Counted from the first letter of the stretch, positions 1 to 64,000 are shown. The stretch is DNA of 64,000 bases from Alphaproteobacteria bacterium (GCA_049609145.1 JBMYYF010000003.1:247770-311769); one strand, 5' to 3'. The notes: generated by a model from the sequence alone, not told the origin. Numbers and translations are program-made.

Positions 1-632
1 ATGCCCGTAACACCCAAAATGCCGATCACCACCACAAACATCATCGGCAGGCCCGCAATAAAGAGCTGCGCGCCAAACACCAAGGACAGCAGAACCGTTT
101 GTCCCAAATCCTTTTGCAGAAGCACCAATGCAGCGCTTACCGTGAACAAGCCAATGGCCAGCAGCGCGCCAGGCACTTGATCGTTCTTTTTACCTTCGGC
201 CAACAACCAAGCACATGTCACCGCCAAGGCCGGTTTTAGAAACTCCGACGGTTGCAAGCTGAACGGCCCGATATAAAGCCAGCGATGCGCACCCTTAATT
301 TCCGGCCCGAAGAAATGGGTCAACACAACAGCGAACAGGGAGCCCGCCAACAACAACATCGCAAAACGACGTGCCTCTTTCAAATCAAGTAAGGAGACGC
401 CAATCATCAACCCCAAGGCGGGTATCAAAAACACTGCCTGGCGCGCTACAAAGTGGCTATCGCTCAACCCCAAACGCCCCGCCGCAGCAGGCCCGGCAGC
501 CAAAATCATCAAAAAGCCAACGCCGATCAACAGACCAACACCGGCGATCAACCACCGATCAACCGTCCACCACCATTCCGACATGCGGCTGGTGTCGGTG
601 CGCGCAAATGCCATGACAGTACTTGTATTCAT
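1..632 (-). CDS. ftsW: Cell division SEDS protein FtsW (5' part, truncated by the window edge)
   Basis: Minus frame starting at 632 overlaps the murD stop. It reads M...FARTDTSRMSEWWWTVDRW... and carries the EIKGAHRW and LQPSEFLKP motifs. Position directly after murD in the dcw cluster. Confidence 0.93.
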   Translation of the reverse strand, partial: MNTSTVMAFARTDTSRMSEWWWTVDRWLIAGVGLLIGVGFLMILAAGPAAAGRLGLSDSHFVARQAVFLIPALGLMIGVSLLDLKEARRFAMLLLAGSLFAVVLTHFFGPEIKGAHRWLYIGPFSLQPSEFLKPALAVTCAWLLAEGKKNDQVPGALLAIGLFTVSAALVLLQKDLGQTVLLSLVFGAQLFIAGLPMMFVVVIGILGVTG

Positions 633-2008
633 GACGCTTCACCTCCGTGATGCAATGCTTGAACAGCCGCGCGAAAGGCCTCTCCGCGGGCTTCAAAATC
701 TTTAAACTGATCGAACGATGCCGCCGCGGGCGAAAGCAAAACAACACCGCCCGTTTGCTTGGCATCTACCAAAGCTTTAGCTGTGGCTTGTTCAATTGTA
801 TTTGAAATCTGTGTTGGCACCTTGCCCGCCAATTCTTGTGCAAATTGCGCCGCTGCCTCCCCGATCAGATAAGCTTGGGTGACGTTACCCAACCCCTCAT
901 AAAGTGGGGCCAGCCCCCCCTCTTTCGGCTTGCCGCCGGCGATCCAGTAAATGTTGGTAAACGCCGCCAATGCTTTCGCCGCTGCTTCGGCGTTGGTGGC
1001 TTTGGAATCATTCACAAAGCGCACCCCATCAATGCAGCCAATGGTTTCAATGCGATGCGCCAGACCGGGAAAACTTTTGATCCGCGCCGCAATCGCCTCG
1101 CGTTCCATTCCTGCCAGCTTGCAAGCCGCATAGGCAGCGGCTGCGTTTTGCCCATTATGGGCACCGGGCATGGCCGGTGCATCAGCCATGTTGAGCACAG
1201 CCACAGCCGCCCCATCCATGGCATCGAACAAGGTGCCATCTTCTATGAAAACACCATGACTAAGCGCGCCATTGATCGAAATCGGCACCACGTTCAAGCG
1301 CCCCTCTGCCGCCAGCCCGGCACAAATACCGGCACTGTCGGGATCATCCACACCAATCACCGCATTTGCCCCATCGCGCTGCATAGCGAACAAGCGTTTC
1401 TTCGCAGCCTGATAGCCCGCAAAATTGCCATGCCGGTCAAGATGATCCGGCGCAAGGTTCAGCAAGATCGCCGTATCGCAGGCCAAGGTTTGGGTCAGAT
1501 CAATTTGATAAGATGAAAGCTCAATCACATAGTGATCGGCGCTGGCTGGCAAATTCAGCACGGCTTCCCCAATATTGCCGCCAACCGCTGAACCTTGAAT
1601 ACAATGACCAATCAAGGCCGTCGTCGTCGACTTGCCGTTGGTCCCGGTGATCCCCGTTAGGCGGCTTTTATTTGCATCCCCCGCACACATCACCTGTGCG
1701 AATAACTCAGTATCCCCAATAACGGGACACCCCTGATCCTTCGCCAGCACCACAACTTCGTGCGGTTTGGGATGCGTGAACGGTACGCCCGGCGAAAGCA
1801 CCAAGGCTGAGGCCCCGGTCAACACGGTTTCGTTCAACTCCGCCGTTTCAAATCCCTGTTCCGCCGCAGCCTTTAAAGCGGCCTCATTCCCATCGCCCAA
1901 CACCACATGTGCGCCACCGGCCCGCAACGCGCGCGCGGCCGATAAGCCCGTGCGTCCCAGCCCGAAAATGGCGACCAAACGGCCCTGATATGTGGCGACT
2001 TCAATCAA
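629..2008 (-). CDS. murD: UDP-MurNAc-L-Ala:D-glutamate ligase
   Basis: GLGRTG, ITGTNGKSTT, ELSSYQ, NDSKATN and LLSPAAASFDQF motifs; TTG start. Confidence 0.97.
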   Translation of the reverse strand: MIEVATYQGRLVAIFGLGRTGLSAARALRAGGAHVVLGDGNEAALKAAAEQGFETAELNETVLTGASALVLSPGVPFTHPKPHEVVVLAKDQGCPVIGDTELFAQVMCAGDANKSRLTGITGTNGKSTTTALIGHCIQGSAVGGNIGEAVLNLPASADHYVIELSSYQIDLTQTLACDTAILLNLAPDHLDRHGNFAGYQAAKKRLFAMQRDGANAVIGVDDPDSAGICAGLAAEGRLNVVPISINGALSHGVFIEDGTLFDAMDGAAVAVLNMADAPAMPGAHNGQNAAAAYAACKLAGMEREAIAARIKSFPGLAHRIETIGCIDGVRFVNDSKATNAEAAAKALAAFTNIYWIAGGKPKEGGLAPLYEGLGNVTQAYLIGEAAAQFAQELAGKVPTQISNTIEQATAKALVDAKQTGGVVLLSPAAASFDQFKDFEARGEAFRAAVQALHHGGEAS

Positions 2009-2009
2009 T

Positions 2010-3098
2010 TTAGCGCAGCTTCAAGGTTGAAAGGCCAATCAGCGCCAGCACCACTGCGATGATCCAAAAGCGGATCACAATCGTGGGCTCTGCCCAGCCT
2101 TTTTGTTCATAATGATGATGCAATGGGGCCATGCGAAAAACGCGCTTGCCTGTCAGCTTAAAGCTGGCAACCTGCACCATGACAGACACAGTTTCCAACA
2201 CGAACACACCGCCAATAATGCCCAGCACAATTTCGTGCTTTGCGATTACCGCGACCGAGCCCAAGGCCCCGCCCATGGCGAGCGATCCCGTATCGCCCAT
2301 AAAGATTTTTGCGGGCGGGGCGTTAAACCATAGAAAGCCCAAACCTGCACCCACCAAAGCGCCCAAAAACACCGCAAGTTCACCCGCGCCTGGCACGCCG
2401 GGAATTTGCAGATATTCTGAATAGGTCGCATGCCCCACAAGGTATGAGATAAAGGCAAAGCTCATTGCCGCGATCATTACCGGCACAATCGCCAAGCCAT
2501 CCAACCCATCGGTCAGGTTTACGGCATTGCCCGCGCCAACAATCACAAAGGCCGCGATGGGTATGAAGAAGATGCCCAAATCAAACATCAGTGTTTTGAT
2601 GAACGGCACCGCAAGTTGCGTCGCCATTTCAGGCTCCGCGACGACAGATGCCCAATAAACCGCCCCAACAGCAATCGCCGTTTCAATCACCAGCTTGATC
2701 TTGCCGGGAAACCCCGCGGTAGAATGCTTGGAGACTTTCAGATAGTCATCCACAAATCCAATCGCGCCATAACCAACCGTCACCAGCAGCACAATCCACA
2801 CATAGCTGTTGGAAAGATCCGCCCACAACAAGGTAGACACCGCCATAGAGATCAAGATCAGAAAGCCGCCCATGGTGGGCGTGCCTTGCTTTTCAATAAT
2901 ATGCCGTTCCGGCCCATCATCGCGAATGGGTTGCCCCTTACCTTGACTGGCTTTCAATTTGGCAATCAGGCTTGGGCCAATCACAAAGGCAATAAACAAC
3001 GCCGTCATGATCGCGCCACCTGTCCTGAATGTCAGGTAACGAAACACATTGAAGATCACATATTCATCCGCCAAAGGCGCAAGCAAATTAAACAGCAT
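2010..3098 (-). CDS. mraY: Phospho-N-acetylmuramoyl-pentapeptide transferase
   Basis: [29 protein letters not shown] and MAPLHHHYE motifs; start placed at MLFNLL. Confidence 0.97.
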
Positions 3099-4485
3099 GG
3101 GGTGTTTCCTCTGGCGTGAAGGCGGCGATAATTTGTTCAAGCCCGACAGAGCGTGATCCCTTTATCGCCAGCACATCATTGGCATTGATTAAATCCGGCA
3201 CCTTTGCGGCAGCCTTCTTTGCATCCGCAAAATGGGGGCCGCGCAGCGCTTTCGGCAAGGCGCGGTTCAGCGCCTTCATTTCCGGCCCCACAGTAATCAC
3301 CATATCGGTCGCCGTGCTGGCGTGGCTTGCAAGGGCGGCGTGTTCTGCGGCGCTCACATCGCCCAGTTCTTTCATATCTCCCAGCAAAGCAATGCGGCGA
3401 CCTTGGCGTTTGGTTTTGGTTGCCGCCAAAACCTCAAACATCGCGCGCATGGAAGGGGGGCTGGCATTATAGCTTTCATCAATGATCAAAGCTGTGCCGC
3501 GGCCTGCTTGTACTTTCAGGCGCACGCCGCGCCCTTTGGGTGGCGTTAAGGTTCCCAGCGCGATGGCGGCACGGGCCATATCACCTGTCATTTCCTTAGC
3601 GACTGCCAAAACCGCCAGCGCGTTGCGGGCATGGTGATCGCCCACCAAGCCAAGCTTGAATGTAACGGGCGCGCCGCCTGCAATCGCTTTCACGCAGGTG
3701 CAAGTGTCATGTGGCACCGTGCGTTCAAGGCTCAGCATCGCGCCTTCATTGCGCCCAAAGGAAACAACGCGGCTGGCACCATTACCCAAGGCAAAATCAG
3801 TAAGCAAATCAAAATGGGGATTGTCATGCGGCAACACGGCAATGCCGCCCGGCAGCAATCCTTCAAAAATTTCTGCCTTGGCGCGCGCGATCTCTGCCAC
3901 GCTTTCAAAGAATTCCATATGCACGCCTTGCACCTCCGTCACCACCGCAAGGCGGGGGCGGGCAAGCTTGGTAAGCGGGCGAATTTCACCGGCATGGTTC
4001 ATGCCAATTTCAATCACGGCGAAATCGGTGTCCCGCGGCATCCGCGCCAAGGTGAGCGGCACACCCCAATGATTGTTGAAGCTGCCAACCGGCGCATGGG
4101 TTTTGCCGCAGGCAGAAAGCACATGTGCCAAGGCTTCCTTCATGCCGGTTTTGCCGACAGAGCCCGTGACCGCTACCACATCAGCCGCCGTGCGAGCACG
4201 CGCCGCGCGCGCAATATCATACAGCGCTTCAAACGTGTCATCGACAATCAAGGCGCGGCCCAACCCGGCGATTTCTTGATGAATAAGGGGAATGGCCCCT
4301 TTTTCCAGCGCCGCCAAGGCGTGATCGTGCCCATCGTGAAGCGGGCCTTTGAGCGCAATAAACAAATCACCCTTTTGCGCGGTACGACTATCAATCGATA
4401 CACCTTCAACCTCGAAGGCACCGCCGATTACTTTGCCACGGGTTGCACGCCGAAGGGCGGCTGATGTCCAAAGCGGTGTGTTCAT
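3088..4485 (-). CDS. murF: UDP-MurNAc-tripeptide:D-Ala-D-Ala ligase
   Basis: [32 protein letters not shown] and DESYNASP motifs. Confidence 0.96.
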
Positions 4486-5924
4486 ACCGCACCTCGCGCA
4501 ACATCAGCATCACTGAAGGGCAATACCTTGTCACCAATGATTTGGCCGCTTTCATGGCCCTTGCCTGCCAACAACACGACATCACCGGCACCCGCTTGCG
4601 CGATCGCAGCCTCAATCGCTTGGGCCCGATCTGCAATCTCATGCGCATCGGGGCTTGCTTGCAAAATTTCCTGCCGGATCAAGGCAGCGTCTTCTGTCCG
4701 CGGATTATCATCGGTCACGATCACCAGATCAGCCAAGCGATGGGCGATCTCGCCCATAAGGGGGCGCTTGCCTTTGTCACGATCCCCGCCGCACCCAAAC
4801 ACGACACATAAAGACCCTGCCACATGTGGACGCAGCGCTTTCAACACGGTTTCAAGCGCATCCGGCGTGTGGGCATAATCCACAAGAATAGGCGCACCAC
4901 TTTTTGCGCGCGCTACTTGCTCCATGCGGCCTGCAACACCTTTGAGGTGCGATAGCGCTGCAACCGCGCCCGCCAGATCACCGCCGGTTTGATGCACCAG
5001 CGCCACGGCCATAATTGCATTGCGCAGTTGAAAGCCACCGATCAACGGCAAATCAACCTCATACCGATCCCCGGCAAATTCAAGCGCGGCGCGAATGCCT
5101 TGGCCGTGTGGCACCACATCGCCTAAGGCATAATCACCGCCAATCGTCAGCAGCTTAAGGCGGCGCTCTTTCGCAATTTCTTGCAACGCCGTTTGTGTTT
5201 CATGATCCAGCCCGGCATCCACAATCGCTGTGCCGCCTTCATCCATTACGCGATCAAACAGGCCCAACTTGGCAATGCGGTACGCGCCCAAATCAGGATG
5301 ATAATCCAAATGGTCCCGCCCCAGATTGGTGAACCCCGCCGCCGCGACCTTCACCCCATCCATGCGGAATTGATCCAACCCGTGGGAGGATGCTTCCAAC
5401 GCCAACGCTGTCACGCCATTTTTGGCGGCACGTTGCAGGGCTTTGTGCAAGCCCACCGGATCAGGCGTGGTGTGACCAAAATCAATCGCGGCGCCATCGC
5501 TCATCTTCAGGCCCAGCGTGCCAAGGGCCGCGCCCTTTACACCCAGATGCGCCCAAATCTGGCGCACAAATTCAACGGTGGAAGATTTGCCGTTGGTGCC
5601 GGTCACCGCAACCGCCAGTTCAGGCTGGGGGGCATAAAACCTCGCTGCCATATGGGCCAGGGCACGATGGGGCTTTTCATCGGCAACAAACGCCAATCCC
5701 AAATCTGTTGCCCGTTCACGTGCGCCTGGCGCACCCAAGGCAGCAACCGCACCCGCGGCAACAGCTTTGTCCAAGAAATCTGCGCCATCTACCTTGGTGC
5801 CGGGCAAGGCCGCAAACAAGTAGCCGGGCTTGAGGGCACGGCTATCGGCGCTGAGCCCCTCAATCATCAGGTCTTCATGCGTTTCCGGACAGCCGGTTCC
5901 AGCCAAGGCAGCGAGAGACATCAT
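4482..5924 (-). CDS. murE: UDP-MurNAc-dipeptide:meso-DAP ligase
   Basis: VTGTNGKSS, EASSHGL, VDYAHTPD, DDNPR (DAP-specific) and AGKGHE motifs. Confidence 0.97.
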   Translation of the reverse strand: MMSLAALAGTGCPETHEDLMIEGLSADSRALKPGYLFAALPGTKVDGADFLDKAVAAGAVAALGAPGARERATDLGLAFVADEKPHRALAHMAARFYAPQPELAVAVTGTNGKSSTVEFVRQIWAHLGVKGAALGTLGLKMSDGAAIDFGHTTPDPVGLHKALQRAAKNGVTALALEASSHGLDQFRMDGVKVAAAGFTNLGRDHLDYHPDLGAYRIAKLGLFDRVMDEGGTAIVDAGLDHETQTALQEIAKERRLKLLTIGGDYALGDVVPHGQGIRAALEFAGDRYEVDLPLIGGFQLRNAIMAVALVHQTGGDLAGAVAALSHLKGVAGRMEQVARAKSGAPILVDYAHTPDALETVLKALRPHVAGSLCVVFGCGGDRDKGKRPLMGEIAHRLADLVIVTDDNPRTEDAALIRQEILQASPDAHEIADRAQAIEAAIAQAGAGDVVLLAGKGHESGQIIGDKVLPFSDADVARGAV

Positions 5925-7765
5925 TGCGCCCCCCCGGCCTTACGCGCTTTTTCAGCACTTGCCAAAATTACGGAAAGGGCGCGCACAGATTCTACATCCG
6001 GCGCATCATATTCAACTGGCTGCAACCCCAATAGCGGCCCAATGCGGCCAACGATTGCACCCACCGTGGGTGCTGCATTCCAACCCGCAGTGGCAAAACC
6101 CCATGTCTTTTTGGTGCCGCGCGGCTCATCCAACACGGCCACAACCGCATAACGCGGATCATGCGCCGGAAAAATGCCCGCAAAGGACGTAACCATGGCC
6201 CGGCGATTATAGCCGCGTTTGGTGCTTTTTTCAGCCGTGCCGGTTTTGCCACCTACCAAATAGCCCTCAGCCTCGGCCTGTTTGCCGGTACCGGTTTCAA
6301 CCACAAGTCTAAGAAGGCCGCGCATCAGCATAGATGTATCTTCACTCATCACCCGCCTTGCACCCGCGCCTTCCTTATCGCCCAGAACGGGCAATAATGT
6401 GGCAGGCCGAAACAAGCCACCATTCACAGTGGCAGATAATGCAGTGGCGATATGCAATGGTGTCACCGCAATGCCATGACCGAAGGAAACAGTCATGCGG
6501 TTCACATCGCGCCATGCTTCCGGCGTTAAGGGCCGCGCCGCCTCGTACAGTTCAACACCGGGCGCATCCATCAGCCCCAAACTTTTCAGGAACTGCCAAT
6601 GCGTATCCGGCGAAACCGACAGCGCCATTTTGGAGGCGCCAATATTGGAGGAATGCATGACCACCTCCGGCACAGTCAGCCAACGGTTTTCGGCGTGATG
6701 ATCACGAATGGAATGCCGCCCAATACGAATTGGCTTGGTCGCATCATAGCTGGTGGTCAGCCGCGCCACGCCTTTGTCCAGCACCATGGCAGTGGTGAAC
6801 GCCTTAAATGTAGACCCCATCTCATAACGACTTGAAACGGCATTGTTACGCTTGAACTCAGGGTTCGCCTCGCCGGGGCGATTGGGATCGAAATCAGGCA
6901 GAGAGACAAGCGCCACGACCTCACCCGTGTTTACATCCATCACCACACCCGCCGCACCCTTGGCCGAAAACGTCTTCATGGAATGTTGCAGCTCGGCGCG
7001 CACGGCATGTTGCACCCGAATATCCAACGAAAGCGAAAGCGGCGCGCCTTTTGATCCACGCGCTTTCAGTTCGCCATTCATGGAACGCTCTATGCCTTCA
7101 AGGCCCTCATCATCCACATTTACAAAGCCCAAAACGTGTGACGCCAAGGCCCCATGCGGATAGAAACGCTGATCCTCATAACGAAAGCCAATGCCGGGCA
7201 GGCCCAGCGCCAACACCTTGGCTTCTTCCTGCGGTGACAAGCCCCGCTTGATCCATTGAAAACGCCCGTCAGAAATCAACTTCTGGCGCACCATCTCCAC
7301 CGACAGATCAGGCAGCACCGAGACAAGTCTAAGCGCCGTATCACGCGCATCCAAAATGCGCGACGGGTCCGCATAGACAGAGGCGGTTTGCAAATTAGTG
7401 GCAAGAAGCGCGCCATTGCGGTCAACAATCTCGGCACGGCCCTTGGGCGTTGCCGCCTCCAGCCGCGTGGCCAGGGGCGACACATCCCCGCCCAAAAGCG
7501 AAAGATCCAGCAAGCGCAAAGCAAGCACGGCAAAGCAGGCCATAAAGGCCAGCGCTACCAGCGCCAAACGATCACGGCCCGTATCCACCGCCTGCTTTTC
7601 AACGCCTGTCAGCGTAAAACCCGCATCGGCCTTTGGTTTGGCAAAGCCAGAAACTTGATTTGGCACATGCACGGCCCCAGCCGCTTCATCGCGCGGCCAA
7701 ACACGTTGCGTTACCTCCAGCCCTTCGCTGCCATCACCCTTATTGTTGGTTGGCCCCCCGCTCAC
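5921..7765 (-). CDS. ftsI: Class B penicillin-binding protein (septal transpeptidase PBP3)
   Basis: N-terminal TM segment; RAEIVDRNG, STFK (SxxK), SSN (SxN) and KTG motifs. Confidence 0.95.
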   Translation of the reverse strand: MSGGPTNNKGDGSEGLEVTQRVWPRDEAAGAVHVPNQVSGFAKPKADAGFTLTGVEKQAVDTGRDRLALVALAFMACFAVLALRLLDLSLLGGDVSPLATRLEAATPKGRAEIVDRNGALLATNLQTASVYADPSRILDARDTALRLVSVLPDLSVEMVRQKLISDGRFQWIKRGLSPQEEAKVLALGLPGIGFRYEDQRFYPHGALASHVLGFVNVDDEGLEGIERSMNGELKARGSKGAPLSLSLDIRVQHAVRAELQHSMKTFSAKGAAGVVMDVNTGEVVALVSLPDFDPNRPGEANPEFKRNNAVSSRYEMGSTFKAFTTAMVLDKGVARLTTSYDATKPIRIGRHSIRDHHAENRWLTVPEVVMHSSNIGASKMALSVSPDTHWQFLKSLGLMDAPGVELYEAARPLTPEAWRDVNRMTVSFGHGIAVTPLHIATALSATVNGGLFRPATLLPVLGDKEGAGARRVMSEDTSMLMRGLLRLVVETGTGKQAEAEGYLVGGKTGTAEKSTKRGYNRRAMVTSFAGIFPAHDPRYAVVAVLDEPRGTKKTWGFATAGWNAAPTVGAIVGRIGPLLGLQPVEYDAPDVESVRALSVILASAEKARKAGGAQ

Positions 7766-8292
7766 TGCCCGCTCCCGCTATAGCTGGCAGGCCGCAAAGC
7801 GCGGCGCGCATAATTAGCGATGGCATGGCGCGTATTGGGGTCCATGCTGGCATAGGATTTGCTCAACCGATCATTTGTCGTGTGCCGTGGCCGACGATTA
7901 GGGGTGGCGGGCGCCAGCACAACTTGCTGTTCCTCCGCCACAGCTTCCACCCCGGCCTCTGCCTCAGTGGCCGCTTCGGCCAAACGGATTACCTCGGCCT
8001 CTTGCTCCAGCACATCAAAACGCACCGGCAGCTCCGCCACTTGGGCGCGATGATCCACCTTCAATGGCTTGAGCGTAAGATAACGCCCCGCCAATTCTTC
8101 CAACCGCTCTGGCCGGGAAAGGTAAGCCCACTCGGCTTTCAGCAGGGCCGTTTGCTTACGAATATCGTGAATGTCCCGCGCGGTTTTATCGGCTTGTTGA
8201 CGCACTTCCTTCACCTCACCTTTGAGGGAGTATGTGCCAAATGCGACAAGCGAAATGGTGACAACGGCGGCAATAATGGCATTGCGATTCAT
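7762..8292 (-). CDS. ftsL: Cell division protein FtsL-like (TM, coiled coil, C-terminal extension)
   Basis: Lies between rsmH and ftsI; LKAEWAYLSRPERL motif typical of alphaproteobacterial FtsL. Confidence 0.85.
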   Translation of the reverse strand: MNRNAIIAAVVTISLVAFGTYSLKGEVKEVRQQADKTARDIHDIRKQTALLKAEWAYLSRPERLEELAGRYLTLKPLKVDHRAQVAELPVRFDVLEQEAEVIRLAEAATEAEAGVEAVAEEQQVVLAPATPNRRPRHTTNDRLSKSYASMDPNTRHAIANYARRALRPASYSGSGQ

Positions 8293-9299
8293 CAGGCTGC
8301 CTCCCCATTCATGCCCACCGGCCAAGGGGCTGCAAAACGTTTGAAAGCCGGAGCAATAGCAGGCGCAGAGGTGCGCCGTGCCGCCCGCAGCTTGGCAGAC
8401 CGCGCACGCGGATTGCGCGCACACTCAGCCTCACCCGCCACGATCGGCTTGCGGGTCAAAATCTCGAAACTGGGTTGAAAACTGTCTGCGCGCATATCCG
8501 GCATATGGCGTGAGCCGCTTTTCTCCGCCTCACCGCACATTTTAAGAAAACGCTTTACGATCCGGTCTTCCAGCGAATGGAAAGAAACAACCGCTAGGAT
8601 ACCGCCCGGCTTCAATGCCTGTTCCGCACCGATCAAGGCGCGGGCCAGTTCTCCCAACTCATCATTCACATAGATACGCAGGGCCTGAAAAGTCCGCGTT
8701 GCGGGATGAATTTTATCAGGGCGCACACCGCCCACCGCCTGCGCCACCAAATCAGCAAGGGCGCTTGTGGTTTCAATCGCATTTTCCTTGCGCGCATGGG
8801 TAACAGCGCGCGCAATGCGGCGCGCCTTGCGTTCTTCGCCATACGCAAAAAAGATATCCGCCAACAATCCTTCATCGGCCTCGTTCACCACATCTGCCGC
8901 GCTTACGCCAGATTGCGCCATGCGCATATCCAGCGGTCCATCCCCTTGGAATGAAAAGCCGCGCACCGCTTGGTCCAACTGCATGGACGACACACCGATA
9001 TCCAGCGCAATGCCATCAACCGGCGCCACACCGCGATCAGAAGCTATATCTGCCAAATCTGAAAAGCAGCCTTCATGCAAGGTCAACCGCCCGGCCATTT
9101 CATCCACCATGGCTTGGCCATTGGCAATCGCATCGGGGTCACGGTCAATTGCCAGCACGGCACAATCAGCCGCACCCAGCATCGCGCGCGTGTAACCACC
9201 CGCCCCAAAGGTACCATCAACCAAAACCGCGCCATCCTTGGGATCGAGCGCGGCCAAAACTTCATCTCTCAAAACAGGAATATGAGGGGCATCAGCCAT
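8292..9299 (-). CDS. rsmH: 16S rRNA m4C1402 methyltransferase
   Basis: [36 protein letters not shown] and [10 protein letters not shown] motifs. Confidence 0.97.
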
Positions 9300-9789
9300 C
9301 TTTTGTGCCCCCGCTATCTGCGCCGCGCCGCCCGCGCAATGCTGCGCGTTTTTCCAGCGCAATCTTGCGCGCGCGCTCACTGTGTTCTTCCCAGCGATCC
9401 GGGTTCCAAATAAAGAACCTGTCACCCTGCCCCACAAAGGCCGCCATATCGGACAGGTCTGCATGGGTGATCAACTTCTCCGGCAACATGATGCGACCAT
9501 CGCCATCAAAATTCAGAACCTGCACATCGGACATTACGACAGAGGCAAAGGCGTCGCGTTCTTCGGAATAGGCATCCAGCGCCCCAACATCATCTGAAAT
9601 GTCGTCAAGCTGCTCCATCGACATGCCTTCAATCGCGTCATTCACGAAGGAGCGAAAGCAAACAACCCCATTGTGACGAGAGCCCACAACAGCTTGGCGG
9701 AAGGTGGCCGGCACAGACACGCGCCCCTTCTTGTCCACCTTATTGGTGAAACTGGAATAGAACCTGCTTTTGAAGCCGCTCTCAGCCAA
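9292..9789 (-). CDS. mraZ: Transcriptional regulator MraZ
   Basis: Two AbrB-like repeats ([18 protein letters not shown]); first gene of the dcw cluster. Confidence 0.93.
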
Positions 9790-10083
9790 AATCTTGCCTG
9801 CCCAATTACCTCGCGCAAATCATTGCCAGAGGCCCTGCCTGTTTGGTTGGCCGCCCGTTAACGCGCGGAAGCCTTACCGGTGAATACGCAAACCACCTCA
9901 ACTTTGTGGCAGCGGAGGCGGGTGCACCCCTCACAATCGATGCAACCCGCCCCTGCCAATCCTGATGTCATCCGATGTTGAGACGTGCCCGCGGGGCCGA
10001 ACCGGAAGTTTGAGACGCTGCAATCACGCCGCCCACGGCGTTTTTGCGGACATCAGGCACACGAAACCAACTCCGGTTTCGTA

Positions 10084-10108
10084 TGGGATGTATCGGGATA
10101 CCATGGGT
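10084..10108. promoter_or_regulatory. Putative MraZ operator: three TGGGN-like repeats with 5-nt spacers
   Basis: TGGGA-tgtat-CGGGA-tacca-TGGGT at a 10-bp period upstream of mraZ, matching the known MraZ repeat architecture. Confidence 0.65.
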
Positions 10109-10228
10109 TTTGATCTTTCGTCAATGGAAATCGACCTAAAGCCCAGTAAAAATAAGGCTTTTGAGTCCACTTGAGAATCCCCGGAAGGCCCAAAACAGAG
10201 ATCAAAAAGAGAACATGTCGGAAAAAAA

Positions 10229-10618
<390 letters not shown>

Positions 10619-10625
10619 GGCGGAC

Positions 10626-11318
10626 TTAACGGGGTTTTGTCAATGCGGTCAAGGCCTTGCGCGTACCCTGATCCGCGCAACCAGAGAAACAACTTGGCCT
10701 GAACCGCCGTTGGAATGCCCGGGTCGCCGCGGTTTCATCGCTTACATCATAACCAAAAGCGGCCAAGCCTTGGATCAGTTCGGCGCGATCGGCAGGCGTT
10801 TGGTCTTCGCAGCCTTGCGGCACCGGCAAACAAAGCCCCTGTGCCGCCAATCGCCCCCAAGGAAAATGCTCGCCCGGGTCTTGCTTGCGAGTGGGCGCAA
10901 TATCCGAATGCGCGACCACCCGGCTTTTGGGAACGCCATAGCGCCCCATAATCCCGGCCAGCAACTGCCCCACCACCTGCATCTGGCTATCTGGAAACAC
11001 TTGCAAGCTGCCATCTGCCATCAAAAAATCATGGCCGCGATTGACGATTTCTATGCCGATGGAGCACGAATTGATATCCGTCTCCCCGGCCCAAAAGCTC
11101 ACACCGGCATGCCAGGCGCGCTTATCTTCAGCCACAAGCTGCAACACCCGCCCGTCGCGTTCCACTACATAATGCGCCGAAACCTGCGCGGCGGGATCAC
11201 ACAAATGCGCCGTGGCCGCCGCCCCATTTTCCATGCCGGTATAATGCAGCACAACCATATTGATCGGGCCTGATGGACGTTCCCCAAAATTAGGCGATGG
11301 ATGTTGTATGATCTGCAT
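10626..11318 (-). CDS. N-acetylmuramoyl-L-alanine amidase (Amidase_2, AmiD/AmpD-like)
   Basis: VLHYTG, VSAHY, RAWHAGVS, SIGIEI, HSDIAP and RKQDPG motifs; C-terminal AFQRRFRP. Confidence 0.93.
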   Translation of the reverse strand: MQIIQHPSPNFGERPSGPINMVVLHYTGMENGAAATAHLCDPAAQVSAHYVVERDGRVLQLVAEDKRAWHAGVSFWAGETDINSCSIGIEIVNRGHDFLMADGSLQVFPDSQMQVVGQLLAGIMGRYGVPKSRVVAHSDIAPTRKQDPGEHFPWGRLAAQGLCLPVPQGCEDQTPADRAELIQGLAAFGYDVSDETAATRAFQRRFRPSCFSGCADQGTRKALTALTKPR

Positions 11319-12199
11319 CACACCTCCACCTTGGCGGGTACGGTACGTTGGCGCATCGCAATTATCAGGCAGCCACTCAATGTAATGACAATGCCCATAA
11401 TCATCCGCGGGCTTAGTACATCCCCCATCAAGGTCACACCGAACATAACCCCGAAGGTGGGCGCCAGCAGCGATAGCGGCGCGATCAACGACACATCATA
11501 GCGCTGCACCAAATAGAAATTCGCGGCGTGCCCGATAAGACTGGCCCCCAGCGCCGTGTAAAGCACCGCACCCCAAGCCGCCCAGCTTGCATTCTGCATG
11601 GCTTCAATCTGGCCGCTTTCCAAGGCGAATGAGGCAACGAACAGTAACGGCCAACTCAACATGGCAACCCATGCCTGCATTTGAAACGGTCCCACATCAT
11701 GCACGCGCTTCATGTAAATCATGCCGATAGATCCCAGCAACGCCGCCATCACCGCCAGCCCAACGCCATCAAGATAGCCCAGCACCCGCGGATCAAAGCT
11801 GATCAACATCACCCCGCCAAAGGCCAACGTAATGCCCAAGCCGCGCCGCCAGCGCACTTTTTCCTTCAAAAAGATCATCGACAAGATGGTCGAAAACGGC
11901 ACCGAAAGCTGCACCGCCACCGCCACAGACGACACATCATCTGCCAGCGCCATGCCGCCATAGAAAAAGCAAAAATGCAGACCGCCGGAAAACAGCGAGA
12001 TGATTGCAACCGTTTTCATCTGCCCCGGTGCCACCTTCAACACCGGCAATAATACTGCCGCCAACAAGACATAACGTAACGCCGTAAACAAAATGGGCGG
12101 CAGTTCCATCACCCCCCATTTGCCCGCCACAAAGGTAAACCCCCACACCACACAGGTGAAGATCATCAAGGCCAGATGGGCCGGCTTCATGACAGTCAT
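11318..12199 (-). CDS. EamA/DMT family transporter
   Basis: About 10 hydrophobic segments in two EamA repeats. Confidence 0.9.
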   Translation of the reverse strand: MTVMKPAHLALMIFTCVVWGFTFVAGKWGVMELPPILFTALRYVLLAAVLLPVLKVAPGQMKTVAIISLFSGGLHFCFFYGGMALADDVSSVAVAVQLSVPFSTILSMIFLKEKVRWRRGLGITLAFGGVMLISFDPRVLGYLDGVGLAVMAALLGSIGMIYMKRVHDVGPFQMQAWVAMLSWPLLFVASFALESGQIEAMQNASWAAWGAVLYTALGASLIGHAANFYLVQRYDVSLIAPLSLLAPTFGVMFGVTLMGDVLSPRMIMGIVITLSGCLIIAMRQRTVPAKVEV

Positions 12200-12207
12200 A
12201 AAGGTTC

Positions 12208-12930
12208 CTAACTCAGCCCGCGGGCCTGCTTGATATGGTCATAGGCGTCGTTGATCGCCGCCAGTTTTTGGCCTGCCTGCCGGATGAACTCTTCCGGCAC
12301 GCCGCGCGCAATCAAAGCATCGGGATGATTTTCCCGCGCCAAGGCGCGCCATGCATTCTTAATTGTTGTGTCGTCAGCATCTGGCGCCACCCCCAACACG
12401 GCATAGGGATCAACGCCATCATCACCTGGCACATAAATAGCGCACAGCCGCGCAAAAACCTTGGGGTCCAGTTTGAATATCTCGCTTACCGCTTCAAGAT
12501 ACAGCAGCTCGTTCTCATGCATTATGCCATCGGCCTGCGCGATATAGAAAAGACCGTGCAGCACATCTTCCAACAGGGCCGCATCACCGCGCAAAATGCG
12601 CCGCACATCGCGGGCATACAGGTCGAACCCGGCCACATCCTGTCGCGCCAAATCGAACATTCTGGCAACATGGTGCATTTCCGCCTGTGGAAAATCGAAC
12701 ACTTGGCGAAAAGCCGCCACCTCATCGCGCGTCACCACCCCATCTGCCTTGGCCATTTTGGCCGATAGCGCAATGACAGCAATGGTAAAGCCGGTTGCCT
12801 TGGTGGGATCACGCCCCTCCCCGCCGCCAGCCATGGCACTTTCCCCCAACACGGCATAGGCCAACCGCCCCAAAAGCCCATCAGGCTTGAGAGTCCGGGC
12901 AGCGTCTGCGATGCGATCCAAAAAGGCCAT
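12208..12930 (-). CDS. djlA: DjlA-like co-chaperone (TerB-like domain plus C-terminal J domain)
   Basis: FTIAVIALSAKMAKADG, DPYAVLG, HPD and INDAYD motifs. Confidence 0.88.
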   Translation of the reverse strand: MAFLDRIADAARTLKPDGLLGRLAYAVLGESAMAGGGEGRDPTKATGFTIAVIALSAKMAKADGVVTRDEVAAFRQVFDFPQAEMHHVARMFDLARQDVAGFDLYARDVRRILRGDAALLEDVLHGLFYIAQADGIMHENELLYLEAVSEIFKLDPKVFARLCAIYVPGDDGVDPYAVLGVAPDADDTTIKNAWRALARENHPDALIARGVPEEFIRQAGQKLAAINDAYDHIKQARGLS

Positions 12931-13049
12931 AAAGATCAATCCCTTTGCGCGAACACTATGTCAGAAGCCTGCGCAATGTGCATCCCAAAGCGCCCAAACC
13001 CCTTTGCGGCGGATCGCCCTCACCCTATTTTTGACCCCCGGTTTCAGCC

Positions 13050-13120
13050 TGTGGATAAGTTTGTGGAAATTTTTTCGCGATTCGACCAGAAAAGACTCCA
13101 CAAAAGTGTTTTTTAGAGTC
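13050..13120. promoter_or_regulatory. DnaA box(es) plus three clustered GANTC (CcrM) sites
   Basis: Perfect TGTGGATAA at 13050-13058 and near-match TGTGGAAAT at 13062-13070; GATTC at 13079, GACTC at 13094, GAGTC at 13116. Confidence 0.55.
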
Positions 13121-13135
13121 AAACTTGTCGCACCC

Positions 13136-13333
13136 ATGAGACGGAATTCTTGGTGAACCGCTTTATGGCCTCGCAAGGCATCCCAAACTGCCTTGCACCC
13201 TACTTCGGGCGCCCGCATTCCCGAAGCTCTGGATGGCCCACCCTCGCCCAAAGGGTGTTTGTGTTTCACCTGTCTCGTCCGTGGTTTACCTCACCAGGGG
13301 ACCCTGCCCGAACCCTCCGGGCAGGGTCTTTTT
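13136..13333 (+). ncRNA. Candidate structured small RNA (multi-hairpin, C-rich loops, intrinsic terminator)
   Basis: Closing stems 13136-13143/13271-13278 and 13152-13157/13265-13270 enclose three hairpins. An 11-bp terminator stem at 13300-13328 is followed by T5. No credible ORF. Confidence 0.6.
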
Positions 13334-13399
13334 GTTTCTGGTCGTCCTCAATAAAATTGCCTCTATCCCGGTGCGTCAAAGGCTTGTAAATCTTGCATC

Positions 13400-14194
13400 A
13401 TGTTGGACGACAGCCGAATAGAGCATTTCAGAACCAACGGCCTGCTAAAGCTGCCGGGCTTTTTCGACGCTGCCACCATGCCCCCCATGCGCGAGAAGGT
13501 TTGGGCCTTTCTGGAAGCGCGGGACAATGTATGCCGCAACGATCCCGCAAGCTGGCCTGCCATAACCAATCCGCCAGCGGGCGCGGCGCGGCCAACCAAA
13601 CTCATCCGCCTCAATACCGACCCTGCCTTCAACGTGCTGGACACTACCGCGCTGCTTGACACCTTGCGCGCCTTGGCAGGCAGCGATGTTACGCCATTTC
13701 CCGGCGCGGGCCACCGGCAAGTATTATTCACCTATCCCGAAACGCTTGAATGGGCTTTGCCGCATAATATGTGGCACGCCGATCTGCCCCACGCGATTGG
13801 CCGGAAAGCACCGACAGGCCTGCAAGCTTTTCTGTGTCTGGATGAGGTGCGTCCCACAGGGGGTGGCACAATCGTGTTGAGCGGCAGCCATCGCGCCCTT
13901 GTCAATCAATCCGGCCAAGCCGGACAAACCCACCTGCCCTCAAGCGCGTTCAAGAAATGGCTGGCGCGCAAAAGCGATTATGTGAGCGCCCTGTTCGCCA
14001 AAGACACACCCAACAGAAACCGCTTTCTCAACCAACCGGGCATGTTCGATGAGATTGAATTGCAGCCGGTGGAACTAATAGGCGCGCCCGGCGATCTCTA
14101 TATTATGGATATGCGCTGCCTGCACAGCTTGGCCCCCAATGCGCAAAACACACCGCGCATCATGCTGACCGAACGCTTTCAAGTGGCTAGCTAG
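13400..14194 (+). CDS. Phytanoyl-CoA dioxygenase (PhyH) family Fe(II)/2OG enzyme
   Basis: FRTNGLLKL, WHAD (HxD), GGTIVLSGSH, GAPGD...LHS and PRIM motifs. Confidence 0.85.
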   Translation: MLDDSRIEHFRTNGLLKLPGFFDAATMPPMREKVWAFLEARDNVCRNDPASWPAITNPPAGAARPTKLIRLNTDPAFNVLDTTALLDTLRALAGSDVTPFPGAGHRQVLFTYPETLEWALPHNMWHADLPHAIGRKAPTGLQAFLCLDEVRPTGGGTIVLSGSHRALVNQSGQAGQTHLPSSAFKKWLARKSDYVSALFAKDTPNRNRFLNQPGMFDEIELQPVELIGAPGDLYIMDMRCLHSLAPNAQNTPRIMLTERFQVAS

Positions 14195-14290
14195 CAGCCG
14201 CCGTTAAACCGAACGACGTGCATCCCGAAAAGACCCGCGCGGTTTCCTGTAGGGGTGACAGACAATACCGGACCACGCGCAAAATAAAAC

Positions 14291-14320
14291 AAGACCCGGC
14301 AGTTTCCTGCCGGGCCTTTC
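14291..14320. terminator. Intrinsic terminator between convergent genes
   Basis: CCCGGCAG-tttc-CTGCCGGG with A-rich and T-rich flanks. Confidence 0.75.
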
Positions 14321-14339
14321 GTTTTCGCGCCTTGAAGAA

Positions 14340-15653
14340 CTACCTGCTGTATGGTGAACTCCGTTGCGGCTGTACCGTTTTTGGCTGCTGATATTGCGGC
14401 GCGCCCTGATATTGTTGCTGGCTTGAGGCGGGCTTGTTTTTCTGTTCCACCTTCTTGCCACTCACGGCCTGTTGCTTGACCGTCTTGGGCTTCGGCTTGG
14501 CCATCCCGCGCTGTTGCACCTGCCCCTTCTGCACGCTGGAACCTTTGACGTTGGGATCTTGCACGCTTTCGCCCTTCTTCTTGGCGTAGAAGTTCACAGT
14601 GCCGATATGCACCTGCTTGCGCGGCACGGAGAAATGCACACGATAGCTATAAGTACCCAGTGCAGGGCGGTCGGCATCTTTCAGCGTGCCATATTGAATA
14701 CCCCGGTCATTGGCGGCAAAGCGTTTGGAAGCGATGGAAACCCACCGGCTGTCGCCTTTTTTCTGCCGCTGCAAATAAACGGTTTGTGCCGGGCAGGTTG
14801 CCCCATCCTTGTTGGACAGACTGATCTTGGTTTGCACCGCCTCGGTTTGGCCCATATCGGATTTGCCGATCTTCGATGCTGATCCGACAATGTTGCACTT
14901 ACTGGGGCAGCTTTCTACGATATTGATCCGCGGCGTACTTTTGCGAATGCCAACGCGACCGATATCAGGCGTGTCACCATAGGCAGATGCCCATAGTCTC
15001 TCTGTGCCTTTCTGCTTGATTTCAACACGGTCAAACTGCACCCGCACGGCGCGCCCTCCCGCCGGCATACGCACATTCTTTGAGGCGATAATGTTGTGCG
15101 GGTCCATGCTGTTATCATCTCCCAACGACACCTTCACCGGCAAAGTATGATTGCCTTGATAGTCTTGCTTGGCATTTTTCAGCACTGCGATAACGGTATT
15201 ACACTTGCCGATACGTAGGCCATGGCCGCCAACAACGGCAATGCTTTGGATCACAGCGGAGGGCAGGCTTTTACATTTTGGGTGATCCCAATTCGCATAA
15301 CCCCGGCTGGTTTTTTCCTTGCACCAGGTTGAAAACATGGCGTCGTCAGAGTTTTGAGATTTGGAATCACTGCCGGAACTCGAAGACGATCCGCCAGTGC
15401 TTGATGAACCGCTGGACGATGAATGGGGCCCGGTATAATTCTCATCGCCCGGAATATCCGATCCGCCATCTCGCCGCTTGCCACAAGCTTCGTATCTGTG
15501 AAAACGCGCATGTTCATGAGCAAGTCGGAATTCATTGCCGCAATGATAGTGATCCGCTTTGGCCTCGGTCGGCATTGTCATAATAGCAGCCGGTGCCAAC
15601 ACCCCGGCGGTGAGTGCCACGGCAGGCAGCACTTTCAATAATGGATTTCGCAT
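14340..15653 (-). CDS. Secreted protein of unknown function: His/Cys-rich N-terminus, Ser linker, two putative Ig-like domains, K/Q-rich tail (paralog 1)
   Basis: Signal peptide ending AKA; GGGAAGG RBS; shares G-x-CN...CP and TLxD...GxYxY motifs with the genes at 18345 and 19461. Confidence 0.8.
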   Translation of the reverse strand: MRNPLLKVLPAVALTAGVLAPAAIMTMPTEAKADHYHCGNEFRLAHEHARFHRYEACGKRRDGGSDIPGDENYTGPHSSSSGSSSTGGSSSSSGSDSKSQNSDDAMFSTWCKEKTSRGYANWDHPKCKSLPSAVIQSIAVVGGHGLRIGKCNTVIAVLKNAKQDYQGNHTLPVKVSLGDDNSMDPHNIIASKNVRMPAGGRAVRVQFDRVEIKQKGTERLWASAYGDTPDIGRVGIRKSTPRINIVESCPSKCNIVGSASKIGKSDMGQTEAVQTKISLSNKDGATCPAQTVYLQRQKKGDSRWVSIASKRFAANDRGIQYGTLKDADRPALGTYSYRVHFSVPRKQVHIGTVNFYAKKKGESVQDPNVKGSSVQKGQVQQRGMAKPKPKTVKQQAVSGKKVEQKNKPASSQQQYQGAPQYQQPKTVQPQRSSPYSR

Positions 15654-15834
15654 AATCTTCCCTTCCCTTGGACCCGACCAAGATTGATCGGTCAGCGAGT
15701 GTCACGCGCAAATAAGGCGAGAAGTTTCGCGAAATGCGGCAGCAATCAAGTTAATTCGTGACAAAGTTCGTTCAAGAATAAGGCAAAATCAAGCACTTAT
15801 TGGCTTGGCAGCTTAATGGGCGTTAAACAGCCCC

Positions 15835-16443
15835 CTACACTGTACTGGCCAGATCACGCGCCACTTTCAGCAATTCCCGCCTTGTCAGCCCCATGCGCGC
15901 GCGCACCGCCAAAGCAAATAACAGGCTGGAATATAGCTGCGCCATTTGATCGGCGCTCTTGCCCCGCTGTTTCAATTCCACTGCATAATCCCGCGCGATC
16001 ACGGCGGCCAGCGCGCTGTCCATCTCGGTGACAAAACCGCTTAGAATATTCTGCACCCCCTCATCCACCACAGCGGCAGGCAGCGACGTGCCGATCAACA
16101 GACAGCCCACTGAATGGCCGCTCACCGGCGCATAAACCTTGGCGGCTTCTTGCAACATGGTTGCCGCCGCCTCTGCCAATGTGGCCTTGCCTGCCACTGC
16201 GTCCATCACTAGCCCATGGGCCAGCGCCGCATAGTCTTCAATGATGCGGGCAAACAGGGCCGCCTTGTCACCAAAACTGTTATAGAGGCTGGGCTTGGAC
16301 AGCCCCGTTGCCAGACCGATCTTGTCATAGCTGGTGGCCTCAAACCCCTGCGCCAAAAAAATCTCACCGGCCTTGGCCAGCACGGCGGCTTCATCAAATT
16401 TGCGAGGCCTGCCACGACCCCCTGATTTATTTTTATCCGACAT
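15835..16443 (-). CDS. TetR/AcrR family regulator
   Basis: GRPRKFD...GFEATS...GLSKPSLYNSFGDK HTH; GCL motif in the C-terminal domain. Confidence 0.93.
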   Translation of the reverse strand: MSDKNKSGGRGRPRKFDEAAVLAKAGEIFLAQGFEATSYDKIGLATGLSKPSLYNSFGDKAALFARIIEDYAALAHGLVMDAVAGKATLAEAAATMLQEAAKVYAPVSGHSVGCLLIGTSLPAAVVDEGVQNILSGFVTEMDSALAAVIARDYAVELKQRGKSADQMAQLYSSLLFALAVRARMGLTRRELLKVARDLASTV

Positions 16444-16475
16444 CGTATATATTTCTTGCAATTGCGTTGGCTATT

Positions 16476-16495
16476 TTTATACTAATCCGTACAAA
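16476..16495. promoter_or_regulatory. Probable TetR operator
   Basis: Imperfect inverted repeat TTTATAC-N6-GTACAAA in the 74-bp divergent gap between the TetR and MBL genes. Confidence 0.55.
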
Positions 16496-16517
16496 TAATC
16501 AATTGATGGAGGCCGTC

Positions 16518-17477
16518 ATGCAAGCCAGTCGCGCCATATTGTTGGGGCTTTCCGCCCTTTTCGCTGCCGTTGCCCTCTATTTTTGGGCAAACCCGGCCCC
16601 GCTCAAGAAAGCGGCGTTTTCGCAGGCCATGCCAGTGGATTACTTTGCGCCTTATGAGGAAAGCATCCCGCCCGCGCTCTATCAGGTACAAGGCCCCATC
16701 TATGCCTATGAACATGGGTTTACCCGTTCCCTCATCATCGTCACCGACGGCGGCATCGCTGTATTCGATACGTTTGACGAAGCCCATGCGCATGACATGA
16801 AGGCGGCTTTGGCCGAACAGTTTCCCGGCAACCCGGTGCGCTGGGTGGTTTATTCCCACAACCACCTTGATCACTTGCGCGGCTCTGATGTGTTTTCCGG
16901 CGCTGAAGTCATTGGCCATACGCTGGTGAATGATCTGGTGGCCGATTGGCCCGAAGCAGGCAAAAGCATCGCGCCGGTCACCCGCGCCATAGAGGGCGAT
17001 ACGGTTCTGCAATTCGGCCCGGTCACGGTAGATGCACTTTATATGACCTTCTCTCACTCCCATACGCTTTATGGCTTTCATGTGCGCGACCATGATGTGG
17101 TGTTTGCAGCAGACATGATGTTTGTGAAGGCCGTGCCGCCCTTTGACTTTCCAGACTTCTACCACCCCGGCTATATCCGCGCCTTGGATCGTCTGATTGC
17201 CCTGAACGCTGCCCACTATGTGCCCAGCCATATGGACCGCGGCACGCGCGACGACTTGATCGCCTTCCGTGACATGATGGTGAAGGTTGAGGCAACCATT
17301 CGCGGCTTGTTTCTCACCCATGGGGAAGCCATCGCGACCGATGGCTATATCATGCGTCAGAGCCTGCGTGACAGCTATGATGTTTTGGCCGCCGACTATG
17401 GTGATTGGCACGGTTTTGACGCCATGTTCGTTCCCAAATTCGGTCGCCATTGGGGCGGAGCCTATTTGGGATATTAG
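16518..17477 (+). CDS. Exported or membrane-anchored MBL-fold metallo-hydrolase
   Basis: HNHLDH (HxHxDH), later H, D and PSH ligands; hydrophobic N-terminus; GGAGG RBS before the ATG at 16518. Confidence 0.88.
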   Translation: MQASRAILLGLSALFAAVALYFWANPAPLKKAAFSQAMPVDYFAPYEESIPPALYQVQGPIYAYEHGFTRSLIIVTDGGIAVFDTFDEAHAHDMKAALAEQFPGNPVRWVVYSHNHLDHLRGSDVFSGAEVIGHTLVNDLVADWPEAGKSIAPVTRAIEGDTVLQFGPVTVDALYMTFSHSHTLYGFHVRDHDVVFAADMMFVKAVPPFDFPDFYHPGYIRALDRLIALNAAHYVPSHMDRGTRDDLIAFRDMMVKVEATIRGLFLTHGEAIATDGYIMRQSLRDSYDVLAADYGDWHGFDAMFVPKFGRHWGGAYLGY

Positions 17478-18274
17478 AGCTTGGCCGCGGCGTCACACAC
17501 CGCTTGCTCAACTTCTCCTTGATCATCTGTCTGCGCGAAGCCTGCAATGGTGATGGCCTCGCGGCGGAAGTGATAGCAAGCAAAGACGCTGCCCGGCCCC
17601 TGCCCTGTATGACCAAAGCAGCGGCCCATATCGGCCATCACGCCCAGCCCATAGGTCGGCATCTTCCATGGGCGGCCGGGCAATGGCCCGCCAATCTGTG
17701 ATTGGTCCGACAGTGCCCACGCGCCAAAATCATCACGCGCCATCGCGTCCAACTGCAAGGCTGCATCGGCCAAGGTGCCCGCCATCAAACCATGCGCGAC
17801 CCATCTTGGATCATAAGGGGGGTCATACCCCTCCAACGGCTCTGATACGAAGGGCAGCGCAATGCCTTGGCATTCCAACTCTTCGCGCAAAAGCATGTAG
17901 CCGATATTGGAATAGGCAAAGGCTTGGCCCGGCTCACCGATCAGATCATCAGCCTTGGTTTCTGCCCAAAAACGATCCGCATCCCACGGGGTATCACCGC
18001 GTGCCGCTGCCTGATGATAGTGAGGCAAGGGTCCATAGCACGACAGGCCCGCGCGGTGCATCAAAACCTCTTTCACCGTGTAGAGCGTGAAGGGACCACC
18101 ACGCCCGCGCAAAGGCCGTTCAATATCAATCTCATTGCGCCAAAACGCGGCGGCGATCAGCAGCTTGGTAAAGCTCCACCACGGCACCGCATCATCCGCA
18201 GTCGCCGCGGTCGCCGCGGTCGCCGCGGTCGACCGGGTCGTCACCGCCCCATTTTCAACAACACAAAGCTGCAT
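17474..18274 (-). CDS. Short serine hydrolase (beta-lactamase/class C-like)
   Basis: SFTK (SxxK), YSN and HTG motifs. Confidence 0.8.
   Translation of the reverse strand: MQLCVVENGAVTTRSTAATAATAATADDAVPWWSFTKLLIAAAFWRNEIDIERPLRGRGGPFTLYTVKEVLMHRAGLSCYGPLPHYHQAAARGDTPWDADRFWAETKADDLIGEPGQAFAYSNIGYMLLREELECQGIALPFVSEPLEGYDPPYDPRWVAHGLMAGTLADAALQLDAMARDDFGAWALSDQSQIGGPLPGRPWKMPTYGLGVMADMGRCFGHTGQGPGSVFACYHFRREAITIAGFAQTDDQGEVEQAVCDAAAKL
18201..18231. repeat. 9-bp tandem repeat (GTCGCCGCG)x3 encoding Thr-Ala-Ala repeats
   Basis: gtcgccgcg gtcgccgcg gtcgccgcg gtcg inside the 5' end of the serine hydrolase gene. Confidence 0.85.
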
Positions 18275-18284
18275 CTATTCCCCC

Positions 18285-18321
18285 AAAAGAAAGGCGCCGC
18301 GATAATTCTATCACGGCGCCT
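18285..18321 (-). terminator. Intrinsic terminator after secreted paralog 2
   Basis: AGGCGCCG...CGGCGCCT hairpin followed by a U-rich tract on the minus strand. Confidence 0.7.
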
Positions 18322-18344
18322 GATCTGTTTTAACCCATTTTGCG

Positions 18345-19262
18345 CTAGCGACGAATTGTAGGGTTCGTCCGCTTGGGTTTTACCTGTTGCGGTTTTTGTA
18401 AGTCGTTCCGGTTATAGGTTTTTTTGGGAGCACCGGTAGAAGCATTCGGGTTCGTCACTTCCCCGAAATCATACCACCCCAGTTCCTTGCTCACTACATA
18501 TTGCAAAACCGGATCAAAATACGAGATACTGTAATGGTAAGCGCCGACCTTCGGCGTAGCGGTATCAGTCAGAGTAATACTTCTTTTTCCCGTCGTCGGT
18601 TTTACCCGCTTTTCAAATTTCCTTGCCGCCCCGTCCGGACCGTTATTACGCCACAAACTAAACTTGTTCACCTCGCAGTTAGGATTACGCGGATTTTCAT
18701 ATGTCACCGTAGCCGTAAAATTGCCCCTTCCTTTGTATTTTGCGGCACCGGCCTTGTTTTTCCCGCCATATGTGGGCTGAACCGTCACGTTTTCCCAGCA
18801 CCGTGCCTCGGGACAAACCTTGTTCACCTGCACCGCGCCATGCTTTTCAGAGTAGGTGGAAAAATCTCCATCTCGCGATTTGGCATCCTGATTGTTAACG
18901 CTGGCACGCAACGACGCCCTGAAAGGCACATCGCCCGCTATTGTGAAATTACGAAACCGCACCGTACGATCACCATGCCCGCCATACGAAACGCGGCGCT
19001 TAGAATCGGCGGTGGTATTTGCCTGTCCGGGATTTGCCCGCAAGCTAATATAGAGATTCCGTTTTGGTACTTTGGACGAACGCGGGGCAACTGTTACATC
19101 AATCGTGTTGCAACTCCCCTTTTTTGCATCGCCCAAAACTTTTATCGACTTCACATAAATATCGTATTGATCGGCGGCGTTTGCCACGGTGGGCGACAAG
19201 GTGGCTGCCGCCAACACACCGGCGGCTATTGGCACCGCCCATAGATTTTTTTGAATTTGCAT
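18345..19262 (-). CDS. Secreted protein of unknown function, two putative Ig-like domains (paralog 2)
   Basis: Start MQIQKNLW after AGGGAAGG RBS; signal peptide ending ANA; GSCNTIDV, TVRFRN, CP and basic tail. Confidence 0.8.
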   Translation of the reverse strand: MQIQKNLWAVPIAAGVLAAATLSPTVANAADQYDIYVKSIKVLGDAKKGSCNTIDVTVAPRSSKVPKRNLYISLRANPGQANTTADSKRRVSYGGHGDRTVRFRNFTIAGDVPFRASLRASVNNQDAKSRDGDFSTYSEKHGAVQVNKVCPEARCWENVTVQPTYGGKNKAGAAKYKGRGNFTATVTYENPRNPNCEVNKFSLWRNNGPDGAARKFEKRVKPTTGKRSITLTDTATPKVGAYHYSISYFDPVLQYVVSKELGWYDFGEVTNPNASTGAPKKTYNRNDLQKPQQVKPKRTNPTIRR

Positions 19263-19363
19263 TTTGTTTCCTTCCCTGTTGCCGCCCCATATTTCATGAA
19301 CATTATGGCGTTTAACGGGCGCGAACAAGGCCGCATTGGGAAACATTCAGGCAAAACAAAGGC
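19251..19363. repeat. Duplicated promoter/leader/start segment, copy 1
   Basis: Near-identical to 20031-20144, with exact blocks of 27 bp (19251-19277) and 41 bp (19323-19363). Confidence 0.95.
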
Positions 19364-19399
19364 TGCGCGCTTAATGGCGGTGAAGCGGCGGCCGTTCCC

Positions 19400-19433
19400 A
19401 AACGCAAAACGCCGCGATGTTTCCACCGCGGCG
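19400..19433 (-). terminator. Intrinsic terminator after secreted paralog 3
   Basis: CGCCGCG...CGCGGCG hairpin followed by TTTT on the minus strand. Confidence 0.65.
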
Positions 19434-19460
19434 CTTGGATGATTTATCAGGCTCGTGTGG

Positions 19461-20042
19461 CTAGCGCCAAGTGCCCGTTTTGGTGCCTCTGGGTGCCATT
19501 TGCTTTTTCTGATATTGCGGGCTTTTCTGCAGCTTGCCATCCGCCCCGCGGCGCGTGCTGGATTTCGGGCAGGTGCTTTTAACATTCCATGTGCCACGCA
19601 CCACGTTGTCGCTATTGTCAGCATCCGTATGATATCCGGCGCTGCCACCCATAAACTTGGCTTGATAACGCACACTCCCGCCGGGGCTGCGCGAAACCTC
19701 CATATTCCGGAAGCGTACGGTTTTGGTTGTCGATGTACCGTCAAATTTTACCGTTTGCCATTTCGACTTCATCCCCTTGTCGTAACGCGAGGGATCTTCC
19801 AACCAAACATTAACGGACCCCTTTTTACTTGGCCCCGATATGGCCACAACAACATCGATCGTATTACACGAACCAGTACGCAAACTGTTTGACGACACAA
19901 TTTTTGCGCTTTTGATGGCGTAGTTTTTGTCTGACGTACTATCCTGACGGTCAACGGCCAGCGCAGGGGTTGACGTGACGGCCACACCGGCCACAAGACC
20001 AAGCGCCAAAGGTGCCGCAAGCCATTTAGATTGAATTTGCAT
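19461..20042 (-). CDS. Secreted protein of unknown function, one putative Ig/CARDB-like domain (paralog 3)
   Basis: Start MQIQSKWL; signal peptide ending ALA; GSCNTIDV, TVRFRN, DADNSDN, CP and PQYQ tail. Confidence 0.8.
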   Translation of the reverse strand: MQIQSKWLAAPLALGLVAGVAVTSTPALAVDRQDSTSDKNYAIKSAKIVSSNSLRTGSCNTIDVVVAISGPSKKGSVNVWLEDPSRYDKGMKSKWQTVKFDGTSTTKTVRFRNMEVSRSPGGSVRYQAKFMGGSAGYHTDADNSDNVVRGTWNVKSTCPKSSTRRGADGKLQKSPQYQKKQMAPRGTKTGTWR

Positions 20043-20144
20043 TTTGTTTCCTTCCCTATATGCCACCCTCATTTTCATGAACTTTATGGCGTTCAAAGGG
20101 TAAGAACAAGGCCGCATTGGGAAACATTCAGGCAAAACAAAGGC
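20031..20144. repeat. Duplicated promoter/leader/start segment, copy 2
   Basis: Near-identical to 19251-19363; ends 11 bp from the metH stop codon. Confidence 0.95.
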
Positions 20145-20155
20145 AAATTACGGAT

Positions 20156-22807
20156 TTAGGCGTCGTAATTCAGGATCGGGGCCAGCCAGCGCTCTACCAC
20201 GGCCAAGTCCATGCCCTTGCGCTTGGCGTAGTCTTCCACTTGGTCTTTCTCAATCTTGCCGGTGCCGAAATATTCACTATCAGGATGCGCAAAATAAAGA
20301 CCGGACACCGCCGCGCCGGGCCACATGGCAAAGCTTTCCGTCAGCTCAATCCCTGCATTTTCGGTCGCGTTCAACAGCTTAAACAGGGTTTCTTTTTCCG
20401 TGTGGTCGGGCTGGGCGGGATAGCCCGGCGCGGGGCGAATGCCTTGATATTTCTCCAATATCAGGGCTTCGGTATCCAAACCTTCATCCGCCGCATAGCC
20501 CCAATAATCGCGCCGCACCTTGGCGTGCAGATATTCCGCAAAGGCTTCTGCCAAGCGATCGGCCAAAGCCTCACACAAAATGGCATTGTAATCATCGCCC
20601 GCTTCTTTGAAAGCATCGGCGCGTTCTTTCACGCCATGGCCTGCCGTGACCGCAAAGCCGCCAATATAGTCATCCCCTTGCGGTGCCACAAAATCCGCCA
20701 AGGCATAGTTTGCCCGGCCCGCTGAATGCACCATTTGTTGACGGATCGTGTGCAGCCGCGTGCCATCTTCCAACACAATGTCATCGCCATCGGAGTTTGC
20801 TTTCCACAAACCCGCAACACCTTTGGCGGTGAACCATTTCTCTGCCACGATTTGCTTCAGCATCGCCTGCGCATCTTCATAAAGCGGCTTGGCGGCTTCC
20901 CCCACAATGGGGTCTTCCAAAATTTCGGGGAAGTGCCCGGCCAGTTCCCAGGTTGAGAAGAAAGGCGTCCAGTCAATATAGGGCACAAGGTCTTCCAACG
21001 GCACATCATCCAGCACGGTGAGGCCCAATTTCTTCGGCGTCACCGGCGCATAGGTGAGCTTGGGCGCATTGGCGCGCGCGTCGGCAATCTTTAAACGCTC
21101 TACCTGTTTGCGACCGGCCAAATGCTTTTCGCGGATGCTGTCATATTCTGACCTAATCTCCCGCGCGAAGGCATTATCATTGCTGACGGAAAGCAGGTTC
21201 TGCACCACGCCCACGGCGCGGGACGCATCCGGCACATAAACGGTTGAGCCTTCAAAACCCGGTGCCACCTTAACAGCGGTATGCACGCGGGATGTTGTTG
21301 CGCCGCCAATCAACAAAGGTTGATGGAAGCCTTCACGCTCCATCTCCTTCGCCATATGCACCATCTCATCAAGCGAGGGCGTGATAAGACCGGACAGGCC
21401 AATCACATCTACTTTTTCTTCGCGCGCGACATCCAAGATTTTTTGCGCAGGCACCATGACGCCCAGATCAATCACTTCGTAATTGTTGCACTGCAGCACA
21501 ACGCCCACGATGTTTTTGCCAATGTCATGCACATCGCCCTTCACGGTCGCGAGCAGGATTTTACCGGCAGATTGGGTTTTGCCATCATCTTCCGCCTCCA
21601 TAAACGGCATCAGATAGGCCACGGCCTTTTTCATCACCCGGGCAGATTTCACCACCTGTGGCAAAAACATTTTGCCGGAGCCGAAAAGATCCCCCACCAC
21701 ATTCATGCCGTCCATCAACGGGCCTTCAATCACATGCAAGGGGCGCTGGGCCAATTGGCGGGCCTCTTCCACATCTTCATCCACATAATCGCCAATGCCA
21801 TGCACCAGTGAATGGGTAAGCCGCGCATTCACATCGCCCTCGCGCCAGGTCAAATCCTTTTCTTTGGTTTTGGCCCCGCCGCCGCGATATTCCTCGGCAA
21901 TTTCCAGCAGGCGGTCGGTCGCGTCATCGCGCCGGTTCAGCAGCACATCTTCCACACGGTCGCGCAAATCTTTTGGAATGTCTTCATACACATCCAATTG
22001 GCCCGCATTCACAATCGCCATATCCAGCCCGGCCTGAATGCCATGATACAGAAAACAACTATGCATGGCGCGGCGCACAGGTTCGTTCCCACGGAATGAA
22101 AACGACACGTTGGACAAACCGCCGGACACGCGCGCATGGGGCAGCGTTTCCTTAATGCGCTTGGTCGCTTCAAAGAAATCCATGGCGTAATTGTTGTGTT
22201 CTTCAATGCCGGTGGCGACGGCGAAGATATTGGGATCGAAGATAATGTCTTCCGGCGCAACGCCCACTTCTTCCGTTAGGATTTTGTAGGAGCGCGTGCA
22301 GATTTCCACTTTGCGATCTGCCGTATCGGCTTGGCCGTCCTCATCAAACGCCATCACCACCATGGCGGCCCCATAGCGGCGCACTTTTTTGGCCTGTTCA
22401 ATAAATTGATCCACCCCTTCCTTCATGGAAATGGAGTTCACAACCGCCTTGCCTTGCACGCATTTCAGCCCCGCCTCAATGACAGACCACTTTGAGCTGT
22501 CGATCATTACGGGCACGCGCGCAATATCCGGCTCCGCCGCGATCAAATTCAAAAAGCGCACCATGGCGGCTTCTGAATCCAACATGCCTTCATCCATATT
22601 GATGTCGATGATCTGCGCACCGTTTTCAACTTGATCACGCGCCACCTCCACCGCTGCATCAAAATCCCCATTGGTAATGAGTTTGCGAAACTTGGCAGAG
22701 CCGGTCACATTCGTGCGCTCACCCACATTCACAAAACCCAAGGCTTCGTTCACCACCAAAGGTTCAAGGCCGGAAAGACGTAGTGGCTTCATTTTTTCAG
22801 TACTCAT
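20156..22807 (-). CDS. metH: Cobalamin-dependent methionine synthase (pterin, B12-binding and activation domains)
   Basis: [19 protein letters not shown] (B12-binding) and GIRPAPGYP motifs. Confidence 0.97.
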
Positions 22808-22828
22808 AATTCTTCACTTACCTAAAGT

Positions 22829-22920
22829 GCCATGCCGGGCCCAGACCTTCTGGGGATGGGACCCGGCATCCAGTCTGACTGGACCCCGGCTCGCGGTCTA
22901 ACGACCTTGGCCGGGGTGAC
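22829..22920. repeat. REP-like composite palindromic element
   Basis: GCCATGCCGGG...CCCGGCATCCAG-tctga-CTGGACCCCGGCT...GGCCGGGGTGAC, the twin-hairpin form of the GTCA...TGAC alphaproteobacterial intergenic repeats. Confidence 0.65.
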
Positions 22921-22930
22921 GTTTGTTTTC

Positions 22931-23995
22931 CTAAGCTGCCAGCGCCACACGGCTGCGGGGTTTAACCCCGTCAACCGCTTTGGCAATAGCCGCAATATGA
23001 TCCGGCGTGGTGCCACAGCAACCGCCCACAATGTTGAGCAAGCCGCTTTCCGCCCATTCTTTAATATGTGCGGCCATATCTTCCGGTGTCAGGTCATAAC
23101 CGCCAAACTCATTCGGCAGGCCCGCATTGGGATGGGCAGAGATCAAGGCCGTATCTGCCACGCCATCCAGTTCCACCACATATTGGCGCAGCTCCTTCGG
23201 GCCAAGCGCGCAATTGAGCCCAACCGAAAGCGGCTGCGTATGCGCGATGGAGGTCCAAAAAGCCGGGGCCGTTTGGCCGGAAAGGAAACGACCGGACAGA
23301 TCCGTAATAGTGCCAGAGATCATGATCGGCAACCGAATGCCATAGGCTTCAAACACTTCCTCAATCGCAAACAGTGCCGCCTTGGCGTTCAATGTATCGA
23401 AGATGGTTTCCACCAACAGCAAATCTGCGCCGCCATCAATCAGGCCGCATGTTTCTTCCACATAGGCTTCTACCAAGCCATCAAAGGTAATGTCGCGAAA
23501 CCCCGGATCGTTCACATCGGGACTGATGGAGGCCGTTTTGTTGGTCGGCCCGATAGAGCCTGCCACGAAACGCGCCTTGCCCGTTTCTTGGCCCACCGCA
23601 TCACACACCTCGCGCGCAACCTCTGCGCCTGCCTTATTGATAAGATAGGCATGTTGCTCCAACCCGTAATCGGCCTGCGCGATAGAGGTGCCGGAAAACG
23701 TATTGGTTTCAATAATGTCCGCACCCGCTTCCAAATAGCGACGGTGAATTTCCTTCAACACATCAGGCCGCGTGAGTTGGATCAAGTCATTATTGCCTTT
23801 GAGGTCATGATTGTGACCGCGAAAAATCTCGCCGCGAAAGTCATCTTCGCTCAGATTGTATGATTGGATGAGTGACCCCATGGCGCCATCCAGCACCACA
23901 ATGCGTTCGGCCAAGGCGGCGTTCAAATCTTCAAGCCGCTTCAAACGCGCTGCATTTGTTGCTTCAAAATCATCCGGTTTATTGATCGTGCTCAT
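22931..23995 (-). CDS. metH: Methionine synthase homocysteine-binding (S-methyltransferase) subunit
   Basis: LDGAMG, ETNTF, GLNCALG and GGCCGT Zn-binding motifs; separate N-terminal half of MetH. Confidence 0.95.
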
Positions 23996-24151
23996 GTCGC
24001 ACCTCCTTCCTTATAGCGAAGCAGATTTTCTCATTCCTGAAAATCTGATCGCGGTAGCCCGCGACTGCGGGCCGCGCACAGTTGCGCGCCCTCGCGGAGC
24101 CGTTCAGCTTTGCTGAACTGGCGTGAGCGATAATGGCTGAACCCGGCTGTT

Positions 24152-25063
24152 TCATTTTGAAACCGCCGGGCGAAGCCCTAATATATGGCAGATGGCGTAG
24201 ACCAGATCTGCCCTGTTCAATGTATAGAAGTGAAAGTCCGTTACGCCATGGGCCGCCAAGTCGCGCACTTGGTCTGCGGCCACTGTTGCGGCCACCAGCT
24301 TACGGGTGCCTATGTCGTCATCCAGCCCTTCGTAAAGGTCGCCAAGCCATTGGGGCACACTGGCCCCGGCTTGGGTCGCAAAGCGGCTTACCTGCTTATA
24401 GTTCTGCACCGGCATCACGCCAGGCACAATCGGCACGGTGATACCATGGGCGCGCGCACGTTCTACAAAGTCCACATATAGATGTGTATCGAAAAAGAAC
24501 TGGGTGATGGCGCGGTTGGCCCCCGCCTCCACCTTGGCTTTCAAATTATCCAACTCCACATCCCAGCCAGCGCTGTCAGGATGCGTCTCTGGATAGCACG
24601 CCACCGATATATCCATGTTTGGTTGGCGCGCCTTGATGCCCGCCACCAGATCCGCCGCATTTTTATATCCTTGCGGGTGCGGTTCGTAATGGGTCGCGCC
24701 TTCGGGCGCGTCACCACGCAAAGCGACCAGATGGTTCACACCTTCTTCAGCGTAGTTGTCAATCACCTCGTTCACTTCATCTTTTGAAGCCCCCACACAG
24801 GTGAGATGGCTGGCGGGCTTCAAATCCGTTTCCGTCAAAATGCGGTGCACGGTGCGATGGGTCCGCTCGCGCGTCGAGCCACCGGCGCCATATGTCACCG
24901 ACACGAAGTTTGGGTTCAACGGTGCCAATCGCTGGATGGATTGCCACAGCGTTTCTTCCATTGCCGGGGTGTTTGGCGGGAAGAATTCGAACGAAATGTT
25001 CAGCTTGTCAGCGCTCAAGGGCTGAAACGCACTAAAACGTTCCCGAAACTCTGCTTTCTTCAT
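24152..25063 (-). CDS. metF: 5,10-methylenetetrahydrofolate reductase
   Basis: SFEFFPP, SVTYGAGGST, HLTCV, ITQFFF and FHFYTLN motifs. Confidence 0.97.
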   Translation of the reverse strand: MKKAEFRERFSAFQPLSADKLNISFEFFPPNTPAMEETLWQSIQRLAPLNPNFVSVTYGAGGSTRERTHRTVHRILTETDLKPASHLTCVGASKDEVNEVIDNYAEEGVNHLVALRGDAPEGATHYEPHPQGYKNAADLVAGIKARQPNMDISVACYPETHPDSAGWDVELDNLKAKVEAGANRAITQFFFDTHLYVDFVERARAHGITVPIVPGVMPVQNYKQVSRFATQAGASVPQWLGDLYEGLDDDIGTRKLVAATVAADQVRDLAAHGVTDFHFYTLNRADLVYAICHILGLRPAVSK

Positions 25064-25108
25064 TTTTTTCAGTTTCCAACTTCAGTTTTTTCAGCCCGTT
25101 CTGGGCCG

Positions 25109-26065
25109 TTATTTCGATTTATCGGCACACCAAACCGTGACGGTCAGTGGCTGTTTTTGTGCCCCCTTATTGGTATTTGGGGGCGTAAGGTATAAGGGGT
25201 CATGCAGGGTAAGCCCTGCCATTTTCAATGGTTCCTGAATTTCAGCATCCGCAAAGCCCAACCGCCTATGTGCTTGATTTTCCCTAAGAAATTCAAGGTC
25301 GTGCGGAGCAAAGTCAGCGATAATCAGGCGGCCGCCCGGCGCCAAAGTGCGCGCTGCTTCCCGTATTGCGGCCTGTGGCCGGTCCAGATAATGCAGCACT
25401 TGGTGTAGGGTGATCAGATCGAACTCACCGCCTTCAAAGGGCAGCGCGAAAAGGTCGGCGCGGCGCACCTGACAATGGCTAAGCCCTTGACTTTCCAACT
25501 TAAATCGCGCCAACGCCAGCATCTCGGAGCTAAGGTCTACGCCAATGCCCAGTTCAATCTGGCCCGCGAAGATCTCCAAAATGCGGCCCGTGCCGGTGCC
25601 GATATCCAGCAGCTTTTGCGGCCTAAGTCCTTGAGATTTCTTAAGAAATGCAGCCTCTACCGCCTCGTCTGCCACATGCAGCGCGCGCAACTCGTCCCAG
25701 GCATTGGCGTTCTCTGCAAAATAGTCCTGAGCTTTTTGGGCGCGTTCCTCAATCACTTGTTGCAGCCGGTCGAGGTCGCGAGAAATTTCCGGATCTTCCT
25801 TTGGAATCAAGGGGATAAGCTGTTCGCTCAGGCCCTGATCGGTGGCCCGGTAGAACGCCCAAGTACCCTCTGAGAACCGTCGAATCAGCCCCGCCTCTAC
25901 CAGTAATTTCAAGTGGCGGCTTACCCGCGGTTGGCTTTGGCCCAAGATTTGCGTCAGCTCCGTCACCGTCAGTTCGTGATCTGCCAACAACGCCAGCACC
26001 CGCAGGCGCGTGGGCTCACCCGCTGCTTTCAAGCCATTTATCAGTGCTTCTGCCGTTGTCATCAC
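25109..26065 (-). CDS. sahR: SahR-type regulator (ArsR HTH fused to SAM-binding methyltransferase domain)
   Basis: GEPTRLR...QSQPRVSRHLKLL HTH plus LLDIGTGTG; lies upstream of metF and metH. Confidence 0.88.
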   Translation of the reverse strand: MMTTAEALINGLKAAGEPTRLRVLALLADHELTVTELTQILGQSQPRVSRHLKLLVEAGLIRRFSEGTWAFYRATDQGLSEQLIPLIPKEDPEISRDLDRLQQVIEERAQKAQDYFAENANAWDELRALHVADEAVEAAFLKKSQGLRPQKLLDIGTGTGRILEIFAGQIELGIGVDLSSEMLALARFKLESQGLSHCQVRRADLFALPFEGGEFDLITLHQVLHYLDRPQAAIREAARTLAPGGRLIIADFAPHDLEFLRENQAHRRLGFADAEIQEPLKMAGLTLHDPLYLTPPNTNKGAQKQPLTVTVWCADKSK

Positions 26066-26112
26066 GCTCTCCTTGAGTGATTTGTACGACCCTGTGCATA
26101 TTTAGTCAATAT

Positions 26113-26128
26113 ATAAACATATCTTTAT
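26113..26128. promoter_or_regulatory. Putative SahR operator
   Basis: Palindrome ATAAACAT-ATCTTTAT (1 mismatch) next to a TTGACT -35-like hexamer (26104-26109, minus strand). Confidence 0.7.
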
Positions 26129-26395
26129 CTAATAAATCGAATTGATCCCTCTTTTGCCGCAAACCCGCTTGTGCTAAGCGTTTTCACCTTGGGTGGTGTT
26201 GGGGCTGAGACACACATTCCTAATCAAATGCTGGATCACGCATCACAGATATTGACAGTTGCGTGAAGTCGGCACATTTGTGGGCGTAATCGCCTATGAT
26301 GGAATTGTCGGTATCACGATTTCAACATAGGCTGACCAACTTATGGCCTTATTCAAGGTCATGCTGTGAGGGTATCAATGGTGCGGGTGTTTCTT

Positions 26396-27184
26396 ATGCA
26401 AGCAGGCATAAAACGTAATATAGTCAAAGCGTTAAGCGTGGCGGTGTTGGGCCTTGGCCTAACCGCCTGCGCCTCTATGCCTGACCGGAATGATCAAGTG
26501 GCTGTTGCACAATATGAGCAAGCCAATGACCCGTTCGAGCCTGCCAACCGTGCCATATTCGGCTTCAACCAAGCGATTGATGGCGCTGTACTGCGCCCTG
26601 CCGCCGAAGCCTATCGCAGCCTGCTGCCCGATGAAGTGCGTGGCGGCATTCGTAATTTCATCAATAATCTTGGGTCCCCTCTGATTTTTGCGAACGACAT
26701 TCTGCAATTCGACCTTGGCCGCGCCAGCACAACATTTGTGCGCTTTGTGCTGAATTCCACCATCGGGATCGCGGGTCTGATGGATCCTGCAACAGATATG
26801 GGGTTTGAGCGGCACGAGGAAGATCTGGGGCAAACCTTGGGCGTATGGGGCTTTGGCGAAGGCCCGTTCCTGATGGCGCCTTTCCTTGGGCCGATGCCCC
26901 TGCGCGATGCCATTGGCTTTGGCGTGCAAACATACTTCAATCCAGTTAATCTTTATCTGGATCGCATCGGCGAAGATTGGGCGATGTACGCCCTGTTTGC
27001 GGTTGATGCCGTTGATGCCCGTTCGCGCAACATAGAAACCTTTGATGAGATCGAGCGCACCGCAATTGATCTCTACGCTACGGTACGTACCGGCTATCGG
27101 CAGGCCCGCAACAATGCAATTCGCAACGGCGCGACTGATCCGAATGCCGGTAACTCTGCCGAAGATTTTGATTTCGACTTTTAA
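26396..27184 (+). CDS. mlaA: VacJ/MlaA lipoprotein
   Basis: LTAC lipobox; DPFEPANR, NSTIGIAG and EDLGQTLG motifs; exact start uncertain. Confidence 0.93.
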   Translation: MQAGIKRNIVKALSVAVLGLGLTACASMPDRNDQVAVAQYEQANDPFEPANRAIFGFNQAIDGAVLRPAAEAYRSLLPDEVRGGIRNFINNLGSPLIFANDILQFDLGRASTTFVRFVLNSTIGIAGLMDPATDMGFERHEEDLGQTLGVWGFGEGPFLMAPFLGPMPLRDAIGFGVQTYFNPVNLYLDRIGEDWAMYALFAVDAVDARSRNIETFDEIERTAIDLYATVRTGYRQARNNAIRNGATDPNAGNSAEDFDFDF

Positions 27185-27203
27185 CCCATTTTAAGGAGCA
27201 GGT

Positions 27204-27827
27204 TTGATGTTTTCCCTCACACGCAGAACCTTCACCCGTCTGGCAACCGGCGTGGCATTTGCCTTGGCACTGCCTGCCGTTGCTTTCGCCGGCCAATCGC
27301 CCGAGGCCGAAACCTTTATCCAAAATCTAGCGGATGAAGCTGTCACAATATTGTCAGACAAGAATATCAGTGAAGCTGAAAAAATTAGCCGCTTTGATGT
27401 GATCCTGTCACGCGATGTGGACATGGGCCGTGTTGGCCGCTTTGTGCTTGGCCGCTATTGGCGCGGCCTGCCCGAAGCAGAGCTGAACACCTATCTGGAA
27501 ACTTATCAGGATTACCTGATCCACTCCAACGCAGCCCGCCTGTCGGCCTATGCGGGCGACAAGATCGTTGTAAAGAACTCCGTGCCTGATGCGCGCGACC
27601 AATTTATCGTGCAAAGCGAAGTGCCCAATGATCAAGGCTCACCATTCAAAATTGATTGGCGTGTGCGCGTAAAAGACGGTGAAATGAAAGTGGTTGATAT
27701 CATCGTCGAAGGCATCTCTATGGCGCTGACGCAGCGTGATGAATTTGCAGGCATTATGCAGCGCAGCGGTGGCAAAATTGATCCACTGATGGTGCGTATG
27801 AAAAAGGTGATTGGTAACGACGCCTAA
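27204..27827 (+). CDS. mlaC: MlaC/Ttg2D phospholipid-binding protein
   Basis: FVLGRYWR and DIIVEGISM...QRDEF motifs; N-terminal export signal. Confidence 0.9.
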   Translation: MMFSLTRRTFTRLATGVAFALALPAVAFAGQSPEAETFIQNLADEAVTILSDKNISEAEKISRFDVILSRDVDMGRVGRFVLGRYWRGLPEAELNTYLETYQDYLIHSNAARLSAYAGDKIVVKNSVPDARDQFIVQSEVPNDQGSPFKIDWRVRVKDGEMKVVDIIVEGISMALTQRDEFAGIMQRSGGKIDPLMVRMKKVIGNDA

Positions 27828-27846
27828 TAGAACAGCCTATAAAGAC

Positions 27847-27884
27847 AAAAAGCCCCGACCATGAACTTCATGGCCGGGGCTTTT
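27847..27884. terminator. Bidirectional intrinsic terminator
   Basis: AAAAAGCCCCGACCATGAA-c-TTCATGGCCGGGGCTTTTT between convergent genes. Confidence 0.88.
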
Positions 27885-27894
27885 TCGTTAAACC

Positions 27895-30117
27895 CTAAAG
27901 GTCTGCTTTAAAGCCAATGCGGAATGCTTGCGGCTTACCGGGACGCAAGCCCGCAGGACGGCGCGCAACCGCATAGTCGCTATCGAATACGTTTTGTACC
28001 GACCCGGTGAGCGCCACATAATCGCTCAAAGCGACCTCACCGGAAAGATCAAACACGGTGTGACTTTCAATGCGTTCACTGGCAGGGATCGGCCCTTGTC
28101 CCGCCACGGCGCGCACTTCATCCACATATGACATTACGCCGTGCACGGCCCAGCCATCCCCTTCAGCGCCCAACCCCAGGCTAAGTTGATGTTCGGGAAT
28201 ATACGGCAAGTGATCACCTGCCATTACCTTCCCCCAACCATCGAACTTGGAGTCAAAGGTGCTGTCAAAGGTTGCATCCGTGTAGGTGTAGCTGGCCCAG
28301 AACGGCAGCATTACCGGCACATCAACAAAACTGCGCAGATCGCCTGAAGCTTTGGCTTCTACCCCCAACACCGTAACAGCATCGCCATTGAATTGGTCGC
28401 CTATGGCGCATCCACCCCCTGTAGACGCTGTACACGTTGCAACAAGATTATCGTAATCCGACCAAAAGCCGATAAGTTCCGCACTTACGCCATTGTCCAA
28501 AAACAGTCGCGCGCCGGCTTCATAGTTCCAGGCTTCTTCCGCATCCGCTGTATTGCCGGGCGCAGGCGGGGTAAAACCTTTATTGGCCCCTGCCAGCAGC
28601 GTTAGCTGATCTGACGCCTCAAACAAAATGCCAATACCGGGTATCCAAATATCGATATCATGATTTTGCGGGCTTGGGCTGGTCGTTCTTGCAGGATCGG
28701 CCGCCCCGAAATCAATTCGCTTGGTTTCAATCTGTTCAAACCGTACGCCAGGCACAAAGGTCCATGCCCCGTGGGTGATTTCATCCTGCAAGAAGAATGA
28801 CCACGCTTCTGCGCTATCAATCCTGTTGTTTCCCTTGCCTTCTCCGGGCACACCCGCAGTGGTTAGGACCAAAGTACCGTTATCCATGCGGAACTTATCC
28901 ACCCATTGAAAACGATCCATCTCGTCCTCGTGCCAGCGGGCGGAGAGCTGAATGCGATGTTGCATACCGTGCATCTCGCGCTCAACTGTCAGGACCGACT
29001 GCACGCCTTGAGAATAATATTCTCGGTTATTGGCTTTCACCTCAATGCTGTCATCTGCACCCACATGCCCGGATGCACCAACGATATCAGCAAAGGCGGC
29101 TGCATGGGTGGTGGGGTCTTCCAGAATATCTGACAAACCGACCGCGCCAGCCTTGCTTAGCTTGTACCAATTGCGCTGAAAATCATGGGTGTAATAGACG
29201 GTTGCCAGATCAATATCAGGGGTCAGTTCTACAGTGTGCCCAACCCGGAAACCTTTCCGTTCCCAGTCCATCTCATCCAATTGACTTGCATTGTAACGCC
29301 TGTATGGGTTGGCGGCGAAATCTGCATCCGTCAAACCCAAATAGGTTTCGTTGGAATTTTGTTCGGCGTAGCTGCCGGAAACATCCAGCGTGTGAACGTA
29401 GCCGAAAGCTGAACCACGCAGGCGCAACTTTGCGCCCGTGTCAGATAAACGATAGCCCGTGTCACCGCCGCGATCCAATTCCTTGAAGCCCGTTGTTTCA
29501 TCTTGCAAGGTTTCTACCAACAGCCCCACAGTGCTGCCATTTTGACGTTCAAGTGTTGTACCTGCCGAGGCGTGGATGCGGCGCTGATCAAAGCTGCCAA
29601 TATCACCGCGCAGCCTTACCTGTTGCTCTTCCGGCACCGGCGTAGACAGCAAGTTCAGCGCGCCGCCCACAGTATTGGGACCATATTTGATCGCCGCCGG
29701 ACCCTTGGAAACTTCTACCGCGCTAATGCGCGCTTGATTGGGAAAGTAGTAGGCAGAAGGCGCCGCATAAGGTGCAGGTGCCACCAATACGCCATCTTCC
29801 ATCAGCGCAATCTTGGCTGAACGATCAAGACCCGATCCGCGCATACCGATATTGGGGCGCAAACCGAACCCATCTTCCTCTTGCATGTAAACGCCGGTGG
29901 TACGACGCAACACGCGGGTAATATCGCTGTAGCTTTGTTCTTGCAGCACTTCCGGGTCCAGAAAATCGACCGACCCTGGCACATCCTTAATATCACTCAC
30001 TTGCCCAACAACGGTGATCGCATCAATTGCGGGATCATATTCCCCTGCCAAACCTGCCTGCGCTGACCATACCAAAGCCAGCGCCGTTGCCCCGGCTATG
30101 CCCACAAACCTTCTCAT
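27895..30117 (-). CDS. TonB-dependent receptor (FecA-like)
   Basis: Signal peptide; TonB box-like ITVVG; EEDGFGLRPNIGMRG plug motif; beta-barrel C-terminus. Confidence 0.93.
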   Translation of the reverse strand: MRRFVGIAGATALALVWSAQAGLAGEYDPAIDAITVVGQVSDIKDVPGSVDFLDPEVLQEQSYSDITRVLRRTTGVYMQEEDGFGLRPNIGMRGSGLDRSAKIALMEDGVLVAPAPYAAPSAYYFPNQARISAVEVSKGPAAIKYGPNTVGGALNLLSTPVPEEQQVRLRGDIGSFDQRRIHASAGTTLERQNGSTVGLLVETLQDETTGFKELDRGGDTGYRLSDTGAKLRLRGSAFGYVHTLDVSGSYAEQNSNETYLGLTDADFAANPYRRYNASQLDEMDWERKGFRVGHTVELTPDIDLATVYYTHDFQRNWYKLSKAGAVGLSDILEDPTTHAAAFADIVGASGHVGADDSIEVKANNREYYSQGVQSVLTVEREMHGMQHRIQLSARWHEDEMDRFQWVDKFRMDNGTLVLTTAGVPGEGKGNNRIDSAEAWSFFLQDEITHGAWTFVPGVRFEQIETKRIDFGAADPARTTSPSPQNHDIDIWIPGIGILFEASDQLTLLAGANKGFTPPAPGNTADAEEAWNYEAGARLFLDNGVSAELIGFWSDYDNLVATCTASTGGGCAIGDQFNGDAVTVLGVEAKASGDLRSFVDVPVMLPFWASYTYTDATFDSTFDSKFDGWGKVMAGDHLPYIPEHQLSLGLGAEGDGWAVHGVMSYVDEVRAVAGQGPIPASERIESHTVFDLSGEVALSDYVALTGSVQNVFDSDYAVARRPAGLRPGKPQAFRIGFKADL

Positions 30118-30164
30118 AACTCTCTCCACTCATTGAATTTCGCCGACCTTGCGTTCAGCAGTAA

Positions 30165-30181
30165 TTGATAATCATTCTCAA
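30165..30181. promoter_or_regulatory. Fur-type box
   Basis: TTGATAAT-C-ATTCTCAA inverted repeat upstream of the receptor gene. Confidence 0.75.
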
Positions 30182-30204
30182 TATATGATCTGGAGATAAC
30201 TGCA

Positions 30205-30223
30205 AATGCAAACAGGTTGCAAT
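30205..30223. promoter_or_regulatory. Mur/Fur-alpha-like box
   Basis: AATGCAAACAGGTTGCAAT, close to the rhizobial Mur consensus AATGCAAATAGTTTGCAAT. Confidence 0.55.
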
Positions 30224-30272
30224 TGCAAAAATGCCGCGGATGCTTTGTGGTAATCAGTAGAAAATTTGATGG

Positions 30273-31724
30273 CTAATTGTCCGACTTAGCGGCTTCGGCG
30301 CTTTGATATGAGCTTGCAAGCAAACCCACCAAAGCCGAGGTAAGCGCGCGATAGAGCCAGCCATCAAAGTAGGTTTGATATGTCGACAGGGTACTGGCGA
30401 TAAAGGCAGGATCATAAACGCGCCCATCAACTATCACCGTCCGCCAAGCCTTCAACACCGACAGGTCATCGCGCGGATCAGCCGATAAAAGCAATAAGTC
30501 TGCCCGCGCGCCCACCGCAATGCGCCCGATATTGCCATCATCAATCGCTCTGCCGTTGACAAGCGTGGCCGCGGTCAAAGCAGCTTCAGCGCTGCCCAAT
30601 GGCTCTTGCAGAGCAGCAAGCTCGCGATGCAGCGCATCCCCGGGAATAACATAGGGCATGAGGGTATCTGTGCCCGCCAAGATGGGGATGTTCATTTCAC
30701 GCGCTTGGCGCACCTGCGCGACCAGTGCTGGATACATGGCTTGCTGCTGCGCAATTCCCGTTTCTGTTTTGGGAAAGCCCGCAACAAGCCTGAAACCCTG
30801 TTGCCAAAACGCCGGAAGAGTGGCGAGCGCCGTGGGAGGAGGAAAACGCGTAGGGTCTGATGCACTCAGACGCAGTTTGAAATTCGCCAATGTGGGGGTG
30901 AAGGAAACATTGTTTCTTTTTGCCACCGCGAGCGCGCCGTTGATTTCCGCCCCGTCCATCGCCAACACATCTACAAAGGCCACGTCATCCCCAACTGGTG
31001 GACGGGGTCGTGTGACATAGGGCAGGCCCGTCATGTGCTGGGCTTCAAAGTAACGCACATTTCGCAATCCAACCTTGTGCGGCACATGCCCGATCAACGG
31101 CAACTCGTGTCGCTTGGCGGCAACGGCTATTGCTTCATATACCTTGGGGCCAATTTCATTATAAAGCTTTAGGCAATCCACTCCGCCCGCGGCCAGCTCA
31201 TCAACGGCCTGCGTGGCTTCGGCGGCGGTGTGCAACACACGGGCCGTTGGCCATGCGGGTGGATCCCCCTCAAGTACCGGCCCACAGCGATACATGCGCG
31301 GCCCAGCCAGCGTACCGCCGTTCAGCTTTTCTGCCAAATCAACCACACTGCCATCTGCTTGGCCGACATCACGTATTGTGGTCACCCCGTGGGCTAAATA
31401 GAGCAGCGCAAATATCTCCTGATTGCCTCTCAACACCGCCGGTGGAAAATGAACATGCGCATCAATCAAACCCGGCATGACCCAGCAACCGGTGCATTCG
31501 CCAACGGGATCTGCCTCTATCGAGGGTCGCAACCCCGTGATGTTGCCGCCTTTAACTTCCACAGTATAATCATGGAGAGGTCGCTCACCGGGATTGAGCA
31601 CCGTTACATGCGCAAACACCTGATCTTGCTGAGGTGGCACCGCAACTTCGGGTGGCGCAAGCATCCACCATACTCCCGCCACCACAAGCACCGGCAAACA
31701 AATTATCGCCAGTGCACTTTTCAT
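30273..31724 (-). CDS. Amidohydrolase family protein with N-terminal anchor
   Basis: PGLIDAHVH, GVTTIRD, AGTD and GARADLLLL motifs. Confidence 0.9.
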   Translation of the reverse strand: MKSALAIICLPVLVVAGVWWMLAPPEVAVPPQQDQVFAHVTVLNPGERPLHDYTVEVKGGNITGLRPSIEADPVGECTGCWVMPGLIDAHVHFPPAVLRGNQEIFALLYLAHGVTTIRDVGQADGSVVDLAEKLNGGTLAGPRMYRCGPVLEGDPPAWPTARVLHTAAEATQAVDELAAGGVDCLKLYNEIGPKVYEAIAVAAKRHELPLIGHVPHKVGLRNVRYFEAQHMTGLPYVTRPRPPVGDDVAFVDVLAMDGAEINGALAVAKRNNVSFTPTLANFKLRLSASDPTRFPPPTALATLPAFWQQGFRLVAGFPKTETGIAQQQAMYPALVAQVRQAREMNIPILAGTDTLMPYVIPGDALHRELAALQEPLGSAEAALTAATLVNGRAIDDGNIGRIAVGARADLLLLSADPRDDLSVLKAWRTVIVDGRVYDPAFIASTLSTYQTYFDGWLYRALTSALVGLLASSYQSAEAAKSDN

Positions 31725-31727
31725 ATT

Positions 31728-33407
31728 TTAGCGCTCGAACTTTTTGAACTTGATGCGCTTCGGTCCATCAGCCAATTCAGGATGGCGGCGTTTGAAATCC
31801 ACCTCGTAATCCTCGTAATTGCCCTCAAACCACTCCACGTGGCTGTCGCCCTCAAAGGCCAGAATGTGGGTCGCGATGCGATCTAGGAACCAGCGATCAT
31901 GCGAAATGATAACGGCACACCCGGCAAAGTTATCAAGAGCGTCTTCAAGGGCGCGCAGGGTCTCCACATCCAGATCATTGGTCGGTTCATCAAGCAACAG
32001 CACATTGGCTTCTGACTTAAGCATTTTGGCCAGATGAACCCGATTACGTTCCCCGCCCGACAACATGCCAACTTTCTTTTGCTGGTCCGGCCCTTTGAAA
32101 TTGAACGCGGACGTATAGGCCCGACTGTTCATCTCATGCTTGCCAAGTTGAATGACATCATTACCGCCGGAGACTTCTTCCCACACGGTTTTGGCCCCAT
32201 CCAAACTATCACGAGACTGGTCCACATAGCCCAAGGCAACTGTTTCCCCCAGTTTGATCGAGCCTTCATCGGGCTGTTCTTGCCCGGTGATCATACGAAA
32301 CAGGGTGGTTTTACCCGCGCCGTTGGCCCCGATAATGCCAACAATAGCGCCGGGCGGCATGGTGAAATCCAACCCATCAACCAACAATTTGTCACCAAAG
32401 GCTTTTTTGATTCCTTCGGCCTTGATCACGACATCGCCCAAGCGTGGCCCAGGCGGAATGATAATCTGGGCCCGACCCGGCGCACGATCCGCCGATTTAG
32501 CCAACAACTCATCGTAGGCTTTCAAGCGCGCCTTGGATTTGGCTTGGCGGGCTTTGGGGCTTTGGCGCACCCATTCCAGCTCCTTATCCAATGTGCGTTG
32601 GCGGGCGGCTTCTTCACTTTCTTCCTGTGCCAACCGCTTGGCTTTCTGTTCCAGCCAGCTTGAGTAATTGCCCTCGTAAGGAATACCCTGACCGCGATCG
32701 AGTTCCAAAATCCAACCCGTGATATTATCAAGGAAGTAACGGTCATGGGTTACGACCATAACGGTGCCGGTAAATTCCTTCAAATGGCGCTCCAGCCATG
32801 CCACGCTTTCCGCGTCCAAATGGTTGGTCGGTTCATCAAGCAGCAGCAAATCGGGCTTGGAAAGCAGCAGCCGTGTCAGCGCCACGCGACGACGCTCACC
32901 GCCTGACAGCTTGGACACATCAGCATCACCCGGGGGGCAACGCAGTGCCTCCATCGCGATTTCCACCTTGTTTTGCAAATCCCACGCGTCGGCGGCATCA
33001 ATCTGTTCTTGCAAGGCGGCCTGTTCTTCGATCAAGGCGTTCATTTCATCGTCATCGGTCACTTCACCGAATTTGAGAGAAACTTCCTCAAACCGATCGA
33101 GCAGTGCCTTGGTTTCGCCCACGCCTTCCATCACATTACCCAGCACGTCCTTGCTGTCGTTCAGTTCCGGTTCCTGCGCCAGATAGCCCACCTTGGCATC
33201 CTTGGCGGCCCAAGCCTCGCCCGTATATTCTTTATCGATCCCGGCCATGATTTTAAGCAAAGTTGACTTACCGGCGCCGTTCACCCCCAAAACGCCGATT
33301 TTGACGCCCGGCAAGAACTGCAAATGCACATCTTTCAGCACTTGTTTGCCGCCGGGCCAAACCTTGTTCAAACCCTGCATGGTGTAGACATATTGATAAG
33401 ACGCCAT
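31728..33407 (-). CDS. ettA: ABC-F translational throttle EttA
   Basis: Two ABC cassettes ([26 protein letters not shown]); [13 protein letters not shown] linker. Confidence 0.96.
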
Positions 33408-33566
33408 GGAACTACTTCTCTCGCTGAATTCGGAAATTAGCGCGCTTGTAGCCTATGCTTGTATGGGCGGCAAGACGGCACAAAAACGAAAACCACCCCA
33501 GTCTGCCAATTGCAGGCATTGCAGGCCCTGCCCACCTATGTGTTATACTAAGCGCAAAGGGGACAT

Positions 33567-34490
33567 ATGATGACCGGACGGCTGAGTAAAATTGGATTAT
33601 TGGCAGGTGCTTTCAGCCTTCTGCCTGCCTTGGCCCATGCCTGCGCCTATCACGCCATGTTTGCAAACCTGACCTTCGGGCGATTTGTCATGGCGCTATT
33701 GGACTATTTCCAAACCAGCGCGACCGCCGCCATGGTCGCCGCCGCGGCTGGCGTGCGCGATGGCTCTGACCTGTCGCCGCTTGTTACAGCTCTTGCCTTT
33801 GGTTTTGGCTATGGGGCGTTACATGCCTTGGGACCGGGTCATGGCAAGTTGATCATTTCCTCCTATTTTTTGGGTCAGGATGGCAAAATGAAAGAGGGCC
33901 TGATAATGGGCACGCAGATCGCCATTGTGCATGTGGCGAGCGCGATTGTGATCGTTTGGGCCGCACATCTGCTCCTATCCAACGTCTTTGCCTCTGAAAC
34001 CGCTGATTATCGCTATGTGCGGCTCGCAAGCTATGCCGCGATCACCGGCATTGGCCTTTACATGGCATGGGGTGCCGCCAAAAAAGTGGTTCACTATTTC
34101 CGCCATCACCGCGGTAGCCACGGCCATCACCACAGCCATGCGGATGAAGGCGGATGCGCCTGCGCCGCGCATGAGAAATTGAGCGGTGGCGAAGGCAAAA
34201 AACGTTCCTTCATCTCTGTTATGGTAGGCGTTGTGCCCTGTACCGGCGCGATTTTGGTGATGCTGTTCGCGCTGGCCAATGACATGGTGTTTTTAGGCAC
34301 GCTGGTCGTTGTCGCTATTTCTATCGGTATGGCGGCAACCATGGCGGGACTTGGTATGGCAAGCGTTTGGCTGCGCCGCTCGGTGCTGGACAAAACGGGG
34401 TCAAATGGGGTCATGGTGCTGAACCTTGAAATGCTTGGCGCCCTTCTGATTGTTTCTATTGGCGCCGGATTATTTGCGCTTACCATCTAG
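33567..34490 (+). CDS. Nickel/cobalt transporter (RcnA/NiCoT-like)
   Basis: HALGPGHGK motif, His-rich loop, GVVPCTGA motif. Confidence 0.87.
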   Translation: MMTGRLSKIGLLAGAFSLLPALAHACAYHAMFANLTFGRFVMALLDYFQTSATAAMVAAAAGVRDGSDLSPLVTALAFGFGYGALHALGPGHGKLIISSYFLGQDGKMKEGLIMGTQIAIVHVASAIVIVWAAHLLLSNVFASETADYRYVRLASYAAITGIGLYMAWGAAKKVVHYFRHHRGSHGHHHSHADEGGCACAAHEKLSGGEGKKRSFISVMVGVVPCTGAILVMLFALANDMVFLGTLVVVAISIGMAATMAGLGMASVWLRRSVLDKTGSNGVMVLNLEMLGALLIVSIGAGLFALTI

Positions 34491-34499
34491 GAATTACCC

Positions 34500-35468
34500 A
34501 TGAAAGCGATTCAATGCGCCGCGTTCGGAGCGCCCGAAACCTTGAGCCTTGTCGATTTGCCAAACCCAACGGCGGGTCCGGCGCAAGTGGTGGTGGACGT
34601 AAAAGCCTGCGGCGCCAATTTTGTGGATGCCTTGCTGGTGCAGGGGCTTTATCAGGTAAAACCGCCCCTGCCCTATTTTCCCGGCAATGAGGTTTCCGGC
34701 GTGGTTCTTGAGGTGGGCGAAGGCGTAGAGCACCTCAAGGCTGGCGACGAGGTAATGGGCCTCACCATGGTGGGGGGCTTTGCAGAACAGCTTGTCGCCC
34801 CCGCGATGGTGTTTTCCAAGAAACCGGAAGGATTGAGTTTCCCGCAAGCTGCTGCCTTTTTGATGAACTATTGCACCGTCTCTTACGCGCTGGATGATAT
34901 TGCGAACATTCAAAAAGGTGAAACCGTCTTGATATTGGGCGCAGGTGGTGGCGTGGGACTTGCCGCGCTTGACCTTGCAATTGGCCGTGGTGCGCGGGTG
35001 ATTGCCGCCGCGGCATCGTCTGAAAAACGAGCGCTCTGCCTTGAGATGGGCGCGAGCGACGCCATCGACTACGATAATGAAGACCTGAAAGCCCGCGTGA
35101 AAGAGCTTGGTGGAGCCGATATCATTGTGGACCCGGTGGGCGGCAAGTATACAGAACAAGCCTTCCGCGCGATCAAGCCCAAGGGCCGGCATCTGATTAT
35201 CGGTTTTGCGGCGGGCGACATTCCACGCATTCCCGTCAATCTGGCGCTGCTGAAACGCGCGGCCATTCTGGGGGTAGACTGGGGTGGTTATACCCGTGCC
35301 AATCCAGCCGACAATCTGCCCATTCTTGCGCGTATTTCAGAAGATGTTGCAGCAGGCCGCATCAGCCCTGTCGTAAATGCCCTCTACCCGCTTGAAGAAA
35401 CAGGCAAAGCATTACGGGACTTGCTTGATCGCAAAGTAACAGGAAAAGCCGTTGTCGTCACAAGCTGA
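34500..35468 (+). CDS. NADPH:quinone oxidoreductase (MDR family)
   Basis: PYFPGNEVSG, GAGGGVG and IGFAAG motifs. Confidence 0.9.
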   Translation: MKAIQCAAFGAPETLSLVDLPNPTAGPAQVVVDVKACGANFVDALLVQGLYQVKPPLPYFPGNEVSGVVLEVGEGVEHLKAGDEVMGLTMVGGFAEQLVAPAMVFSKKPEGLSFPQAAAFLMNYCTVSYALDDIANIQKGETVLILGAGGGVGLAALDLAIGRGARVIAAAASSEKRALCLEMGASDAIDYDNEDLKARVKELGGADIIVDPVGGKYTEQAFRAIKPKGRHLIIGFAAGDIPRIPVNLALLKRAAILGVDWGGYTRANPADNLPILARISEDVAAGRISPVVNALYPLEETGKALRDLLDRKVTGKAVVVTS

Positions 35469-36240
35469 GGCCTTTGCAAAACGCTGGGGCGTGAAACTTT
35501 CTGATCGCGTTGATGAAACCCATGCTTCCGCCCTGTATCATGGCTGGCGTGGCTTGGCCCCGGTTGTACTCAAAATCGGCAAGCCCCATGCAGAAGAGGC
35601 ACATGCCGCCCCCATCATGCAGGCTTATCAAACCTATGGCGGTGTAACCGTGTTTGAGGCTGATGGGCCCGCGGTGTTGATGCCCCTACTTTCCGGCATT
35701 GAACTGAGTGAACTTACCGCCAACGGGGAAGATGAAGAGGCGACGGAAATTTTCTGTAGTGTGATGCAAAAACTCCACCGCGCTGCAATCCCGCACGGCA
35801 CGCAAAAAATTGAGGCATTGGCGAAAGGGTTTGAAAATTCAACCCTTCCCCCATCCTTACTTGCTGAAGCCAAATCGTTATTCGCCGAACTATGCAAATC
35901 ACAAGGACGCCCCGTGTTACTGCATGGCGACCTGCATCACACAAATATACTGCAAGACATCAATCGCGGTTGGGTGGTGATCGACCCCAAGGGGCTGGTA
36001 GGTGAAGCTGAAATTGATTGCTGGTCCTATCTACGCAATCCAATCAACCAACCGCAAATCGTTCTTTCCCCAGAAACACTTGAACGCCGCATCAATCAAA
36101 TTGCGGCGGCCACAAAGCTGCATGCGGGCCGTATAAGAGCATGGGCCTTTACATTGGGCGTTCTATCAGCCTGCTGGGACGAGGCTGCAGGTAAAGCCCC
36201 GGATCTCGCCTATCCACTTATGATAAAACGGTTGGTTTAG
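35452..36240 (+). CDS. APH(6)/StrB-like phosphotransferase family protein
   Basis: LLHGDLHHTNIL and VIDPKG motifs. Confidence 0.85.
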   Translation: MSSQAEAFAKRWGVKLSDRVDETHASALYHGWRGLAPVVLKIGKPHAEEAHAAPIMQAYQTYGGVTVFEADGPAVLMPLLSGIELSELTANGEDEEATEIFCSVMQKLHRAAIPHGTQKIEALAKGFENSTLPPSLLAEAKSLFAELCKSQGRPVLLHGDLHHTNILQDINRGWVVIDPKGLVGEAEIDCWSYLRNPINQPQIVLSPETLERRINQIAAATKLHAGRIRAWAFTLGVLSACWDEAAGKAPDLAYPLMIKRLV

Positions 36241-37058
36241 CCCTGCCACTCCGGCTTGCGCTTCTCCATAAGGGCCTTTAGTCCCTCGCGATAATCATCC
36301 TCACGCATCATTTCTTCCAGCCGAGCTTTGGAATCTGCAATAGCATCTGCAACACCGCGATGCTGATCCAAATAGGTTTGATGGCGTGTGGCCTTAAGTG
36401 AGCCGGGAGAAATGCCTTCCACCATGCCAAGGGCATAATCATAGGCGGCGGTGCGCACGGCCTCTGCATCCGGCTCGGCGCGATTGAACAGACCAAGCTG
36501 CACGCCTTCTTCGCCTGTAAACACGCGACTGGTAAGCAGTAAATCCATGGCCTGGGTCAGCCCCATGGCGCGCGGCAATATCCACGACAGGCCGAATTCT
36601 GCCGGTAGGTTCAGCCGCCCATGAGCTGTTGTAAATTTGGCATCGCTTCGCACAATTTTGATGTCGCAAAAACATGCCAACGCCAAGCCAATGCCTGCCG
36701 CCGCCCCGTTGATCGCGCCAATAACTGGTTTGGACAGCCCCATCATCCACGCGAAATCGCCGCGGAATTCAGGCGCCGCAGCCTCGCCCGGTGTGGGCAT
36801 CTCCGGCGGGGTACCGGCATCGTAACTGCCGCGCTTTGCGTGAGTATCAAGCGCACCGAAATCACCGCCGGGGCAAAAGGCATTTCCCGCACCGGTCAGC
36901 ACAATGGCACGCACATTGGGGTTTTCATCCAGCTCAGCGAAAGCCGTGCGCAGTTCCAGATGCATCCTACCAGTCCAGCTGTTTTGACGTTCCGGACGGT
37001 TCAGCATTACCGTAGCAACAGGACCGCGCTGTGCAATCTCAATCGTCTTCCAGTCCAT
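36237..37058 (-). CDS. Enoyl-CoA hydratase/isomerase family protein
   Basis: LNRPERQN, AFCPGGD and KPVIGAINGAAAG motifs. Confidence 0.92.
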   Translation of the reverse strand: MDWKTIEIAQRGPVATVMLNRPERQNSWTGRMHLELRTAFAELDENPNVRAIVLTGAGNAFCPGGDFGALDTHAKRGSYDAGTPPEMPTPGEAAAPEFRGDFAWMMGLSKPVIGAINGAAAGIGLALACFCDIKIVRSDAKFTTAHGRLNLPAEFGLSWILPRAMGLTQAMDLLLTSRVFTGEEGVQLGLFNRAEPDAEAVRTAAYDYALGMVEGISPGSLKATRHQTYLDQHRGVADAIADSKARLEEMMREDDYREGLKALMEKRKPEWQG

Positions 37059-37135
37059 GATCACCCTTTTTTCCATGTGAACACCGTGCGACACTGCCAT
37101 TCCATAACATACGAATCAGTTCTTCGGACCCCACA

Positions 37136-38608
37136 ATGAGCGACAAAGCGGCAGGCGACTACGCCCCGTCTATTCCTGAAAGCGCCGCGATTTCCATCGC
37201 CACAATCGAGGCACGCGCGCTTTCCATGCGCCGCCACCTAACCCATGAAGGCCCGGCAACACTGGACCAACGGCTGGATCGCCTAAGCCGTCTGGAACGT
37301 GCTATTCGCGCTCATGCGGATTTGATCGCCCAAGCCATCGAGCAGGATTTTCAGGTCCGCGGACGGCTTCAATCCATTTTGTCCGATGTGTATGAACCGC
37401 TCAGCGCTGCACGCACCAGCCGATCTCAGGCAAGACTGGCCCTCCTACGCCAAAAGATAAAGTTGGCCTTTCCCTTCAACATTGCAGGCCGCGCCTATTT
37501 GGAAGCGCAACCGGCAGGACTAGTCGGCGTCATCACACCTGCCAGCGACCCTGTTCGGCTTTCGTTGCTTATACTGGTAGATGCCCTTGCGGCCGGAAAT
37601 CGGGTAATCATCAAACCTTCGGAAGAGACACCCGCAAGCGCCCATTTGCTGGATAGAATGCTGGGCAGCGAATTCGACGCTGATGAGGTGTCGGTCGTGA
37701 CGGGGGACGCACAGGTCGCGCAAGCTCTTGCGAAAATGCCAATTGATCATTTGGTTGCCGCTGGCAGCAGGCCAGCTCTTTCTGCCATTATGGCCGCGGC
37801 AGCAACGAACCTGACCCCTGTCACCTTGATCCCCGGCGGCAAATCGGCCGCCTTGGTTGCGCCTGATTTTCCGATCAATGAAGCGGCTGAAAAAATTTTC
37901 ACCGCAAAATTGATCAATGCGGGCCAAAGTTGTGAGGCCCCAGACTATGCCTTGGTATCCACAACTGACGAGGCTGAGTTTGTTGCCGCCGCACAGGCTG
38001 CGGTGCAAACACATTGGGAAAGGCTGGAGGGTCACCCCGATTACGCCGCCGTGCCATCGCAAAACGATCGCAAACGCTTACAAACCCTGATCGCCGATGC
38101 GATAGAAAAGGGTGCCCGGCTGGTGCCACTTGGCCCTTCCTCGGAACAATTTGGCCCGGAACAGTCGAAAATGCGGCCTGCCTTATTGCTTAGTGTTACC
38201 GACGATATGGAAGTACTGCACACCGAGATTATGGGACCAATATTGCCCGTGCTTGGCTACAATCATTTGGAAGATGCCTTGCAGTTCATTAACGCCGGAG
38301 ACACAGCACCCATCCTATCGCTGTTTACACACAGCCCAAATTGGCGACGCCAAGTTTTAAACCATGCCAATATTGGCGGTCTGATTGTGAACGATGCCGG
38401 GCCGGGTGCGCGCCCTGCCAGCCTGCCTTTTGGCACGACGGGCCGGGCCGCAAGCGGCTTGATTGGTGGGGTAAGCGGCATGATGGGACTTACGCGCCTC
38501 ACCCCGGTTTTTGAACGGTTCCGCCTTACCGTATTGCCGCGCACGCGCCCGCCCTTTACGGCGCAGGACGAAGCGACAATCAACCGATTGGTGCGCCGCG
38601 GTCGCTAG
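37136..38608 (+). CDS. ALDH-fold protein (coniferyl-ALDH-like) with degenerate catalytic motifs
   Basis: KPSE, GGKS, NAGQSC and EIMGP are present, but PWN is PAS, FTGS is AAGS and LELGG is LIPGG. Confidence 0.85.
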   Translation: MSDKAAGDYAPSIPESAAISIATIEARALSMRRHLTHEGPATLDQRLDRLSRLERAIRAHADLIAQAIEQDFQVRGRLQSILSDVYEPLSAARTSRSQARLALLRQKIKLAFPFNIAGRAYLEAQPAGLVGVITPASDPVRLSLLILVDALAAGNRVIIKPSEETPASAHLLDRMLGSEFDADEVSVVTGDAQVAQALAKMPIDHLVAAGSRPALSAIMAAAATNLTPVTLIPGGKSAALVAPDFPINEAAEKIFTAKLINAGQSCEAPDYALVSTTDEAEFVAAAQAAVQTHWERLEGHPDYAAVPSQNDRKRLQTLIADAIEKGARLVPLGPSSEQFGPEQSKMRPALLLSVTDDMEVLHTEIMGPILPVLGYNHLEDALQFINAGDTAPILSLFTHSPNWRRQVLNHANIGGLIVNDAGPGARPASLPFGTTGRAASGLIGGVSGMMGLTRLTPVFERFRLTVLPRTRPPFTAQDEATINRLVRRGR

Positions 38609-38733
38609 GCGTTATCGCCAATATATTTAGGGTAAATGAACTAAAAACACGCTTATCTGTCTTGCGAAGCGTGGCGATCCTGATAGGCTCGCCGGTTATA
38701 ACCCAGTAAAGAGACATATTAAGGGAGGTCGAA

Positions 38734-41082
38734 ATGACCGATGGGGCTAAATTTGGGGTCGGCGCGCTTGTCGTTGCAGCCATTGCCATTGCGGTGATGC
38801 TGTTCACGCGTTCTGGCGAGGACACAAGCACTGCACAGGTGGAAGAACCGGCAGCCATAGAAGAAATGGGTGCTGAAGATGGGGCCCAGACAGCCGATAC
38901 GCTGGCAATGACCCCGCATGTCGATTCAGCAGCTACCGCCGCCGATCAACGCCGCGATGCCGCCAACATTAACGGCGCGCGCATCATCGCCGCCGACAGC
39001 GAACCGCAAAACTGGCTGGCCCATGGTCGTACCTATGGCGAACAACGCTATTCACCGCTGGGGCAAATCAATACAGACAATGTGAAGGATCTGGGCCTTG
39101 AGTGGGTCTATGAAACCGGCACAGATCGCGGGCTGGAAGCCAGCCCCATCGTGGTGGATGGCACCATGTATCTCACGGGTTCGTGGTCCATCACCTATGC
39201 GCTGGACGCGCTTACAGGTGAAGAACTGTGGTCCTACGACCCGGAAGTCCCCAGAGAGTGGGGCCGCTATGCCTGCTGTGATGTTGTAAACCGCGGCGTT
39301 GCTGTGTGGGAAGGCAAGGTCTATGTCGGCACCATTGATGGCTATCTGGTGGCACTTGATGCCGGTACCGGCGAGGTGTTGTGGAAGATTGACACCATCA
39401 ACCGCAAGGCCCCCTACACCATCACCGGCGCCCCACGGGTCGTAAAAGGCAAGGTCATCATTGGGAATGGCGGCGCGGAATACGGCGTGCGTGGCTACTT
39501 CACCGCCTATGATGCCAACACAGGTGAGCTGCAATGGCGCTTCTACACCGTGCCGGGTGATCCCTCAAAACCGTTTGAGCACCCCGAGCTTGAGAAAGCA
39601 GCCGAAACCTGGACAGGTGAATGGTGGAACTATGGCGGCGGCGGCACCGCATGGGACAGCATGGCCTACGACCCAGAGCTTGATTTGCTTTATGTCGGCA
39701 CCGGCAATGGCTCACCGTGGAACCGCAATATCCGCAGCCCGGAAGGCGGCGACAACCTATATCTTTCCTCCATTTTGGCAATTGATCCAGATGACGGGTC
39801 GCTGAAATGGCACTACCAAACAACGCCCGGCGAAACCTGGGATTACACTGCCACGCAGCACATTATTTTGGCTGACATGGAAATTGATGGCGCGGTCCGC
39901 AAGGTGCTGATGCAAGCACCGAAAAACGGTTTCTTCTATGTGATTGACCGCGAAACGGGCGAGCTGATCTCGGCGGAAAACTATATCCCGATCTTGTGGG
40001 CTACCCATGTGGACATGGAAACCGGTCGCCCGGTTGAAACACCGGACGCCCGGTATGAGGCCGAAGATGGCTTTGGCCTGATCGGTCCCGTCCCGATCGG
40101 TGGCCACAACTGGCACCCCATGGCCTATAATCCGAATGCGGGCCTTGTTTACATTCCAGCAATTGAAATCAACTCAGTGGCAGAAGTTGACCGGAATTTT
40201 GAATTCAAGGAAGGCGCATGGAATCTTGGGCAAGACTTTAAAGCCCAAACCGACGCACCGCCTGAACTCTTTGCCGGTCGTCTGCTGGCATGGGATCCGG
40301 TAAAACAGAAAGAGGCATGGCGCGTTGAACATTGGGGCGGCTGGAATGGGGGTGTGCTCACCACCGCCGGTAATCTTGTGTTCCAAGGTACAGGCGATGG
40401 CTATGTGAAAGCTCATAACGCCGAAACGGGTGCCACCCTTTGGCAGGCCCCCGCTGGCACGGGCGTGATTGCCCCGCCTGTCACCTGGTCCAAGAACGGC
40501 GAACAATATGTCACCGTTTTGGCCGGTTGGGGCGGCGCCTATGCCTTGGCCTATGGCCGCGCCGCCAAGCAAGCTGGCGTTCATCGTGGTGGTAGCGTTC
40601 TTACCTTCAAACTCGGCGGCACAGCCCAACTTGACCCGGTAGAACGTGGCGGCGAAGCACCCGAACCACCAGCCATGACCGAGGACGCACAAAATGCTGA
40701 ACTGGTTGCCAAAGGCTCCGCCGCTTATGCTAACACCTGCGCTGTCTGCCATGGCATTGGCGCGGTAAGCGGCGGTGTGCTGGCTGATCTGCGTTACTCA
40801 GCCCCAGAGGTCTTCGATATGTATGAAGACATCGTTCTTGAGGGTGTCATGAAGGAACGCGGCATGGCGAGCTTTGCCGACGTGGTAAATGCAGAGGATG
40901 TACGGGCCATCAAAGCCTATGTAATCAGCCGCGCCCATGAAGGCGATGTGCCGACAATCCCCCCCGCCTTCCCAGATCGCATCTGGCGAGCGATGGGCAT
41001 TGATCCTGCCACTGGCCAACCGCTGGCAGCCGCAGAGGAAGAAGCCAATGTGGAAGCCCCAACACCAAAGGGCCAGCAATAG
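38734..41082 (+). CDS. Type II quinohemoprotein alcohol dehydrogenase (PQQ plus heme c)
   Basis: ACCDVVNRG vicinal cysteines, WDYTATQ, PQQ propeller Trp repeats, C-terminal CAVCH. Confidence 0.95.
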
Positions 41083-41107
41083 GCATCAACTTAGATCGCT
41101 AAAATTT

Positions 41108-41138
41108 GAAGGGGCTGGCAGAAATGTCAGCCCTTTTC
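41108..41138. terminator. Intrinsic terminator overlapping the rmuC stop
   Basis: GAAGGGGCTGGCA-gaaa-TGTCAGCCCTTTTC hairpin. Confidence 0.7.
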
Positions 41139-42590
41139 TTGTTCGCTGTCGGAGAACTCCAGCACCGGCTGGGTTTCATGTTCTTCCTCGGCGCTGTCCA
41201 CAAGCCCTTGATCAAGGCTTTTCTTGCTGCGTGCGCCCAACGCCTTTAGCTGCTCGGACTGGCGCACCAAATTCCCGCGCCCCAGTTTCAGCTTATTGAA
41301 CGCATCCCCATAGGCTTTCTGCGCCCCATCCAATGATTTACCAATGGTTTCCAAATCACCCACAAAGTTCACAAACTTGTCGTAGAGCCGCCCGGCACGA
41401 TCTGCAATATCGCGCGCATTTTGGTTTTGCTGTTCTGTCCGCCACAGGCTGGCAACTGTGCGTAGCAGGGCCATCAAAGTCGTTGGCGTTGCGATCATCA
41501 CGCGCGTGCCCGCCGCCTCTGCCAACAATCCGGCCTCCGAAGCCGATGCGGCAGCCAGTGCCCCCTCTATCGGCACAAACATGATGACGTAATCCACGCG
41601 CGTACCAACCTCGCGCGCATAATCCTTCGCTGCCAGTGACTTCACGTGATTGCGCATTGAGGTAACGTGGCGCGCCAGCGCGGCCTCACGTTCGCCTTCT
41701 TCCGGCGCGTTCACATAGTCATCAAAGGCGGTAAGGGAAACCTTGGAATCAATTACAATGCGATCTGTGCCGCCGGGCAAATCGACAATCACATCTGGGC
41801 GAATACGCTTGCCATCATCCAATGTGTGACTTTCCTGTGTATGAAACTCCCGCCCTTCTTCAAGGCCCGACCGTTCAAGGATCGTTTCCAGAATCATTTC
41901 GCCCCACGCCCCTTGGGCTTGGCTATCCGACTTCAGCGCCCGAGTAAGGTTGGATGCCTCACTGGTCATTGCCTGCCCCAAATCAGTCAAGCCACGCAGT
42001 TGTTCACCCAATTGCGTGCGCTGTTGCATGGCATCTGTATGGCTGCGATCCAGCCCTTCGCGAAACTCTTTAAGGCGTGTGTGCATGGGATTGAGCAACG
42101 CTTCCAACTGGTCCTTGTTTTGAGACTTGAGCGTTTCGCCCTGATTGGCCAGCGCCTTATTGGCAAGCTCTCCAAATTCCTGCGTCATTTGCTGGCGCAT
42201 TTCTTTCAGCAGCGCCACGTTTTCTTCCAAAGCGGTCTTGTTTTTCTCCAGCCCCTCAACACGTTCGCGCAACGCCGCAATATCTGCCTGCGCGTTGTTC
42301 AGGCGTTGAAGGGATTTTTCCTCCGCCTCCTTGGCGGCGCGCGCGGCCTCCTCAGCTTTGGCGCGGGCGCCTGCTGCCTCCACCTTGTCAGCTTGCAGGG
42401 CTTCCACCTTGGCTTTTTGAACCGAAAGCTCGGCCTCCAGTCCTGGCACCCGCTCTGCAATGGCTTCTTGCACCGCCAAGTCACGCGCCAGCTCACTGTC
42501 ATCGGCACCGCGTCTGCCCAGCAAAAAACCGATAGCGGCGGCACCCAGCGCAATAAAACTCGCAAAAATTGCAAACTCAATATAGGTCAT
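41127..42590 (-). CDS. rmuC: DNA recombination protein RmuC
   Basis: TM plus coiled coil; QGAWGE, RPDVIV, IDSKVSL and ATPTTL motifs. Confidence 0.95.
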   Translation of the reverse strand: MTYIEFAIFASFIALGAAAIGFLLGRRGADDSELARDLAVQEAIAERVPGLEAELSVQKAKVEALQADKVEAAGARAKAEEAARAAKEAEEKSLQRLNNAQADIAALRERVEGLEKNKTALEENVALLKEMRQQMTQEFGELANKALANQGETLKSQNKDQLEALLNPMHTRLKEFREGLDRSHTDAMQQRTQLGEQLRGLTDLGQAMTSEASNLTRALKSDSQAQGAWGEMILETILERSGLEEGREFHTQESHTLDDGKRIRPDVIVDLPGGTDRIVIDSKVSLTAFDDYVNAPEEGEREAALARHVTSMRNHVKSLAAKDYAREVGTRVDYVIMFVPIEGALAAASASEAGLLAEAAGTRVMIATPTTLMALLRTVASLWRTEQQNQNARDIADRAGRLYDKFVNFVGDLETIGKSLDGAQKAYGDAFNKLKLGRGNLVRQSEQLKALGARSKKSLDQGLVDSAEEEHETQPVLEFSDSEQEKG

Positions 42591-42606
42591 CTGCTTACTC
42601 TCAAGG

Positions 42607-43692
42607 CTATACGGTGAACGAACGATATGTCAGGTCATTGTCGCTGCTATCGTCAATTTGCGACGTAAATGAGGCCATGACATCGTGATCAGGCGAAAGG
42701 GCACAGGCGGGATCAACCGCCGCCGCATCCCCAGCCAGCGCCAGTGCCTGACAACGACAGCCGCCGAAGTCTACATCGCGCCTTTCACAACTCTGGCATG
42801 GTTCGGGCATCCAGTCTGTCCCGCGATAGGCATTGAAGGCCGGGCTATCATGCCAGATTTCCTTTAACGATCTTTCCAACACAGAAGGGAAGGATAGATG
42901 CTCAATCGTTTCTGCCGCATGGCACGGCAACACCTTGCCCGATGGCGTCACGTTAAAGAACCTGCGTGCCCAGCCACCCATACACGCCTTGGGGCGCGCG
43001 GCGTAGTAATCCGGCACGACGTGATCGATCACCAGTTTGCCTTTTAGGTCCGTAATCGCCTGATCTGTGATCCGCGCCGCCTTATCCACCTGTGCGCGTG
43101 TCGGCATCAAGGCCGCGCGGTTTTTAAGGCCCCAGCCATAATATTGAGTATGGGCCAACTCCAACCGCCCCGCCCCCATATCAACCGCCTGCTGAATTAT
43201 TTGCGGCAGCCGGTCCACATTGTGACGGGTTAAAACTGTATTGACTGTAAAGGCAAAACCAATCTCCAACACTTCTTTGGCAAAGGCATGCTTCTTTTCA
43301 AAGCTGCCTTTGAGACCCGCCATATGGTCGGACGCGCCTGCCTCAACATCTTGAATGGATAGCTGAATATGGGACAGGCCCGCTTCTTTCAATGCCACCA
43401 ACCGCGCCTTGTCTAGCAGTAATCCCGACGTAATGAGATTGCCGTAAAGCCCTGCCGCGCTGGCAGCTTGCACGATTTCAACCAAATCCTTCCGCACTGC
43501 GGGTTCCCCGCCAGATAGATGCACCTGTAAGCATCCCAATGCAGCAGCCTCCTGCATTACGCGCACCCAATCAGCCGTGGACAGTTCTGCGCTTGCCCGA
43601 TCCAACTCCAGCGGGTTGGAACAATAGGCACAGCGCAGCGGGCAGCGATGCGTAAGTTCTGCCAACAAGGCAAGGGGCGGATCAACATTCAT
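42607..43692 (-). CDS. pqqE: PqqA peptide cyclase (radical SAM/SPASM)
   Basis: CPLRCAYC, CMGGW and CQSC...GGCRC motifs. Confidence 0.97.
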   Translation of the reverse strand: MNVDPPLALLAELTHRCPLRCAYCSNPLELDRASAELSTADWVRVMQEAAALGCLQVHLSGGEPAVRKDLVEIVQAASAAGLYGNLITSGLLLDKARLVALKEAGLSHIQLSIQDVEAGASDHMAGLKGSFEKKHAFAKEVLEIGFAFTVNTVLTRHNVDRLPQIIQQAVDMGAGRLELAHTQYYGWGLKNRAALMPTRAQVDKAARITDQAITDLKGKLVIDHVVPDYYAARPKACMGGWARRFFNVTPSGKVLPCHAAETIEHLSFPSVLERSLKEIWHDSPAFNAYRGTDWMPEPCQSCERRDVDFGGCRCQALALAGDAAAVDPACALSPDHDVMASFTSQIDDSSDNDLTYRSFTV

Positions 43693-43964
43693 ACGGAGAC
43701 AAACCCTTTTTCTACAAGGTCGCCCAGAAACTCAATCACATCCGCCGCTATAGCGTCACGCGGCGCATCATAGGCGGCGGCGAGATCATCAATGATTGTG
43801 GCCAAGGCATCTTCGCCCGTCACCTTATTCAAAATGGCAACACCTTGATCGTCCAATAACAGCACACGCTCTGGCGCGTTCATAATCCATTGGCCGCGCG
43901 CTTCGTCAAATCGCACCTGAATATGGGGGGAAAGCGCGGGAATGGCGGTTTCAGGCAAACTCAT
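43689..43964 (-). CDS. pqqD: PQQ biosynthesis peptide chaperone
   Basis: RFDEARGQWIMNAPER motif; 91 aa between pqqC and pqqE. Confidence 0.95.
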   Translation of the reverse strand: MSLPETAIPALSPHIQVRFDEARGQWIMNAPERVLLLDDQGVAILNKVTGEDALATIIDDLAAAYDAPRDAIAADVIEFLGDLVEKGFVSV

Positions 43965-44743
43965 TCCGCCTCCTTCGGCGCAAAGGCACCGGGGGAAATA
44001 ACATGAGGCCCCGCCCCATAAGCATAATCCAGCGCATCCAGCATGGACCACAAAAGCCCGGTCTTGAAGCGCAGCGCCTCTATAACCGCCTGCTGCTGTT
44101 CGAGCGTTTGCGCATGTTCCTTGCAGTAATTAAGTGCGAAGGTGGAATCTTGCGGGGCTTGGGTGAGCCGCTTGTCGAAATACGCCAAAGTGCTCCCCTC
44201 CACATAGTCATAATTCGCCAACATGCCTGCCACGCGATCCGCGATGATCGCGGGGGCAAACAACTCTGTCAAGGATGAGGCAATCGCCTCAAGCAAGCTG
44301 CGTTCCGCCACAAAGCGCACATAGGCTTCCACCGCAAATTTGGTGGCGGGCAGCGCCCCACGTTCTGACAGCACATAAGCACGATCCAGTCCCAAGCCTT
44401 CACACAACTTAATCCAGCGTTCCACGCCGCCTTCATCGCCTTCTCTGCCGTCGTGATCTTCGATACGCCTGCGCCATTCGCGGCGCAGTGCCAGATCATT
44501 CAACCGCGCCATCAAGGCGGCATCTTTCAAAGGCACCCGGCTTTGATACAGATAACGGTTCAGCGCCCATGCCTGCAGCGCACCTTTGGATAGCTTGCCA
44601 TCCCGCATAGCGGCATGAAAGGGATGTTGGTTGTGATAGCGCTCATCCAACAGGCCGCGCAGCGCAGCCTCCAAGTCATCCGGGCTTACGGTGCCCTCCA
44701 ACACCCAATCCGCAGCACGTAGCTTCTCAAGATCAAGGCTCAC
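43961..44743 (-). CDS. pqqC: Pyrroloquinoline quinone synthase
   Basis: RYHNQHPFH, WALNRY, RIEDHDG and SSLTELFAP motifs. Confidence 0.97.
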   Translation of the reverse strand: MSLDLEKLRAADWVLEGTVSPDDLEAALRGLLDERYHNQHPFHAAMRDGKLSKGALQAWALNRYLYQSRVPLKDAALMARLNDLALRREWRRRIEDHDGREGDEGGVERWIKLCEGLGLDRAYVLSERGALPATKFAVEAYVRFVAERSLLEAIASSLTELFAPAIIADRVAGMLANYDYVEGSTLAYFDKRLTQAPQDSTFALNYCKEHAQTLEQQQAVIEALRFKTGLLWSMLDALDYAYGAGPHVISPGAFAPKEAE

Positions 44744-45642
44744 AGATCAATCTCCATCTTGTCATGGGCGACCCCCCAGCCCGCGCCTTCCACCACGCCG
44801 CGTTCCTTGGAGCCGCGATCCAGAACCGGGTTGGTGTTGTTCAAATGGATGTAAAGCCGTTTGCCAATATCAACATCATCAAAGGCATTCAGTGATCCCC
44901 CGTCACCGGTGATGGAAATATGCCCCATCCGAGCGCCGGTTTTGATGCTTTCGCCGCTGCTTGTCATTTCCGCATCAAAATAGAGAGTGCCATCAAACAA
45001 CAAAAGCGCAGCGCCTTGCGCGCGCGCCTTCAGCTCGTCCGTAATTTGGGCGCAGCCGGGCACATATAAAACCCGTTTTCCCGCATGGGAAATCTCAACT
45101 CCAACCGTATCTTCCTCCACCGTGCCGAAATTCGCTTCGCCTTCTTTCTCCAGATAAAGAGCCACTTTTCCCGGCACAGGAAACAGCGTGATGGTGAGCC
45201 CGGCGACCTCGAAAGCGGTGTTCGCCTGCACTGCTTTGCGCGTCACAAATTCAGGGTTAAGCACATTGAAAACACTGTTGCTGCCAAGCGTAGCCAACAC
45301 CCGGCTGGTCGCGTAAAGACTATAGGCTTGGCGCTCCCGCAAGGTGAGCAGTCCCGCAATATGATCGACATCGGCATTCGACAGCACCACGCCTTTGATT
45401 GGCGTGTGTCGCAACACCTCGCCGTTGGGGTGCATAGCGGGATTTTCAGTAAATTGTTGGCGCAGATCAGGTGAGGCGTTGAACAACACCCAATCCACCC
45501 CATCGGCACTTACCGCAATGGAGCTTTGAGTTTGCGGTGGGCAATCAGGGTCGCCTGCGCGCGCGCGTTTGTTCAACGCATTGTTGGCGTTCCATTGCGG
45601 AAAGCCACCGCCTGCAGCGGCCCCCAAAATCAAAATTTTCAT
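44740..45642 (-). CDS. pqqB: PQQ biosynthesis protein B (MBL fold)
   Basis: GAAAGGGFPQWN, TQSSIA, NASPD and HLNNTNP motifs. Confidence 0.97.
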   Translation of the reverse strand: MKILILGAAAGGGFPQWNANNALNKRARAGDPDCPPQTQSSIAVSADGVDWVLFNASPDLRQQFTENPAMHPNGEVLRHTPIKGVVLSNADVDHIAGLLTLRERQAYSLYATSRVLATLGSNSVFNVLNPEFVTRKAVQANTAFEVAGLTITLFPVPGKVALYLEKEGEANFGTVEEDTVGVEISHAGKRVLYVPGCAQITDELKARAQGAALLLFDGTLYFDAEMTSSGESIKTGARMGHISITGDGGSLNAFDDVDIGKRLYIHLNNTNPVLDRGSKERGVVEGAGWGVAHDKMEIDL

Positions 45643-45664
45643 GACGCTTCTATTCCAAAACAAA

Positions 45665-45692
45665 ATGGGCTGCCGCGTTGCCGCCGGCAGCC
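45665..45692 (-). terminator. Hairpin between pqqA and pqqB (attenuating or stabilising stem)
   Basis: TGGGCTGCCG...CGGCAGCCCA followed by ATTTTGTTTT on the minus strand. Confidence 0.65.
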
Positions 45693-45724
45693 CACCTATT
45701 CTTTAACAGAAAAAGGGGTTCGCC

Positions 45725-45808
45725 CTATTTCTTAAGCTCCGCACAGGCATAGCAATTGATTTCAAGCCCAACGGGAATTTCGATAATTTTCGGTTTCGTC
45801 CATTTCAT
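45725..45808 (-). CDS. pqqA: PQQ precursor peptide (27 aa: MKWTKPKIIEIPVGLEINCYACAELKK)
   Basis: W-x-x-P leader and E-x-x-x-Y core; AGGAAAGGGG RBS; directly upstream of pqqB. Confidence 0.95.
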   Translation of the reverse strand: MKWTKPKIIEIPVGLEINCYACAELKK

Positions 45809-45893
45809 GGCAATCCCCTTTCCTGTCTGTTTATAATTGCCCCTACAATGCCCGATCCGGGCGCGCGAGACAAGAGTATAAGGAACGCTGACA

Positions 45894-46829
45894 ATGTTAC
45901 GGTTGATCACAATTTTGTGGGTGTTAATAACACCTGCTTTAGCCGCGGAATGGCAGATTTTGGCCGATATGCATACAAGCCGGTCTGAAATCACTGCGGC
46001 CCACCTCAACGGGCACATTTATGTTGCAGGCGGCATTTCAATACCCGGCACACGCAAAGAGTTCGAGGCTTACGACATTGCCAGCGGCACATGGGCCAAG
46101 CTCGCCCCCCTGCCCAAGCCGCTGCATCATGTTGCGTTGGCCGCCGCTAGTGGCAAAATCTATGCAACCGGGGGCTATGTTGCCTTGGACTTCAGCCCAA
46201 ATGACCCGGAATTGTGGGAATATGACCCGGGAGAGGATCGCTGGGTCCGCAAAGCCGATATGCCTGCGGCGCGTGGCGAACACGCCATGGTGAGTTGGCG
46301 CGGCAAGCTCTATGTCATCTCCGGCAGAGGCCAGAACGCCCGACAAGTTTGGGAATATGATCCCGCAAGCGATACTTGGACCGCAGACCGCGCGCCCATC
46401 CCCACCTATCGTCATTCGGCGGCTGTGATGCTGAATGAAGTCACGGGCCAAGTCTATGTGGCAGGCGGACGTGACGACACCTATAGCGTACTCACCCCAG
46501 TTGAAGTCTATGACATCCCAACCGACACATGGAAAAGCCTGCCCGACCTTCCCACACCTTTGGGCGGCCATGGCGGTGCCTATTATGGCGGCAACCTGCA
46601 CATATTCGGCGGAGAACTGTTGGACAGCGCCGAGGTGCTGGATGAGCACTATGTGCTCAATCTCGCGTCGGGGATATGGACTGAAGGCCCACCCCTTGCC
46701 AAGCCAAGGCACGGGATTGCCTATATCACCGTTAATGGCATCACCTATGTGATCGGCGGCGGCTCCAAAGCGGGGTGGCGCACCTATTTCTTCGCGACGG
46801 ACACACTGCAGGCCTACACCCACCAATAG
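45894..46829 (+). CDS. Secreted Kelch-repeat beta-propeller protein
   Basis: Signal peptide ending ALA; six repeats of R...IYVxGG...YD...W. Confidence 0.9.
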   Translation: MLRLITILWVLITPALAAEWQILADMHTSRSEITAAHLNGHIYVAGGISIPGTRKEFEAYDIASGTWAKLAPLPKPLHHVALAAASGKIYATGGYVALDFSPNDPELWEYDPGEDRWVRKADMPAARGEHAMVSWRGKLYVISGRGQNARQVWEYDPASDTWTADRAPIPTYRHSAAVMLNEVTGQVYVAGGRDDTYSVLTPVEVYDIPTDTWKSLPDLPTPLGGHGGAYYGGNLHIFGGELLDSAEVLDEHYVLNLASGIWTEGPPLAKPRHGIAYITVNGITYVIGGGSKAGWRTYFFATDTLQAYTHQ

Positions 46830-46905
46830 CCAATTGCTTGCATTCGCCTTGAAAGCGCGCAATCTTACGCGCCAAGTAACATATAGTCAGCCAATGGGGG
46901 GAACC

Positions 46906-48147
46906 ATGTTTGAGCCAACGAAGATCACCGCACCAGAAGAAGTGGGGCTAAGCACGGAGCGCCTAGGCCGCATCGCGCCCTATATGCAGAAATATCTGGA
47001 TGCGGGAAAATTCGCCGCTCTTTCAACCATGGTGGCCCGGCGCGGACAAATCGCGCATTTTTCTACACAGGGCCACAAGGCGTTTGATGGCCCGGCGCTG
47101 ACGCAAGACACGATCTTCCGTATCTATTCCATGACCAAGCCCATCACTTCCGTCGGGTTGATGATGCTTTATGAGCAAGGAGCGTTTCGGCTGGATCATC
47201 CAGTGCATCGCTATTTGCCAGAATTCAAGGACACACAGGTTTGGGCAAATGGCACGGCTGACAGCTTTGCGACAGAGACGCAACGCCGTCCCATGCAAAT
47301 CATTGATCTGCTGCGCCACACATCGGGCCTCACCTATGACTTTATGTTCCAACACCCGGTCGATAAGCTCTACCGCAAGAACAAGCTGTTCTCTGCACGC
47401 GGCAAGGGCTACACGCTGGAAGAATTCGTCAAAGGCGTTGCGGCACAGCCTTTGATGTTCCACCCGGGTGAAAGCTGGAATTACTCCGTTTCAACCGATG
47501 TGTGCGGCCGCCTGATCGAGGTTATGTCCGGCCAATCGCTGGGAGACTTTTTCGCGGAACACATTTTCAAGCCACTCAAAATGGTCGATACCGGCTTTAA
47601 GCTGCCGCTCGACAAAATTGATCGCTTTGCCGCCTGCTATGAGAAAGACCCGGTCACGCGGGAAATCAAATTGCAGGACAGCCCGGAAACCAGCCCTTAT
47701 CTGGAAAACTCGGAACGCGCCATTCAATCCGGGGGCGGTGGGCTGGTCAGCACCATGAGCGACTATATGCGGTTTGCCCAAATGTTGCTGAATGGCGGTG
47801 AGCTGGATGGCGCGCGCATTCTCTCACCCACCACCATCAACCTCATGACCTTGAACCATCTTGAGAACAATCAGACCATTGGTGAAATGGGCGACAGCCT
47901 GTTCACCGAGGCCACAATGGATGGCACAGGGTTTGGGCTGGGATTCGGCGTGGTGATTGATCAAGCCCGCGCAGCCGATGCCACATCCGAAGGAGCGTTC
48001 TCCTGGGGCGGGGCGGCTTCAACCTATTTCTGGATTGATCCCAAACAGGATTTGATTGGTTTGATGATGACGCAAATCATGCCTTCCACCTCCTATCCCA
48101 TTCGCCCTCAGTTTCAGCAATTGGTCTATGCCAGCATCGTGGACTGA
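46906..48147 (+). CDS. Serine hydrolase (beta-lactamase family esterase)
   Basis: YSMTK (SxxK), LRHTSG, WNYS and WGGAAST motifs. Confidence 0.92.
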   Translation: MFEPTKITAPEEVGLSTERLGRIAPYMQKYLDAGKFAALSTMVARRGQIAHFSTQGHKAFDGPALTQDTIFRIYSMTKPITSVGLMMLYEQGAFRLDHPVHRYLPEFKDTQVWANGTADSFATETQRRPMQIIDLLRHTSGLTYDFMFQHPVDKLYRKNKLFSARGKGYTLEEFVKGVAAQPLMFHPGESWNYSVSTDVCGRLIEVMSGQSLGDFFAEHIFKPLKMVDTGFKLPLDKIDRFAACYEKDPVTREIKLQDSPETSPYLENSERAIQSGGGGLVSTMSDYMRFAQMLLNGGELDGARILSPTTINLMTLNHLENNQTIGEMGDSLFTEATMDGTGFGLGFGVVIDQARAADATSEGAFSWGGAASTYFWIDPKQDLIGLMMTQIMPSTSYPIRPQFQQLVYASIVD

Positions 48148-48733
48148 CGCCCTGCCCGCAGGCTGCCTGATCGCCGGGGGCGCGGGCAGCCGCTTAGGCG
48201 GCCAAAAAGCGGAAGCCATATTGGGTGATAAACCACTGTTTCAGCACACGCTGGATCGGGTAGAATCACAGGTTAGGCCACTGGCAATCAACAGCGCTCC
48301 GGCTGATTGGATACCGGAAGGCATATCCACCCTGCCCGATACGCAACCGGATCAAGGCCCGCTTATGGGCCTGCAAGTCGCCCTGCTATGGGCGCAGATG
48401 CAAGGCGCTGATTGGCTTTTCACCGCCCCGATTGATTGCCCCTTTCTACCGCGAGAGATAGTCCAACGCTTGATAAACAAGCGCGCCGATCGCAGCCTTG
48501 CGGTTATCGCAAAAGCCGGGGGCCGCGCGCACAATCTCACCGCCCTTTGGCATGTGGATGTGCTGCCCACGCTCATCGCGCATCTGGATCAATACCAACG
48601 ATCCGCCCACAAGCTGATCGCCGCCTTGCCCCACAACACCGTCACCTTCGATGAACCGCACGCCTTCTTCAACATCAACACGCCGGGCGATTTGAAAGAA
48701 GCCGAGCTTCTTTTGAACACGCCGGGTTTGTAG
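48128..48733 (+). CDS. mobA: Molybdenum cofactor guanylyltransferase
   Basis: AGGAGSRLGG-K, QGPLMG, DCPFLP and FFNINTP motifs. Confidence 0.88.
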   Translation: MPASWTDALPAGCLIAGGAGSRLGGQKAEAILGDKPLFQHTLDRVESQVRPLAINSAPADWIPEGISTLPDTQPDQGPLMGLQVALLWAQMQGADWLFTAPIDCPFLPREIVQRLINKRADRSLAVIAKAGGRAHNLTALWHVDVLPTLIAHLDQYQRSAHKLIAALPHNTVTFDEPHAFFNINTPGDLKEAELLLNTPGL

Positions 48734-48865
48734 CGACTTTGGCCCCCCAGTGCCTCGCCCTTCAAAAGATTGTGACCGGCATTTCCATCGTTAAATTGAT
48801 ACTAGATCATCGGCAGAAGATTGATCGCCTCATCGGCCACAGATTGCCCTTTGACCCGCCAATTT

Positions 48866-49399
48866 CTATCTTGGCACCTTGTCACTCTTTGCTGGTGAGT
48901 AAGTGACATCCACGCTGTAAGGCTTGTCATCACGTTTCCACATGGCCAAATTGACATCCACCTTGTCCAAATACCAAACAGCACCGCGCACCATCGAGAC
49001 CTCCACTTTGGAATATGGCGCACCGTAGGCTTTCCCTAACACACGCATGGTGGAGTGAAAGGCACGGGAATAATCAACCCCCTCACCCTTGGCCTGCAAA
49101 ATCTCTTTGACCATTGCCAGTTTGCCATCTTCAAAAAGCATGGAGACTTTGAACGGCACCCCCCCTATCTCGTATGGCTCTATTCGAACACGCTCCAACT
49201 CTTCCCCACGTTTGATCATGCTCGGATCACCCGCATCGATCGCAACGGCATCCGGAAAAATGTTCAATACCTCATCGACGGACATGCCCACCTTTGCACC
49301 ACGCCACAAATCAGCCCCCTTTGCCTCTTCCGTGCAGGCGGCCAAAACACAAGCCATCAACAGGCTGGCAATTGTAATAACAACACTTCTTTTATGCAT
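48866..49399 (-). CDS. Hypothetical lipoprotein
   Basis: LAAC lipobox; W-x-G-x-x-x-GMS-x-x-EV motif; no family recognised. Confidence 0.65.
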   Translation of the reverse strand: MHKRSVVITIASLLMACVLAACTEEAKGADLWRGAKVGMSVDEVLNIFPDAVAIDAGDPSMIKRGEELERVRIEPYEIGGVPFKVSMLFEDGKLAMVKEILQAKGEGVDYSRAFHSTMRVLGKAYGAPYSKVEVSMVRGAVWYLDKVDVNLAMWKRDDKPYSVDVTYSPAKSDKVPR

Positions 49400-49594
49400 A
49401 GACTTCTCAACTTCCCACGAGATCGCTTGATACAAACTTGGATTGGTCACAATGACAGAGCGATAGTCCGCCAATGTCGACTTTCTTGTAAAAAACCGCT
49501 CATTCACCATTTTCGCGTTCACTATTTTGGCGTTCATTGTGCCGAACGATAGATTGTCGCTTTAACCCCGCGCGATTAACGGCATTCCCGCGTG

Positions 49595-50089
49595 CTAAGG
49601 TTTTGGCCAATACCGCACAAATTTTTCCCCACCATCGCCATCATAATCAATTAGCACCCCGCCGGGCACAGCTTGCACGCTCACAAAGTAGTTGCCCGTT
49701 ATATCCAATACGGGGCCTTCAGCATCATGTGAGACCAAGAATATTCTGATGCGCTGCGAATGCACACCCACATGACAGGTCACACCTACCGCTACCTTTT
49801 GGCCACCTTCGCCATGCTTGATCGGAAAAACACCATCCTGCTCACAATTATCATCCTCCCCGAGGCAAAATTTGCAATCAGAAATATCATAGCGCCTATT
49901 TGCAAGCGGCTCGCCTGCTTTTGTTACAACAAGGGTTGAACTATAGCTGTCCCTTTCCAGAGACCATAAAGGCGCGACGCCGTCGGTAGAAAACCCTCGC
50001 CGACAACTAGGTTCTTCAGCCAGTACGCCCGATTGGCTAAGGAGAAAGAGTGTTGCCGCGAATGCAACCTGCCCAGTATACAGCTTCAT
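49595..50089 (-). CDS. Hypothetical secreted Cys-containing protein
   Basis: Signal peptide ending VLA; CKFC...C...C; start placed at MKLYTG because the longer ORF overlaps the tRNA. Confidence 0.6.
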   Translation of the reverse strand: MKLYTGQVAFAATLFLLSQSGVLAEEPSCRRGFSTDGVAPLWSLERDSYSSTLVVTKAGEPLANRRYDISDCKFCLGEDDNCEQDGVFPIKHGEGGQKVAVGVTCHVGVHSQRIRIFLVSHDAEGPVLDITGNYFVSVQAVPGGVLIDYDGDGGEKFVRYWPKP

Positions 50090-50297
50090 AGCTTCCAAAT
50101 TGGTTGCGAGGCTCGGAAAATATTCCAGTTCAACAATCCGGCACTCTACCAACAACAGCAATGAAACAACAGGCTGGAAACGGCTCGCTTGCAAATAGGC
50201 ATCCCGCGAAAAGAAACCGGCCCCAAAATCTTGAAACGATATACGTTCCAAGCCTATTCGCACCGCTATGGGAAGAGACGAAATCACTGGGAGGGGC

Positions 50298-50385
50298 TGG
50301 CGGAGAGGAAGGGATTCGAACCCTCGATACCTTTCGGTATACACGCTTTCCAAGCGTGCGCCTTAAGCCACTCGGCCACCTCTCC
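50298..50385 (-). tRNA. tRNA-Ser (GGA)
   Basis: GGAGAGG...CCTCTCC-G-CCA acceptor stem; anticodon arm CACGC-TTGGAAA-GCGTG; long variable arm; GGTTCGAATCC T arm. Confidence 0.97.
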
Positions 50386-50544
50386 GCGGGCGAATATAGT
50401 GGCATGACAGCGTGAGGCAAGCATTGGAACAGCCTTTTTGGGTGCCACACCGTCGCATGGCACACCTACACTCCGCCTCACATTTAGTCACATTGGCGTA
50501 AGCAGCGCTTGCTCCTTCCGCGCGCCTTCGCTAGCGTGAATTCC

Positions 50545-50838
50545 ATGAGAGTATTTGCAACAATTGGCCTAATACTGGCACTGTTCGGACTGGCCGTTCT
50601 CGCCTATGACGTGGCGCAATGGCTGGAATTTGGCGGCCTTGAGCTTACCGCGGTGGGCGACATTTGGTACGCATTTCATGCTGCCAGCCTTAATCTGGTT
50701 CAAGCTGTGATCGAACGCTATTTGTGGCCCCCTTTGTGGGATCCGTTGCTCACCACCGTTTTATTGTGGCCGGCAGGCATTGTTGATTTGATCTTTGGGC
50801 TATTGATGTTTTTTGGCGCAAAATCGCGGATCAACTAG
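50545..50838 (+). CDS. Small membrane protein of unknown function
   Basis: Two or three hydrophobic helices; SLNLVQAVIERYLWPPLWDP segment. Confidence 0.7.
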   Translation: MRVFATIGLILALFGLAVLAYDVAQWLEFGGLELTAVGDIWYAFHAASLNLVQAVIERYLWPPLWDPLLTTVLLWPAGIVDLIFGLLMFFGAKSRIN

Positions 50839-51691
50839 ATACGAAATCAAGCCCGATATCCAAAATGGAGGAGGAGTGTGTGAGCGCGCCAACAGAGATA
50901 AGGTCAACTCCGGTTGCCGCCACCTCGCCAATCCGCTCCAAACTCATCCGACCTGAAGCCTCCAGTACAGCTTGCCCCTGCGTGATTGCCACCGCCTCTA
51001 CCATTTGATCGGTCGTCATATTGTCAAGCAGCACAGCTTCAACGCCCAGCACCAAGGCCTCGCGCAATTGATCCAGCGTATCCACCTCAAGCTCAATCTT
51101 GACCATATGGCCATTAGCAGCGCGCGCACCTTCAACAGCAGCCCTCACAGACCCCACAATGGCGATGTGATTATCCTTAATCAGCACACCGTCATCCAAG
51201 CCGAAGCGATGATTGGCACCACCACCTGCACGCACGGCATACTTTTCCAGCGCCCGCAGGCCCGGCGTTGTTTTGCGTGTGCAGGTGATGCGCGCTTTGT
51301 GATCCCCCGCAGCGGCAACCATTTTCGCCGTAGCAGTGGCAATCCCTGAAAGATGGGACACAAAGTTGAGTGCCGTGCGCTCTGCAGAAAGCACCGCTTG
51401 CGCATTGCCCGCAATCGTAAGCGCTTTGGTGCCCGGCTGAACGGCCACTCCATCTTCCAAATGGCGCGTAATCTGAACCTGCGGGTCCAGCACCTCAAAG
51501 GCGATGGCCGCCAAATCCAATCCCGCAATCACGCCTTTCTGCCGTGCCGCCATTTCAACAGTGGCTTGTTGATCGGCAGGCACTGTGCTCATGGCCGTGA
51601 TGTCACCGGCACGGCCTAAATCTTCTTTCAACGCGGCACGCACATGTTCTTCCAATAGCAAGCGCGGCAAGGGTAACAAATTACGGGTCAT
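50831..51691 (-). CDS. nadC: Nicotinate-nucleotide diphosphorylase (QPRTase)
   Basis: TRKTTPG, LIKDNH, EVD, LLDNM and EASG motifs. Confidence 0.96.
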   Translation of the reverse strand: MTRNLLPLPRLLLEEHVRAALKEDLGRAGDITAMSTVPADQQATVEMAARQKGVIAGLDLAAIAFEVLDPQVQITRHLEDGVAVQPGTKALTIAGNAQAVLSAERTALNFVSHLSGIATATAKMVAAAGDHKARITCTRKTTPGLRALEKYAVRAGGGANHRFGLDDGVLIKDNHIAIVGSVRAAVEGARAANGHMVKIELEVDTLDQLREALVLGVEAVLLDNMTTDQMVEAVAITQGQAVLEASGRMSLERIGEVAATGVDLISVGALTHSSSILDIGLDFVSS

Positions 51692-53193
51692 GCAATGGCT
51701 TCCTTACCGTTATGCTTAGACTTGTTTTGCGGCGCATCGGCACGGAAGTGCCCGCCTAAAGAATTGCGCCGTGCAAGGGCCGCCTTGGTAACTTCACTCG
51801 CTGCAAAGTGCATCGCCGCGGTACGATTATGTTGAGCCGCTTTCGGCCCCATCCGTTCCAAACTGCGCAGCAGATCTGTTAATCCCGCTGCGTGACGTTC
51901 AACACCGGCATGGGCGGCCATGCCCAAGCGGATCGCCTGCCCCAGATTATGAACGGCATCGGTCATCGGTTGAGTGGCAGGGGCCTCAATCTTCGGTGTC
52001 GCGGCGTTATCAATAACGCGTGCCTCTATCACCTTTGCAGCGCGCGCCCCAAACACAATAGCCTCAGCCAATGAATTACTGGCAAGGCGGTTCGCCCCAT
52101 GCACGCCTGTGCAAGCCACCTCACCCACGCAAAAAAGGCCGGGAACTTCTGTTTCGCCCATCAAATCTGTTGCCACGCCCCCCATATGGTAATGAGCAGC
52201 CGGGGCAACCGGCATGGGGGCTACACGCGGATCGATGCCTGCTTCCATACAGGCAGCAAATACAGTGGGGAACCGGTCTGGAAAAGCTGCTCCAACCGCC
52301 TGCGTTGCATCCAAAAACACCTTGCCCGTCGCCTGACGCGCTTTGTGAATGCCCCGCGCAACAACATCCCGCGGCGCAAGTTCCGCCATTTTGTGCTGCC
52401 CGATCATGAAGCGATCGCCATCGGCATCAATCAACCACGAGCCAACACCACGCAATGCTTCTGTTGCCAGTGGTGCGGGGTCACGCCCGAGGTCCAATCC
52501 CGTGGGATGAAACTGGACAAACTCCATATCTTTCAGATTGGCCCCCAAATCGGCGGCCAATTTCAAACCACTGCCAACCGCCCCTTGCGGGTTGGTAGTT
52601 ACTTCATACAGCCCACCCAAGCCGCCAGTTGCCAACACAACATGGCGCGCAGATACCCATTCGGCCTGCCCATCCAACGTAGAAAGGGCAACGGCGCTCA
52701 CGCCCTGATCATCCGCGCCAAGCTGCGTTGCGACCACACCCTCACGCACTTGAATAGAAGGCGTAGCCAGCACTTTGGCCACCAGTGCCTGCATCAGCTC
52801 TTTCCCAAAACCGTCTTCTGCGGCCGCGCGCAGCACCCGGGGATGGCGATGCGCGCCTTCCTTGATCAGATCGTATTCGCCGTTTTCAGCCCGTGCGAAA
52901 TGAACCCCAAACGTTTCAAGATCACGCACCCTTGCCGGTGCTTCAGCACACACTGCCTGAACAGCCAACGGATCACAGTGGCCCGCCCCCGCGCTCATCG
53001 TATCTGCGGCATGGGCCATGACGCTGTCACCAGCTCCCACTGCCGCTGCAATGCCACCTTGCGCCCACGCACTGGCAGCTTCTGCTGCCAAGGGCGCGGC
53101 TGTCACCACCATGACGCGGCGCGGGGCGAGCTTGAGCGCGGTAAAGAGCCCCGCCACACCCGCCCCAATAATGATGACATCAGGCTTGGTCAT
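51688..53193 (-). CDS. nadB: L-aspartate oxidase
   Basis: GAGVAG, AQGGIAA, QFHPT, HYHMGG and HGANRLASNSL motifs. Confidence 0.95.
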   Translation of the reverse strand: MTKPDVIIIGAGVAGLFTALKLAPRRVMVVTAAPLAAEAASAWAQGGIAAAVGAGDSVMAHAADTMSAGAGHCDPLAVQAVCAEAPARVRDLETFGVHFARAENGEYDLIKEGAHRHPRVLRAAAEDGFGKELMQALVAKVLATPSIQVREGVVATQLGADDQGVSAVALSTLDGQAEWVSARHVVLATGGLGGLYEVTTNPQGAVGSGLKLAADLGANLKDMEFVQFHPTGLDLGRDPAPLATEALRGVGSWLIDADGDRFMIGQHKMAELAPRDVVARGIHKARQATGKVFLDATQAVGAAFPDRFPTVFAACMEAGIDPRVAPMPVAPAAHYHMGGVATDLMGETEVPGLFCVGEVACTGVHGANRLASNSLAEAIVFGARAAKVIEARVIDNAATPKIEAPATQPMTDAVHNLGQAIRLGMAAHAGVERHAAGLTDLLRSLERMGPKAAQHNRTAAMHFAASEVTKAALARRNSLGGHFRADAPQNKSKHNGKEAIA

Positions 53194-53202
53194 TGTGGAT
53201 AC

Positions 53203-54225
53203 CTAGGCGACTGCCAACATCGCCTCAACAGAGGCTTTGGCTTGCTCTGCCACACGCGGGTCCACATGCACTTCATGGCGACCGGTTTGTAGGGTCTCCA
53301 ATATGCGCGGCAAGGTAATGCGCTTCATATGCGGGCAAAGGTTACATGGCTTAACGAAATCCACATCGGGGAAATTAACCGAAACATTGTCTGCCATGGA
53401 GCATTCGGTAATCATCACTACCCGCGCCGGGCGCTTTTCATCCACATAGTTGATCAGGCCCGAGGTCGAGCCGGTATAGTCAGACGCATTGATCACATCG
53501 GGCGGGCATTCGGGATGTGCCAAAACCACAACGCCGGGATGGCTCTTGCGGTAGCGCGCAATATCATCTGCGGTGAAGCGCTCATGCACTTCGCAATGGC
53601 CCTTCCATGTCAGGATTTCGATATCTGTTTGGGTCGCCACATATTGCGCCAAATATTCATCGGGGATCATCAACACCTTATCGACGCCGAGACTCTCCAC
53701 CACTTTCACCGCATTAGAGGACGTGCAGCAAATATCGCTTTCCGCCTTCACATCCGCCGACGTGTTCACATAGGTAACAATCGGCACGCCGGGATATTTC
53801 TCTTTCAACAAACGCACATCTGCCCCGGTGATAGACGCCGCCAGCGAACAGCCAGCATCCATATCCGGGATCAAAACGGTTTTGTTCGGCGCCAGCACTT
53901 TTGACGTTTCGGCCATAAAATGAACGCCGCATTGCACGATCACATCTGCATCGCATTCAGCTGCCTCACGCGCCAATTGCAGGCTGTCGCCTGTGAAATC
54001 GGCAATGCAGTGGAAGATTTCCGGCGTTTGGTAGTTGTGCGCCAGAATAACCGCGTTTTTCTCTTTCTTGAGCTTATTGATTGCGTCGATATAGGGCGCA
54101 AAACTGGGCCACTCGATCTCGGGGATGACATCACTTACCCGCTTGTAGAGCTCCGCTGTCGCCTCAGCCACAGCCGGGGTGTATTGCGGGGTCGTTTGGC
54201 TGACATTGGTTGTTGTTCCGCCCAT
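53203..54225 (-). CDS. nadA: Quinolinate synthase
   Basis: [28 protein letters not shown] and CPHMK motifs; start may instead be at 54261. Confidence 0.96.
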
Positions 54226-54265
54226 AACATCTTCCACCGTTGTTGTATCCGGTAGCCTCATCTAC

Positions 54266-54286
54266 TTATACTCAAAATGAGCATAA
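54266..54286. promoter_or_regulatory. NadQ operator (site 1)
   Basis: TTATACTCA-aaa-TGAGCATAA matches the NadQ consensus ttATRCTCannnTGAGYATaa. Confidence 0.85.
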
Positions 54287-54331
54287 GGAAGTTCCAAAAC
54301 AACCCAGCCCAAGTGAGGCCGGGATTTGGGC

Positions 54332-54352
54332 TTATGCTATGGATGAGCATTA
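54332..54352. promoter_or_regulatory. NadQ operator (site 2, weaker)
   Basis: TTATGCTAT-gga-TGAGCATTA. Confidence 0.65.
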
Positions 54353-54410
54353 GGAAGTCAAGTCGGATTGTTCTGGCCCAATTGCGGAAAGCAGCCGTGG
54401 ATTTCCGTAC

Positions 54411-55376
54411 CTAGCCACGCCTACCTGGCAGCCGAACGCCGGGATTCAGCCGTTCGCGCACCGCTTCTGGCCTAAATCGAAACTGCTCCGCTGGTCGTCC
54501 ACCGGTCTGTGTGACCTTCCGTCCCGTACCTTCCACAAGGCCCGATTTATCAATCAACCGGCGAAAATTCTGTTTATGCACCTTGGCGCCTGCAATCGCC
54601 TCCACCGCCTTTTGTAGCTCGGTCAGCGTAAAAGTTGGTGGCATAAGCTCAAAAATGATGGGGCGGTATTTGATCTTGGCGCGCAAGCGCGAGATAGCCG
54701 TGGCCAGCACTCTGCGATGATCAATCGCCATAGCGGGGCCGGTCAAGCTATGTGCGTCATCTGATTGGTCGCTCCCATCCCCAAGATGGGTATCGCGGCT
54801 TGCCTCTGCAACTAGGCCCGCCTCATACAACAGCTCATAGCGTTCCAGCACTTTTTCGTCGTCAAACGTCAGCCCGTCCAGCCCGAAACACAGCCGGGCG
54901 CGTTCCATTCGTTGTTTTTGCTTGGGCTCACTCTTACCGGCTTTGGCGTAAATTTTCAGGCGCGGCGCAATCACTTCATCAATAATGGTGGGCCGACCTT
55001 CACGCCAATCCTCCCACGGGAAAAAGCGATACCATGGGGAGAAACCACCCGACGCATCAGCCGAAACAGGCCGCGTGAGAGCCAAATACCCAACCGAGAT
55101 AAAATGCGGTTCCCCCCCCGCACGCACAGAATTACGCCCTTGATCTCCAAAGGTGTAAAGTTGCTCCACATAACCCAGTTCAAACGGCGTTTGGTCTGCT
55201 ACAAAGCGTCGAAGCGCACGCTCCAGTGTGCCATCTGCCTCCGGCGCAAAAGGACCAAAGGGAAGTGCCCGGCCACTATCACCCGCTGCAGTGAACACGC
55301 CGGGGCCATCCGGCCCCAATGCCACAATCACGGCGTTAATTCCCACCAGAACTGAGCTAATTTCGCCTATTGCCAC
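54411..55376 (-). CDS. nadQ: NAD-responsive repressor NadQ (Nudix-like domain plus wHTH)
   Basis: LPFGPF, YVEQLYTFGD, FFPWEDWR, HKQNFRR and GGRPA motifs; upstream of nadABC. Confidence 0.88.
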   Translation of the reverse strand: MAIGEISSVLVGINAVIVALGPDGPGVFTAAGDSGRALPFGPFAPEADGTLERALRRFVADQTPFELGYVEQLYTFGDQGRNSVRAGGEPHFISVGYLALTRPVSADASGGFSPWYRFFPWEDWREGRPTIIDEVIAPRLKIYAKAGKSEPKQKQRMERARLCFGLDGLTFDDEKVLERYELLYEAGLVAEASRDTHLGDGSDQSDDAHSLTGPAMAIDHRRVLATAISRLRAKIKYRPIIFELMPPTFTLTELQKAVEAIAGAKVHKQNFRRLIDKSGLVEGTGRKVTQTGGRPAEQFRFRPEAVRERLNPGVRLPGRRG

Positions 55377-55450
55377 GACTGTGCCCTATTGCATCACTAA
55401 CCGATTTTAAGCCTATCATGGGGCAGGCGATTCCAGGAAAGAAATCAGCG

Positions 55451-56530
55451 ATGGCGAATAGACAATCCCCGATTGCATTTACTGGCGGCGGCAGTGCCGG
55501 GCACGTAACACCGGGCTTGGGGCCGCTACGTCAATTAAAAGCCGATGGGGTGCCGCTTGTCTATTTTGGCTCTGTGCAAGGGATAGAGCGCGAAATGATT
55601 GCGCAGGAAGGCGTGCCCTATATTGCACTGCCCACGGGCAAGCTGCGGCGGTACTTTTCGTGGCAAAACTTCATTGATCCGGTGAAAATCGTTTTCGGTA
55701 TCCTGCTTGCCTTCGTTCATATGATAAGGCAACGCCCACGCTTGCTGTTTTCTACCGGCGGCTTCGCAGGTGTGCCCCCCATTGTAGCGGCATGGGTGCT
55801 ACGTATCCCCATTGCGATTTATGAGAATGATCGCACCCCCGGCCTGGCCAATAAAATTGCCGCCCGCTTCGCTGGTCGCATTTGCGTTGCAAACAGCGAA
55901 AGCAGCCTGCTTACCAGCCACGCCAGCCGCACCACCTTTACCGGCCCCCCCATTCGCGGCGGCCTGTTTTCAGGTGATCGTGATCGCGGACTTGCCTTCG
56001 CGGGATTGGACGGGGCGCGGCCCGTTTTGTTGGTGGTTGGTGGCTCATTAGGAGCCAAGGCCATCAATGAAACCATTTGGGCCGCATTTGATGACCTGAC
56101 ACAAAAATTCGACATCGTTCACATTTGCGGGCCCGGTCAATGCAAAGCTGAGTTAGTCAATCACGCCCACTACCGCGCCTTCGAGTTTGTACGCGATGAA
56201 TATGCGGATCTGCTGGCCGCAGCAGATTTTGTGGTTTCACGCGCCGGTGCCAACGCCCTGGCAGAGCTTGTTGCTCTGGAGAAACCGCATCTTGTTATCC
56301 CACTCACGCGCGCTCAAAGCCGCGGCGACCAAATCGAAAACGCAGAAGAGGCGCAGGCAAATGGCACCAGCCTTGTTTTGTTGGAGGAAGATTTGACAGC
56401 TAGAACACTGCTTTTTGCGCTGGAGGAATTGGCGGCCAAGGCCCCCACATTGAAAGCCGCCATGGCCACCGCTCCTTATGACAAAGGTGGCGCTAAGCTG
56501 CTTGCGGTGATGCTTGAAGCCGCCGGGTAA
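55451..56530 (+). CDS. murG: Stand-alone MurG-type UDP-GlcNAc glycosyltransferase (GT28)
   Basis: TGGGSAGHVTP, GKLRRY, GGSLGA, SRAGAN and SRGDQIENA motifs. Confidence 0.88.
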   Translation: MANRQSPIAFTGGGSAGHVTPGLGPLRQLKADGVPLVYFGSVQGIEREMIAQEGVPYIALPTGKLRRYFSWQNFIDPVKIVFGILLAFVHMIRQRPRLLFSTGGFAGVPPIVAAWVLRIPIAIYENDRTPGLANKIAARFAGRICVANSESSLLTSHASRTTFTGPPIRGGLFSGDRDRGLAFAGLDGARPVLLVVGGSLGAKAINETIWAAFDDLTQKFDIVHICGPGQCKAELVNHAHYRAFEFVRDEYADLLAAADFVVSRAGANALAELVALEKPHLVIPLTRAQSRGDQIENAEEAQANGTSLVLLEEDLTARTLLFALEELAAKAPTLKAAMATAPYDKGGAKLLAVMLEAAG

Positions 56531-57740
56531 TGCCAAGAACGGCCAAGGTGGTCACCACACACCACACCACAGCAGTCCACGCCACGTCCGGCACGGACCA
56601 TCCATTGTCAAACGCATAGCCAAACAAGAAGGGTGATGCGGCAGACGCCCCTACGCCAAGCGACATATTCATCGCCTTGATCGCTCCCAAATTGGCGGTG
56701 CCATAAAGCTCTGCCCATAGGGATGAATAGATCGGTACGCCGCTACCTGCTGTCACTCCAAGGGGCAACAGGTAAAACCAAAGCGACCCCGTGCCCTCCA
56801 CTAGCGCCAGCATGGCCGCCCCCAAAACCAGTGGGATCGCCCCAATCCACGCAAGCCGCGCTGCTGTCAGCCGATCGACCAGCCATCCGGTTGCCAAATT
56901 CGTGCTGAATGACACCGCGGCAAACACAGCCATCGCCAGCGCAACTTCTTCCAACGTCCAGCCCTTCTCTCCGGCGATATGAACCTGATGGAAAAAGAAC
57001 CCTGTAATGAAGAATGGCCCGGCAATATTGAGCGCTTGAACAACCCAATAGCGATAATCCCGCATTACTTGCTTTCGCGACCATTCCAGCGGTGCAGCAA
57101 CACCCACCGCCACTTCATGCCGCACCTTCAACCAGTTTTCATGGCGCGCTTTCTGACCTCTTAGAAACCAAAGGCAAAGCGGCACAACAACGACAATGAT
57201 TGTGAGAGCAAACAGGAACCACGCCTGCCGCCATCCCAGCGCCGCCATGGCTGCAACCCCCATGACCGGCCACACCGCATTGCCAATGGGAAAACCAAGC
57301 GATGTCAGTGATAACGCCTTGCCGCGCCCTGTCTCAAAATAACGCGCCATGCCCGTCATCGCCGCGTGGGACGACAAGCCCTGCCCAAAAAACCGCAAGC
57401 CAAAGAAGGCGATTGTGAGCGCCAATGTCGTCTCCGCCAATCCGGTCAACGCCGCAGACAAGCCAAGCCCCACCAAAACGGCAACGGCGAACAGCCGCAA
57501 ATCCACAAGATCAACCAAACGGCCGACCCAGAAAATCAAAACACCGCTGATGAGCGTTGCGAGGGAATAAAGCGCCCCAAAGCCTGCATGGCTCAGCCCC
57601 AGCTCATCACTTATTGCCCCGCCGAATAGCCCAACAAAAAATGTCTGCCCATAAGACGACCCAATCGTCATCGTCAGCCCAAAGGCCACAAAGCGCGCAT
57701 TCTGCCGTATGAATTCAAGATACCCCATAGGCGGTGGCAT
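56493..57740 (-). CDS. MFS transporter
   Basis: About 12 TM segments; GQTFF, GRLVD and ELYGTANLGAI motifs; 38-bp convergent overlap with murG. Confidence 0.88.
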   Translation of the reverse strand: MPPPMGYLEFIRQNARFVAFGLTMTIGSSYGQTFFVGLFGGAISDELGLSHAGFGALYSLATLISGVLIFWVGRLVDLVDLRLFAVAVLVGLGLSAALTGLAETTLALTIAFFGLRFFGQGLSSHAAMTGMARYFETGRGKALSLTSLGFPIGNAVWPVMGVAAMAALGWRQAWFLFALTIIVVVVPLCLWFLRGQKARHENWLKVRHEVAVGVAAPLEWSRKQVMRDYRYWVVQALNIAGPFFITGFFFHQVHIAGEKGWTLEEVALAMAVFAAVSFSTNLATGWLVDRLTAARLAWIGAIPLVLGAAMLALVEGTGSLWFYLLPLGVTAGSGVPIYSSLWAELYGTANLGAIKAMNMSLGVGASAASPFLFGYAFDNGWSVPDVAWTAVVWCVVTTLAVLGITRRLQASPQAA

Positions 57741-57860
57741 AGGCTTGGGATACGCGCATTGCAACATTTGATTACGAATTTTGAACGGCTGCGCGGTGCT
57801 GTCACGCAGATTGCCCGGTCCCCGTGACTAAGCTGCCACAAACAGCGGAGTAAAAATTAG

Positions 57861-60011
57861 ATGTCCCCCAAAATTCGTTTGCCACGCTTGGCGCTTATGG
57901 CTGCCTCTGCCCTCACACTTGTAGGCCTTGGTGCCTGCATGATGGAAGGCCCGCTACCGCCCCCCAATCTCGCAAACGCACGCGCGGCGGCTGCACAGTA
58001 TAATGTGCAAATCGTGCGTGATGATTTCGGCGTGCCCCACATATATGGCCCGCGCAATGCAGACACCGCCTTTGGTCTGGGCTATGCGGCGGCAGAAGAT
58101 GATTTTGCCACCATCTTGGAAACCGCCGTTGCCATGCGCGGCGAGCTTGCCCGCTATAAAGGCCCTGACGCCGCGGTGACGGATTATCTGGTGCGCCTGA
58201 TGAAAGTTTGGGAAGTGGTTGATGCCAAGTGGCAAACAGAACCTTCCCCCCAAGCGCAAGCGCTGGCAAAAGCCTATGCGGATGGCCTCAATCTCTATGC
58301 TGCGGAACATCCCGACGAAGTATGGGCCGACATTTACCCCTTCACGCCGCAGGATATTTTTGTCGGCATATTGTTCAAGCAACCTCTTTTCTTCGGGGTT
58401 GAGCGCGAGGTACGCAAAATCATGGAAGGGCGCACCACCGCTCTGCCCACTCAAACCGCCAATGCCGATCCGTTCTTCCAGACAATGGGGTCAAACACCA
58501 TGGCCGTGGATCCCGACCGCAGCGCCGATGGGGTGACCCGCCTGTTTGTGAACTCCCACCAGCCGTTTGAAGGGCCGGTAGCATGGTATGAGGCGCATCT
58601 TAAATCTGACGAGGGGCTGGATATTATCGGCGGCACTTTCCCCGGCTTTCCGTTAATAGGCCACGGCGTGCGGCCCGAGCTTGGCTGGGCCTTCACCGTC
58701 AATCTGCCGGATTTGACGGATATCTACGAACTCACCCTCAACCCTGAGAATGAAAACGAATATTTGCTGGATGGTGAATACGTCCCGTTTGAACGCGAAG
58801 AAGCCAAAATCGCCGTCAAGCTGTTTGGCTTTATTCCCTGGACCGTCAGCCAAGAAGTGATCTGGTCGAAGCACGGCCCGGCCTTACGCACGGACCACGG
58901 CGTTTTTGCCATTCGCTTCCCCGGCATGGATGACATGCGCGCACTCGATCAATATCTGGCAATGAACACTGCCACAAACTTTGATGAATGGCGGGATGCC
59001 ATGCGCATCAATGCTATCCCCAGTTTCAATGTCGTTTATGCGGATCAAAGCGGCACAATCGCCCATTTCCACAACAGCCGTTTCCCCAAACGTAAAGCAG
59101 AGGCGGGCATTAATTGGCGTGGCGTGGTACCGGGTGACCGCTCCGACTTGATTTGGACCGAGGAATATGGATTCGACAAAGTGCCTAGCGTGGTGCGCCC
59201 CAAATCCGGGTTCGTGTTTTCCGCCAATTCCACGCCGTTCGATGTGACCGATGGGCCAGATAACCCTGATCGCAACCTGTGGCCGAGCGAGCTGTGGGTC
59301 GAGGAGCGCTATACCAATCGCGCCCATCGCATTAAGGAAACCTATGGCGTGGACAAATCCATCACGCGCGCTGAGTTCATCGATTACAAATACGATTTGG
59401 CCTATTCCGAAAAGTCACAGATTGCGGAAGGCATTCGCGAAATACTCGCGGCAGATTTCTCAAGCCAACCCGCCTTGCAAGCTGCGCAGCAGCATCTATC
59501 CGCGTGGGATTATCAAACCAATATGGAAAACCGCCAAGCGGCTTTGGCAATCTATAGCTTCTTCCCCTCCATCGCGGCAGAGGTTAAAGGCGAGGAATGG
59601 CCCAGCCCCCTTCCCGGCTTCAAACAAGCGGTTGAAACACTGACGGACAAATTCGGCACCTATGACCTAGAATGGGGCAAGGTTAACCGCATCCGCCGGG
59701 GTGAGGTCAACATGCCGGTCAATGGCGGGCCGGACATTGTGCGCGCCATCTATGATGTTGACGGACCGGAAGCAGATGGTGGTTTGATGGCAACCGTGGG
59801 CGATTGCTACATCGCGCTGGCAGAGTGGGCACCCGATGGCACCCAAACCTTGGCCACAGTTCATCAATTTGGCTCTGCCGCCTCACGGCCCAATTCTCCC
59901 CACTACGCGGACCAAGTGCCCCTTTTTGCGGGCCAGCAGCTAAAACCGATGACATTTGATTGGCAGGCCATCACAAAGGCTGCCAAAGTCACCTACAGGC
60001 CCGGCGAATAA
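57861..60011 (+). CDS. Ntn-hydrolase acylase (penicillin/AHL/cephalosporin acylase family), probable lipoprotein
   Basis: LGAC lipobox; RDDFGVPHI, GSN beta-chain nucleophile, NSHQP and HYADQ motifs. Confidence 0.92.
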   Translation: MSPKIRLPRLALMAASALTLVGLGACMMEGPLPPPNLANARAAAAQYNVQIVRDDFGVPHIYGPRNADTAFGLGYAAAEDDFATILETAVAMRGELARYKGPDAAVTDYLVRLMKVWEVVDAKWQTEPSPQAQALAKAYADGLNLYAAEHPDEVWADIYPFTPQDIFVGILFKQPLFFGVEREVRKIMEGRTTALPTQTANADPFFQTMGSNTMAVDPDRSADGVTRLFVNSHQPFEGPVAWYEAHLKSDEGLDIIGGTFPGFPLIGHGVRPELGWAFTVNLPDLTDIYELTLNPENENEYLLDGEYVPFEREEAKIAVKLFGFIPWTVSQEVIWSKHGPALRTDHGVFAIRFPGMDDMRALDQYLAMNTATNFDEWRDAMRINAIPSFNVVYADQSGTIAHFHNSRFPKRKAEAGINWRGVVPGDRSDLIWTEEYGFDKVPSVVRPKSGFVFSANSTPFDVTDGPDNPDRNLWPSELWVEERYTNRAHRIKETYGVDKSITRAEFIDYKYDLAYSEKSQIAEGIREILAADFSSQPALQAAQQHLSAWDYQTNMENRQAALAIYSFFPSIAAEVKGEEWPSPLPGFKQAVETLTDKFGTYDLEWGKVNRIRRGEVNMPVNGGPDIVRAIYDVDGPEADGGLMATVGDCYIALAEWAPDGTQTLATVHQFGSAASRPNSPHYADQVPLFAGQQLKPMTFDWQAITKAAKVTYRPGE

Positions 60012-60039
60012 GCCGGATCGGCCCAAAAAACACGAGTAG

Positions 60040-60062
60040 AAGGGGGCAGACGCCCCCTTTTC
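60040..60062 (+). terminator. Intrinsic terminator
   Basis: AAGGGGGC-agac-GCCCCCTT followed by TT. Confidence 0.7.
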
Positions 60063-60108
60063 CTTTCTGTACAGTGCGCCCCAACACAGAATCGATTGGG
60101 GGTCCACT

Positions 60109-61137
60109 ATGTCTGCAAATCTCACATCCCAGCAATGGCGTCTAAAAGAACGGCCAGACGGTTTATTGACCAAGGCGAATTTCGATTGGGTGGAAAACAC
60201 GCTGCCCGACTTAAACGAAGGTGATGTGCTGGTTCGCACCCTTTATCTATCGCTTGATCCCACCAACCGCATTTGGACCTCTGATATCGACCAATACATG
60301 CCCCCAGTAGAATTGGGTGAGGTGATGCGCGGCGGCACGCTTGGCGTGGTAGAGGCAAGCCGCAATGAGGCTTTCCCCGTCGGCACCAAGGTGCAAGGGT
60401 TTTGGGGCTGGCAGTCACATGAAGTTCTGCCCGGCGCTTTTGGCCTTACCCCCCTTCCCGATCTAGGCGGGGCCGTTCCATTAACCGCGTTTTTGTCCGT
60501 CATCGGTCTTACCGGGCTTACCGCCTATTTCGGCCTGCTTGATTGCGGCAATCCGAAAGAAGGCGAAACCGTTGTTGTTTCCGCTGCCGCCGGGGCGGTT
60601 GGCTCCATTGTTGGGCAAATTGCCAAAATCAAAGGCTGCCATGTTGTGGGCATTGCTGGCAGCGATGACAAATGCAAATGGATCACCGACGAGCTGGGCT
60701 TTGATGCCGCCATCAACTACAAGACCGAAGATGTTGGCGCGCAGCTAGACGCCACCTGCCCAAACGGCATTGATGTGTATTTCGAAAATGTCGGCGGCAC
60801 GATAACCGAGGCGGTGATCGATCGGCTCAACAATTTTTCCCGCATCGCCATGTGCGGCCTTATCTCCTCCTACAATGATGAAGGCGCCAGCGCCGCCCCT
60901 TCCAACTACGCCCAATTTCTTATGCGCCGCGTAACGCTCAAAGGTTTCATCCTGACAGATTACCTTGATCGCTTTGAAGAAGGTGCCGCCCAACTTGGCC
61001 AGTGGATCATGGAAGGCAAGTTGAAGTGGGCGGTTGATGTTGTGCCGGGGCTGGAAAACGCGCCCGACGCGCTTGCCAAACTGTTTGATGGCTCAAACAC
61101 CGGCAAACTTATCATTCAAGTATCAGACGAAAATTAG
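60109..61137 (+). CDS. NADP-dependent alkenal/prostaglandin reductase (CurA-like MDR)
   Basis: LSLDP, GLTAYFGL, SAAAGAVG, YFENVGG and GSNTGK motifs. Confidence 0.92.
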   Translation: MSANLTSQQWRLKERPDGLLTKANFDWVENTLPDLNEGDVLVRTLYLSLDPTNRIWTSDIDQYMPPVELGEVMRGGTLGVVEASRNEAFPVGTKVQGFWGWQSHEVLPGAFGLTPLPDLGGAVPLTAFLSVIGLTGLTAYFGLLDCGNPKEGETVVVSAAAGAVGSIVGQIAKIKGCHVVGIAGSDDKCKWITDELGFDAAINYKTEDVGAQLDATCPNGIDVYFENVGGTITEAVIDRLNNFSRIAMCGLISSYNDEGASAAPSNYAQFLMRRVTLKGFILTDYLDRFEEGAAQLGQWIMEGKLKWAVDVVPGLENAPDALAKLFDGSNTGKLIIQVSDEN

Positions 61138-61160
61138 AACCAGTATTACGGAGTTACCTC

Positions 61161-62366
61161 ATGGATATTTCACTCGCCCCGGAAGACGAAGCGTTCCGTC
61201 AGGAAGTGCGTGCGTTTTTGGACGAAAACCTGCCGCAAGACATGCGCCGCGACGCAGCCAAAGCAGCAAGCGTTTTCTCCGAATATGATCTGAACATTCG
61301 CTGGCACAAGATCCTTCATAAAAAAGGCTGGATTGCGCCTAGTTGGCCGGTGGAATATGGCGGCACGGGCTGGACGATCATGCAGCGCTTTATCTGGTCA
61401 TCAGAATGCGCGCGCGCCAACACGCCCAACCTGTCGCCCATGGGGCTTGCCATGGTTGGGCCTTGCATCATGCATATGGGCACGCAGGAACAAAAAGATT
61501 TCTACCTGCCCCGCATTCTTTCAGGCGAGGATTATTGGTGCCAAGGCTATTCCGAACCGGGCAGCGGCTCTGACCTCGCTTCGCTGCAATGTAAAGCGAT
61601 GAAGGATGGTGATCACTACGTAATTAACGGCACCAAAATTTGGACCACCCACGCCCACTTTGCCAATCGCATGTTCTGCTTGGTGCGCACCGACAATTCC
61701 GGCAAGCCGCAGCAGGGCATCACCTTCATTCTGCTGGAGATGGATGATCCCGGCATCACGGTAGAGCCCATCATCACCATGGCGGGTGATCATGAAGTGA
61801 ACCAAGTGTTCTTTGACAATGTGCGCGTGCCTGCCGAAAATGTTGTGGGCGAAGAAAATGATGGCTGGACCGTTGCCAAGCTGCTGCTTGAATTTGAACG
61901 CGGCGGCTCTGGCCGGGGCGCCGGTGTGCTCGAACAGCTCAAACAATTGCGCGAAGTCGCTCAGGCGGAACACTCCGGCACCGGGCAAGCAATGATTGAT
62001 GATCCCGATTTTGCGCGGGAATTTGCCCAACTTACCATTGAGGCCGAAGCGATGCAGTTCAATGAAATGCGCATTGCATCCGCCCTGTCATCCGGTCAAA
62101 ATCCCGGCGCTATTTCATCCATGATGAAGGTGACATCGACAGAGCTGATCCAACGCATCGATACATTGTGCGTGGAATTGGCGGCGTTTTATGGTGCCCC
62201 GCATGAGCCGAAATTCCGCCTGCCCGGCTCCAATATCGAGGCACCGGGTACCGAGTTCGGCAATGTGTCGGTCGCTGCCTATCTCAACAATCGTGCCGCC
62301 TCTATCTATGGTGGCTCCAACCAAGTTCAACGCAATATCATGGCCAAGCTGGTATTGGGCCTTTAG
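61161..62366 (+). CDS. Acyl-CoA dehydrogenase
   Basis: WCQGYSEPGSGSDLA, NGTKIWTT and IYGGSNQVQR motifs. Confidence 0.95.
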   Translation: MDISLAPEDEAFRQEVRAFLDENLPQDMRRDAAKAASVFSEYDLNIRWHKILHKKGWIAPSWPVEYGGTGWTIMQRFIWSSECARANTPNLSPMGLAMVGPCIMHMGTQEQKDFYLPRILSGEDYWCQGYSEPGSGSDLASLQCKAMKDGDHYVINGTKIWTTHAHFANRMFCLVRTDNSGKPQQGITFILLEMDDPGITVEPIITMAGDHEVNQVFFDNVRVPAENVVGEENDGWTVAKLLLEFERGGSGRGAGVLEQLKQLREVAQAEHSGTGQAMIDDPDFAREFAQLTIEAEAMQFNEMRIASALSSGQNPGAISSMMKVTSTELIQRIDTLCVELAAFYGAPHEPKFRLPGSNIEAPGTEFGNVSVAAYLNNRAASIYGGSNQVQRNIMAKLVLGL

Positions 62367-62375
62367 GAGAACACC

Positions 62376-62831
62376 ATGACCGTCGCCGATCACATCGCCC
62401 AGCAACCCGCCCTTGTTCAAAACTGGATCCAATTTATGGGTCTGGTCAATATGACAGCGTTGCTGTTTTTTGTGGTCGGCCTCGGCCGTGGGCTTTTGGG
62501 TCTGCGCGGCCCCAACGGCACCTTCAAGCTCTATTATTGGGAAGGCATGGTGATGTTGGTCGCAGCCGCGATCAGCAGCGCCTTCATGGATTATCTGTTC
62601 GCCGAATATGGTTACACACGCATTTTGGGGCTGGCACATGTCGTGTTCTGGACCCCCGCTGTCGCATGGCTGGCTCTGCGTTTGAAAAAGGGCACCATCC
62701 CTATTCGGTCAATTTTCGGCGGATATATTGCGCTTTTGGTCGCCACCAACACCACCTCGCTGGTGATTGATTACATTGATGTTGCCCGCTATTTGCTGGG
62801 TGATACGGGGATTGTCGGCCCTGCCGCCTAA
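62376..62831 (+). CDS. Membrane protein of unknown function (tandem paralog A)
   Basis: Four TM segments; GYTRILGLAH..FWTP and SLVIDYID..RYL.GD motifs. Confidence 0.75.
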   Translation: MTVADHIAQQPALVQNWIQFMGLVNMTALLFFVVGLGRGLLGLRGPNGTFKLYYWEGMVMLVAAAISSAFMDYLFAEYGYTRILGLAHVVFWTPAVAWLALRLKKGTIPIRSIFGGYIALLVATNTTSLVIDYIDVARYLLGDTGIVGPAA

Positions 62832-62909
62832 GTTCCAGACTTGCATATTGGCCTGATTTCGGCAGACTCCCACAACTGACAAAGTTGTTGATTCGCAAAG
62901 GGTGGCCCC

Positions 62910-63314
62910 ATGGAAACCGAAGCACTCAATCTGGGTAAGCACATCGCACAGGAGCCTATTTGGCTTCAGGCTTGGGTTTTGTGGATGGTGATTGTCAATC
63001 TGGGCATCGCCATTTTTATCCCCTTCAAATGGGCGCGCAAGGAAGCATGGGTGATTGCCATCGCCATGGTGATCAACATTGCCTTCATGAACTTCCTGTT
63101 CAGCCAAACAGGCTATACGCGGCTGCTGGGCCTGTCCCACATCCTGATCTGGACCCCCATGCTGGTGTGGCTTGCCCCGCGCCTGAAACGCCATGGCACC
63201 GGCAACCTCTATGGCCTTGGATTACATACGGTTTTCATCACCAACGCCTTATCCTTGATCGTCGATTACATTGATTTAGTGCGCTATCTGGTGGGAGATG
63301 GCGACCTCGTCTAG
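62910..63314 (+). CDS. Membrane protein of unknown function (tandem paralog B)
   Basis: GYTRLLGLSH..IWTP and SLIVDYID..RYL.GD motifs. Confidence 0.75.
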   Translation: METEALNLGKHIAQEPIWLQAWVLWMVIVNLGIAIFIPFKWARKEAWVIAIAMVINIAFMNFLFSQTGYTRLLGLSHILIWTPMLVWLAPRLKRHGTGNLYGLGLHTVFITNALSLIVDYIDLVRYLVGDGDLV

Positions 63315-63427
63315 CGCCCTCAAAAAACTGACGTTGAAACTCATCAAAAGCACAGTTAGGCGGGTTTAACCCGACTTGATGCAAGTTTTGGCCCATGCCA
63401 CGCTTCCCCGACAGTTCAGGGGGTTTC

Positions 63428-64000
63428 ATGAGCCAAAATTTCGACGCGATTGTCGTGGGTGCCGGTTTCGCCGGCATGGCAATGATCCAAAAATTGCAGA
63501 ACGACAACTTCAGCGTTCAAGGCTTCGAGCGCGGGGATGATGTGGGCGGCACCTGGTATTGGAACCGCTATCCCGGTTGCCGCTGCGATGTGGAGAGCTT
63601 GGAATATTCCTACCAGTTCGATGAAGCCTTGCAGCAGGAGTGGCGTTGGTCTGAACGCTATGCCAGCCAGCCGGAAATTTTGGACTATGCCCGCCACGTT
63701 GCCGACCGATACAAGCTGCGCGACCACATTCAATTTGGCACCACCGTTGCCGCTGCCACATGGCAGGCGGCGCAAGGCCACTGGCACATCACCACCGATA
63801 GGGGCGACACCTTCACCAGCCAATTTCTGATCATGGCGGTGGGCTGCCTTAGCGCCACCAACACGCCGAAGATTGAGGGGCTGGAAAGTTTTGCAGGCAA
63901 GCACTACCACACCGGGGCATGGCCCCATGACGGCGTGGACATGCAAAGCAAACGCGTCGCGGTAATCGGCACGGGATCATCGGGCATTCAATCCATTCCA
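63428..64000 (+). CDS. Type I Baeyer-Villiger monooxygenase (cyclohexanone monooxygenase-like), truncated by the window edge
   Basis: GAGFAG, GGTWYWNRYPG, FAGKHYHTGAWP (FxGxxxHxxxWP fingerprint) and GTGSSG motifs. Confidence 0.93.
   Translation, partial: MSQNFDAIVVGAGFAGMAMIQKLQNDNFSVQGFERGDDVGGTWYWNRYPGCRCDVESLEYSYQFDEALQQEWRWSERYASQPEILDYARHVADRYKLRDHIQFGTTVAAATWQAAQGHWHITTDRGDTFTSQFLIMAVGCLSATNTPKIEGLESFAGKHYHTGAWPHDGVDMQSKRVAVIGTGSSGIQSIP

Follow-up and report, generated by a model that had tools for sequence, protein, structure and literature searches.

A lineage-specific insert encoding three exported, highly basic paralogs with putative CARDB-type and Fn3-like domains

A lineage-specific insert in the genome of an uncultured marine bacterium carries three genuine protein-coding genes, designated here P0001, P0002 and P0003, paralogs generated within this insert by duplication and by gain or loss of domains (all positions refer to the window, i.e., the whole 64,000-nucleotide stretch that was analyzed). 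The genes are almost unique to this lineage; the folds that they encode are common ones. An ORF check and the translations confirmed the coordinates, the minus strand and the lengths of 437, 305 and 193 aa that a sequence-only reading of this DNA had proposed. The three architectures described there, i.e., domain A alone, domains A and B, and an extension followed by A and B, are those of P0003, P0002 and P0001, respectively.

14340..15653, minus strand: P0001 gene, 437 aa (signal peptide, His/Cys-rich head, Ser-rich linker, domain A, domain B, long Q/K-rich tail)
18345..19262, minus strand: P0002 gene, 305 aa (signal peptide, domain A, domain B, tail)
19461..20042, minus strand: P0003 gene, 193 aa (signal peptide, domain A, tail)

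The longest open reading frames of P0002 and P0003 begin further upstream (at 19346 and 20135, respectively); the starts chosen here, 19262 and 20042, have the sequence GGGAAGG 7 nt before the ATG. Indeed, this motif is present at the same distance in 3/3 genes, in agreement with the separate ribosome-binding sites of the earlier reading. The codon log-likelihood is positive in the annotated frame alone (0.08-0.09, compared to -0.20 or lower in the other five frames), and the scores of the three genes lie below the 5th percentile (0.113) of the 791 long ORFs of the genome.

The insert is located between metH and a DnaJ/TerB gene and contains genes for PhyH, P0001, TetR, an MBL-fold protein, a beta-lactamase-like protein, P0002 and P0003 (neighbors named after their Pfam matches). 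In all three family relatives, metH is followed by the DnaJ/TerB gene and EamA, and none of the seven insert genes was found at the metH locus of these relatives. Window positions 13288-13332 match a hairpin block of the G001 spacer, and no tRNA genes were found in 10000-24000.

13333..20155, no strand: lineage-specific insert of 6.8 kb between metH and the DnaJ/TerB gene
14291..14318, minus strand: terminator-like hairpin of P0001 (terminator scan)
18292..18321, minus strand: terminator-like hairpin of P0002 (terminator scan)
19397..19437, minus strand: hairpin and T-rich run 3' of P0003 (seen by eye; 7-bp GC stem, 10-nt loop)
19263..19375, minus strand: conserved putative upstream leader/promoter of P0002 (alignment to the P0003 leader)
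20043..20155, minus strand: conserved putative upstream leader/promoter of P0003, beginning directly 3' of the metH stop codon

A terminator-like hairpin follows each gene, in line with the terminators proposed previously; two of the three were recovered by the terminator scan, and the third, that of P0003, was seen by eye and shares 76% identity with that of P0002. The P0002 and P0003 leaders agree at 95 of 115 aligned columns, compared to about half of the aligned columns for the coding DNA, and only these two copies of the leader are present in the genome. The two tandem genes thus share a near-identical putative promoter/leader, and their products are probably made together.

Contigs from a related seawater population differ structurally at this locus, which supports the earlier description of the family as diversifying. 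There, 492 nt that cannot be aligned take the place of the P0002 core (828 nt) in frame, which shortens the gene by exactly 112 codons, or roughly one domain B; the resulting allele encodes 193 aa, the length of P0003. The end of metH is also duplicated there, and the space between this duplicate and metH itself is occupied by about 1.1 kb of additional DNA and, after it, a third copy of the leader. The 437-aa P0001 gene has an uncompensated 1-base deletion, and the coding part of P0003 is free of indels (the stretch holding it differs at 27 of 980 letters). Given the P0001 deletion and the replaced P0002 core, none of these proteins looks essential.

The proteins can be divided into the following segments, for which signal peptides and cleavage sites were assigned by eye.

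15555..15653, minus strand: P0001 signal peptide, residues 1-33, AKA|D, by inspection
15279..15554, minus strand: P0001 N-terminal extension, residues 34-125, with poly-Ser linker and second Cys pair
14898..15278, minus strand: P0001 domain A, residues 126-252, Cys151/Cys249
14559..14897, minus strand: P0001 domain B, residues 253-365, Cys253/Cys287, predicted Fn3-like sandwich, pLDDT 72-90
14343..14558, minus strand: P0001 tail, residues 366-437, pI 10.55, 16 Gln, 11 Lys, pLDDT <45
18798..19175, minus strand: P0002 domain A, residues 30-155, Cys51/Cys150
18438..18797, minus strand: P0002 domain B, residues 156-275, Cys155/Cys196
18348..18437, minus strand: P0002 basic tail, residues 276-305, pI 11.6
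19563..19955, minus strand: P0003 domain A, residues 30-160, Cys59/Cys158
19464..19562, minus strand: P0003 basic tail, residues 161-193, pI 11.6

Homology of the domains was assessed by Smith-Waterman alignment against 1000 shuffles, signal peptides and tails having been removed beforehand. For domain A, no shuffle was as good as the real alignment for P0002 and P0003 (z 10.6; BLASTP 2e-12) or for P0001 and P0003 (z 6.8; BLASTP 3e-4); for P0001 and P0002, 30 of 1000 shuffles were as good (z 2.5; BLASTP not significant), and the connection between these two runs through P0003 only. The paralogs are just 21-31% identical, with the columns G-x-C-N-T, V-x-F and C-P invariant and the cysteines kept in position (151/249 and 253/287 in P0001, 51/150 and 155/196 in P0002, 59/158 in P0003). 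A Cys-bracketed domain A is therefore common to all three proteins, as had been proposed. The DxDNSDN sequence, put forward as a shared end motif, is found in the 193-aa P0003 alone.

Direct searches returned nothing beyond the genes themselves: they were the only hits among billions of predicted proteins, none of the three proteins matched Pfam, NCBIfam, PHROGs, PADLOC or PDB sequences, and a count of further paralogs in the own genome, which the earlier reading had called for, found none. However, a profile built from the three proteins and run on 400 further genomes of this class gave a hit in one of them (E 5.1e-6 per genome). The bridging ORF, P0006 (genome G249, L015:1375-1815), encodes an exported protein of 147 aa with a single CARDB domain (PF07705, 'cell adhesion related domain found in bacteria'; 3.2e-12, 47 bits at a cut-off of 22.7, profile positions 2-100 of 101). 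It aligns with the three-protein profile (hhalign probability 94%, E 1.4e-7, 91 columns) and with P0003 (BLASTP 3e-5), and its G-S-C-N-T ... terminal S-C-P cysteine bracket is identical to that of domain A. Because a bona fide CARDB protein carries the same bracket and matches the profile, domain A is, as judged through this one intermediate sequence, a very divergent CARDB-type domain, i.e., a remote relative and not a new fold. The description of the family as unrecognized holds at the level of the direct database searches.

The divergence is considerable. The CARDB profile (gathering score 22.7 bits) matched none of the three proteins in hmmscan at E ≤1; when the own genome was searched for CARDB at E ≤10, four matches lay elsewhere and none within the insert, and two ordinary CARDB segments of this genome had no similarity to the domain-A profile (probability <1%). 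CARDB domains, which are seven-stranded sandwiches, typically end in acidic residues followed by N-N, a motif merely hinted at here, in P0003 alone. Like the CARDB family, domain A is predicted to be a sandwich of about 110-125 residues; unlike the three proteins, P0006 possesses neither a basic tail nor domain B. In structural comparisons (VIA, P0002 model), domain A reached Z 8-9.5 with Ig-like domains. One of these is a CARDB domain of known structure, 3idu (Z 8.2 and rmsd 3.4 over 96 residues, at 17% identity), which ranks 26th among many unrelated Ig-like domains of similar Z; the pLDDT of domain A is about 50-75. The profile link to P0006 and the all-beta models agree with the CARDB-like fold guessed earlier for this domain.

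Domain B is common to the two longer proteins, where it has its own Cys pair as previously noted (Cys253/287 and Cys155/196; z 4.1, 2 of 1000 shuffles as good), and the match is collinear with that of domain A. In VIA, GH3 enzymes head the matches of P0001 domain B, with DesR first; the values for three of them are Z 10.2 (DesR), 9.3 and 9.2, rmsd 2.8-2.9 over 94-101 residues. Clusters of PF14310 gave TM 0.68-0.73 by query with the Atlas model, and the PF14310 sequence model matched none of the three proteins at E ≤1. According to the models, domain B is an Fn3-like fold as in the C-terminal domain of GH3 glycosidases, a likeness at fold level only, and the FN3-like guess was thus apt for this domain. 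Unlike in GH3 glycosidases, domain B is not attached to a catalytic GH3 domain and contains a Cys pair of its own.

The structure prediction and fold search that had been suggested as a check gave all-beta AlphaFold2 models with two sandwich domains for P0001 and P0002, with CARDB/Ig-like matches for A and Fn3-like matches for B. Since the alignments hold three sequences, model confidence is modest (P0002: mean pLDDT 65.2, pTM 0.49, 15 strands, no helix), and the structural matches are generic, with 28 and 36 chains at Z of at least 8 and none standing out. The top Foldseek match of the P0002 model is RbmA of Vibrio cholerae, a biofilm matrix scaffold with two tandem FnIII domains (PDB 4be5/4be6/4kkp; E 6.9e-8, TM 0.33). 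VIA gave Z 9.4 for both domains, with an rmsd of about 15 for the domain pair, and Z 9.1 (rmsd 3.3, 99 residues) for the second RbmA domain against P0001 domain B. Like P0002, RbmA is exported, has about 225-250 mature residues (~25 kDa) and consists of two tandem beta-sandwiches; P0003, with one domain, and P0001, with its extra parts, do not share this plan. Identity to RbmA is 14-16%, and the RbmA-like_FnIII model (PF22021) matched none of the three proteins at E ≤1. RbmA is not known to have a long basic tail or Cys brackets, and its export depends on a type II system, which was not found here. By analogy, the three proteins may work like RbmA, yet they are not members of the RbmA family.

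All three proteins have, by inspection, a Sec signal peptide, as claimed before, with a basic n-region, a hydrophobic core of 15-20 residues and a cleavage site AKA|D, ANA|A or ALA|V; a lipobox Cys was found in none of them. The mature proteins are indeed highly basic (pI 9.86, 10.01 and 10.19 and net charge +30, +25 and +17 for P0001, P0002 and P0003, respectively). The described K/Q/R-rich tails occur in all three as K/R/Q/P-rich C-termini predicted to be disordered (pLDDT <45 in the AlphaFold2 models), with a pI of 10.6-11.6 for the tails alone. High pI and disordered tails fit many other roles as well. The N-terminal extension of P0001 is likewise disordered in the model (pLDDT 26-40), and its mature N-terminus contains 6 His and 2 Cys within the first 24 residues. 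The earlier designation as secreted is borne out only up to export by Sec. The genome, whose completeness score is 100%, gave 0 GspL matches, and no type II secretion system was found; its one secretin is of the Tad-pilus type, with a pilus N-terminal domain and RcpC/CpaB next to it. Therefore, no outer-membrane route for folded, disulfide-bonded proteins was identified, and the proteins may be purely periplasmic.

We tentatively propose that the three proteins are cationic envelope proteins that bind polyanions, a reading to which we give somewhat less than even chances. They would be exported by Sec, cut by signal peptidase I, and each domain would be stapled by one disulfide in the oxidizing periplasm. 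The proteins would remain in the cell envelope, i.e., in the periplasm, at the outer membrane or on the cell surface, where the positively charged surfaces of the domains, together with the flexible basic tails, could bind polyanionic polymers (candidates are lipopolysaccharide, capsule, exopolysaccharide, holdfast polysaccharide, periplasmic glucans and extracellular DNA) and the sandwich domains could act as spacers or specific binding modules. Functionally, they would resemble small tandem-sandwich matrix/adhesion proteins, e.g., RbmA, which is described as binding Vibrio polysaccharide, a polyanionic exopolysaccharide, directly (PMC5605196).

Alternatively, the products could be periplasmic inhibitor or immunity proteins that neutralize enzymes or toxins of competitors or phages, with the locus varying as the attackers vary. 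Sec export with no route found out of the periplasm, tandem paralogs in a strain-variable insert and the near-absence of homologs, as expected of fast-evolving conflict genes, would all fit, and Ig-like folds are described as serving as peptidase inhibitors (PMC3901451). However, no toxin, effector or type VI gene adjoins the three genes, whose neighbors encode a PhyH dioxygenase, TetR, an MBL-fold protein and a beta-lactamase-like protein, and PADLOC returned no match for any of the three proteins. In addition, periplasmic immunity proteins are not known for net charges as high as +17 to +30 or for long basic tails without order, and we consider this function unlikely.

Quite unlikely, too, are released scaffolds of the RbmA type that oligomerize, cross-link exopolysaccharide and hold cells together or to particles. 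RbmA is the top match of P0002 and agrees with it in size and two-domain plan, and the genome possesses adhesion machinery (the Tad-pilus secretin and two CsgG/HfaB-family matches), but the RbmA-like_FnIII Pfam model gave no match and the type II route used by RbmA was not found. A CsgG-type pore passes unfolded chains and would be ill-suited to disulfide-stapled domains.

There is only a slim chance that the genes are decaying or function-less and kept by chance in a recently acquired insert. Their low codon scores, their absence from 3/3 family relatives and the apparent P0001 frameshift and replaced P0002 core in the related population would be expected in this case. However, the three long ORFs are intact and retain fold-critical Cys, Gly and hydrophobic positions despite the low identity, the domains fold confidently in the models, the leader is strongly conserved and P0003 remains without coding indels in the related population. 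Very improbable is the binding of Cu, Zn or Ni in the periplasm by the sandwich domains or the P0001 head, as the His-rich head occurs in one of three paralogs only, the invariant columns include no conserved His, Met or Asp cluster and no metal-resistance genes lie nearby, even though this head is rich in His and Cys and the CARDB domain 3idu, according to its structure title, was crystallized with di-metal ions.

Besides the proposed polyanion binding, the locus might work as a system of cassettes by which cationic envelope proteins vary, a proposal that we regard as unlikely. The conserved leader with the first codons and the conserved tail with the terminator would serve as recombination handles, through which strains could swap, duplicate or delete the sandwich core (A only, A and B, or head, A and B). 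The P0002 core swap and the third leader copy in the related population support this geometry. A purely conceptual parallel is the hypervariable Ig-domain gene module of Thermococcales, for which a role in conflict or self/non-self recognition has been proposed (PMC8416519) and in which, as described, exported Ig/CARDB-type proteins are likewise encoded at loci differing between close relatives; that module is archaeal and comprises large multi-domain proteins and variable downstream genes. If the locus is such a cassette, it would fit diversifying selection by phages, grazers or competitors, and its products might serve to shield anionic receptors at the surface, to mimic them or to mark self versus non-self.

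The three genes that the sequence-only reading had described lie exactly where it placed them, all on the minus strand. Domain A denotes the Cys-bracketed module common to their products P0001, P0002 and P0003, and domain B the second module of P0001 and P0002. The features concerned, including the conserved upstream regions (leaders) of the P0002 and P0003 genes and the 6.8-kb segment between metH and a DnaJ/TerB gene (insert), are as follows.

14340-15653, minus strand, gene of P0001, 437 aa (ORF and translation)
18345-19262, minus strand, gene of P0002, 305 aa (ORF and translation)
19461-20042, minus strand, gene of P0003, 193 aa (ORF and translation)
19263-19375, minus strand, leader of P0002 (alignment to the P0003 leader)
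20043-20155, minus strand, leader of P0003 (alignment to the P0002 leader)
about 13,333-20,155, no strand, insert (the hairpin block of the short spacer in the relative G001 maps to 13288-13332)

Each gene carries the claimed GGGAAGG ribosome-binding site, 7 nt before the ATG. Hairpin-like terminators, which had been proposed for each gene separately, were detected by scan for P0001 and P0002 and by eye only for P0003, past which a GC stem, a 10-nt loop and a T-rich run (not in the scan output) are 76% identical to the P0002 terminator. By inspection, all three N-termini are Sec-like, as predicted, with AXA sites and without lipobox. The mature proteins are strongly basic (pI 9.86, 10.01 and 10.19 and net charge +30, +25 and +17 for P0001, P0002 and P0003, respectively), and the C-terminal 30-70 residues of all three are rich in K, R, Q and P (pI 10.6-11.6); the tails of P0001 and P0002 are modelled as disordered in the AlphaFold2 models. 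A codon log-likelihood trained on 791 long ORFs of the same genome was 0.08-0.09 in the annotated frames, which were the only positive ones (the other five were at most -0.20), and below the 5th percentile of the training genes (0.113). The three genes are coding, but their codon usage is atypical. A genome-wide search for similar basic tails gave 80 matches; of the 40 listed, most appeared to be ORFs in a wrong frame and none was convincing as an additional tailed protein.

The paralogy of the modules was tested by comparing local alignment scores with those of 1000 shuffles after removal of signal peptides and tails. For domain A, the similarity was clear between P0002 and P0003 (z 10.6, none of the 1000 shuffles as good; BLASTP 2e-12) and between P0001 and P0003 (z 6.8, again 0/1000; BLASTP 3e-4). 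Between P0001 and P0002 it was weak (z 2.5, 30/1000 shuffles as good; BLASTP not significant), so P0001 belongs to the family through P0003 and through the collinear order of domain A followed by domain B. The claim that domain A is common to all three proteins is therefore supported, as is that of a domain B common to the two longer ones (z 4.1, 2/1000 shuffles as good). The columns G-x-C-N-T, V-x-F and C-P are invariant among the paralogs; domain A is bracketed by a Cys pair in each of them, and domain B of P0001 and P0002 contains a further pair. The proposed motif DxDNSDN is present in P0003 and absent from P0001 and P0002. Among 14,631 stop-to-stop ORFs of at least 80 aa in the 3.17-Mb genome, the domain A HMM found the three genes, the domain B HMM two of them, and nothing else, and a second search of the genome had the same outcome. 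The count of paralogs thus ends at three for ORFs of this size; shorter ones would escape.

Searches of Pfam, NCBIfam, PADLOC, PHROGs and PDB sequences with the three proteins returned no family match (in the PDB, the best values were E 0.79 and, for 2kut, E 0.25, not significant). A word-indexed search of 5.8 billion clusters ('near' length class) recovered only the queries themselves or a 199-aa fragment of P0002. With phmmer (E <= 1e-3), P0002 matched three of 1.84 billion cluster representatives: its own fragment, P0003 and P0005, a 1299-aa subtilase with repeated C-terminal domains. The latter, the only foreign match (E 1.2e-4), was dismissed because hhalign gave it a probability of 0.1%. 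No match was found in 60 relatives, pattern scans revealed no relative among genome contigs (15 pattern matches), metagenome contigs (26) and viral contigs (71), and the best scores of an ESM Atlas feature search (0.83) lay inside the range of shuffled proteins.

In 400 other genomes of the class, a three-protein profile had a single match (E 5.1e-6 per genome), the 147-aa protein P0006 of genome G249, which consists of a signal peptide and one domain. This domain matches CARDB (PF07705, 3.2e-12, profile positions 2-100 of 101). Furthermore, P0006 aligns with the domain A profile (hhalign probability 94%, E 1.4e-7) and with P0003 (BLASTP 3e-5), and has a G-S-C-N-T motif and a terminal S-C-P, as in domain A. 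Taken together, these similarities favour reading domain A as a CARDB-type domain, very divergent and bracketed by a disulfide, linked to CARDB by sequence via this one intermediate. The CARDB model itself had no match in the three proteins even at E 10, and two ordinary CARDB segments of the same genome showed no similarity to the domain A profile. The family was thus rightly called unrecognised as far as direct searches go, and its domain A is now remotely tied to a named one. P0006 is rare (one of four genomes of its own order) and matches PDB 2l0d at E 0.014 in a sequence search. By eye, its gene (L015:1375-1815) is flanked by tautomerase-like and alpha/beta-hydrolase-like ORFs.

The AlphaFold2 model of P0002 (residues 30-275, three-row alignment) has 15 strands, no helix and two domains (mean pLDDT 65.2, pTM 0.49). 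In the model of mature P0001 (mean pLDDT 49.6), domain B reaches 72-90, and head, linker and tail stay below 45. RbmA of V. cholerae ranked first in Foldseek for the P0002 model with E 6.9e-8, but a TM of 0.33, followed by the paired C-terminal sandwiches of transglutaminases; exhaustive structural alignment gave 28 chains with Z of at least 8 and no stand-out, and tandem Ig-like proteins among the ESM Atlas models reached TM of about 0.4. Domain A of P0002 resembles Ig-like domains of GH66 and GH2 enzymes, HAP2 domain 3, complement MG domains and a solved CARDB domain (3idu, Z 8.2), and its domain B resembles AGS-C, adhesin repeats, the Wzt carbohydrate-binding domain and FnIII modules. For domain B of P0001, GH3 enzymes top the list (Z 10.2, 9.3 and 9.2), with the second domain of RbmA next (Z 9.1), and Fn3-like PF14310 clusters of the ESM Atlas reach TM 0.68-0.73. 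The original guess of CARDB/FN3-like Ig folds is supported for both modules, with domain A as CARDB-type through P0006 and domain B as an Fn3-like sandwich according to the models.

P0001, P0002 and P0003 are exported proteins of Cys-bracketed, CARDB-like and Fn3-like sandwich domains, strongly positively charged and with disordered basic tails. They would leave the cytoplasm by Sec export, their domains could be stapled oxidatively in the periplasm, and the basic surfaces and tails might bind anionic envelope or matrix polymers. Such a role would resemble that of RbmA and other small matrix proteins made of tandem sandwiches; RbmA binds its own polysaccharide directly (PMC5605196). We tentatively favour this function as polyanion-binding envelope proteins, at somewhat less than an even chance. 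That they serve as periplasmic inhibitor or immunity proteins is unlikely. Their use as true extracellular scaffolds is more doubtful still: a search of the genome, which is scored 100% complete, gave no GspL, and its single secretin is part of a Tad pilus locus, both of which count against release outside the cell. CsgG/HfaB-type pores are present; pores of this type carry unfolded chains.

Aligned with each other, the leaders of P0002 and P0003 (about 113 nt) agree in 95 of 115 columns, whereas the coding DNA agrees in only about half. These two copies are the only ones in the genome, and a 37-nt leader core had no match in metagenome and genome contigs. A structured RNA leader or riboswitch was rejected: Rfam had no match at E <= 1 within 13000-24500, folding energies were no better than those of 200 shuffles (z -0.25 and -1.43, with 68 and 12 shuffles as good), and RNAalifold found one compensatory pair among 26. 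CRP-type boxes were rejected as well (best sites with 4/10 mismatches). The simplest reading, made by eye and not listed by the scan, is a sigma-70-like pair TTGTTC-N17-TAATGT/TAAAGT. As the variable bases fall in the -35/-10 spacer, a promoter fits better than RNA structure, and the leader is probably a promoter plus operator.

The three genomes of the same family all have the DnaJ/TerB gene and an EamA transporter after metH, and none of the seven genes of the insert was found there. Pfam names PhyH, TetR, MBL-fold and beta-lactamase-like genes in it; it contains no tRNA, and no mobility gene was seen among the window ORFs. At the same spot behind metH, G002, another relative, has a different insert (L010:407-1015, minus strand) encoding a 202-aa protein that looks exported and has an acidic, Asp-rich C-terminus; an oxoprolinase-like gene lies beside it. 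Lineage-specific inserts seem to have a hotspot behind metH. The block at 13288-13332, kept in the G001 spacer, forms a GC-rich hairpin on the plus strand with a T-run after it; as it has no T-run in the reading direction of metH, it may end an unannotated small transcript heading towards metH rather than metH itself. From translations only, metH appears split into two minus-strand ORFs (20156-22807 and 22931-23995), the 354-aa one resembling the homocysteine-binding part and the 883-aa one, 77-80% identical in three family relatives, the remainder. The beta-lactamase-like gene matches the Beta-lactamase profile (329 positions) at positions 17-154 only, and near its N-terminus a 9-nt tandem repeat of about 4-5 units (18196-18240) encodes (A-T-A)n; a related population has one unit fewer.

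The stretch was found in seawater metagenome runs of three studies, with no RNA run among those listed. One run of the first study, the probable source of the window, has contigs identical to the window, and the third study a 215-nt contig matching P0002 exactly. Contigs from two runs of the second study diverge from the window: 54 of 2,889 letters are different to the left of the insert, 186 of 4,109 within it and 181 of 1,811 in metH. In these, 18400-19227, the core of P0002, is swapped for 492 non-aligning letters, with the first 11 and last 18 codons still aligning at the 85% threshold. The variant is shorter by 336 nt (112 codons, about one domain B) and, judged from lengths, would be 193 aa long, the same as P0003. 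Furthermore, about 1.1 kb of extra DNA and then a third leader copy lie between a duplicated metH end and metH. A reading of the locus as a cassette that recombines to vary cationic envelope proteins is improbable. Decay of the genes is improbable as well. In the variant P0001, a 1-base deletion at 15090 (codon about 188) is uncompensated, with all 28 gap letters of the piece accounted for, so that the gene would be frameshifted within domain A if the contigs are right, and the coding part of the variant P0003 is without indel. Compensating 1-base indels also cluster at 15516-15526 in the His-rich head of the variant P0001; the indels of this gene could reflect pseudogenisation or contig error. 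A function in metal handling is the least probable, and very much so.

By sequence, the family is new and almost unique to one lineage. Its folds are well known, as is the general type, exported proteins made of Ig-like domains, and the role of these proteins is putative. In itself, the finding is of an ordinary kind of protein. Orphan exported proteins make up a large share of the unexplained genes of marine bacteria, and this case shows that one bridging sequence can lead from such an orphan to common Ig-like modules (CARDB-type, Fn3-like). Moreover, one small locus displays domain gain or loss, tandem duplication and allele replacement between near-identical populations. Should selection at the cell surface underlie this strain variation, the locus would offer a compact model of envelope variation in uncultured marine alphaproteobacteria.
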